Source: a virus (Duplodnaviria > Caudoviricetes). Taken from it: a stretch of DNA of 26,775 nt. This document shows positions 1 through 26,775 of this stretch, in pieces. Both the position numbers and the translations under genes were made by a program. The notes beneath the pieces were generated by a model. That model was not told the origin of the DNA and did no database searches. It saw nothing but the letters and a program-made list of their open reading frames with translations. How positions within the stretch are numbered: the first letter of the stretch is position 1; every line of letters starts with the position of its first letter. Where the stretch lies: positions 1 to 26,775 of the IMG/VR virus record IMGVR_UViG_3300012953_000184, one strand, 5' to 3'.

Positions 1-897
1 AATGGTGCGGTTAGCAATATCGTACTGTCAGACCAGATGCCTGATTTAAAAGTGATTGATTTTCTAACAGGGCTATTTAAGATGTTCAACCTCACAGCTT
101 TTGTGCAAAGTGATGGGAAGATTAAGGTCATGACACTAGATAATTTTTATAGCGCAGGCACTACTCACGATATCAGTGGGTTTGTTGATGTAAACCAAAG
201 CAATGTAGATTTTGCAATACCATACCAAGAGATAGCCTTTAGGTTTAAAAAGCCCAACACATTTCTGGCTATAAACTTTAGTGAGATAAACAACAAAGTA
301 TTTGGAGACTTAGAAAGCACAACAACTGAAAGCACCGATGTGCAAACAACAAACAGGGGCGGCAAATATGTAGTGCAATTGCCATACGGTAAAATGATCT
401 ACGAAAGGCTTAATGACTTAAACAATGGCAACCAAAGTTTGATACAATACGGCTTCTGTACGGACAAAGACCAAAACCCAATAAACATTGACCCTCTTGT
501 TCTAAACATAACAAACGAGACGCTAACGTCAGGTAATTATTTAAGTTTTTACAATGGCGCCAGTACAGGCACAGCAGCAGGGCTTACATCATACAACAGA
601 CCGTCTAATACATACGGCACAAGTCAATCGTTAAACTTTGGAACAGAAATAGACGAGTACACAGCCCTAGCAGAAGATGACAGCCTGTTTGAAAACTTCT
701 ACAAGAATTATATCGTAGATGTATTTAATTCAAAAAGGCGGTTAGTTAAGGTCAAGGCATTTCTACCCTTAAAGATATTATTGAACTATCAACTCAACGA
801 CTTCTTTGTAATCAATAACAAAAAGTTTGTGATAAACAGCATAAGCACAAACCTCACTACAGGCGAGAGCAACATAGAACTCCTAAACGAATTATGA
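1..897 (+). CDS. Phage tail/baseplate structural protein, C-terminal part (5'-truncated by the window)
   Basis: Frame is open from base 1 (NGAVSNIVLSDQMPDLK...); ends ...FVINSISTNLTTGESNIELLNEL, typical of Bacteroidota phage tail proteins; directly precedes the tape measure gene. Confidence 0.65.
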   Translation, partial: NGAVSNIVLSDQMPDLKVIDFLTGLFKMFNLTAFVQSDGKIKVMTLDNFYSAGTTHDISGFVDVNQSNVDFAIPYQEIAFRFKKPNTFLAINFSEINNKVFGDLESTTTESTDVQTTNRGGKYVVQLPYGKMIYERLNDLNNGNQSLIQYGFCTDKDQNPINIDPLVLNITNETLTSGNYLSFYNGASTGTAAGLTSYNRPSNTYGTSQSLNFGTEIDEYTALAEDDSLFENFYKNYIVDVFNSKRRLVKVKAFLPLKILLNYQLNDFFVINNKKFVINSISTNLTTGESNIELLNEL

Positions 898-1040
898 AAA
901 CAATACTAGACCTACTTGAATTTGCTAACGGTGAGACTGAAAACATACAGATTGCCAAAGGCAAGTATCATTTAAAAACATCACTCAAAGAAGCCTTTGA
1001 GCAGTACAAAAAAGAAAGAGAATGGCACAGACAGAAATAA
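894..1040 (+). CDS. Small hypothetical protein (48 aa, MKTILDLLEFANGETENIQIAKGKY...), not in the ORF track
   Basis: ATGA overlap with the upstream stop; fills the gap and overlaps the tape measure start. Confidence 0.65.
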   Translation: MKTILDLLEFANGETENIQIAKGKYHLKTSLKEAFEQYKKEREWHRQK

Positions 1041-2758
1041 TCGAAATAAAGGCAAAAACCGATAAGGCTGTTGCAGAACTAGAAGAGTTACGAGAAAACG
1101 TTGAACAACTAAACAGTGAGGTAGCAGTTGGTAATAGAAAAATATCAAAAGGGCTTAAAAACGTAGAGAAATCATCAAACACTGTTGCTAAAGGTGTACG
1201 TGGCATTGGAACAGCTTTAAAAGCGGCAGGTATAGGACTAGCTATTGCCGCTTTTGCAAAATTAAATGATGCCTTTACTCAAAACCAAAAAGTTGCAGAT
1301 GCCTTTAATAAAGTCAGTCAAACTGCATCTATTGTATTTAATCAGTTTCTTGGAGTTATAATTGAAGTATATGAAAGTGTAGCCAAATCAAAAGATAATT
1401 TTGATGCACTTGGAAAAGTGATTAATGGATTACTAACAATTGCGTTCACGCCTTTAAAACTAACTTTCTTTGGAATTAAATTAGGCATTCAACAGGCACA
1501 ATTAGCATGGGAAAAATCTTTTTTTGGTGGTAAGGATTCTGACAAAATAGCCGAGTTGACTTTAGGGATTTCAGAAACAAAAGAGGCAATTTACCAGTCA
1601 GGAGTTGGAGCTGTTGAGGCAGGGAAATCAATAGTTACTAACTTTTTAGAAGCTGTTACTGAAGTTGGTGATATAGCCAAAAAAACTGTTGATGGTGTTT
1701 CTAAAATTAGCATTAAAGCAGCAAGCGAAGCAGCAAAAACAAATGTAGAACTAGAGAAAACAGCAAGACTTGCAGAGGTAGCAAATCAGGGTCTTATTGA
1801 AAAATACGATAGGCAAGCAGAACAATTACGTCAAACAAGAGATGATGAAAGCAAAAGTTTTGAAGATCGTATAAAAGCCAATCAAGAGTTAGGTGCGCTT
1901 TTAGATGAGCAAGAAAAAACAATGATGGCTAATGCCAATGCTAGAGTACAGCTTGCTGCTGCTGAACTTGCTATAAACAAAGAAAATGTAGACCTACAAA
2001 TAGCTTACCAAGAAGCACTTAATGAACAAGCAGCCATTGAAGCGCAAGTCACAGGGTTTAGAAGTGAGCAACAAATAAACACTAATTCACTATTAAAAGA
2101 GCAGAAAGACCTACAAAATGAATTGACACTTATAGGTAAATCAGAACGTGAGATAGAACGTTTAGAACTGCAACAAGACTATGAGGCTAAAAAAGCACTT
2201 ATAGAACGTGAGATAACAGATGAAGCAGAGAAAAACGATAGGTTAATAGCTTTACAAGAGGACTACAATGATAAACTACAAGTATTAGAAAATACAAAGT
2301 TTAAAATGGCATCTAAAACTTTAGGCAATATATCTAAAGCTGTTGGCGAAAACACAAAGGCTGGTAAGGCTGCCGCTGCCGCTGCCGCACTAATTAATAC
2401 TTATCAAGGTATTACAGCAGAACTTGCTACCAAAACTGTTACTCCGTTTGATTTTGTTATAAAACTTGCCAACATAGCTACAACTGCCGCAATAGGTTTT
2501 AAATCCGTTAAGAACATATTAAAAACTACACCTAAATCAACAGGAGCAGGAGGAGCAGCAGGAGCAGAAGCAAGCGCACCATCAATAACCGCTGCACAAG
2601 CACCTGCGTTTAACATAGTAGGCACTTCAAGCACAAACCAACTGGCAGAGACAATCGCAGGGCAACAACAGCAACCAGTCAAAGCTTTTGTGGTAGCAAA
2701 TGACGTAACCACAGCACAATCATTAGAAAGAAATACAATACAAGGAGCAACAATATAA
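1022..2758 (+). CDS. Tail tape measure-like protein
   Basis: 578 aa; Ala/Glu/Lys-rich helical and coiled-coil segments, hydrophobic AAGIGLAIAA stretches, C-terminal VKAFVVANDVTTAQ motif. Confidence 0.75.
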   Translation: MAQTEIIEIKAKTDKAVAELEELRENVEQLNSEVAVGNRKISKGLKNVEKSSNTVAKGVRGIGTALKAAGIGLAIAAFAKLNDAFTQNQKVADAFNKVSQTASIVFNQFLGVIIEVYESVAKSKDNFDALGKVINGLLTIAFTPLKLTFFGIKLGIQQAQLAWEKSFFGGKDSDKIAELTLGISETKEAIYQSGVGAVEAGKSIVTNFLEAVTEVGDIAKKTVDGVSKISIKAASEAAKTNVELEKTARLAEVANQGLIEKYDRQAEQLRQTRDDESKSFEDRIKANQELGALLDEQEKTMMANANARVQLAAAELAINKENVDLQIAYQEALNEQAAIEAQVTGFRSEQQINTNSLLKEQKDLQNELTLIGKSEREIERLELQQDYEAKKALIEREITDEAEKNDRLIALQEDYNDKLQVLENTKFKMASKTLGNISKAVGENTKAGKAAAAAAALINTYQGITAELATKTVTPFDFVIKLANIATTAAIGFKSVKNILKTTPKSTGAGGAAGAEASAPSITAAQAPAFNIVGTSSTNQLAETIAGQQQQPVKAFVVANDVTTAQSLERNTIQGATI

Positions 2759-2768
2759 AAGGTAAATC

Positions 2769-3614
2769 ATGGAAATATACGAACTGATAATAGACGAAGA
2801 TCAAGAGGTGGCAGTAGAAGCCATATCAATTGTAGAACGACCTGCTATTGAGGAAGAGTTTATAGCACTTAAAGATCAGCAGGTCTTACTAGCAGAGGTA
2901 AACAAAGAGAAGAGGCTTCTTGTAGGTGCGCTGCTTGTTCCTAACAAGCCTATTTACCGCAAGCGTGGCAAAGAGGAGTATTATATATACTTCTCAAAAG
3001 ATACAGTGCGTAAGGCTATGGAGCTTTACTTAATGGGTGGCAAACAAAACAACACCACCCTTGAGCATCAACACGCGCTAAACGGAATTAGCCTTGTTGA
3101 GAGTTGGCAAGTAGAACACGAAACATACGATAAAACAAAGATGTATGGGCTTAGTGTTCCTTTATATGCTTGGGCGGGTATTTTAAAAGTAAACAATGAT
3201 GAGGTTTGGAATGACTATGTCAAAACAGGAAAGGTAAAAGGCTTTAGCATAGAGGGGTACTTCATTGACAAGATGCAAAGACCTAAAGAGCCTGTAAACG
3301 ACTTTGAGGAAGAAGCTGAAGAACTGCTGTCAAAAGTAAAACAAATTGTTAAAAATGAATTAAGTGTGGTGGTAAATGACACTATGGCTATTATAGACGA
3401 TAGACTGGCATACGCAACAAAAGAACTTGCAATCAAAGCAGCACAGGACATTGGCTGTGATAGTTACCACGAGCATGAGTTTGAGGGTAAGACTTGGTAT
3501 ATGCCCTGTGAGCAGCATCAATTAAAAAAGCCATGCCAAGAAGGATATGAGCAATATGGCATGAAGCGCAAAAACGGAAAACTTGTACCTAACTGCATAC
3601 CTGTAAAAAAATGA
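2769..3614 (+). CDS. XkdF-like putative prohead (maturation) serine protease with C-terminal Cys/His extension
   Basis: AISIVERPAIEE, GALLVPNKPIYR, TLEH, VESW and VKTGKVKGFSIEG motifs of XkdF/Peptidase_S78_2-like proteins; upstream of scaffold and capsid. Confidence 0.8.
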   Translation: MEIYELIIDEDQEVAVEAISIVERPAIEEEFIALKDQQVLLAEVNKEKRLLVGALLVPNKPIYRKRGKEEYYIYFSKDTVRKAMELYLMGGKQNNTTLEHQHALNGISLVESWQVEHETYDKTKMYGLSVPLYAWAGILKVNNDEVWNDYVKTGKVKGFSIEGYFIDKMQRPKEPVNDFEEEAEELLSKVKQIVKNELSVVVNDTMAIIDDRLAYATKELAIKAAQDIGCDSYHEHEFEGKTWYMPCEQHQLKKPCQEGYEQYGMKRKNGKLVPNCIPVKK

Positions 3615-3793
3615 GAAAGTCAAAATTCAAAACACCTAGTAGAATATCGCCTAAAGGCGGAAAAAGAGGCTGCCTATGTCCAGACGGCACTTACCATGCC
3701 AAGTGCTGCGATGGCTCACTACAAGCACAAGGAATAGGTGTTACAAAAGGCGGTAGCGTGACAATTATCAACAACGTACAGATTACAGACTAA
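3611..3793 (+). CDS. Small Cys-rich hypothetical protein
   Basis: ATGA overlap; RGCLCPDGTYHAKCCDGSLQAQGIG. Confidence 0.7.
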   Translation: MRKSKFKTPSRISPKGGKRGCLCPDGTYHAKCCDGSLQAQGIGVTKGGSVTIINNVQITD

Positions 3794-3800
3794 AAAAAAC

Positions 3801-3835
3801 TTTACCACTTCGCTTTTTTGCTGTTTATAGTAGTA
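3801..3835 (+). promoter_or_regulatory. Putative late promoter, copy 1: TTTACCACTT-N11-TGTTTATAGTAGTA
   Basis: Both boxes and the 11-nt spacing recur exactly at 24570-24604; lies just upstream of the scaffold-capsid-tail tube operon. Confidence 0.7.
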
Positions 3836-3846
3836 GACGCAGATAT

Positions 3847-4440
3847 ATGAAAGCAACTGAAATGGTAGATAAGATCAAAGACTTGCTTGGCATAGAACTT
3901 ACAAGCCAAGAAGCAGAGGCAGTTAAACTGGCTCAGTCCACACTTGAAAACGGAACAGTCATAGAATACGAAAGTATGGAAGCAGGGTCTCCTGTTTTTA
4001 TTGTTTCAGAGGACGAAAAAATCGCCCTTCCCAGAGGCGAGTACACTTTAGAAGACGGAAAAATTTTAGTGGTTGTTGATGAAGGCGAAATAGCTGAAAT
4101 CAAAGAAGCTGCCGAGGAAGACGTTGAAGCAACTGAAGAAGTTGAGGCTGCAAAGGAAGAAGAAGAAGTGACAGCCGAGTACATCGAAAGAGATGAGTTT
4201 GATGCGCTTAAAAAACAAATTGAGGATTTGAAGCGTGAGTTTGAAAAGCACTACGACGAAAAAGAAAAAGAGGAAATGGCAAAAAAAGAAAAAGAAGAAT
4301 TGTCAAAAGTTGAAGTAGATGCCGAGCCTGTATATCACAGCCCAGACGCCACGCAAGAAACAAAAATGAACATCTCTACAGCATCAAACTACAGACAAGA
4401 AACAACCTATGACAGGGTATTAAAAACATTATACAACTAA
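3847..4440 (+). CDS. Capsid scaffolding protein (putative)
   Basis: Very acidic, coiled-coil; LPRGEYTLEDGKILVV motif; lies between protease and major capsid protein. Confidence 0.7.
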   Translation: MKATEMVDKIKDLLGIELTSQEAEAVKLAQSTLENGTVIEYESMEAGSPVFIVSEDEKIALPRGEYTLEDGKILVVVDEGEIAEIKEAAEEDVEATEEVEAAKEEEEVTAEYIERDEFDALKKQIEDLKREFEKHYDEKEKEEMAKKEKEELSKVEVDAEPVYHSPDATQETKMNISTASNYRQETTYDRVLKTLYN

Positions 4441-4446
4441 ACAATT

Positions 4447-4854
4447 ATGTCACAAACAATAACATACTCAAACGGAGCATTAAGAGAAAAACCAAATTTT
4501 CTTAGCGTATCCGCAGACACAACACTTAGCCTTGAAGATAATGGTAAGACAATCCTTATTGGAGGCACATCAGGAGCTTATGCAGTTACACTGCCTACTG
4601 TAAAAGACGGATTGCGATTTAAGTTCGTAATAAGCGCAGTATCAAGCGGAATAAGAACAGTAACAATGGGAACTGCCGATAAGCTACAAGGAATTATAGT
4701 AGCCAATGGTGCAGCTGTACCAGGCGTTGATGAGGACAATATTGTTTTCTCAGCATCTTCTAAAGTAGGCGATTACGCTTCTGTTATTTCAGATGGTACT
4801 AACTACTACGTTGAAGGGGCTGCACAAGGCGCAACAATAACACTTACCACTTAA
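4447..4854 (+). CDS. Putative head decoration/structural protein
   Basis: 135 aa, beta-rich and small-residue-rich (TTLSLEDNGKTILI...AVTLP...GLRFKF); lies between scaffold and capsid. Confidence 0.5.
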   Translation: MSQTITYSNGALREKPNFLSVSADTTLSLEDNGKTILIGGTSGAYAVTLPTVKDGLRFKFVISAVSSGIRTVTMGTADKLQGIIVANGAAVPGVDEDNIVFSASSKVGDYASVISDGTNYYVEGAAQGATITLTT

Positions 4855-4873
4855 AAAAAATTAAAAAAGAAAA

Positions 4874-5818
4874 ATGGCAACAACAACCAATATTACAACA
4901 ACATACGCAGGAGAGAGAAAAGTCAAGTATATAACTGCTGCTTTAACATCAGGGGTAACACTCAGCCAAAAGTCTATTAATATTATGCCTAATGTTAAGT
5001 ACAAGGATGTTTTACCAACATTTAGCACAAATGATATGGTAAAAGCTGCTGACTGTGATTTTATCCCTTCTTCTACTGTAACGACAGGTGAGGTAATTAT
5101 TGAGCCTACAGAGTTACAAGTAAACCTACAGCTTTGCAAGAAAAATTTTGTAAATACATGGGATGCAATAGAAATGGGCTACTCGGCACACCACACAATG
5201 CCAAAAACACTTGCCGACTATATGCTAACGTATGTAGCAGATAATATCGCACAGGATGTTGAGAACAATATTTGGAGTGGTGATACTACTTTAACTTCTG
5301 GCAATAACAACTTTGATGGGTTTCAAAAAAGAATTACATCATCTGCACTTTCAGGTGTTGGTAGTTCAACCATTGACAGCTCAAACGTACTTACGTTTTT
5401 AGGAAAAGTGGTAGATGAAATACCATATACTATTTTAGACAAAGAAGACCTTAAAATATGGGTTCCAAACAACGTATACCAAGCTTATGTACGCTCTCTT
5501 GGAGGCTTTGCATCAAACGGAAAAGGCGCAGCAGGTATTGAAAGCAAAGGACATTTGTACTATGACAGAAACATGCCTCTTGGCTTTGATGGTATTCCTG
5601 TTGTACGTGCGCCTGGTATGACATCAAACCGAGCCATTACAGGGCAAACTAAAAACTTGTACTTCGGCACTGGCTTAATGTCTGACCACAACGAGGTAAA
5701 ATTAATTGACACCTCCGACACGCTTGGCGATCAAAATGTACGAATTATAGCACGCTTCACAGCAGGAACGCAAGTAGGTATTGCTTCTGAGGCAAAGCAC
5801 TTTACACCTGCAACATAA
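4874..5818 (+). CDS. Major capsid protein
   Basis: 314 aa; ITTTYAGE start, QVNLQLCKKNF, IWSGD, FDGF, NLYFGTGLMSDHNEVKLID, QNVRIIARFTAGTQVG; position after scaffold. Confidence 0.85.
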   Translation: MATTTNITTTYAGERKVKYITAALTSGVTLSQKSINIMPNVKYKDVLPTFSTNDMVKAADCDFIPSSTVTTGEVIIEPTELQVNLQLCKKNFVNTWDAIEMGYSAHHTMPKTLADYMLTYVADNIAQDVENNIWSGDTTLTSGNNNFDGFQKRITSSALSGVGSSTIDSSNVLTFLGKVVDEIPYTILDKEDLKIWVPNNVYQAYVRSLGGFASNGKGAAGIESKGHLYYDRNMPLGFDGIPVVRAPGMTSNRAITGQTKNLYFGTGLMSDHNEVKLIDTSDTLGDQNVRIIARFTAGTQVGIASEAKHFTPAT

Positions 5819-6370
5819 ATGAGTGTTTTAACAACAGGACGAGGGCTTGGTCAAAAGCAGGTAGGCGGTATTCAAAATATATATTTTGGAGACCCTACCG
5901 AGTTTACAGCAGCCTCCGTGACCTACGATAGCACAACAGGCGAGATTGAAAATACTGGCATGGCTACAGGCAATGCTAGTGTATTCAAATTCGAGGTAAG
6001 AGGCGCAAACTCGTTTACAAGCACATTAACTGGATCAGATGAGAATGGAACAGTCTTCGCAGAGCAAAGTCTTTCTGTTACGTTGCAGTTGATGGATCAT
6101 GCAACACTAAAAGAAATTAAACTTTTAGCACATAATAGACCTAAGATTTTTGTTGAAGACAGAAACGGACGTTTATTAATGCTTGGCTTAGAGCGTGGAA
6201 TGACTCTAACAACAGGCACCATAGCATCGGGAGATGGAATGGGAGACCTATCGGGCTACACTTTAGAATTTACTGGTCAAGAAAAGGTCGGTGTAATTCA
6301 TGTAGACGGAGGTATTGCAAATGCAAGTTTTGTAGCTGCTCTAGCAACTACTTCAATCACACCTGCATAG
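5819..6370 (+). CDS. Major tail tube protein (putative)
   Basis: VGGIQNIYF, ENGTVFAEQSLSVTL, VEDRNG, GDLSGYTLEFTGQE; abuts the capsid stop and is followed by a terminator. Confidence 0.7.
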   Translation: MSVLTTGRGLGQKQVGGIQNIYFGDPTEFTAASVTYDSTTGEIENTGMATGNASVFKFEVRGANSFTSTLTGSDENGTVFAEQSLSVTLQLMDHATLKEIKLLAHNRPKIFVEDRNGRLLMLGLERGMTLTTGTIASGDGMGDLSGYTLEFTGQEKVGVIHVDGGIANASFVAALATTSITPA

Positions 6371-6419
6371 CGAGTAACGAATAAAAAATAGTTTTTTCAT
6401 TGTTTTTTAAATTTGGGGG

Positions 6420-6447
6420 AGGGCGGTCTAACAATCGCCCTTTTTTT
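6420..6447 (+). terminator. Intrinsic terminator after the capsid/tail tube genes
   Basis: GGGCGGT-CTAACA-ATCGCCC stem-loop followed by T7. Confidence 0.85.
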
Positions 6448-6455
6448 GTTTTTAT

Positions 6456-6917
6456 ATGATAGTAATAACACCGACAACAGGAAGCCAGACAATCAAGTTT
6501 GTGATGCACAATTACACAACTGATGGTCTAATCATTGTCTTTAGGGATACAGCTAAAAACAGCAACCTATTGACGGTGACACAGAACTTTAAAGAACGTG
6601 TGTTGGCTGATGGAGGCACGTATGAAGACAACACCCTTGTAGACACATTTTTAAACTCAACTGTTATTGGTGCTACTTCTGTTGTTTCTAAAAATTCATA
6701 CTACAATGAATTGACAGTAAACTTTACTACAGCACCAGTAGAAGGCAGAACATACGAAATGCTTATTGCTTTGGCTAGTGATAGAACGGTGTTTCACAAA
6801 GAAACAATTTTTTGCACCGCTCAAGCTGTTGATGACTACACAATAAACAAGGGTGTATATAATATGAAAGATGACTACCCTGCAAGTGCAGACAACAAAT
6901 TTGTTTTTTATGGATAA
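6456..6917 (+). CDS. Hypothetical virion protein
   Basis: 153-aa ORF overlapping the portal start; ends IFCTAQ...YTINKGVY. Confidence 0.6.
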   Translation: MIVITPTTGSQTIKFVMHNYTTDGLIIVFRDTAKNSNLLTVTQNFKERVLADGGTYEDNTLVDTFLNSTVIGATSVVSKNSYYNELTVNFTTAPVEGRTYEMLIALASDRTVFHKETIFCTAQAVDDYTINKGVYNMKDDYPASADNKFVFYG

Positions 6918-8700
6918 TATACACGTCATAGAGCTGAGTCAGTACGAAACGCCAAGTCTGGTAGAAACCAAAACAGATGAATTTGTTGGATGGGGCGATG
7001 ACAATAATTACTACCAGTTTCTTATTGACACTTACACCAATAGCACTACACATCACTCCATTATAAACGGTGTTGCGAATATGATATACGGCAAAGGTTT
7101 AGATGCCACAGACAGCAGCCGAAAACCTGATGAGTACGCACAGATGAAAAACATATTTAGACCTGACGATTTACGTCGGGTTGTACAAGACTTAAAACTC
7201 TTGGGCGAGGGTGCGTTCCAAATATTTTACAAAGGCAACAAGGTTGTTGAAGCAAAACACTTTCCAAGGCAAACGCTACGTCCTGAAAAGGCAAATGATA
7301 AGGGCGATGTTGAGGCGTATTACTATCACCACAACTGGTCGGAGTACAAAAAAAGAGATAAGCTTACACGCATGCCTGTCTTTAAAAATGATGGAGAGCC
7401 AAAAACAAAAAACGAAATTTTAATAGTAAGGAAATATGTTACTGGATACCACTACGCAAGTCCTCCTGACTATGTTCCTTCTATTGGTTATGCAACTCTT
7501 GAATCTGAAATTACCTCCTACTTAATAAATGACGTGCAGAATGGTTTTTCAGGCACAAAGATTATAAACTTTAACAATGGTGTTCCTGACAGGGAAAAGC
7601 AATTAGAAGTTAAAAGTGATGTCATGCAAAAGCTTTCTGGCAGCACAGGCGAAAAGATAATTGTAGCCTTTAACAACGATGCAGAGTCTAAAACAACCAT
7701 AGACGATATTCCCCTAAACGATGCGCCTGCACACTATCAATACCTCAGTGATGAGTGTAGTAGAAAGATAATGCAAGGACACAGTATTACTTCTCCGCTC
7801 TTAATTGGCATACGTGATGGCAACAACTCTCTTGGCTCAAATGCTGACGAGATTAAACACGCTTTTCAATTATTTGAAAATGTTGTTATAAAGCCCTATC
7901 AAAACCTTTTGACAGATGCGATTGACATTATTTTATCAGTCAATGATATATCTCTTAAAGCCTACTTTAAAACCCTTGAGCCGATTGAATTTCAAGATGC
8001 AGAACAGCTAATGCCAGAAGAAGAGAAAGAGAAAGAAACAGGCATTAAAATGAGTGAGCAGAAAATCTGCTGCTCAAAAGATGAGGCATTTACCGATAAG
8101 CATGGCGATATACTCTTTGAGGGCTTAAAAGGCGAGATTATAAGCGATGAGTGGGAGGTTGTAGAAGAGCGCGATTACAGCGAGGAAAACGAGGTGTTTG
8201 AGCAGTGGGCAGACAGTCATAATAACAGCGAGCAAAAACTCTATCAAGTAGCATCACAACCAAGCGGTTTCAGCTATTTAGACAAGTCCAAATACAAAGT
8301 GCGCTATAAGTATGCGGTTGGCTCACGTAAGGCTAAAAAGGCAGGTAACACATCAAGAAAATTTTGCACCGATATGATGGCTGCTTCTCGTGCAGGGGTT
8401 GTATATCGCTTAGAAGATATAGACAGGGCATCAAGAGACCTAAATTTTAATGCAGCAGAGCTGCCTATGCACAACAAACAGAAATTTGATTTGTTCAAGC
8501 ACAAAGGCGGTATCTACTGCCGACATATATGGAAAGAGGTACTCTACAAGCTAAAGGTAGGAAAGGAAGTGTCGCAGGACATTAAAGACTACAAAAAAAC
8601 AAAGGACATACCTGATTCATACAATCCAAATCCAAGAGGCTCAAAGCAATCTAAAGTACCACCAATTAACACTCCAACTAAAGGCGCATACCCTTCATAA
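6910..8700 (+). CDS. Portal protein with long C-terminal extension
   Basis: WGDDNNYYQFLID, HHSIINGVANMIYGKGL, NGFSGTKIINFNNGVP, LSGSTGEKIIVAFN, IMQGHSITSPLLIGI; the ATG at 6910 overlaps the upstream stop and is more likely than 6871. Confidence 0.85.
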   Translation: MDNIHVIELSQYETPSLVETKTDEFVGWGDDNNYYQFLIDTYTNSTTHHSIINGVANMIYGKGLDATDSSRKPDEYAQMKNIFRPDDLRRVVQDLKLLGEGAFQIFYKGNKVVEAKHFPRQTLRPEKANDKGDVEAYYYHHNWSEYKKRDKLTRMPVFKNDGEPKTKNEILIVRKYVTGYHYASPPDYVPSIGYATLESEITSYLINDVQNGFSGTKIINFNNGVPDREKQLEVKSDVMQKLSGSTGEKIIVAFNNDAESKTTIDDIPLNDAPAHYQYLSDECSRKIMQGHSITSPLLIGIRDGNNSLGSNADEIKHAFQLFENVVIKPYQNLLTDAIDIILSVNDISLKAYFKTLEPIEFQDAEQLMPEEEKEKETGIKMSEQKICCSKDEAFTDKHGDILFEGLKGEIISDEWEVVEERDYSEENEVFEQWADSHNNSEQKLYQVASQPSGFSYLDKSKYKVRYKYAVGSRKAKKAGNTSRKFCTDMMAASRAGVVYRLEDIDRASRDLNFNAAELPMHNKQKFDLFKHKGGIYCRHIWKEVLYKLKVGKEVSQDIKDYKKTKDIPDSYNPNPRGSKQSKVPPINTPTKGAYPS

Positions 8701-8701
8701 T

Positions 8702-9208
8702 ATGGCACAAGCATTATTCATAAGACCAGAAGACGTTAAGAAGTTTACTGCTGCAAATGGCAATATTGACAACGATAGGTTTGTGCAGTATTTGTTCATT
8801 GCACAAGAGATACACATACAACGCTTTTTAGGTACAGACCTTACAGAAGCACTAGAAGCAAAGATTAACGCATCAACACTTGCGGGCAACTATTTGACCC
8901 TTGTACAGGACTACGTAAAGCCTGCGCTATGCCATTGGGCAATGGTTGAGGCACTACCGTTTTTGGCTATAACCATAGGTGCAAAAGGCATATACAGACA
9001 CACATCAGAGAGTGGAACAACAGCCACAAAAAAAGAGGTTGATTATCTAGTTGAGAAGGAAAGGCAAACAGCCCAATACTTCTCAAAAAGACTGATTGAT
9101 TATTTAAGAGACAACGCTTCAGCGATGTTTCCTGAATACTATACAAACACAGGAAATAAGGACATAACACCAGACGATAACGCTGATTTTGTAGGTATAG
9201 TTTTATGA
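8702..9208 (+). CDS. Head-tail connector/adaptor (putative)
   Basis: Directly after portal; NGNIDND...AQEIHIQRFLGTDL...FPEY. Confidence 0.65.
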   Translation: MAQALFIRPEDVKKFTAANGNIDNDRFVQYLFIAQEIHIQRFLGTDLTEALEAKINASTLAGNYLTLVQDYVKPALCHWAMVEALPFLAITIGAKGIYRHTSESGTTATKKEVDYLVEKERQTAQYFSKRLIDYLRDNASAMFPEYYTNTGNKDITPDDNADFVGIVL

Positions 9209-9339
9209 GAAAAACAAAGAAACAAATGGAAAACGAGAAACTATTGGATTTGTATTTAAGAAAATTAATGCAAGAGCCTGAAAAAAAGGACAGAGTAATA
9301 CCAAAAGAACCTTTTTGGGGAATATTTGAAGGTAAATGA
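9205..9339 (+). CDS. Small hypothetical protein (44 aa), not in the ORF track
   Basis: MRKTKKQMENEKLLDLYLRK...; overlaps both neighbouring genes by 4 nt. Confidence 0.6.
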   Translation: MRKTKKQMENEKLLDLYLRKLMQEPEKKDRVIPKEPFWGIFEGK

Positions 9340-10097
9340 GTTACGGAAGTATATATCGATATTTATGGATTGGTCATCCAAGCACTGGTACAGTGGGCAG
9401 TGTGGCTACATTTAATGACTTGCCTTTAGCATCTGAACATACAGGTCAGTTTTGGAATGTGGCACAGGGTAGCGGTGGCGTTGTTGTTGCAGGTCGTAGA
9501 TTTTATGGGAAAGATTCTGGTAGGTATCAATCAGACGGAACAACGTGGAAAAAAAGAGATGAAACTGATGCTTCGGACATAGCCATTGACCCTGCCCAAT
9601 ATGATATTATTACAGCTACCAATTTACGTGATGGCTTAAAAGAACTTGCTTCGGCTGTTGCTCTTAATGTTGGCAACCGTCCAACGGGAATACCAGTTCC
9701 ATGGGCAGCCCCCATTAGTAGTATGCCAGCAGGGTATTTGCATTGCAACGGTCAGAGCGTAAGCAGAACAACCTACTCGGCACTTTTTGCTGTTATAGGG
9801 ACTTCCCATGGTAGTGTAGATGCAAACTCATTTAACGTTCCCGATTATAGGGATATGTTTTTACGTGGTGCAAGCGACACAAGAGCTGTAAACACCTACC
9901 AAGCGGATGAAATTAAGCAGCATAGTCACCTTTACGACAAATTTTACAACACAACTGAATATGCCTCCAACTTTTTTAATACAAATGAATCTACTGGCGA
10001 TGAAACCAATCAGTACAGTACTGTAGCGACATCTAATACAGGCGGATCTGAAACCCGACCTAAAAACAAGTCTGTACACTATATAATAAAAACATAA
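9336..10097 (+). CDS. Tail fibre protein with phage tail collar domain
   Basis: PTGIPVPWA...PAGYLHCNGQSVSRTTYSALFAVIG...FNVPDYRDMFLRG and terminal GGSETRPKNKSVHYIIK. Confidence 0.85.
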   Translation: MSYGSIYRYLWIGHPSTGTVGSVATFNDLPLASEHTGQFWNVAQGSGGVVVAGRRFYGKDSGRYQSDGTTWKKRDETDASDIAIDPAQYDIITATNLRDGLKELASAVALNVGNRPTGIPVPWAAPISSMPAGYLHCNGQSVSRTTYSALFAVIGTSHGSVDANSFNVPDYRDMFLRGASDTRAVNTYQADEIKQHSHLYDKFYNTTEYASNFFNTNESTGDETNQYSTVATSNTGGSETRPKNKSVHYIIKT

Positions 10098-10098
10098 T

Positions 10099-11304
10099 AT
10101 GGCACTGTCTGATATTTACCAAAAAGCAAGTATTGCATTAATACCAAGCGGTTACAAAGCGAGTGGAGCTAAACTGTATTCTGTTGTGCCTAATAACGGA
10201 GATGGCGATTTTACAGTAAGTAGCGATGCAGATGCTACAAGAGTAAACAAAGACGGTTTAATAGAAAGCGTATCAGCTAACCAAGCAAGGTTAAACTATG
10301 ACCCTTCTAGTCCACAAGACCCACATTTACTATTAGAGCCTACAAGGACTAACAATGCAAGTAGAAGCGAAACACCACAAGACGGAAGTTGGTCAGACCC
10401 TTTAGGCGAATGGACTTTATTAACAGAAACAACAACAAGCCCAAGAGGAGACCAAACAAGAGTATTTGATTTAGAAGATAGTAGTGGTACTCTTATTAGG
10501 TGTCAAGATTTTTCGATTGCAGCAGGTACTTACACTGTGTCTTTTTATATTAAAGATATTGGTGGCAATCTAACAGGCGGTTTTGTAGATATTGGCGATG
10601 AAGGTTTGGGCGATACAACACCGTCTTTATCAACAGTAGGTAGTGAATGGGTAAGGGTATCAAGGACTATTACAACTACATCTACAAAATTGTTTCTTGA
10701 TATACAGCCTTCTTTTACAGGAAGCACAAACAAGGTCGGTATATGGGGTTTACAATTAGAAGCAGGAAGCTACCCAACAAGCTATATACAAACAACAGGT
10801 ATAGCAGCAGTTACAAGAACAGCAGATAGTGTACAAATAAATGATTTTGCTAACGCTCCAACCGACTACCCATTTACTATATTTTGTGATTTTGATTTAG
10901 TAAAAACAGGTCAAAAGTCTTTTATGTTCAGTTTTTTATGGTTAGCATCTTCAAGTAATTACTTTGCAGTTGGCTATAATGTAGACGGTGGAGGTAACTT
11001 TTTTAAGTTTGAAAACAGGGCGCAAGGTACTGTATTAGGTGTTAAGACCACAAGTACTTATACAGAGGGTAGATATAAATTAGCCATAAAGTTTGTTTCA
11101 TCTACAAATTTTAAAGCGTTCATTGATGGGCTTGAGGTGGCAGACCATACACATACAGCTGTATCTTTTAATTCTGCTATAAAAGATTTTCTTTTAGGTC
11201 AATTAAGGGTCGTATCAGATACAGGAGATAGAACACCAATTCATCAATTTATGGTATTTAACGAAGCACTATCAGACAGCGAACTACAAACACTAACAAG
11301 CTAA
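10099..11304 (+). CDS. Fibre/spike structural protein with carbohydrate-binding-like and LamG-like regions
   Basis: ATRVNKDGLIE, LLLEPTRTN, WGLQLEAGSYPTSYIQT, C-terminal FNEALSDSELQTLTS. Confidence 0.7.
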   Translation: MALSDIYQKASIALIPSGYKASGAKLYSVVPNNGDGDFTVSSDADATRVNKDGLIESVSANQARLNYDPSSPQDPHLLLEPTRTNNASRSETPQDGSWSDPLGEWTLLTETTTSPRGDQTRVFDLEDSSGTLIRCQDFSIAAGTYTVSFYIKDIGGNLTGGFVDIGDEGLGDTTPSLSTVGSEWVRVSRTITTTSTKLFLDIQPSFTGSTNKVGIWGLQLEAGSYPTSYIQTTGIAAVTRTADSVQINDFANAPTDYPFTIFCDFDLVKTGQKSFMFSFLWLASSSNYFAVGYNVDGGGNFFKFENRAQGTVLGVKTTSTYTEGRYKLAIKFVSSTNFKAFIDGLEVADHTHTAVSFNSAIKDFLLGQLRVVSDTGDRTPIHQFMVFNEALSDSELQTLTS

Positions 11305-11630
11305 TGGAACTATTTAAGAAATACGAGTTTAACACAAAGAAACAAGCAGAAAAAAAAATAGCTGCACTTCCACATACTACAGACGATATAACAGAAGTAA
11401 GTTTTTTAGGCGGTGGGCATACTATTGTACACTTAGGTTATTTACTTAAAAACACTCCTGAGTGGGATGCTAAAGGCAATGAGATAGTTGCACCTCAATA
11501 CGCTGACAAATACAGCGTAGATGTGCTTTGGAAGGATTTAGACGAAAGCCCTCACGGTTGGAAGTCTTATGAAATTAATGTGGAAGGGAACGGTGTACAC
11601 ACATTTTTAGGTAGAAACTTTAACGAATAA
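11304..11630 (+). CDS. Hypothetical protein (possible fibre chaperone)
   Basis: TAATG coupling to the fibre gene; FKKYEF...YSVDVLW...GVHTFLG. Confidence 0.65.
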   Translation: MELFKKYEFNTKKQAEKKIAALPHTTDDITEVSFLGGGHTIVHLGYLLKNTPEWDAKGNEIVAPQYADKYSVDVLWKDLDESPHGWKSYEINVEGNGVHTFLGRNFNE

Positions 11631-11634
11631 TAAA

Positions 11635-11802
11635 ATGGATTTTACTGATTTAAGAGTGTATTTATTGAACTTATCAGCGATAACAGCAAGTACTTTTGAC
11701 TTGATAGAAGATGGGCTGAAGCTATTGTTACTTTTAGTGTCAATAGTATATACAATTCAGAAAATATGCGACCAAAAAAACAGGAATAAAAAAAAGAAAT
11801 AA
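11635..11802 (+). CDS. Small membrane protein, holin-like (55 aa), not in the ORF track
   Basis: MDFTDLRVYLLNLSAITAS...LKLLLLLVSIVYTIQK...NKKKK: hydrophobic segments plus basic tail, upstream of the endolysin. Confidence 0.65.
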   Translation: MDFTDLRVYLLNLSAITASTFDLIEDGLKLLLLLVSIVYTIQKICDQKNRNKKKK

Positions 11803-11873
11803 TGTGTCCAACATGTATAACAATAACCTGTATGCTAGTTATTGCATACTATAAATTTAGAAAAAATGCCTGA
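11802..11873 (+). CDS. Tiny ORF (23 aa, MCPTCITITCMLVIAYYKFRKNA)
   Basis: TAATG coupling to the upstream stop; overlaps the next ORF. Confidence 0.35.
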   Translation: MCPTCITITCMLVIAYYKFRKNA

Positions 11874-11907
11874 TTGCCCTTTTTGCATCAATTGCGGTCT
11901 ATGTTAA
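11866..11907 (+). CDS. Tiny Cys-rich ORF (13 aa, MPDCPFCINCGLC)
   Basis: Overlaps the previous stop and the endolysin ATG; CxxCxxCxxC pattern. Confidence 0.35.
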   Translation: MPDCPFCINCGLC

Positions 11908-12266
11908 AATATTTTAACTATGAAGAGTTTGACAGCCCTGATGTTCAGGGTAGCGGTCAAATGATGGACAATGAGTTCTTGGAATTGCTTGACGATATCC
12001 GAGAGCTTTATGGAAAGCCTATGGTTATTACTAGCGGATACAGGACACAGCAATACAATGAAACTTTAAAACACTCAAGCAAATACAGCAGCCATTGTAA
12101 GGGCTTGGCAGCGGACATTGCTGTAGATAATTCAAAAGATAGGTATAGGCTTATTTACGCAGCCATTGAGTACGGAGTGCCACGCATAGGAATGGGCAAA
12201 AACTTTGTACACCTTGATTGTGATTTCGATAAACCTATTAATGTAATGTGGCACTACTATGAATAA
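11901..12266 (+). CDS. Endolysin, peptidase M15 family (Zn-dependent)
   Basis: KYFNYEEF, ITSGYR, SSHCKGLAADI, FVHLD motifs; ATG at 11901 preferred to TTG at 11874. Confidence 0.88.
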   Translation: MLKYFNYEEFDSPDVQGSGQMMDNEFLELLDDIRELYGKPMVITSGYRTQQYNETLKHSSKYSSHCKGLAADIAVDNSKDRYRLIYAAIEYGVPRIGMGKNFVHLDCDFDKPINVMWHYYE

Positions 12267-12657
12267 GATAATACAATTTTTCAGCAAAGATGTTATTGGA
12301 GCTGTAGGCAAAGTCATTGACGACTTGTTTACCAATGACGAAGAGCGCATAAGAGCTAAAAACGAAGTTTTAAGGATTTTAAAAGAAAAGGAGCTTGAGC
12401 TTCAAAAAATGCAGACTAACATAATACTAGAGGAAAGCAAAGGAAACTGGTTGCAGAGATCATGGCGACCTATACTGATGCTAGGCTTTGGTTTTATTGT
12501 CATGTACAACAAGTTTTTTGCACCTGCTTTTGGCTTACCTAACGCAGAACTAGAGGGCGAGTTCTGGAATTTACTCCAATTGGGTATAGGTGGCTATGTA
12601 ATAGGCAGGAGCGCAGAGAAAATTGCAAAAGAAGTAATCATAACAAAGAAAAAGTGA
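12259..12657 (+). CDS. Holin, 3TM (GTA-type) family
   Basis: IDDLFTNDEER, ESKGNWLQRSWRP, LGIGGYVIGRSAEK; follows the endolysin. Confidence 0.8.
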   Translation: MNKIIQFFSKDVIGAVGKVIDDLFTNDEERIRAKNEVLRILKEKELELQKMQTNIILEESKGNWLQRSWRPILMLGFGFIVMYNKFFAPAFGLPNAELEGEFWNLLQLGIGGYVIGRSAEKIAKEVIITKKK

Positions 12658-13715
12658 AAAAGCACATTCCACGAACACGATTAAAAGAGGATGAGTACGA
12701 ACTTATCGAGCAATACCGGGGTCTGAAAAACGCTGCTGATACGGTAGATGTACATCTGTCTTGGGTAAAACTGGTGTGGCTTAAAACAAAAGCGGTTTCT
12801 GCTTTAATTACCAACCCAACCTACAAGTCGCCGCAAGAACGTTTTATTGATATTGATTTTACATCAATTATCAAAAAGCACATCAAGCCACTAAAATACA
12901 CTCCAACCGCAATCAAATCTAAATACCTATTTGATAGGCTGGTGTACGCGGACGTACATACAGGAATGACTCCCAATGAAAATGGTTTTTCGTTATATGG
13001 TGGTAAGTGGAACGAAAGGGAATTGATCAAGTCTGCCGAGAAAATGGTAAGACTTGTTTTAGAAGAAAAGAAATCAAATACACTTTATATTGATGACCTT
13101 GGTGATTTAATGGACGGGTGGGATGGCGAAACTGTTCGTAAAGGTCATAAGCTGCCTCAAAATATGGATAACGAAAAAGCGTTTGACACGGCACTAAAAT
13201 TCAAGCTCTATATACTAGATGCATTGTGCGACAAATATGAAAAAATAGTGTGTAGGAATATCTGTAACGACAATCATTCTGGGAGTTTTGGCTATGTTGT
13301 AAATTCAGCTATTAAAAACATTTCAGATGTCAAGTATTGCAATGTTGAAACGTTTAATCAGCGTAAGTTTATGGATGTTTACACACACGATAACCATAGT
13401 TTTATACTGACTCACGGTAAAGATAGTAAAGCGTTGAAGTTTGGTTTTAAACCGCATTTGGATAAGAAGTCGGAAAATAAGATTGATAATTTTATTAAGC
13501 ATAACAAAGTGGGCGACAAAATAGAGTTTAGTAAAGGTGACAGTCATCAGATGATTTTTGACGATGCCACGTCCGATACATTTGGTTATTATAATTACCC
13601 CGCATTAAGCCCAAGTAGTGAGTGGGTGCAAACGAATTTTCAGAAAGGCAAACGTGGGTTTGTCTTTTTTAATTTTAGAAAGGACAGAAAATCCACGCAT
13701 CCTTACTTTTTTTAG
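12654..13715 (+). CDS. Calcineurin-like metallophosphoesterase
   Basis: Five motifs in the expected order: ADVHTG, LGDLMDG, NDNH, LTHG, GDSH. Confidence 0.75.
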   Translation: MKKHIPRTRLKEDEYELIEQYRGLKNAADTVDVHLSWVKLVWLKTKAVSALITNPTYKSPQERFIDIDFTSIIKKHIKPLKYTPTAIKSKYLFDRLVYADVHTGMTPNENGFSLYGGKWNERELIKSAEKMVRLVLEEKKSNTLYIDDLGDLMDGWDGETVRKGHKLPQNMDNEKAFDTALKFKLYILDALCDKYEKIVCRNICNDNHSGSFGYVVNSAIKNISDVKYCNVETFNQRKFMDVYTHDNHSFILTHGKDSKALKFGFKPHLDKKSENKIDNFIKHNKVGDKIEFSKGDSHQMIFDDATSDTFGYYNYPALSPSSEWVQTNFQKGKRGFVFFNFRKDRKSTHPYFF

Positions 13716-13783
13716 GCTATAGCAGTTACTGTGCTATAACTTTTTCTTATTATAATATAACTTTATCTATATTTCAATGACAA

Positions 13784-13960
13784 ATGCAGGCATTTAATGA
13801 TCTTATCATATCTGTTAAAAGAGACTTCAATGACACGATTAAGGTTGGTGAAGTAGACTTATATCTTGATAAGAAAATGTCTTCTTTGCGTGCAGCAAAC
13901 AGGATAGGAAAGGTGGTTAAGCTGCCGCTTATGCAAAAAACTTCAAAAAACAAGCGATAG
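13784..13960 (+). pseudogene. Short ORF (58 aa), possibly a truncated gene remnant next to attP
   Basis: MQAFNDLIISVKRDFNDTIKVGEVDLYLDKK...NRIGKVVKLPL, then a K-rich end; resemblance to phage GroES-like N-termini is from recollection and unverified. Confidence 0.35.
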
Positions 13961-14027
13961 GCTGCGGAGTTATTATTGGAGGGCATACAGCAATAAATTG
14001 TCTTATGGAACTCTAAATATTAGCTAA

Positions 14028-14050
14028 ACTTGTCGCTATCTATGTCGCTA
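14028..14050 (+). repeat. attP arm repeat, left copy (ACTTGTCGCTATCTATGTCGCTA; 2x TGTCGCT)
   Basis: 20/23 identical to 14207-14229; flanks the tRNA-like core. Confidence 0.75.
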
Positions 14051-14071
14051 TAAGACAATCTACTCTGTTAA

Positions 14072-14095
14072 TTGCGGTCTGGACGGGAAACGAAC
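14072..14095 (-). other. Putative attP core: 3' end of a tRNA (tRNA-Asp-like)
   Basis: Minus strand reads GTTCGtttCCCGTCCAGACCGCAA, i.e. T-loop, T-stem and acceptor 3' strand; matches my recollection of the flavobacterial tRNA-Asp end GTTCGAGTCCCGTCCAGACCGC; about 150 bp upstream of the integrase. Confidence 0.75.
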
Positions 14096-14206
14096 ATTAT
14101 GTCCGCTAATGTCCAATCTACAGGACAAAATATGGTTAAAATCACTGTAAAAACAGCTTTTTCTTTAATTGTCTTGTCCACCTAAATGGACATTAAAGCC
14201 CATTTT

Positions 14207-14229
14207 ACTTGTCGCTATCCTTGTCGCTG
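14207..14229 (+). repeat. attP arm repeat, right copy (ACTTGTCGCTATCCTTGTCGCTG)
   Basis: Direct repeat of 14028-14050, immediately upstream of the int start. Confidence 0.75.
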
Positions 14230-14243
14230 CCTATATTTAAGGC

Positions 14244-15431
14244 ATGTATTTTTATTTAAAAAACAAAAACACTAACTCAAAGACCTTAATACTTTTAAGA
14301 TATTACGTTGCCAAAGATAGAAAATTGTTTCAGTTATCTACTAAACTTTCTATTAAACCTTCTGACTGGTCTTTTGACAATAGAATGCCTACTCCCAAGC
14401 GTGGACTTGCAAGTGTAGAGAGCAGGCAGCTAACTAATAAGCTAAACCGTATTAATGAGAAGCTACAGGCGGTACTGCTGCATTATGGTAAAGACGTTAG
14501 AGTAGAAAACCTAAAGGAAGCATTTGCACCAAAAAAAAATAAAGAAAACGTTGAGCCTTTGTTTTTAGAATTTATAGAGGAAAAAAAAATACAAGGCACG
14601 CTCAACAAGTCAAGCATACAAAAGTACAATGTGGTGTTTGATAAATACAAAAGCTTTTGTGCAAAACAACACACCAAGTACAAGATAATGCAGCTCAACG
14701 ATGATTTCTACATTGCTTTTTTAAGTTATATGCGGCACGATCACGGCTTAAACGACAACACGCTTTCTCGTTATTTTGTCTGTTTTAAAACATTTGTACT
14801 GTGGTGTCAGCGCAAAGGCATAGAGATTAATACAGACTATAAAAAAGTAACTGTAAAAGAGTATGAAGCAGATGGTATTGCGCTTACTGTTGAAGATGTT
14901 AAGACGCTAGAACAGGCAGAACTCACTGGCGCAGAGGAAAAGGCTAGGGATTTGTTTTTAATTGGTGTGTATTCGGGTCAAAGGTTTTCAGACTACAGCG
15001 TGTTTGACAAGGCAGACGTGCAAGGTAAGTTTATAATAAAACGAGCAGAAAAGACAGAGAAGCACAGTTATATACCGCTTCACAATAAGCTAAAAGATTT
15101 GCTTGACAAGTACGACTGGAGGCTGCCAAAGATAAGCTCGCAGAAGTTTAATGTAAGGATCCAAGCGGTATGTAAGAAATTAGGCTTTGATGAGCAGATA
15201 AAGAAAACTACCTATAAAGGCAAGGATAAGACTGTAGAGATTATACCAAAGTGGCGCATGGTAGCATCGCACACAGCCAGAAGAACCTATACCACACTGG
15301 CGTGTGAGGCAGGAATAGCAGACCATTTCATCATGGCTGTTACTGGCATAAAAGACCCCAAGACACTACAGAAATACAAAAAGCTAAATAAAGAAATGCT
15401 TTTTAAGTCTTCTGCTTCTTTTTGGGTTTAG
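14244..15431 (+). CDS. int: Tyrosine recombinase / phage integrase
   Basis: N-terminal arm-binding-like region, RDLFLIGVYSGQRFSD, AEKT, SHTARRT, C-terminal QKY; adjacent to attP. Confidence 0.93.
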   Translation: MYFYLKNKNTNSKTLILLRYYVAKDRKLFQLSTKLSIKPSDWSFDNRMPTPKRGLASVESRQLTNKLNRINEKLQAVLLHYGKDVRVENLKEAFAPKKNKENVEPLFLEFIEEKKIQGTLNKSSIQKYNVVFDKYKSFCAKQHTKYKIMQLNDDFYIAFLSYMRHDHGLNDNTLSRYFVCFKTFVLWCQRKGIEINTDYKKVTVKEYEADGIALTVEDVKTLEQAELTGAEEKARDLFLIGVYSGQRFSDYSVFDKADVQGKFIIKRAEKTEKHSYIPLHNKLKDLLDKYDWRLPKISSQKFNVRIQAVCKKLGFDEQIKKTTYKGKDKTVEIIPKWRMVASHTARRTYTTLACEAGIADHFIMAVTGIKDPKTLQKYKKLNKEMLFKSSASFWV

Positions 15432-15570
15432 TAAGTGATTTTTTCACCTTATTAAAATAAACCCTTAAATACTCTTGTTCTAATTTCCTTAATTCTTTTT
15501 TTGTATATGATTTTCTTAACTTTTTCGACTTAATCATATCCATAAAAAAGTCCGTAAAATCTTTCCCCAT
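15403..15570 (-). CDS. Small basic hypothetical protein (55 aa), convergent with and overlapping int; not in the ORF track
   Basis: MGKDFTDFFMDMIKSKKLRKSYTKKELRKLEQEYLRVYFNKVKKSLTKPKKKQKT; open for 56 codons in very AT-rich DNA. Confidence 0.45.
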   Translation of the reverse strand: MGKDFTDFFMDMIKSKKLRKSYTKKELRKLEQEYLRVYFNKVKKSLTKPKKKQKT

Positions 15571-15839
15571 AATTATACAGTTGTTACTCCTTATTTTAAT
15601 TTATCTGGGGATTTGTTGTTGTTTTATAGACGATTGTCATGCTGTTACTCCAAAAATTAACTTTTTGGTTATTTCGTTAGCATTGTATCGCACAATTAAA
15701 ACATTTGTTTCTGCTTTGTTTTTTTTTAATTTTTAAGCCCTATAATATAAGGAATTTTTATTTAATATAAATTAAAATTTAATTTAATTTAATTTTAAGA
15801 AGGTTTTTTTACGATTTTAACAATTAATAATATTTGCAT

Positions 15840-16406
15840 TTAGTCCTTACAAATACCTACATTTAGTTCTGCATTATTAATTTTATCTATCTCTAATAGT
15901 ATGTTCATTAGGTATTCGGAAAACCGCTCATCCATATTGTCTTTTATAATCATGGAGCTGTAGTTTCTTTTGTTGGTGTATTTTACTGCCTTTATTTTGC
16001 TGCTCTTAAAGAGGCTCTCCTTACCGCCAATGTCAAAATAATTTTCATCTTCGCAGTTAAATTTTTTCCAATTAACTAGCTGTGTTTTCTCGCCATTCTC
16101 AAAAATAATATCTAAGGTGCTTTCTTCTTCCACACAGCCATCTATGCCTGAAACTTTTAAATAAAAGGAGCTTGGTTTAATTTTTCCTTCTTCTTCTTTT
16201 AAAAACAGCATGCCAAGCATGCCTTGTGTACTCATATCGCCTCCGTCTTTAAATCCTATCATACCATCAATAGTACTTACAGATACTTTGTCGGTAAACT
16301 CGTCAACCGTTTTACAGATTAGTTTAGAGGTAATGGCTTGTTGGTCATTTTGGGCGTTGCCACTAACGCCTACAAATAGTATTAGTAATAATAATAAGTA
16401 GTTCAT
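15840..16406 (-). CDS. Exported protein with signal peptide (lysogen-expressed accessory gene)
   Basis: MNYLLLLLILFVGVSGNA-QND signal peptide (start 16406; in-frame ATG also at 16436); four Cys; downstream of the repressor on the same strand. Confidence 0.7.
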   Translation of the reverse strand: MNYLLLLLILFVGVSGNAQNDQQAITSKLICKTVDEFTDKVSVSTIDGMIGFKDGGDMSTQGMLGMLFLKEEEGKIKPSSFYLKVSGIDGCVEEESTLDIIFENGEKTQLVNWKKFNCEDENYFDIGGKESLFKSSKIKAVKYTNKRNYSSMIIKDNMDERFSEYLMNILLEIDKINNAELNVGICKD

Positions 16407-16455
16407 TTTTGTTGATTTGGGGGTTAAATATTTCATTTTTGTTCATTTAGGGGTT
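16402..16455 (-). repeat. Tandem 24-bp leader repeat, period 30 (AACCCC[T/C]AAAT[G/C]AACAAAAATGAA)
   Basis: 16402-16425 vs 16432-16455 match at 22/24; each copy ends in an in-frame ATG. Confidence 0.75.
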
Positions 16456-16456
16456 T

Positions 16457-16978
16457 TTATTTTTCATTTAAGTACTTGTTTAGCTCATTTACTAAATAGT
16501 TTATTTTATCTGTTATTTCTTTAGCATTTTTATGCATAATTAAGACCGTTTCTTTGAGCTTCAGCATTTCTGTTTCGTTTGAGTTTGCCAAATCTTCTAT
16601 TGAGTCAGTCTTAACCATAAACATATCTGCAATCTCGTCTAGTTTATCTAATATAGGAAGGGCAGCATGGTTGTCTCGTTGATCTATTTTACCTGGCAAG
16701 TCAAATTCTATAAATTCTATGACTTGCTGCGCTGTTACTGTTCTATCTTCTTCTTTTGATTGTTTGTCTTCTTCTTTTCCATATAGTAGCCACTTCTCAG
16801 AAATGTCTGGAAATGCGGTTATAATTCTTTCTACCGTCTTTCCACTAGGTTTTCTGTTTTCTTTTATAAGCAGATGTATTGTTGTTGGGGAATTAAGTCC
16901 AATAATTCTACAAAAATCTGCTACTGATAGCTCTTTTTCTTTTAATATCTTTTTTATTCTACCAGAGTAGCCCTTCAT
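16457..16978 (-). CDS. CI-like XRE-family HTH repressor
   Basis: RIKKILKEKELSVADFCRIIGLNSPTTIH...RKPS...FPDISEKWLLYGK; divergent from the early operon; no obvious S24 peptidase domain. Confidence 0.85.
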   Translation of the reverse strand: MKGYSGRIKKILKEKELSVADFCRIIGLNSPTTIHLLIKENRKPSGKTVERIITAFPDISEKWLLYGKEEDKQSKEEDRTVTAQQVIEFIEFDLPGKIDQRDNHAALPILDKLDEIADMFMVKTDSIEDLANSNETEMLKLKETVLIMHKNAKEITDKINYLVNELNKYLNEK

Positions 16979-17014
16979 TTTTTCTTATGTTTTTTTAAGA
17001 AAATCTATCACAAT

Positions 17015-17057
17015 TTTGTATTAGTGTAAATTATTATTATATTTGTGTAATAATTTA
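17015..17057 (+). promoter_or_regulatory. Bacteroidota-type early promoter with overlapping inverted repeat (candidate operator)
   Basis: TTTG (17015-18), N19, TATATTTG (17038-45) fit the -33/-7 consensus; TAAATTATTA (17027-36) and TAATAATTTA (17048-57) form an inverted pair around the -7 box. Confidence 0.65.
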
Positions 17058-17098
17058 TTAAATAGCGATAAATTAATTCTCAATTAATATAACAAATA

Positions 17099-17356
17099 AT
17101 GAGCCAAAACACAGAAAGTTTAGAAAATATAAAAGAATTGTACAAACAAGTAGAACGCAAAAAAGTGTTTATAGAGCTGTTGTCAAGAGAGTTTAATCTC
17201 GCACCTGCATCAATACGCAATAATTGGTTTTATGGTTTTTATTCAATTCCTCAAAAACATCACAAAAGGCTTACAGAGCTATTGCAAAGAACAATAGCTG
17301 CTCAAAATTGCAGACGCAAAATTGCTGCACATAACTACAAAATAGAAGAAGTATGA
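17099..17356 (+). CDS. Cro-like/early regulatory protein (putative)
   Basis: First gene divergent from the repressor; helical with HTH-like LSREFNLAPASIRNNW. Confidence 0.5.
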   Translation: MSQNTESLENIKELYKQVERKKVFIELLSREFNLAPASIRNNWFYGFYSIPQKHHKRLTELLQRTIAAQNCRRKIAAHNYKIEEV

Positions 17357-17538
17357 TATACCTAGAAGAGGGAATATATTTAAGTGTACAAGAGGTTGCT
17401 CTACACGTAGGAAAGTGTAATAAAACAATTCGACGTCATATTTGGAAAGGAAAAATACAAGCCTACCGAATTGGCAGAGGAGACTACCTAATATTTAAAG
17501 ATCAGTTTCCTAAATATAAAGATCAATGCAAAAACTAG
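17353..17538 (+). CDS. Excisionase-like HTH (HTH_17) DNA-binding protein
   Basis: YLSVQEVALHVGKCNKTIRRHIWKGKIQAYRIG. Confidence 0.8.
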   Translation: MIYLEEGIYLSVQEVALHVGKCNKTIRRHIWKGKIQAYRIGRGDYLIFKDQFPKYKDQCKN

Positions 17539-17542
17539 AAAT

Positions 17543-17932
17543 ATGAAAATAAATAGAGAAGATTTAGAAGGAATCCTTATAGACAATTTCACAGATAAAG
17601 ATGGACACCTTGATTTATCAGATTTAGACTTTAGAAAAGTTAAAGGCAAAGTAATTCTCACAAGAATGAAAGCAAAGGTAATTAATAACTCATTCCAAGA
17701 AGCAGAGTGGATTGATAACACACACCAAAAAGCAGAGTGGATTGATAACACATACCAAAAAGCAAAGAAGATTTGGAACTATGGTCAAAAAGCAGAGTGG
17801 ATTGAAAACAATAATCAAAAAGCTAAGGTTATTCATAACTATTACCAAGAAGCAGAGTGGATTTTTAACTTATACCAAGAAGCAGAGACGATTAGTAACG
17901 CAAACCAAATAGCAAAGAAGATTATAAAATAA
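17543..17932 (+). CDS. 10-aa repeat protein, paralogue 1
   Basis: TDKDGHLDLSDLDF N-domain plus about 8-9 QxAxxIxNxx repeats. Confidence 0.8.
   Translation: MKINREDLEGILIDNFTDKDGHLDLSDLDFRKVKGKVILTRMKAKVINNSFQEAEWIDNTHQKAEWIDNTYQKAKKIWNYGQKAEWIENNNQKAKVIHNYYQEAEWIFNLYQEAETISNANQIAKKIIK
17666..17929 (+). repeat. 30-bp coding tandem repeat (CAA nnn GCA nnn nnn ATT nnn AAC nnn nnn)
   Basis: Strict 30-bp period visible in the sequence. Confidence 0.9.
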
Positions 17933-17954
17933 CTAACCCTTAAACCCAAATAAC

Positions 17955-18146
17955 ATGAAAACAAAAACTAGAACAATGAAAAAACAAGTGAAAATGCTAC
18001 CAACAGGTGCAATAGTTATAACTAAAGCTAATGGAAAGGTGCAAGTGCATCATCCTAGCGACAGCGACTATCCACTACATCTGCTGTACTACAGACAGTT
18101 GCAACAAATAGAAAAACAACTAAATAAAATAAGCATTTACGGATGA
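17955..18146 (+). CDS. Hypothetical protein
   Basis: 63-aa ORF in the early operon, preceded by the TAACTAACCC...TAACATG leader. Confidence 0.6.
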   Translation: MKTKTRTMKKQVKMLPTGAIVITKANGKVQVHHPSDSDYPLHLLYYRQLQQIEKQLNKISIYG

Positions 18147-18313
18147 GCGAAATACAAGTAGAAATAGATAAGAAGAATTGTTTTACAGGCAGAGCATACT
18201 CAACGCTACAACAATTTCAAAACGAAAGACATTTAGACAACTATTTGCGAAAGATGTCAAAAAACGAAAGTACAACTAAAATAATAGGACACAGAATTTT
18301 AAATCATGGATAA
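18143..18313 (+). CDS. Small hypothetical protein (56 aa), not in the ORF track
   Basis: ATGA overlap; MSEIQVEIDK...FQNERHLDNYL...KIIGHRILNHG. Confidence 0.65.
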   Translation: MSEIQVEIDKKNCFTGRAYSTLQQFQNERHLDNYLRKMSKNESTTKIIGHRILNHG

Positions 18314-18818
18314 GACAATAGGACAAGAGTATAGATCGGTAGTAACAAAAGTTACCGCCAACGGAGTAGACAAAGATGCTTATGGGCTTTTTTACAAATA
18401 TGAATACGAAATGCAAGACGGCACAGTTTTGGGCGCACGCCACAAATCTGAGCATAATAAATTACCAGAAGGCACTGAGGTTGAATATGTCATAAGAGGC
18501 AGAAATGACTATGGAACTTATGGAAAGGTATCCAAGCCTTTTGACGGAGATCGTGGTAATGGTGCGCCATACAGCCAAAACAACAATGCGCCTAGTAACC
18601 CGCCTAGCACCTCAGATAACAACAGGCATAAAAGTATAGTGTGGCAATCACTAGCAAAGGTAGCTGCTGCACTACTTACAAGACAAGATTATAACCCTGA
18701 CGAGGCTGTAAAGCTTACAGATTTTCTGGTATCGTACCACGACTGGGTTGTAGCAGGAAAGCAAGGCGAAAAGCCTGTTTACAACAAGCCTCGTGTGACT
18801 GAAGATATGCCCTTTTAA
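18306..18818 (+). CDS. Single-stranded DNA-binding-like protein (putative)
   Basis: Beta-rich N-domain, N/P/S-rich linker, acidic-aromatic C-terminal tip EDMPF. Confidence 0.6.
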   Translation: MDKTIGQEYRSVVTKVTANGVDKDAYGLFYKYEYEMQDGTVLGARHKSEHNKLPEGTEVEYVIRGRNDYGTYGKVSKPFDGDRGNGAPYSQNNNAPSNPPSTSDNNRHKSIVWQSLAKVAAALLTRQDYNPDEAVKLTDFLVSYHDWVVAGKQGEKPVYNKPRVTEDMPF

Positions 18819-18820
18819 TC

Positions 18821-19051
18821 ATGAGCATAATAGATAAGCATATTGTAGACTACTGGCGCAAAGACGTAAACATGCGTCTTATGGTTGAAAAGAGCTGTGC
18901 AAAGGATATACAAAACGGCATATACATTAAAAGGCTTAATGGCTTAAAAACAATGCTAAAGTTTTATAGTGATACGCACAAGGACCTTATAGCTAAAGAG
19001 CTTATAGAACTGAAAAATCAACAAGAACATGAACACTATTCAAACTCTTGA
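18821..19051 (+). CDS. Hypothetical protein
   Basis: 76-aa ORF in a tightly packed operon. Confidence 0.6.
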   Translation: MSIIDKHIVDYWRKDVNMRLMVEKSCAKDIQNGIYIKRLNGLKTMLKFYSDTHKDLIAKELIELKNQQEHEHYSNS

Positions 19052-19220
19052 GGAGTGCAAAGACCTTATTAATAAAGTTTATTTGATAGATGACTTGGCT
19101 TCTCGTTCTAGGAGGCAAAACATGAACGATTGTACAAACAAACAGCTAGAGGGTATTGTAAAACTGATGAAAAAGTGTCTTGAAAATAACAATAAGAAAA
19201 ACCAATATGACCATGTCTAA
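19029..19220 (+). CDS. Hypothetical protein
   Basis: 63-aa ORF overlapping both neighbours. Confidence 0.55.
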   Translation: MNTIQTLEECKDLINKVYLIDDLASRSRRQNMNDCTNKQLEGIVKLMKKCLENNNKKNQYDHV

Positions 19221-19920
19221 AGCTCCTGCCTATCAATTTTACGTACAAGATTTCTTTACAATTGTCATGAATTTGAATATGGAAGAACGTGGCTTATACA
19301 TCACTCTTTGCGCTAGACAATGGGCTCTTTTTAACGAAAACGGAATACCCAAAAAAAGGCTAGCCTTAATCGTGGGTTGCGATTGGGAAAATCTGCCTGA
19401 TGTGGTAAAAGAAAAGTTTGTAGATAACGGTGATTACTTCTTTAATAAACCCCTGCAAGAAACTTTTTTAAACATGAAGTCTTATAAAGAAAAACAAAGC
19501 ATTAATGGACAAAAAGGAGGTAGACCTAAAAGCCAAACAAAAGCCAAAAAAAGGTCTTCTATGAAGATTGAAGATAGAAGTATGAAGATTGAAGATAGAA
19601 AAAAGAAGATTGAAGTAGTATTACCATACGACTCGGAAAATTTTAAAAACGCTTGGCACAACTGGAAAGTGTACAAAAGCAAAGAGTTTGGTTTTAAATA
19701 CAAGACAGTGCAAAGCGAGCAAGCTGCCCTAGTGAAACTATCAAACGAAACAGACAACGAGCAACACGCCATACAGTCAATAAACAACTCAATGGCTAAT
19801 GGGTGGAAAGGCATATTTGCTCACAAAGAACAAAAGAATGGAAGCAAGAAAAATAGTAAAAATGGAAGTCAATACTCTAAAGAGTTCATCCAAGAAGTTG
19901 TTGGCGATCTACAGTCCTAA
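19207..19920 (+). CDS. Replication initiator, YdaU/DUF1376-like
   Basis: KAPAYQFYVQDF...MEERGLYITL...QW; NGQKGGRPK; C-terminal INNSMANGWKGIF; start 19207 or 19213. Confidence 0.75.
   Translation: MTMSKAPAYQFYVQDFFTIVMNLNMEERGLYITLCARQWALFNENGIPKKRLALIVGCDWENLPDVVKEKFVDNGDYFFNKPLQETFLNMKSYKEKQSINGQKGGRPKSQTKAKKRSSMKIEDRSMKIEDRKKKIEVVLPYDSENFKNAWHNWKVYKSKEFGFKYKTVQSEQAALVKLSNETDNEQHAIQSINNSMANGWKGIFAHKEQKNGSKKNSKNGSQYSKEFIQEVVGDLQS
19561..19615 (+). repeat. Direct repeats inside the initiator gene (candidate origin iterons)
   Basis: ATGAAGATTGAAGATAGAA at 19561 and 19582, plus partial GAAGATTGAAG at 19605. Confidence 0.55.
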
Positions 19921-20359
19921 AAACTGCCTAGCAAAAGGAGCTAAAATAAGACAGGTGTCTGATTGCTTTGAAAGCAAGGCTCCTAGCATAGGCAAAATGC
20001 AGCGCACACAGGGCAATGTGTTTACAAACGCATACGTGATGGCTTGGCTTGTTTACTTGAATGAAGTGCTTGGTCTTAACAAACCAATGAGCGAAGAACA
20101 AATAAGGCTGTGCGCTCAGATGATTTTAGACGATTACTACGCACTCAACATAGCAGATTTCACGCTTCTGTTTAAGCGCATCATCAAAGGCGATTATGGC
20201 GAGTTTTACGAGCGGTTGAGCATAGATAAAATACAAAAGTTCTTCAGCAATTATTTTGAGGAGCGATGCAATGAAGCACAAACGCAAACCCAACGCACCC
20301 ATAACGATCTAAAGTCTGATGACACATTTGCCTTTAGCAATAACCCTAGAAGAAGATAA
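19838..20359 (+). CDS. Putative helicase loader / replication accessory protein
   Basis: Directly follows the initiator; QMILDDYYALNIADFTLLFKRIIKGDYGEFYERL; start uncertain (19838 or 19862). Confidence 0.5.
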   Translation: MEARKIVKMEVNTLKSSSKKLLAIYSPKNCLAKGAKIRQVSDCFESKAPSIGKMQRTQGNVFTNAYVMAWLVYLNEVLGLNKPMSEEQIRLCAQMILDDYYALNIADFTLLFKRIIKGDYGEFYERLSIDKIQKFFSNYFEERCNEAQTQTQRTHNDLKSDDTFAFSNNPRRR

Positions 20360-20381
20360 CTAACCCCAAACAGTAAATAAC

Positions 20382-20702
20382 ATGAAAAAAATAAACAAGA
20401 TAAGAGACTACTTAATTAAGCATAGAACAGATGAATATGGAAACCTTGATTTATCTGACTTAGATTTTAAAGACTTTAACGGTGATATACTGTTGAATGG
20501 AATGGTAGCTAAAAAAAAGATTTCTAATCTCGGGCAAAATGCAAGTATAATTTCTAACACATACCAAGAAGCAGAGACGATTTGGAACTCATGGCAAGAC
20601 GCAGATATAATTTGCAACCATAATCAAACTGCGGATAGTATTGATAACAATAATCAAGAATTAGAACATCGGCATGATGACTGGCGTCAGATGATGCAGT
20701 AA
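20382..20702 (+). CDS. 10-aa repeat protein, paralogue 2
   Basis: TDEYGNLDLSDLDF N-domain plus about 5 repeats (20505-20660) and a unique short tail. Confidence 0.8.
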   Translation: MKKINKIRDYLIKHRTDEYGNLDLSDLDFKDFNGDILLNGMVAKKKISNLGQNASIISNTYQEAETIWNSWQDADIICNHNQTADSIDNNNQELEHRHDDWRQMMQ

Positions 20703-20723
20703 TATTAAAATACAAGTTAAACC

Positions 20724-21260
20724 ATGAAAAAAATAAACGAAATAAGAGACTACTTAATTAAGCACAGGACAGACGAAGATGGAGACCTAGATTTATCAGA
20801 TTTAGACTTTAGAGAGTTTGATGGTGATATAGTGTTAGATAAAATGAAATCCAAAAAAACGATTTCTAATTCATTCCAAGACGCAGATATAATTTGGAAC
20901 AATAATCAAAAAGCAAATAAGATTTGGAACGCATGGCAAGAAGCAAAGGAGATTAGGAACACATGGCAAGAAGCAGAGAAGATTAGGAACGCAAATCAAA
21001 AAGCAAATAAGATTTCTAACGCATGGCAAGAAGCAAAGGAGATTAGGAACACAAAGAGCAGATTAAAAGCATTTCTAAACCGACTATTGACACGCTTAGC
21101 AACAATCTTTTTTTTACTAACAATTCGCGCTTTCGTAGTCATTTGCATTGTAATAGGCTTACCAATATGGTTTGTTACAGGGAAAGCATATTTGACTGAT
21201 TGGAGTATTAGGTTAATGGACAAACTCCTAGATACATATTTCAAGGCTCAAAATAACTAA
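20724..21260 (+). CDS. 10-aa repeat protein, paralogue 3, fused to a C-terminal membrane segment
   Basis: Same N-domain plus about 7 repeats (20847-21053), then LATIFFLLTIRAFVVICIVIGLPIWFV. Confidence 0.8.
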   Translation: MKKINEIRDYLIKHRTDEDGDLDLSDLDFREFDGDIVLDKMKSKKTISNSFQDADIIWNNNQKANKIWNAWQEAKEIRNTWQEAEKIRNANQKANKISNAWQEAKEIRNTKSRLKAFLNRLLTRLATIFFLLTIRAFVVICIVIGLPIWFVTGKAYLTDWSIRLMDKLLDTYFKAQNN

Positions 21261-21277
21261 CCCCAAATAATAATAAC

Positions 21278-21577
21278 ATGAAAGGAATAAACGAAATAAG
21301 AGACTACTTAGTTAAGCATAGAACAGACGAAGATGGAGACCTAGATTTATCAGATTTAGACTTTAGAGAGTTTGATGGTGATATAGTGTTAGATAAAATG
21401 AAATCCAAACAGAGTATTATTAACTCACGCCAACAAGCAAAGAAGATTTGGAACAATGGTCAAGAAGCAGATAAGATTTCTAACTCATTCCAAGAAGCAA
21501 AGGAGATTAGGAACACATACCAAAAAGCAAAGAAGATTTGGAACTATGGTCAAAAAGCAGAGGAGATTGTAAAATAA
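21278..21577 (+). CDS. 10-aa repeat protein, paralogue 4
   Basis: 5' region nearly identical to paralogue 3; about 6 repeats (21401-21574). Confidence 0.8.
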   Translation: MKGINEIRDYLVKHRTDEDGDLDLSDLDFREFDGDIVLDKMKSKQSIINSRQQAKKIWNNGQEADKISNSFQEAKEIRNTYQKAKKIWNYGQKAEEIVK

Positions 21578-21928
21578 ATGATTAAGAGAGTCTACCAGAA
21601 GCGCAACAAGTATAAAGCTGTTAAGCAAATGTTTAATGGTAGGCTATACCACAGCAAAAAGGAGGCAGCCTTCGCCCAAGAGTTGCACCTACGTAAGCTT
21701 GCAGGGGAAATTACTGATATCATTCCACAGTACCCCCTGCGACTTTACGTTAATGAAAAAAAAATATGCAACTACTTCATAGACTTCAAAGTAGTATATC
21801 CTGATAACAGCATAGAGCTAATTGAAGTCAAAGGATTTGAAACAGATATATGGAGACTAAAATGGAAATTAACAGAAGCACTATTAGATGAAATAGAACC
21901 TAACGCAAAACTCGTACTTGTAAAATGA
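21578..21928 (+). CDS. DUF1064-like PD-(D/E)xK endonuclease
   Basis: RNKYKA...YHSKKEA...YFIDF...LIEVKGF...WRLKWK. Confidence 0.8.
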   Translation: MIKRVYQKRNKYKAVKQMFNGRLYHSKKEAAFAQELHLRKLAGEITDIIPQYPLRLYVNEKKICNYFIDFKVVYPDNSIELIEVKGFETDIWRLKWKLTEALLDEIEPNAKLVLVK

Positions 21929-22338
21929 ATGAACAACAAATAAAACTTTTTCAAAGTAAAAAGACAGATAATTGGCAAACCCCTAATTGCTTATATAACG
22001 AACTAAATGAAGAGTTTAATTTTGACTTTGATCCTTGTCCCTTAAATTCTACTTTCAATGGGCTAGATTGTAATTGGGGCAGACGTAATTTTATCAATCC
22101 TCCTTATAGTAACGTCAAGGGATTTTTACAAAAAGCCTATGAAGAGTTACAAAATGGCAACGCTGAAGTTTGCGTTTTTTTAACTTTCGCTAATACCGAC
22201 ACAAAATGGTTTCACGACTATTGTTATAATAAAGCAGAAATAAGGTTTATAAAAGGACGCTTAAAATTTTTAGATGATACAGGTAAAGTAAAAAACAGTG
22301 CTATGAGACCAAGTATAATTTTAATATTCAAAAATTAA
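21925..22338 (+). CDS. Phage DNA N6-adenine methyltransferase
   Basis: DNWQTP, FDFDPCP, FINPPYS, TDTKWFH, IRFIKGRLKF. Confidence 0.88.
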   Translation: MNEQQIKLFQSKKTDNWQTPNCLYNELNEEFNFDFDPCPLNSTFNGLDCNWGRRNFINPPYSNVKGFLQKAYEELQNGNAEVCVFLTFANTDTKWFHDYCYNKAEIRFIKGRLKFLDDTGKVKNSAMRPSIILIFKN

Positions 22339-22349
22339 AAACTAATTAA

Positions 22350-22871
22350 ATGAATATACTCGAAAACCTTAACCAAAACCATAAAAGCTTTGTCTTGTAC
22401 GTAAAGAAAAACGCAAGAACAGAACAACAAAAAAAATACCCAGAGGATGTAGTCCAAGAAGCATACTGCCGCATTATAGAAATACAATCGCAAGGGCATG
22501 AACTGAAATTTGAAAGCTACTCAATGCTTGAAAGGTATTTCTTTAAAACAATTAAAAACATCATGATTAACCAGACACAAAAAAAAACAATACAAGAGCT
22601 GCCAATTAAAGGCGAAATCACTTTTCAAGACGTAAAGGATATTGAAGTTATAGAGCACTCAGAGCTTGTAAAAAAGATAGATCAGGTTGTAGAAACTTTT
22701 TACTGGTATGACAAAATGATGTTTAACCTCTATCGTTATAAAATTCCTTCTATTAGAAAAATATCTAGTGAGACCAAAATAAGCAGACCAAGTGTTACAG
22801 GAACCATCAAAAGCTGTAAGTATAAAATACAAAAGGAACTGGCAACAGAATATTATAAAATAGTGAATTAG
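22350..22871 (+). CDS. ECF sigma factor-like protein (candidate late transcription activator)
   Basis: EDVVQEAY and YFFKTIKN (region 2-like); WYDKMMFNLY...SIRKISSETKISRPSV (region 4 HTH). Confidence 0.75.
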   Translation: MNILENLNQNHKSFVLYVKKNARTEQQKKYPEDVVQEAYCRIIEIQSQGHELKFESYSMLERYFFKTIKNIMINQTQKKTIQELPIKGEITFQDVKDIEVIEHSELVKKIDQVVETFYWYDKMMFNLYRYKIPSIRKISSETKISRPSVTGTIKSCKYKIQKELATEYYKIVN

Positions 22872-22877
22872 TAAAAC

Positions 22878-22923
22878 AGTATTAACCCCAAAAAACGTGA
22901 ACATGAGCAAGACAGAAAAAATG
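22878..22923 (+). repeat. Cassette boundary repeat A
   Basis: 22880-22923 is 41/44 identical to 23251-23294 (TATTAACCCCAAAAAAC..GAACATGA.CAAGACAGAAAAAATG). Confidence 0.9.
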
Positions 22924-23235
22924 AAGAATATACAAATGAAAGAAAATGGCAGGATCGTTTATTGCGATGATAACGGCAAGCCATTGTTTTTATACAATGT
23001 TGAGGTACGTTTTTCTTTGTGGTGGAGTAGATTAATTAAAACTGCTAAAGCTAAAATCTGGTGGTATAAAGGAAGTGTTAAAAACTTTGCTTGGTTTCAA
23101 TTAAGGGCTTGGAACGCATTACGAGGCAAAGAAATGATAATGGATAGCAGGGAGGTTATAACCAAAGGTGGCTACATATTCAAACAACTTGAAATAAGTA
23201 AATCTCCTGTAAGTAAAACGGAGTGTATTGAGTAA
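22903..23235 (+). CDS. Hypothetical protein (cassette 1), Trp-rich
   Basis: ORF bounded by repeats A and B; start 22903, 22921 or 22936. Confidence 0.65.
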   Translation: MSKTEKMKNIQMKENGRIVYCDDNGKPLFLYNVEVRFSLWWSRLIKTAKAKIWWYKGSVKNFAWFQLRAWNALRGKEMIMDSREVITKGGYIFKQLEISKSPVSKTECIE

Positions 23236-23294
23236 TGCACCCTAACAAAATATTAACCCCAAAAAACAAGAACATGAACAAGACAGAAAAAATG
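23232..23294 (+). repeat. Cassette boundary repeat B
   Basis: GTAATGCACCCTAAC-AAAATATTAACCCCAAAAAACAAGAACATG... Confidence 0.9.
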
Positions 23295-23633
23295 GAATTA
23301 AAACACAACATTAGTAAATGGAAAGACGAGAATGGCAATGATTTTATCGCCTTAAGCAAAAGTGTTATACCCAAGCGAAAAGGTCGTTTATTAGTAAATA
23401 GAGAATTGATATTACAAGCTGATGTAGATACACTAAAAGTAATTTTCTCAAACTTTTTTCCTTTAGATGTCAATAGACACCATATTGTAAGCTATTGGGA
23501 TAGCATTGAATATTATGGAATAAGCGAACACTTTGAAGAAGTAGAAGAGTTTTGTGCAGCTCCTACTTATGAAATGTGGCTCAAACGTGATAAAAACGGT
23601 AAAGTAAAGTTTGATAAAATGGTAAAGCTATAA
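23274..23633 (+). CDS. Hypothetical protein (cassette 2)
   Basis: ORF bounded by repeats B and C; IEYYGISEHFEEVEE...PTYE; start 23274 or 23292 rather than 23235. Confidence 0.7.
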   Translation: MNKTEKMELKHNISKWKDENGNDFIALSKSVIPKRKGRLLVNRELILQADVDTLKVIFSNFFPLDVNRHHIVSYWDSIEYYGISEHFEEVEEFCAAPTYEMWLKRDKNGKVKFDKMVKL

Positions 23634-23634
23634 G

Positions 23635-23677
23635 TATTACACCCAACAAAGTATCACCCCCAATAAATGAGAACATG
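23635..23677 (+). repeat. Cassette boundary repeat C
   Basis: TATTACACCCAAC-AAAGTATCACCCCCAA (23635-23663) is 27/29 identical to 24531-24559; continues to GAACATG. Confidence 0.9.
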
Positions 23678-23685
23678 AAGATATT

Positions 23686-23994
23686 ATGGCAAAGTACAGA
23701 AAGAAACCAGTAGTAATTGAAGCGATACAACTTAAAGAAACAAATATTAGTGAAGTGCTAAGTTTTATGGGGCAAAAAGTAAGGTTGCAACCTTTTCAGG
23801 AACAAATGAGATTAGAGCAGTATAAAGATAGTGTTGTTGAAAACGGTATGAATATACATACGCTAGAAGATGGAAGTGACGCAAGGGCAAAGCACGTAGC
23901 GAGTATAGGTGATTGGATTATAAAAGGAATAAAGGGTGAATTTTACCCTTGCAAACCCGATATATTTACCGCTACATACGAAGAAGTAAAGTAG
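23686..23994 (+). CDS. Conserved phage protein, PGDYG-like family (cassette 3)
   Basis: KYRKKPVVIEAIQ...IHTLE...ASIGDWIIKGIKGEFYPCKPDIF..TYE. Confidence 0.8.
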   Translation: MAKYRKKPVVIEAIQLKETNISEVLSFMGQKVRLQPFQEQMRLEQYKDSVVENGMNIHTLEDGSDARAKHVASIGDWIIKGIKGEFYPCKPDIFTATYEEVK

Positions 23995-24037
23995 TATTAT
24001 GCACATCAAAGTATTAACCCCAAAAAACAAGAATATG
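23995..24037 (+). repeat. Cassette boundary repeat D
   Basis: TATTATGCACATC-AAAGTATTAACCCCAAAAAACAAGAATATG; 24007-24037 is 29/31 identical to 23246-23276. Confidence 0.88.
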
Positions 24038-24274
24038 GCTTATAGAATATATGAAATAATAAAACCAGAACGTGACGACTACGACTTGAAAACCACTGAG
24101 TCAATAACATTGAAAGAGGTTGATTGTTATGGTTTGAATTGGTCTTACGTTAGCGAAGTATCTGCTAAAATAGATATTGAACAAAACAAAAAAAACTTAA
24201 AACACAAAGACCTAGTTATATTAGAGGTGATTAATATTACACCTAACGCATTGTATAAGGCAAGTAGCATTTAA
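24035..24274 (+). CDS. Hypothetical protein (cassette 4); 3' end reads into the attC-like site
   Basis: MAYRIYEII...; ATG at the end of repeat D is more likely than 23999. Confidence 0.65.
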   Translation: MAYRIYEIIKPERDDYDLKTTESITLKEVDCYGLNWSYVSEVSAKIDIEQNKKNLKHKDLVILEVINITPNALYKASSI

Positions 24275-24365
24275 AGACCAAAAGAAAAAGTAAATTGATT
24301 TAATAACAGCAAATAGTACAAAAATAAGCCTAACAGCTATTTGCTATATACATTGTTAGGTGTAG
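24235..24365. repeat. attC-like imperfect palindrome (site E)
   Basis: ACCTAAC (RYYYAAC, 24241-47) ... GTTAGGT (GTTRRRY, 24355-61), 121 bp; inner arms TGTATAAGGCAAGTAGC (24252-68) and GCTATTTGCTATATACA (24336-52) are 14/17 complementary; AT-rich centre. Confidence 0.75.
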
Positions 24366-24373
24366 TTAAAATT

Positions 24374-24523
24374 ATGTTTGGAATAGGAAATTATTATGGA
24401 GGATTAAAAATAAAAGAAGAAGATGGTAAATACTTTTGGGGGATAGAAAATTATGATGGAACTGATTTTAAAGAAATACCTAAATACCTTTTTGATTCAT
24501 TGGTTGAATTTAGGGATGAGTAA
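24374..24523 (+). CDS. Small hypothetical protein (49 aa, cassette 5)
   Basis: MFGIGNYYGGLKIKEEDGKYFWGIENYDG...; starts 12 nt after GTTAGGT and stops just before repeat F. Confidence 0.7.
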   Translation: MFGIGNYYGGLKIKEEDGKYFWGIENYDGTDFKEIPKYLFDSLVEFRDE

Positions 24524-24530
24524 TAATTTT

Positions 24531-24559
24531 TATTACATCTAACAAAGTATCACCCCCAA
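24531..24559 (+). repeat. Cassette boundary repeat F
   Basis: TATTACATCTAAC-AAAGTATCACCCCCAA. Confidence 0.9.
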
Positions 24560-24572
24560 CAAAGGGGGGTTT
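24552..24572 (+). terminator. Short GC hairpin closing the early/cassette region (possible weak terminator)
   Basis: ACCCCC-AACAAAG-GGGGGT followed by TT; the T-tract is short. Confidence 0.35.
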
Positions 24573-24604
24573 ACCACTTGTAAATTTTCTTGTTTATAGT
24601 AGTA
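24570..24604 (+). promoter_or_regulatory. Putative late promoter, copy 2: TTTACCACTT-N11-TGTTTATAGTAGTA
   Basis: Boxes and spacing identical to 3801-3835; upstream of the terminase operon. Confidence 0.7.
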
Positions 24605-24981
24605 TGAAACAGAAAGGTTTAGGAGATACGGTAGACTGGATTACTACACACACAGGAATTAAACAAGCAGTCAAATATTTCTTTGGAGACAACTGTGGCT
24701 GCCAAGAGCGTAAAGAATGGCTAAACAAAATGCTGCCATACATGCGTGAAGAACTAACACAAAGCGAGTACTTGCTGCTGCACGATTTCTTCAAAGAAGA
24801 TCACAGTACTGTTACAGCCAAACAACAAAGCCAACTACTTAAAATATACAACAGGGTGTTTGGTAAGCGTAGAGAAATGAGCAGTTGCTCTCCATGCGTT
24901 AAAACACTTGTTGATGAGCTAAAAGAATTATACAATGAATACAGTAAAGCTATTGAGCAAAGTAATAAACGGAAGGCTTGA
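24604..24981 (+). CDS. Conserved Cys-containing phage protein
   Basis: KGLGDTV...TGIK...NCGCQERKEWLN...SSCSPCV. Confidence 0.75.
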   Translation: MKQKGLGDTVDWITTHTGIKQAVKYFFGDNCGCQERKEWLNKMLPYMREELTQSEYLLLHDFFKEDHSTVTAKQQSQLLKIYNRVFGKRREMSSCSPCVKTLVDELKELYNEYSKAIEQSNKRKA

Positions 24982-25357
24982 AGATAATACAGGTATTGTA
25001 AAAGCACTAAAACAATATGAAGGAAAAGACATTCAAATTACAATTAAGCTAAAGCAAAAAACACGCAGTAGCTATCAAAACGCTTACTACTGGGCAGTCA
25101 TTATTCCCATGACCGTAAAAGCCTTATACAACGAATGGGGAGAAACATGGACACCTGAAAAGGCACATGAACTATACAAGTATAAATTTATGCAAGAGTT
25201 TAGACAAGTAAAAGATAAAATAATTCAAGTACCAAAATCAACAACAGAAAACAAAACAACAGAGCAAGAGGTGTTTCATGACAATTGCAGGAACTTCCTA
25301 AAAGAGTACTTCAACATTGATGTGCCTCTACCAAACGAATATATAAGAATTGATTAA
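24935..25357 (+). CDS. NinB/recombination-like hypothetical protein
   Basis: KTRSSYQNAYYWAV...HELYK...KSTT...IDVPLP resembles NinB-like proteins. Confidence 0.5.
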   Translation: MNTVKLLSKVINGRLEDNTGIVKALKQYEGKDIQITIKLKQKTRSSYQNAYYWAVIIPMTVKALYNEWGETWTPEKAHELYKYKFMQEFRQVKDKIIQVPKSTTENKTTEQEVFHDNCRNFLKEYFNIDVPLPNEYIRID

Positions 25358-25373
25358 TCAATCTTTTTCAATT

Positions 25374-25673
25374 ATGGACAAACGAAAATATAATGGAGGT
25401 AAAAGAATAGGAGCAGGCAGAAAGCCAAAAGACCAAGAGAATTCATTGATAGAAGCCCTAGACAGAATAGTAGATGGCGATAAGGCTATTGAAGTTTTAA
25501 AAGAACTAATAAGCGAAGGAGACATTAGAGCATTACAACTCTACCTAAACTATCGTTATGGCAAACCAAAAGAAAGTGTAGATGTTACACAATTTGTTGA
25601 ACAACCCCTATTTTTAGATGTTCCTGAAGACTACAGCGGTACAGAAGATACAGAAGCTCAACAAGAGGATTAG
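25374..25673 (+). CDS. terS: Terminase small subunit (putative)
   Basis: MDKRKYNGGKRIGAGRKPK...YRYGKPKESVD...EQPLF; directly upstream of and overlapping TerL. Confidence 0.75.
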   Translation: MDKRKYNGGKRIGAGRKPKDQENSLIEALDRIVDGDKAIEVLKELISEGDIRALQLYLNYRYGKPKESVDVTQFVEQPLFLDVPEDYSGTEDTEAQQED

Positions 25674-26772
25674 AATTGTACAGGGCGGCACGTCTGCATC
25701 TAAGACCTTTGGCATCATTGCGCTGCTTATTGACTACTCCATTAAGCACCCTAAAACAGAAACGTCTGTTGTGGCTGAGTCTATTCCCCATTTGCGTAGG
25801 GGGGCTTTAAGAGACTTTAAAAAGATTATGCAAATGACTGGGCGTTGGCACAGCGAACAGTTTAACAAAACGCTTCTTACGCACACCTTTACCAATGGCT
25901 CAACAATGGAGTTCTTTTCAGCAGACAGCGATGCAAAGCTGCGAGGTGCCAGAAGACATGTGTGCTACCTTAACGAGTGTAACAACATAAGCCACGAGGC
26001 ATACTTCCAATTGGCTGTAAGAACATCCAAACACATATACCTAGACTTTAACCCATCTGCCGAGTTTTGGGCGCATACAGAACTAAAAGATGATCCTGAC
26101 GCTGACTGGCTAATACTGACCTACAAAGACAATCAAGCAGCACCTAAAGCAGCAGTCAAGGAAATACTAAAAGCCAAAGAGAAAGCAGACAAGGGAAACA
26201 CCTTTTGGCAGAACTGGTATCGTGTCTATGGGCTTGGTCTTGTAGGTACTTTGCAAGGTGCTGTGTTTACCAACTGGAAAGAGGGTGCGTTCAAAGAAGT
26301 ATCAAAACCTGTGTATGGTCAAGACTTTGGTTTTAGCAATGACCCCACCACACTTATAAAAACAAGTATTGACAGAGACAAGAAGCTAATATATCTGCAA
26401 GAGTGCTTCTACAAGAAAGGACTTACAACAAGCCAGATAGCAACGCTTAACCAAAAGCACGCAGGCAATGATTTGATTGTAGCAGATAGTGCAGAGCCAC
26501 GCCTTATACAAGAGCTGTCGCAGTATTGCAACATAGTACCAACAATCAAAGGACAGGGCAGCATAACCTATGGCATTAGTCTTTTGCAGGACTATGAGCT
26601 TATTGTAGACCCTCAGAGCGTTAATCTAATCAAAGAGTTAAAGAATTATGTGTGGCTAGAGAAACGCTCGCAAACGCCTTGTGATGCGTTCAATCATTTG
26701 TTAGACGCCCTGCGCTATAGCGTATCGTATCAACTGGCTAACCCACACAAAGGTCAATATTATGTTTATTAG
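25618..26772 (+). CDS. terL: Terminase large subunit (PBSX-like)
   Basis: Walker A-like QGGTSASKT, LRGARR, YLNECN, LDFNP, YGQDFGFSNDP, ADSAEP, NHLLDALRY. Confidence 0.95.
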   Translation: MFLKTTAVQKIQKLNKRIRIVQGGTSASKTFGIIALLIDYSIKHPKTETSVVAESIPHLRRGALRDFKKIMQMTGRWHSEQFNKTLLTHTFTNGSTMEFFSADSDAKLRGARRHVCYLNECNNISHEAYFQLAVRTSKHIYLDFNPSAEFWAHTELKDDPDADWLILTYKDNQAAPKAAVKEILKAKEKADKGNTFWQNWYRVYGLGLVGTLQGAVFTNWKEGAFKEVSKPVYGQDFGFSNDPTTLIKTSIDRDKKLIYLQECFYKKGLTTSQIATLNQKHAGNDLIVADSAEPRLIQELSQYCNIVPTIKGQGSITYGISLLQDYELIVDPQSVNLIKELKNYVWLEKRSQTPCDAFNHLLDALRYSVSYQLANPHKGQYYVY

Positions 26773-26775
26773 ATA

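Follow-up and report, generated by a model that had tools for sequence, protein, structure and literature searches.

A variable gene-swap island in a marine phage, with one attC-like hairpin and repeated non-folding leader junctions

The stretch of DNA analysed here (the window, 26,775 nucleotides) is an entire linear virus record of 26.8 kb that is about 82% complete, and it carries a row of small genes whose content varies among related phages. Comparison with these relatives indicates that the row is a real, inserted and variable gene-swap locus, in which modules appear to be exchanged at repeats, and sequence similarity points to a flavobacterial integron-like system as its likely origin. 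Cassette arrays of this general kind (CALINs) are already known from phages (PMC9892861), and the layout of the present array, with its non-folding leader units, is a variant of these known phage cassette arrays.

The genes of the window phage include those for an integrase of prophage type, a Dam-type methyltransferase and a terminase, as well as a repressor-like gene, and its sequence occurs in marine metagenomes. Its host is probably a flavobacterium, because the matches of the sigma-like gene are of Bacteroidota type and because element E of the island matches only phages of Tenacibaculum, Cellulophaga and Polaribacter (8 of 8 records by blastn). The features of the island and its flanks are as follows.

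22350..22871, + strand: left flank, sigma-like gene with weak ECF-sigma matches, conserved in relatives
22873..22923, + strand: junction A, left edge of the island; a leader that lacks a cassette-end box and includes the ATG at 22903 and seven shared codons
22903..23235, + strand: ORF1, no function found
23235..23294, + strand: junction B, cassette-end box and leader; AAC at 23244-23246, ATG at 23274, shared codons
23274..23633, + strand: ORF2, no function found; decayed internal right arm at about 23342-23362
23635..23678, + strand: junction C, cassette-end box and leader; AAC at 23645-23647
23686..23994, + strand: ORF3, common small phage protein (phrog_419), with one match annotated 'PGDYG protein'
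23995..24037, + strand: junction D, end box (ATC for AAC) and leader; ATG at 24035
24035..24274, + strand: ORF4, an orphan that reads into E; a homologue search returned one candidate, itself
24238..24364, + strand: E, full attC-like hairpin of a flavobacterial family; AAC at 24245-24247, GTT at 24355-24357
24374..24523, + strand: ORF5, 49 amino acids, a complete unit
24531..24562, + strand: junction F, cassette-end box and 5' part of the leader, closing the array; AAC at 24541-24543
24560..24606, + strand: copy of a 47-base upstream element, fused to F; it lies behind the terminase in relative L001
24604..24981, + strand: right flank, conserved late gene

A first-pass annotation of this DNA had described five short co-oriented ORFs between the sigma-like gene and a late promoter, the fourth of them reading into E, and had given repeat identities of 41/44 (A/B), 29/31 (B/D) and 27/29 (C/F). 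The ORFs do lie at 22903-24523, ORF4 does run into E, and alignment reproduces all three identities. The view that A to F are six members of one repeat family holds in part: A to D and F have a common leader, while E alone is attC-like and the others do not fold. The repeats were said mostly to end at the next ATG. The leader does reach the start codon in A, B and D, with shared codons following in A and B; in C the ATG lies 11 nt before the start of ORF3 and out of frame, and in F the leader is cut short, with no ATG at its end.

Several lines of evidence from relatives bear on the variability of the island. In the complete relative G001 the stop of the sigma-like gene adjoins the late gene directly, and the island is absent, with no leader, hairpin or small recombinase; the same adjacency is seen in L001, whose sigma-like gene is 76% identical in DNA. 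A further relative (L002) has a methyltransferase gene at the island position. The finer comparison uses contigs of the metagenome runs listed (8 of 24), of which X1 may be the source of the window and the other seven come from seven different seawater studies. These data are assembled contigs, mostly one per junction, and the bodies of ORF1 and ORF4, which are uncovered in most runs, were not counted as absent. Among the matches listed, eight island pieces of at least 285 nt from non-source runs each start and stop at a junction, at the end of ORF3 or at a contig end. The pieces listed are ORF2 units in X3, X11 and X20, ORF3 units in X3 (where it moves as 23645-23990), X14, X17 and X20, and E together with ORF5 in X2 (24235-24550). 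Other genes occupy the ORF1 slot in X3, the position upstream of E in X2 and that behind D in X17, and different genes follow the leader in X17 (after 24028 of junction D), X20 and X3. There are also loose ends off the repeats, namely in X11 at 23049 and 24366 and in several matches of 27-35 nt within ORF4 and ORF5. The relatives bear out the expectation of the first-pass annotation that content varies with breakpoints at the repeats between conserved flanks.

The junctions themselves have a common build. A repeat pattern with up to three mismatches finds six matches in the window, five of them inside the island, against 0.72 expected and none in 100 shuffles. In each of A, B, C, D and F the preceding gene's end box comes first, ending in AAC (with the exceptions of A, where the box is missing, and D), and then a conserved leader, about 30 bases long, which extends to the ATG. 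The first seven codons of ORF1 and ORF2 are common to both and belong to the repeat. Folding was not detected in A, B, C and D (z from +0.6 to +1.3 against shuffles), and F has a short local hairpin only; the leader and the internal right arm of the ORFs do not refold together into a hairpin, and A to D show neither a hairpin nor, in a scan that did not cover Bacteroidota promoters, a sigma-70-type match. At junction A the contigs of X3 and X11 diverge from the window at 22907. Other gene ends and starts are joined at B in X3, X11 and X20, two other gene ends adjoin 23645 of C in X12 and X20, and other gene ends adjoin F in X3, X12 and X17. In total, at least eight different cassette ends adjoin the same leader, four in the window and at least four in relatives (X3, X12, X20). 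These ends differ up to a base or two before the AAC, and therefore there is almost no homology on which ordinary recombination could act. Searches with the leader pattern beyond these relatives gave eight single matches in viral contigs, none in a cassette context, and 91 loci in metagenome contigs, where several copies occur only in L097, a contig identical to the window over 1918 nt, and the other matches are chance-like.

E differs from the other junctions in being a folded site. Within its 127 bases an unpaired spacer separates a terminal stem of 10 bp from an inner stem, and its terminal boxes pair and fit the attC consensus RYYYAAC ... GTTRRRY. The GTTRRRY box of attC is described in PMC9892861. 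E folds end to end, as the first-pass annotation had claimed in calling it a full attC-like palindrome (bottom strand -14.1 kcal/mol, z -2.9, equalled by 2 of 200 shuffles). The two strands scarcely differ in folding (-13.2 and -13.8 kcal/mol), and the bulges are not clearly canonical. E can be aligned with 14 sites picked by hand from two contigs and from cultured flavobacterial phages, and the resulting family shows strong paired variation, although the structure was derived from the same alignment: 10 of 16 pairs are changed on both sides (0 of 500 shuffles; 30-49% of pairs formed in slid controls), and in the inner stem 9 of the 11 pairs are changed on both sides across the 15 hand-picked sites. 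A model built from these sites detects 33 sites in 24 loci with E-values up to 0.5. Within the window, it finds only E, which is in its own training set, the next match having 15 bits and an E-value of 0.37; Rfam gave no match within the island, and E had eight short, chance-like matches in plasmids.

A cassette origin is shown for two of the five genes, ORF2 and ORF5. The 5' box of ORF5 (GTT at 24355) pairs with the end box at F in 10 of 12 positions, within a 28-nt inverted repeat. For ORF2 five homologues were found; the homologue in phage contig L120 (69% identity) is a complete cassette, preceded by a full hairpin and with paired ends. Its hairpin loop contains the start codon, its coding sequence takes in the right arm, and the end box pairs with this arm. 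In the window leader B stands in place of the left arm, the right arm is decayed and a different end box is present, which puts the crossover upstream of the AAC. The internal arm of ORF2 is restored by other letters in X3, X11 and X20. ORF1 carries a similar remnant: at about 22985-23010 lies an attC-like right arm, decayed but still pairing in 8 of 12 positions with the end box of the same gene (23235-23246). ORF1 has ten homologues, and the nine retrieved all read VRVRF or ALRF at the internal right arm, carrying the residues expected of a better-pairing arm. A foreign N-terminus is joined at the right arm in one of these nine ORF1 homologues and in one of the five ORF2 homologues. No paired 5' box was found for ORF3 or ORF4. 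The first-pass annotation had expected homologues of the ORFs to be flanked by the same sites; this is borne out by the ORF2 homologue in L120 and not by ORF3, for which none of the best 80 distant loci (at most 56% identity) has a convincing cassette flank, with one chance-like flag among them. A script for detecting paired cassette ends proved too noisy, with 65 matches in the rest of the window, and was set aside. Searches of Pfam and NCBIfam gave no function for ORF1, ORF2, ORF4 or ORF5, nor did a protein atlas for ORF1 and ORF2. Against cultured phages ORF1 had no match and ORF2 two weak Rhizobium phage matches only, and neither an ORF1 homologue nor the sigma-like gene, used as queries in viral contigs, returned any loci.

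Cultured flavobacterial phages provide the closest view of how such cassettes may move. In Polaribacter phage Freya a non-folding site closes the array together with the gene of a 271-aa Xer-like recombinase, which scores 96.5 bits, in two stretches, against an IntI model with a cut-off of 265; Ingeline and Leef have homologous recombinases behind similar sites. Two pairs of Freya variants differ by an insertion at the AAC of the non-folding site beside the recombinase (307 bp in Freya_10 relative to Freya_9, 472 bp in Freya_6 relative to Freya_5), and both inserts begin with a hairpin left arm and enter at the downstream end of the array. Different cassette ends precede the same non-folding terminal site in P12002L and P12002S and in L120 and L210. 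When P12002L is compared with P12002S, and Danklef with Freya, most breakpoints fall at AAC, with one at GTT and some in shared arm sequence, and it is because of this preference that the hairpin appears, in cultured phages, mostly to travel ahead of the gene while the dock closes the array. E, ORF5 and F stand in the same order as in Freya (hairpin, gene, non-folding site).

The resemblance of the leader to these docks is a separate matter. The core of three known recombinase docks is not shared by the leader. Hairpin left arms have G after the AAC in 20 of 23 cases, and the leader starts with A. An AAC-N7-TAAC spacing as in the Freya and Ingeline docks is present in B (background 6 of 941 AAC triplets), a single post-hoc observation. 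The idea of a leader copied directly from the dock and leader of Freya was tested and not upheld: 1 to 9 of 360 gene starts align equally well, so that the alignment is not clearly above background. A terminal-site pattern returned 24 loci, one of them relevant (L210) and none beside a recombinase.

No Freya-type recombinase was found in the contig (about 82% complete) or in G001, and the 4.6 kb that the window lacks hold, in a relative, five ORFs, none of which matches the recombinase. The IntI-specific model TIGR02249 likewise had no match in the contig, the phage integrase included, in keeping with the first-pass statement that no IntI is recognisable. As far as tested, then, the locus is not IntI-based. 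Instead of the host IntI acting in trans that had first been put forward as one possibility, the enzyme is likely a small Xer-like recombinase from flavobacteria and their phages.

We favour, with some reserve, the reading that the leader is a multiplied dock and translation start, served by a small Xer-like recombinase that probably acts in trans. At the first step, a cassette with its hairpin ahead of the gene would enter at the AAC of a non-folding dock; such entry is shown by comparison of the sequenced variants of cultured phages, and we infer the enzyme. Short-homology deletions at A-rich gene starts would then join a leader to the gene that follows and remove the left arm of the hairpin, leaving the decayed right arms of ORF1 and ORF2. 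Crossing-over between leaders would add or remove whole units. One such case is at hand in X14, which cleanly lacks ORF1 and ORF2, 22898 being joined to 23671 (A to ORF3) where 8 nt overlap at the ATG of the leader, and the process may be general. Finally, the promoterless cargo would be read from the early transcript by way of the leader start. A Freya-type enzyme from the host or from a co-infecting phage may act on the leader, and such a recombinase in trans would exchange the gene ahead of each dock.

The dock role is held no more firmly than this, and homologous exchange keeps a minor share, because position and behaviour fit a dock, the sequence is unlike known docks and the 3' half of the leader occurs elsewhere. 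Under homologous exchange, which we regard as unlikely, the leaders would be phage translation-start modules fused to old hairpin stubs, capture would be ancient, and present shuffling would proceed between repeats of 20-50 bases with no site-specific enzyme on the leader, comparable to the PeSL elements of T4-like phages. The two further copies of the leader 3' half in the window, before two unrelated accessory genes (20361 and 21258) and with no cassette context, point this way, as do the deletion in X14 and the replacement of the ORF2 end box, which are homology-type events, the presence of the leader's first hexamer in 2 of 23 hairpin left arms, the NinB/Orf-like recombination mediator encoded by the phage, and the lack of a recombinase match in the contig. 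However, this reading gives no account of why eight or more different cassette ends join the leader precisely at AAC when they have hardly any upstream sequence in common, and the non-folding terminal sites of cultured phages accept cassettes at the same AAC, which also speaks against it.

Quite improbable, in our judgement, is the view that the junctions are decayed attC sites of a CALIN and that a classical host IntI, cutting at the GTT box, shuffles them. In its favour, E resembles attC in its boxes and size, IntI1 recombined one P12002L site in the experiments reported by Qi et al. (PMC9892861), and there are one GTT-side breakpoint and proteins with N-termini swapped at the right arm; yet five of six junctions cannot fold and have a common conserved leader rather than signs of independent decay, the breakpoints lie mostly at AAC, complete integrons are very rare in Bacteroidetes by IntegronFinder (as reported in PMC9024848), and the recombinase beside such arrays falls far below the IntI cut-off. 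The term CALIN, which the first-pass annotation had applied, was defined with IntegronFinder 2 as a cluster of at least two attC sites without an integron integrase (PMC9024848); it does not apply here because only E folds as an attC-like site, the other five junctions not being attC sites. The assignment to a gene-swapping locus of integron-cassette type stands, given the varying content of relatives and the hairpin-bounded homologue of ORF2. Least probable is that the phage's own 395-aa integrase (14244-15431) moonlights on the island sites. It is the sole tyrosine recombinase in the contig, but its arm-binding and SAM-like domains are those found in ordinary prophage integrases, and it lies 7 kb from the array, has a close homologue in a relative without the island and does not match the Freya-type enzyme.

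Qi et al. (2023, PMC9892861) reported 17 phage CALINs, including that of Polaribacter phage P12002L, where IntI1 was active on one of two sites, and their full site tables may include further flavobacterial phages. Like P12002L-type CALINs, the island is a phage-borne row of small co-oriented genes with an attC-like hairpin and no IntI; unlike the phage CALINs described in that source, it has one full hairpin and five non-folding leader units. E matches one P12002L site by blastn and aligns with three, and is not equated with the active site attC2. Also comparable are the arrays in Freya, Danklef and Leef (all Polaribacter phages) and in Cellulophaga phage Ingeline, which have a 263-287-aa Xer-like recombinase; the genomes are described in PMC8776804, in the searched text of which the words 'integron' and 'cassette' are absent. 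These arrays and the window have in common the hairpin family, a hairpin before the gene (E-ORF5) and a non-folding closing site, and the insertion of cassettes at AAC in the former fits the junction pattern of the latter. Freya-type arrays, however, have one dock beside the recombinase, whereas the window has five leader copies that differ in sequence from those docks, and no small Xer-like recombinase beside a dock was found in the contig. The paired cassette ends typical of these arrays are present at E and ORF5, persist as remnants in ORF1 and ORF2 and are unseen in ORF3 and ORF4.

Like classical integrons, the island has single-gene cassettes, the AAC/GTT triplet and a folded site set against a putative double-stranded dock. 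In the classical system IntI has its specific insertion, attC lies behind the gene and entry is at the promoter-proximal attI; the window has no IntI, and E-ORF5-F and Freya show the reverse order, with a dock downstream of the genes and the crossover at the box after the stop of the gene. Classical integrons also include SALINs (10.1101/2022.09.11.507474) and cassettes of the delta-attI type, in which genes bounded by attI-derived sites are reported to be mobile (PMC12901181). The rAID-1 arrays of gut Bacteroidales (10.1101/471110), as described there, are likewise from Bacteroidota and have an XerD-like recombinase and integron-like intergenic repeats; in these the recombinase lies 5' of an array of co-directional, low-GC immunity genes, whereas the window is a marine phage in which no such recombinase was found. 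PeSL elements (PMC2839356) are also short repeats that bound non-essential genes and support modular shuffling, but they are reported to combine a promoter with a terminator hairpin; the leaders here start at a cassette-end box and in A to D show neither. The literature searched, in which subscription journals are thinly covered, yielded no description of a dock-and-leader array, nor of the Freya-type system in phages.

A broader reading, which we put forward tentatively, is that the island may be a domesticated, reverse-polarity, IntI-free integron system of a widespread marine phage lineage, in which a single dock became a repeated 30-base junction, each copy a gene capture point for a borrowed Xer-like recombinase, and in which gene starts in hairpin loops would build chimeric proteins. 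If so, the 30-base junction would be a recombination target and a ribosome start at once, and the island would be a concrete source for the small orphan genes in variable regions of marine phages. It would also offer a testable case of a tyrosine recombinase without the IntI insertion that moves hairpin-bounded cassettes. The Freya_5/6 and Freya_9/10 variants and their hosts are in culture, and therefore the enzyme, the polarity and the dock role are directly testable. Since detectors based on attC see at most one site here, such arrays are probably under-counted.

The sequence between F and the late gene, which had first been called a late promoter, is by similarity a phage element and a putative promoter. 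A promoter scan gave 4 matches against 10.9 expected and hence carries no weight, Bacteroidota promoters lying outside its range. The element (24560-24606) is 84% identical over 49 nt to positions 8304-8352 of L001, and in run X1 a second copy of it stands before another gene.

The window varies in places other than the cassette island:

20361-21577 (and 17543-17932): second accessory region, paralogous ORFs made of 10-residue repeats
21925-22338: Dam-type methyltransferase, missing at this place in X2, X3, X11 and L001

Comparison of contigs with the window reveals that position 21922 is joined to 22348, with the methyltransferase missing, in three seawater metagenome runs (X2, X3 and X11) and in L001, a relative without the island; this gene is modular as well. 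At the position of 20361-21577, L001 carries an unrelated gene instead. In front of two of the 10-residue-repeat ORFs in the window lies the 3' half of the island's leader, the conserved repeat unit that runs to an ATG. Within the island, ATGs at 23233-23237 and 23999, 5' of leaders B and D, share the reading frame of ORF2 and ORF4, respectively, and the one at leader B overlaps the stop of ORF1, so that translation could be coupled through the leader.

Whole-cassette differences can be seen in cultured flavobacterial phages. The Polaribacter phages Freya_1 to Freya_10 (L231, L244-L249), isolates of a single species, differ from one another in entire cassettes next to a small recombinase whose annotation reads simply integrase; they provide a natural test system that is already at hand. 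In Danklef_5, the recombinase gene (L230 9080-9589) has lost its 5' part, and the left arm of a hairpin has been joined into the gene at a short stretch that the two share. In phi17:1 (L228), a unit of about 190 bp is present twice (3817-4010 and 4789-4980); both copies begin at the AAC of the cassette-end box, each behind a different cassette end.

Many annotated ORFs in phages JQ (L011), phi18:3 (L012), P12002L (L203), phi17:1 and Danklef_5 begin within a hairpin loop and continue through the right arm, so that swaps at the GTT of the opposite hairpin box yield chimeric proteins. The phi17:1 gp8 gene and the hairpin-bounded ORF2 homologue of phage contig L120 have the hairpin in common but differ in gene body.

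Hairpin-family sites and other repeated junctions also occur elsewhere. A near copy of E, the attC-like hairpin of the island, lies within a flavobacterial-type cassette row in L119, a contig from a bin labelled Glaciecola that may be a mis-binned phage fragment. In L164, L168 and L173, a different short stop-to-start junction is repeated on either side of the ORF3 homologue. On a Flagellimonas plasmid (L251 860-3777), a related small recombinase has a hairpin-family site and an erm(F) gene in its vicinity.

Follow-up and report, generated by a model that had tools for sequence, protein, structure and literature searches.

Ends of inverted integron-type cassettes apparently joined to a translation leader in a variable block of a temperate phage

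The short sites that divide a block of small genes in a temperate phage genome appear to be the 3' ends of inverted integron-type cassettes, joined at AA/C to a translation leader of the phage. An IntI-like recombinase from outside, provided by the host or by a co-infecting phage, is likely to have made the joints. We give a probability of about 0.55 to a history in which IntI-like capture at the AAC of the leader was followed by loss of the cassette hairpins and by short-homology shuffling at ATGA. The anatomy of the sites, the variation of their content and the crossover point of the cassette family are established; the enzymatic step is what we infer.

Results

The phage and its variable block

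The window, that is, the whole 26,775-nt stretch of DNA analysed, represents most of a temperate tailed phage genome (estimated completeness, 82%), with the integrase gene at 14244, the repressor gene at 16457 and the terminase gene at 25618. The metagenome run that matches it best is marine and may be its source. Its host is probably flavobacterial, since relatives of site E (see below) occur in phages of Tenacibaculum, Cellulophaga and Polaribacter (8 records). A GroES-like short ORF (phrog_13932; 13784-13960) lies directly before the integrase gene, and a lone, secreted-looking gene (15840-16436, minus strand) with a TAACCCC leader ahead of it is found between integrase and repressor. The cassette block is flanked by a sigma-factor-like gene on the left and by a conserved gene, at 24604, on the right. 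Its features, all on the plus strand, are as follows:

22350..22871, plus: sigma-factor-like phage gene (phrog_1740, E 7.6e-5), left flank of the block
22872..22906, plus: site A, a leader (right half as far as GAACATGA) that lacks both a cassette end and an in-register AAC
22903..23235, plus: gene A-B; its reading frame still contains the 3' arm of the unit's own hairpin (GTT box, 22999)
23233..23277, plus: hybrid site B, cassette end, then leader to ATGA; AAC at 23244-46; aligned site 23233-23260
23274..23633, plus: gene B-C; inner GTT box gone through a one-codon gap
23635..23678, plus: hybrid site C, cassette end, then leader; AAC at 23645-47; aligned site 23635-23661
23686..23994, plus: gene C-D, a widespread small phage protein (phrog_419)
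23995..24037, plus: hybrid site D, cassette end, then leader; ATC at 24005-07 (GAT on the minus strand, fitting GWT); aligned site 23995-24021
24035..24274, plus: gene D-E, reading through the 5' arm of E
24235..24367, plus: site E, attC-like hairpin, intact and inverted in polarity; AAC at 24245-47, GTT at 24357-59; left end 24235-24247
24247..24542, plus: whole inverted cassette E-F (296 bp), made of hairpin, 48-aa gene (24377-24523) and own end
24531..24559, plus: hybrid site F, array-terminal; AAC at 24541-43; aligned site 24531-24557
24560..24608, plus: likely late-promoter and leader element (promoter role putative), a duplicate fused to gene 24604 at its ATG

A complete relative, L117, is 71-89% alike to the window in shared blocks. 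Homology of L117 and L118 with the sigma-factor-like gene runs to 22863, and in L117 this gene adjoins the 24604 gene; the whole 1.7-kb block (22864-24595) is therefore absent there, which provides the empty allele called for by the original prediction. L118 has a different gene at the position of the block, DNA methyltransferase-like judging by sequence. Searches brought up no relatives for the sigma gene or gene D-E in IMG/VR, for genes A-B and D-E among cultured phages, or for gene B-C among 401 Flavobacteriaceae genomes, and no family match was found for gene D-E.

The element at 24560-24608 has an 80% copy at 3801-3835 and an 84% copy behind the terminase gene in L117 (L117:7304-7352). 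These three copies, of the form ACCACTT...GTTTATAGTAGT, are conserved ahead of late genes, and the phage sigma-like protein probably acts on them. The one that follows site F is a duplicate, not present at this place in L117; a loose contig end falls at 24608 in one set of matching contigs (X1).

The window also differs from L117 elsewhere. A DNA methyltransferase gene (21925-22338) is missing in L117 and is skipped (425 bp, 8 shared letters) in the X2, X3 and X9 contigs described below. At the place of the window's repeat-gene array, L117 carries an extra gene (L117:3686-4137) between two direct copies of a repeat, about 18 bp long, in which the stop of the upstream gene is contained.

Anatomy of the hybrid sites

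The left halves of B, C, D and F are common to the attC-like site E, and all four sites switch to a second motif at AAC (ATC in D), as originally predicted. A fifth right half, that of site A, lies at 22876 and had been missed. The triplet ends 11-20 nt 3' of a stop codon. In the first 14 columns after it, B, C, D and F agree four out of four at 11, and E has their majority letter at 5; the left halves of the four sites differ from each other at positions -4 to -9. The motif AAAGTATYAMCCCC has six matches at two mismatches or fewer, as opposed to 0.43 expected, a count reached in none of 100 shuffles; five of them are A, B, C, D and F, and the sixth overlaps the left half of C. The left-half motif has nine matches (3.1 expected), of which only four are sites (C, E, F and the other arm of E). 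The minus-strand reading GTTRRRY given originally for C, E and F was confirmed; it does not extend to B (GTTAGGG) or D (GATGTGC).

At site E, RYYYAAC and GTTRRRY boxes pair in a hairpin with an L stem and an asymmetric spacer, as in attC. The longer spacer is on the 5' arm; the extra base, which is not a G, is on the 3' arm. Folding is moderate only (z, -1.9 and -2.3). An Rfam search gave no match at the gathering score and three weak ones (E 0.31-3.5). Site E is the one whole hairpin detected in 22301-24700, so the block does not qualify as a CALIN (at least two attC, no intI).

AAC as the exchange point in cultured phages

Comparison of closely related isolates of cultured Polaribacter phages identified AAC as the point at which this family exchanges cassettes. 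Indels of 781, 307 and 472 bp (Danklef_1/3, Freya_10/9 and Freya_6/5, respectively) are bounded at AAC on the gene strand, G/TT on the other, in all three clean Danklef/Freya indel pairs; Freya_10 and Freya_9 have only the letters AAC in common. Several ends of the blocks that differ between P12002L and P12002S likewise coincide with AAC or lie a few bases from it. AAC does not account for all breaks: in Danklef/Freya_10 and P12002L/S some block ends lie inside genes or arms. Danklef_1 and Danklef_5 show no array difference, and JQ and Danklef have a common piece that extends from a 5' arm to a GTT. In a control pair, Flavobacterium phages FCV-1 and V175, indels lack the AAC-to-AAC pattern, one joint adjoining an AAC.

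For the three indel units and for an intact cassette in record L136, the inner GTT box agrees with the 3' end of its own unit at 10, 9, 9 and 10 of 10 positions, and with the upstream end at 6, 6, 7 and 8. The short spacer is on the 5' arm in 16 of 17 host chromosomal sites, as against 3 of 12 phage detections (seven of the others are reversed and two equal; several of the 12 are likely false). The indels, the own-end boxes and the spacer polarity together therefore define a cassette of the form AA/C-hairpin-gene-end-AA/C, the mirror of the classical one. The original placement of the crossover at G/TT of the minus strand thus proved correct. In the available text of PMC9892861, IntI1 recombined P12002L_attC2 with attI1 through the bottom strand only, at G/TT; the attC2 oligonucleotide given there is the array-terminal site at the P12002L/S breakpoint, present in two copies in P12002L. 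The polarity and indel data led us to abandon the idea that the seam formed on the top strand, at the R'' of cassettes in the normal orientation.

Whole and decayed cassettes in the window

The window units depart from the classical cassette layout (ORF 5' of attC, top strand) in having the hairpin 5' of the ORF and the exchange on the gene strand. Three units have an inner box complementary to their own end, as expected of a gene cassette moving between fixed crossover points: E-F (9 of 10), A-B (7 of 10) and the L136 homolog of B-C (10 of 10), which is the intact cassette mentioned above. Most homologs of A-B read NVRVRF at the place of the box, which, as deduced from the protein, would fit a box complementary to the left half of B. 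At the position of the codon gap in B-C, FIADVSSS is found in five of five homologs and FIA-LSKS in the window. A-B and B-C are shown to be homologs or remnants of whole cassettes in which the leader stands in place of the 5' arm. In C, 3 of 10 left-half positions do not match the inner box found in the L136 homolog. This speaks against precise capture and means that one left half, if not more, arrived by another route. No convincing inner box is left in C-D or D-E, and neither can be classed as a cassette.

Content variation among relatives

Contigs of sets X1-X3 and X9 were matched to the window at 85% likeness, joints being taken as match ends among the matches listed. The X2, X3 and X9 contigs, from three studies, have other gene arrangements between the sites. 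In X3, record 18 carries a different insert between sites A and B; record 19 shows, in this order, gene B-C, a C-like end and a B-type right half; record 20 matches from the AAC of C (23645), with 1385 other letters upstream; and record 21 matches from 24538, three letters before the AAC of F, with other DNA upstream. Records 19, 20 and 21 thus change at or beside AAC, and the X3 contig ends would fit a repeat running from AAC to ATGA at B. In X2 (record 13) the E-F unit lies in another context, behind a different gene. X9 record 28 has lost 772 bp, 22898 being joined to 23671 with 8 shared letters within GAACATGA. From the X3 and X9 joints, relatives connect their units at two points, AAC and ATGA, which lie 30 nt apart.

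In a second variable array (20350-21600), joints of relatives fall at TAACCC leaders (20361, 21258), with no cassette ends. Four paralogous window genes (17543-17932, 20382-20702, 20724-21260 and 21278-21577) have a common N-terminus followed by 30-nt (10-aa) tandem repeats and no match in L117.

The right half is a translation leader

Conservation of the right half extends a further 30 nt or so, as far as GAACATGA, where the next gene begins; this extension, too, had been missed. Judging from its sequence, it is the 5' translation leader (TAACCCC...AACATG) of this phage lineage, because TAACCC/TCACCCC hexamers precede ATG-ORFs (8 of 14 in the window, versus backgrounds of 15% and 5%; 0 of 3 in L117/L118) and similar leaders border the 20350-21600 array. 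The leader also precedes genes that have no cassette end. A-rich, SD-free starts with A at -3 fit what the available part of PMC6847099 describes for Bacteroidetes. An empty leader with AAC in register was not seen; A lacks AAC.

The right half had been proposed to be a recurrent attI-like phage site. Scans of viral, metagenome and genome sequences, from which near relatives may have been withheld, lend this no support: it did not recur at AAC in any of them. On its own it was found in IMG/VR at 116 loci, mostly by chance, in 86 distinct contexts; AAC stands ahead of it in two of the 86, neither with a cassette-like left half, and six are leader-like. The hybrid pattern was found at 15 metagenome loci (two of them the window's own contig, the other 13 without a cassette-type left half) and at 22 loci in GTDB genomes, none related to the window by tblastx. 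The left half gave 45 loci, the real ones being L157 (identical to L136) and perhaps L169; the leader pattern had no match in IMG/VR.

In a host attI matrix, whose pattern matched 25 of 31 loci (the wrong GTT being taken at one, L223), B, C and F rank at only 0.72-0.88 among 1068 GTT, D being left out; identity with host attI was rejected on this low rank. The core of the attI-like site of phage IntI-like genes, TAAC-ACCCNN-ATAAC, is out of register with the window seam. Instead of a single attI at the array end there are five right halves, none host-attI-like or with the phage attI core in register.

IntI-like enzymes in hosts and phages

An IntI-like gene (TIGR02249) was found neither in the window, 82% complete, nor in the complete relative L117, and the window has no intI beside the array, the mark of an integron. 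The window integrase, of the PF17293 + PF13102 type, is an arm-binding phage integrase and has no relationship to the Freya enzyme. In 31 of 41 Flavobacteriaceae genomes (L211-L241) there is an IntI-like gene that scores under the TIGR02249 cut-off. An attI-like TAT-N5-6-GTT usually follows it, and cassettes lie 3' of the stop codon. Freya, Ingeline, L272 and L276-278 make up a compact family of IntI-like genes carried by phages, with a conserved attI-like TAAC/ACCCNNATAAC about 50 nt ahead of ATG. Its members include:

L265:4076-4962: IntI-like gene of Freya_10
L271:3440-4292: IntI-like gene of Ingeline_1

These proteins carry PF13495 + PF00589 and are 28% identical to a host IntI-like protein. 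Freya arrays adjoin the IntI-like genes, and isolates differ by exact cassette indels at the attI-like site; the Freya/Ingeline locus looks like a complete phage-borne integron-like platform. In the available text of Bartlau et al. (PMC8776804) the Freya integrase is taken as a sign of lysogeny, and the words "integron" and "cassette" do not appear. In Danklef_1 the IntI-like gene (L207:12973-13492) is shortened, its match to the Freya protein covering residues 96-271; even so, one exact cassette distinguishes Danklef isolates.

Discussion

A model for the hybrid sites

We envisage three steps. The 5' edge of the leader would first have served as a secondary, attG-like target of the bottom-strand exchange of a cassette. 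Fusion of a leader to the start codon of the gene would then have deleted the 5' arm of the cassette, giving leader-ORF-end units that are expressed and no longer fold an attC. Relatives would subsequently swap or delete units through 30-35 bp of leader identity, and such identity would account for the several copies in one array. Short-homology recombination at ATGA is likely to have both removed the hairpins and multiplied the units. Thus, the original view of the sites as products of recombination between an attC and an attI-like site is supported in that the seam exchanges cassettes at AAC, and finds no support as to the partner, which looks like a leader and not a recurrent attI. Against an enzymatic step is the fact that the window joints have 4-10 bp in common with any cassette end and that the lineage accepts 8-bp joints elsewhere; the sequence therefore does not require the action of an enzyme.

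If true, the model shows how mobile cassettes of integron type become accessory genes of a phage that are fixed, expressed and swappable, and the stages of this change would stand side by side: E-F whole, A-B and B-C half decayed, C-D and D-E fully stripped. Testable substrates are E, F and C, and candidate enzymes the Flavobacteriaceae IntI-like proteins below the TIGR02249 cut-off and the Freya/Ingeline family.

Alternative explanations

The lineage could also have arisen with no site-specific step, from one founding hybrid into which genes entered by short-homology exchange, both within the common left half with its AAC and at ATGA. The break would seem sharp since AAC is the last base common to donor and recipient. 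This is a serious but, in our judgement, somewhat unlikely explanation. It would account for a left half of C that departs from the own end of the homolog in L136, for the 8-bp ATGA joint in X9 and the leader joints of the second array, and for the lack of an IntI-like gene in the window and L117; a NinB/Orf recombination mediator gene at 24935 would suit it too. However, the left halves of B and F are cassette-specific up to AAC, the four left halves show no convergence at -4 to -9, and related phages exchange with just AAC in common.

Alternatively, the right halves might each still work as a delta-attI-like dock, derived perhaps by decay from the attI and leader that accompany the phage-borne IntI-like genes; leader-ORF-end units would then still be excised and reinserted at individual sites. 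Excerpts of PMC12901181 describe delta-attI cassettes as functional substrates of IntI1. Although the right half has no identity to host attI, it bears a partial likeness to the Freya integrase leader and the phage attI core: the right half of D matches 16 of 19 letters of that leader, outscoring all but one of 149 control leaders, and the core, at two edits or fewer, has 10 matches in the window (six of them leaders) versus 0-4 in 15 shuffles, a post hoc count. In X3 record 19, gene B-C lies between copies of the same right half, which a circle would give as well. Set against this are the core being out of register with the seam, the modest host attI rank, the occurrence of the motif as a plain leader in unrelated phages and the X9 deletion at ATGA instead of AAC. 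We regard such docks as quite improbable. Rather improbable, too, is a leader of dual use, both translation start and recombinase dock, in a multi-dock array of hairpin-less cassettes. Were it true, genes would be docked at AA/C, expressed from the leader and excised as leader-to-leader units by an IntI-like enzyme from the host or a helper phage, making an integron-like system with neither attC nor resident integrase.

Finally, the 29-mer might mark no recombination. It could act as promoter or operator, or be what is left of a host-type attC with the usual orientation. The right halves of C, D and F are in the top 3-4% when compared with host R''-side arms (15 sites, two of 17 host sites having been left out as likely false), but B scores at background. 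In some phages (L026, L045) the motif follows what we take to be a Bacteroidetes -7 box. A constant right half next to left halves that vary by cassette, and a native continuation in L136 that is a long-spacer arm, speak against such a role. Relatives change their content at the sites, which largely refutes this explanation; we consider it highly improbable.

Relationship to known systems

Phage accessory genes are known to shuffle at repeated intergenic boundaries, such as the lambdoid linkers and the promoter/stem-loop cassettes of T4. The block resembles these in its repeated leader, variable small genes and short-homology joints, and differs in that each unit has, on one side, the end of an integron-type cassette.

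According to the accessible part of bioRxiv 2022.09.11.507474, attG is a non-att secondary target with consensus core GWT and a CRGM motif at +6 to +9. The window sites are similar in being a non-att target with this core (GTT in B, C and F, GAT in D), a weak, three-base feature; the attG hotspots described there are unrelated single loci, unlike the repeated leader.

In the truncated-attC/delta-attI cassettes of class 1 and 2 integrons, as presented in excerpts of PMC12901181 (citing Partridge 2009), the cassette end is kept, the attC body is replaced by a short recurrent non-attC sequence and several can occur in one array, all as in the window. The window cassettes differ in being inverted, with the crossover box itself as the retained box, in having as replacing sequence a translation leader of at most putative attI origin, and in being carried by a phage. 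Multiple sites in one array do not call for the distinct mechanism suggested: the terminal site of P12002L is present in duplicate, there are precedents in delta-attI cassettes (PMC12901181), and relatives form joints at ATGA as well.

A further parallel is the phage CALIN of P12002L (Qi et al. 2023, PMC9892861), in its available text likewise a flavobacterial phage array with no intI, whose IntI1-active "attC2" is array-terminal like F and crosses at the same G/TT. P12002L arrays, unlike the window, keep mostly whole hairpins. That text mentions "divergent directions" and does not describe a general inverted polarity or leader-fused hybrids. A full-text literature search, with sparse coverage of subscription papers, brought up no paper on the inverted-cassette system apart from Qi et al. 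2023. This wider system matters more than its leader-fused variant, and the block is best read as such a variant, in which inverted cassettes of flavobacterial phages have decayed and become fused to leaders.

Follow-up and report, generated by a model that had tools for sequence, protein, structure and literature searches.

An attC-like hairpin in a temperate phage: a probable orphan of an integron-like cassette family of the Bacteroidota

Background

What kind of site is a long hairpin that lies among the small genes of a temperate phage and has the cores of an integron attC site, and with what does it move? The question is raised by the window analysed here, by which we mean the whole of one 26,775-base contig that encodes a terminase large subunit, a portal, virion proteins, an arm-domain integrase and a repressor-like gene. 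An earlier note, made from the letters of this DNA alone, had read the hairpin as a complete attC site, probably inverted relative to the genes; it overlooked the phage setting of the site and its movement together with the gene downstream. We consider it probable (roughly 0.7) that the site is an orphan of a Bacteroidota integron-like hairpin family and that it heads, and moves with, a 49-aa gene. Its recombination is likely to take place on folded single-stranded DNA, at the left AAC, and to depend on a Xer-sized tyrosine recombinase supplied by the host or by another phage. Sequence comparison shows the family membership, the inversion relative to the phage genes, a unit of the form AA/C-hairpin-GTT-gene-AA/C (the stroke marking the proposed crossover), the presence of a recombinase beside complete arrays and its absence here; that the window site recombines is what we infer. 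A flavobacterial host is probable, since DNA relatives of the hairpin occur in cultured phages of Tenacibaculum, Cellulophaga and Polaribacter.

Geometry and folding of the site

The hairpin and the gene that follows it comprise the following features:

24238-24247, plus strand: left outer arm, closed by the invariant AAC at 24245-24247; proposed side of the crossover, AA/C
24248-24251, plus strand: long unpaired spacer, 4 nt, from folding and the arm scan
24252-24268, plus strand: left stem arm, source of the G in both conserved G·T mismatches
24269-24335, plus strand: 67-nt AT-rich loop (22% GC); the loop is similar in the phage hairpins L005, L004, L009 and L011
24336-24352, plus strand: right stem arm, with the top right-arm score of the window (27.8)
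24353-24364, plus strand: 2-nt short spacer, invariant GTT (24355-24357) and the cassette's own 5' flank
24374-24523, plus strand: cassette-borne 49-aa ORF, with no Pfam, PHROG or NCBIfam match
24534-24543, plus strand: the cassette's own 3' end, where the unit stops at AA/C; 9/10 complementary to 24355-24364

The elements described in the earlier note are all present. The cores, ACCTAAC at 24241-24247 and GTTAGGT at 24355-24361, bound a span of 121 bp and agree with the RYYYAAC/GTTRRRY pattern and the 57-141-bp size of attC sites. Complementarity extends outward over the full outer arms (10/10 pairs between 24238-24247 and 24355-24364), and the inner 17-nt arms pair at 14 of 17 positions. The spacers are unequal, with 4 nt on the left and 2 nt on the right, the longer one lying on the crossover side as inferred from the ends of related arrays, and the 67-nt centre is AT-rich (22% GC against 37% in the whole window). 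The bases as far as the AA of the left outer arm constitute the end of the upstream unit.

An arm scan of the window yielded this hairpin as its sole match, and no site with an outer arm of at least 10 and an inner arm of at least 6 was obtained from 100 dinucleotide shuffles, with a laxer arm threshold giving 0.47 matches per shuffled window. The folding energy is only modestly unusual: the plus strand folds at -13.7 kcal/mol (z -1.83; 12 of 200 shuffles equally good) and the minus strand at -14.1 (z -2.80; 2 of 200). Between the strands there is little difference (-12.6 vs -11.6 with the stem forced, -13.2 vs -13.8 for the MFE), and any energy-based strand preference in the window site is weak or absent. 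Extrahelical bases, which the earlier note proposed to locate by folding, are absent; the stem is ungapped, and its three mismatches on the plus strand are one A·A and two G·T, both of the latter being conserved features of the family. A possible role of the right arm as a Bacteroidota -7 promoter box was dropped, the consensus of such a box having no match on inspection.

A hairpin family of the Bacteroidota

The family was defined from the comparison loci L010, L021-L139 and L157-L236 (L143, the window's own contig, was left out) by an AAC, a stem of 16 bp that carries G·T at its positions 10 and 15, and a GTT, all of which are found in the window site. Pattern scanning of viral contigs gave six matches, of which four were genuine, and then four more loci; the remaining two (L001 and L003) are not family sites and were kept out of the counts. 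Hairpins of the family occur in arrays of the phages JQ, phi18:3, phi18:1 and P12002L, and at no fewer than 120 genome-contig loci, nearly all from Bacteroidota among the 80 titles listed.

When anchored on the GTT, the family stem consists of 16 ungapped pairs with no bulged base. The G·T at positions 10 and 15 is present in 28/39 and 30/39 phage sites of at least 70 nt, respectively, and in 84% of chromosomal sites at either position, and the AAC is invariant in all 40 sites of the chromosomal set. Both-sided changes were seen at 10 of the 16 stem pairs across these 40 sites, although such covariation counts are partly circular because the sites were picked by pairing. The fairer test is a search with one arm only, which recovered the partner arm and the GTT in 91 of 117 cases. 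A covariance model (R1), built from 40 of 51 candidate chromosomal sites with a length of 120-124 nt, scored the window site at 52.1 bits (E 1.6e-8) on the plus strand and 20.5 bits on the minus strand. As the model contains chromosomal sites alone, this bears out the kinship with flavobacterial chromosomal sites that the earlier note had put forward.

R1 found no site in L007, a close relative of the phage with flanks 76-89% identical, or in L008, and a 21-kb stretch of Vibrio prophage with a classical integron array in it gave no match. At default filters it also missed the short sites of P12002L and L144, though the arm scanner did find P12002L_attC1. The latter is one of a group of short hairpin versions of 44-57 nt (L012, L014, L015, L016) with a recurring TTTTAAT loop.

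Orientation relative to genes

We designate as B the strand on which the longer spacer lies on the left, the counterpart of the attCaadA7 bottom strand shown in the supplement of PMC9892861. In 30/30 pairs of adjacent sites from the 16 phage-type loci (two of these, L009 and L011, are MAG contigs that count as phage by their gene content) the longest intervening ORF lies on B, and in recombinase-bearing viral loci the longest ORF lies on B in 91 of 94 units, beginning inside the hairpin in 40 of 91. In chromosomal loci the genes have the ordinary cassette orientation, the longest ORF being on the non-B strand in 162 of the 166 pairs with an ORF of at least 40 aa, drawn from 180 pairs. Together with the movement of the site with its downstream gene, these counts uphold the inversion relative to the ORFs that the earlier note had suspected. 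A single exception to the uniform array of L005 is a gene reversed at 956-1405.

The better-pairing strand is B in 47/48 phage-type and 287/293 chromosomal sites, and B is likewise favoured by MFE in 41/46 and 242/282 sites. The better-pairing strand thus tracks the spacer and not gene direction, and the fact that B pairs better whichever way the genes run points to a DNA rather than an mRNA structure. An RNA structure between small phage genes, such as a translational coupling element, a leader or a terminator, would be in keeping with the G·U pairs typical of RNA, with the placement of the right arm 10-40 nt ahead of a start codon, and with the better-pairing strand being the sense strand in phages. 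Nevertheless, this strand is antisense to the genes in chromosomes, and neither the invariant AAC/GTT nor the complementarity of a unit's own ends, described next, calls for an RNA role. An Rfam scan of 21000-26775 gave two chance-level matches elsewhere and none on the hairpin. We therefore regard an RNA structure as improbable, though the hairpin may have a secondary translational effect.

The hairpin and the 49-aa gene as a unit

A unit's own ends pair at 6 or more of 7 positions in 74/94 cases in recombinase-bearing viral loci, 137/180 in chromosomal loci and 12/30 in the phage-type set, as against 2/94, 4/180 and 0/30 for the two flanks of one site in the same three sets. Circular intermediates would leave this pattern. 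In the contigs of other sequencing runs that were examined, the window cassette appeared neither excised nor as a circle.

Homologues of the 49-aa gene, 76-82% identical, recur in three other contexts (L016/L148/L149; L144; L145-L147), which share one common upstream hairpin and end at the identical AA/C, the DNA beyond being unrelated. These junctions, like the array ends discussed below, agree with the placement of the crossover on the longer-spacer side in the earlier note. In L145-L147 the left AAC is absent from the hairpin, and just ahead of the 49-aa homologue lies a 41-nt tandem duplication that takes in the start of this gene. The window copy carries another hairpin subtype than the homologous cassettes, with its own ends compensated, suggesting that hairpin and gene part company at times. 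The gene is found in Bacteroidota-type cassettes and, free of cassette ends, in Vibrio and Aeromonas phages; no such ends were seen around the other homologues examined (L150-L153 and the proteobacterial phages L154-L156). A search for further relatives with the 173-aa upstream gene found none.

Contigs from other runs (X numbers; X3 and X6 look like one data set, and X1 may be the source of the window contig) were compared as well; no RNA data set is among those listed as containing the sequence. X2 contains 24235-24550 with 3 differences behind another gene; its match starts 10 letters ahead of the AAC, and hence X2 alone does not fix the crossover. Contigs X3/X6, X12, X13 and X2 have other cassette-type ends before a short module that follows the unit in the window (see below), and the switch falls within a few letters of the AAC.

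Recombinases and array ends

At eight chromosomal loci a tyrosine recombinase of 289-399 aa is encoded directly upstream of the array, and in seven of them the first unit opens at a hairpin-less GTT 27-82 nt past its stop codon. Scanning viral contigs for this enzyme gave 581 confirmed relatives, the best 80 of which were used: 45 have sites upstream of a recombinase of about 267 aa (164 of 165 on the strand of the enzyme), a site lies downstream of the enzyme in three, and 35, many with little upstream DNA, have no site. In 21 of 41 distinct viral loci the last unit ends 35-55 nt ahead of the recombinase start codon, at an AAC that has no hairpin and leads into a TA-rich consensus. The two array ends thus agree on a crossover at the side of the long spacer, corresponding to 24245-24247 in the window.

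The fixed polarity of these arrays also bears on the proposal, named in the earlier note as a potential refutation, of a MITE- or REP-like repeat that inserts between genes by itself. Its appeal lies in the inverted termini and the many dispersed relatives. The repeat is nevertheless a single copy in the window and moves with a gene, its associated enzyme is a tyrosine recombinase, and no transposase appears among the Pfam, PHROG or NCBIfam matches, making this the least probable of the explanations considered.

All recombinases tested fall below the integron-integrase cut-off of TIGR02249. Aligned with VchIntIA, they have 24 residues opposite 67 at I2, the insertion of about 43 residues being absent, and the corresponding motif distance is 59-64 residues as against 106-107 in three IntI proteins. 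An unrooted tree places them outside XerC/XerD (a 100/99 branch) and outside the three IntI, though without an outgroup it cannot show the family to be sister or ancestral to IntI. A one-clade test rejected their grouping, but three unlabelled recombinases of the same type (L244-L246) fall inside it, which makes that test uninformative. The hosts retain separate XerC and XerD.

A relative of the recombinase, annotated as 'integrase', is encoded by the cultured phages Ingeline, Freya, Leef and Danklef. R1 matches lie upstream of it in Leef_1 (four), which thus has both the recombinase and hairpin sites, and Freya_10 (two); in Ingeline_1 no convincing match was found. In L249 and other Freya isolates both length and recombinase position (83 to 4180) vary, which may reflect array variation or assembly ends.

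The window contig encodes no recombinase of the family and contains no attI-like motif, the junction at 24543 being unlike the consensus of attI-like sites; the contig may miss a few kb of the genome, a region where L007 has no such gene. The window site is accordingly an orphan. One other recombinase gene is present:

14244-15431, plus strand: the phage's own lysogeny integrase, with an arm-binding domain, not a cassette recombinase

Relationship to integrons and other Xer-type systems

The family resembles integrons in its AAC/GTT cores, the hairpin with unequal spacers, the better pairing of one strand, own-end complementarity, crossover on the long-spacer side, and a hairpin-less primary site adjoining the recombinase gene. 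It differs in having two conserved G·T in an ungapped 16-bp stem in place of extrahelical bases and a recombinase without I2, and its phage genes oppose the site and often start in the loop. Furthermore, attC lies downstream of its gene, whereas the window site travels with the downstream one. By all comparative tests the window site appears to behave as an integron cassette site, with two tests of membership coming out negative.

The literal reading of the earlier note, in which a classical integron integrase would act on a canonical attC, draws support from the cores, size and unequal spacers. PMC5027507, in which attC features are defined, also reports that some sites can do without extrahelical bases, and a negative membership test based on these bases is weakened accordingly. 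Additionally, PMC9892861 (Qi et al. 2023) describes CALINs in phages, including Polaribacter phage P12002L, whose attC2 recombined with IntI1. That site is, however, oppositely oriented and on inspection not a family hairpin, and P12002L_attC1, a short family member, was negative with IntI1 in the same report; the 'bottom strand' of attC1 is the sense strand of the flanking methyltransferase genes. Taken with the absence of extrahelical bases, the neighbouring recombinases without I2 and the lack of an R1 match in the Vibrio array, this makes a canonical attC unlikely, and the label 'complete attC' does not stand in its strict sense. The appropriate one is an attC-like site of an I2-less Bacteroidota cassette system. 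In PMC9892861, ordinary attC sites are assumed, 'divergent directions' are read as mosaicism and no dedicated recombinase is named. A CALIN requires two or more attC sites without an integrase, and the window, with one intact site and remnants, falls below this threshold.

Several other systems share individual features. XerC and XerD are similar to the array recombinases in size and catalytic motifs but lie on a separate branch of the tree, and in CTXphi a folded single strand without extrahelical bases is recombined (PMC4792948). Lone cassettes inserted in trans at non-classical sites are known from attG secondary sites and delta-attI cassettes (10.1101/2022.09.11.507474; PMC12901181), and in the latter a fragment of the target site stands in place of the hairpin, resembling the module-headed genes described below; these were described for IntI1, whereas the window module has no match to the attI-like consensus of the family. 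In Riemerella, also a member of the Bacteroidota, a gene with a 140-bp 3' hairpin was taken up independently of homology (PMC13148043). Integration there involves the gene together with the hairpin behind it, in line with the orientation seen in chromosomes; no enzyme is named for this uptake, and the hairpin is at most a candidate member of the family.

The accessory block

The unit closes a variable block of small genes, whose remaining features are as follows:

22864-24595, no strand assigned: variable accessory block of five small genes, missing in L007 and replaced by a DNA methylase gene in L008
22903-23235, plus strand: 110-aa ORF, module-headed
23274-23633, plus strand: 119-aa ORF, headed by the module; the cassette-like end behind it scores within the range of shuffles
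23686-23994, plus strand: 102-aa ORF, phrog_419 (unknown function), module-headed
24035-24274, plus strand: 79-aa ORF reading through the left arm, module-headed, with a cassette-type end
24544-24557, plus strand: hairpin-less module after AAC, the terminal copy; each of the four upstream genes has another copy ahead of it

The module consists of an AAC, a C-run, an A-rich stretch and an ATG. Pfam, PHROG and NCBIfam assign no function to the 49-aa gene or to the genes at 22903, 23274 and 24035. Several genes of the block are closed by cassette-like ends, two upstream ends scoring within the range of shuffles, and the 110-aa ORF contains at 22980-23010 a remnant right arm with GTT that scores 17.0 against 12.7 for the best of 10 shuffles. 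A left-arm profile did not discriminate from shuffles. The module recurs in arrays of related contigs, with three copies in one 827-nt record of X12. Within the window, copies with C-run, A-rich stretch and ATG lie at 17934, 20361, 21258, 22883, 23254, 23655 and 24015 on the plus strand and 16426 on the minus strand; they precede accessory genes missing from L007, and at 17934, 20361 and 21258 an AAC is also found ahead. A viral pattern scan for the module gave three matches, all inside coding sequence and taken as chance.

These repeats bring in the main rival of our reading, namely passive acquisition by homology alone. The site would then be an inert passenger that descends from the family but moves by homologous recombination between short repeats, such as modules or near-identical cassette ends, and is no longer site-specific; it would share the origin that we propose and differ in present activity. 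Consistent with this, the contig lacks the recombinase, the other four genes of the block have lost their hairpins, and direct repeats bound the unit (24235-24247 and 24531-24543, 12/13). Moreover, in X11 one module is joined directly to another (22898->23671) over 8 shared letters, and a Dam-type methyltransferase gene at 21925-22338, absent from L007, is skipped in three runs at a joint (21922->22348) that also shares 8 letters. On the other hand, the window hairpin has kept every conserved feature, both G·T included, the unit is almost unchanged in X2, and in other runs cassette-type ends switch close to the AAC. We therefore treat purely passive movement as possible but rather doubtful.

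A possible scenario and its implications

According to the preferred reading, an orphan site still open to recombination, the plus strand would be the recombining ('bottom') strand, and the two G·T mismatches might take the role of extrahelical bases. New phage cassettes would land at the promoter-distal end of the operon, so that their genes are read from the phage promoter against the polarity of the site, with the hairpin loop probably often supplying the start codon in phage units. In this phage the recombinase would come from the host or another phage, and cassettes might land with this borrowed enzyme at the AAC of the module, lose their hairpins by short-homology deletion and then be shuffled by homologous recombination between modules.

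A broader proposal, which we offer tentatively, is that these observations reflect a second integron-like system in Bacteroidota and their phages, without extrahelical bases or I2, as a living form of the Xer-like intermediate from which integrons have been proposed to arise. Phage arrays would run backwards and turn phage genes into cassettes, and an enzyme-less lineage would dock cassettes in trans at the module, with the intact hairpin as its latest capture. I2 and extrahelical bases are held to be essential and co-evolved for cassette recombination, which PMC4792948 presents as a chicken-and-egg paradox along with a speculative Xer-like, phage-linked ancestor. If a widespread cassette system without either is real, the question of origin would become testable, with cultured phages, Leef_1 among them, as a source of complete copies. 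According to PMC8138268, conservation of the insertion is incomplete within its integron-like subgroup, and such enzymes may therefore sit there already, classified without their sites. The system, if true, would also explain the near-absence of complete integrons by IntegronFinder in Bacteroidetes, where few are reported (10.1101/2022.02.28.482270), and account for hypervariable small-gene regions in flavobacterial phages. It may bear on cassette genesis as well, the 49-aa gene being an ordinary phage gene in some genomes and cassette cargo in others. The weight of the window site in all this is moderate, as it is an orphan example. A literature search yielded partial sightings and no account of the whole system; most subscription papers and bioRxiv supplements were outside its coverage, so that absence from print is not proven.

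Other features of the phage

Elsewhere in the window, four paralogous genes (17543-17932, 20382-20702, 20724-21260 and 21278-21577) share a common N-terminus; three of them contain tandem repeats of 30 nt (10 aa), and the one scanned has no family match. A 35-nt motif is common to 3801-3835, 24570-24604 and 8304-8352 of L007, where it precedes structural or packaging genes, and possibly represents a late promoter; its copy at 24570-24604 directly follows the variable block.
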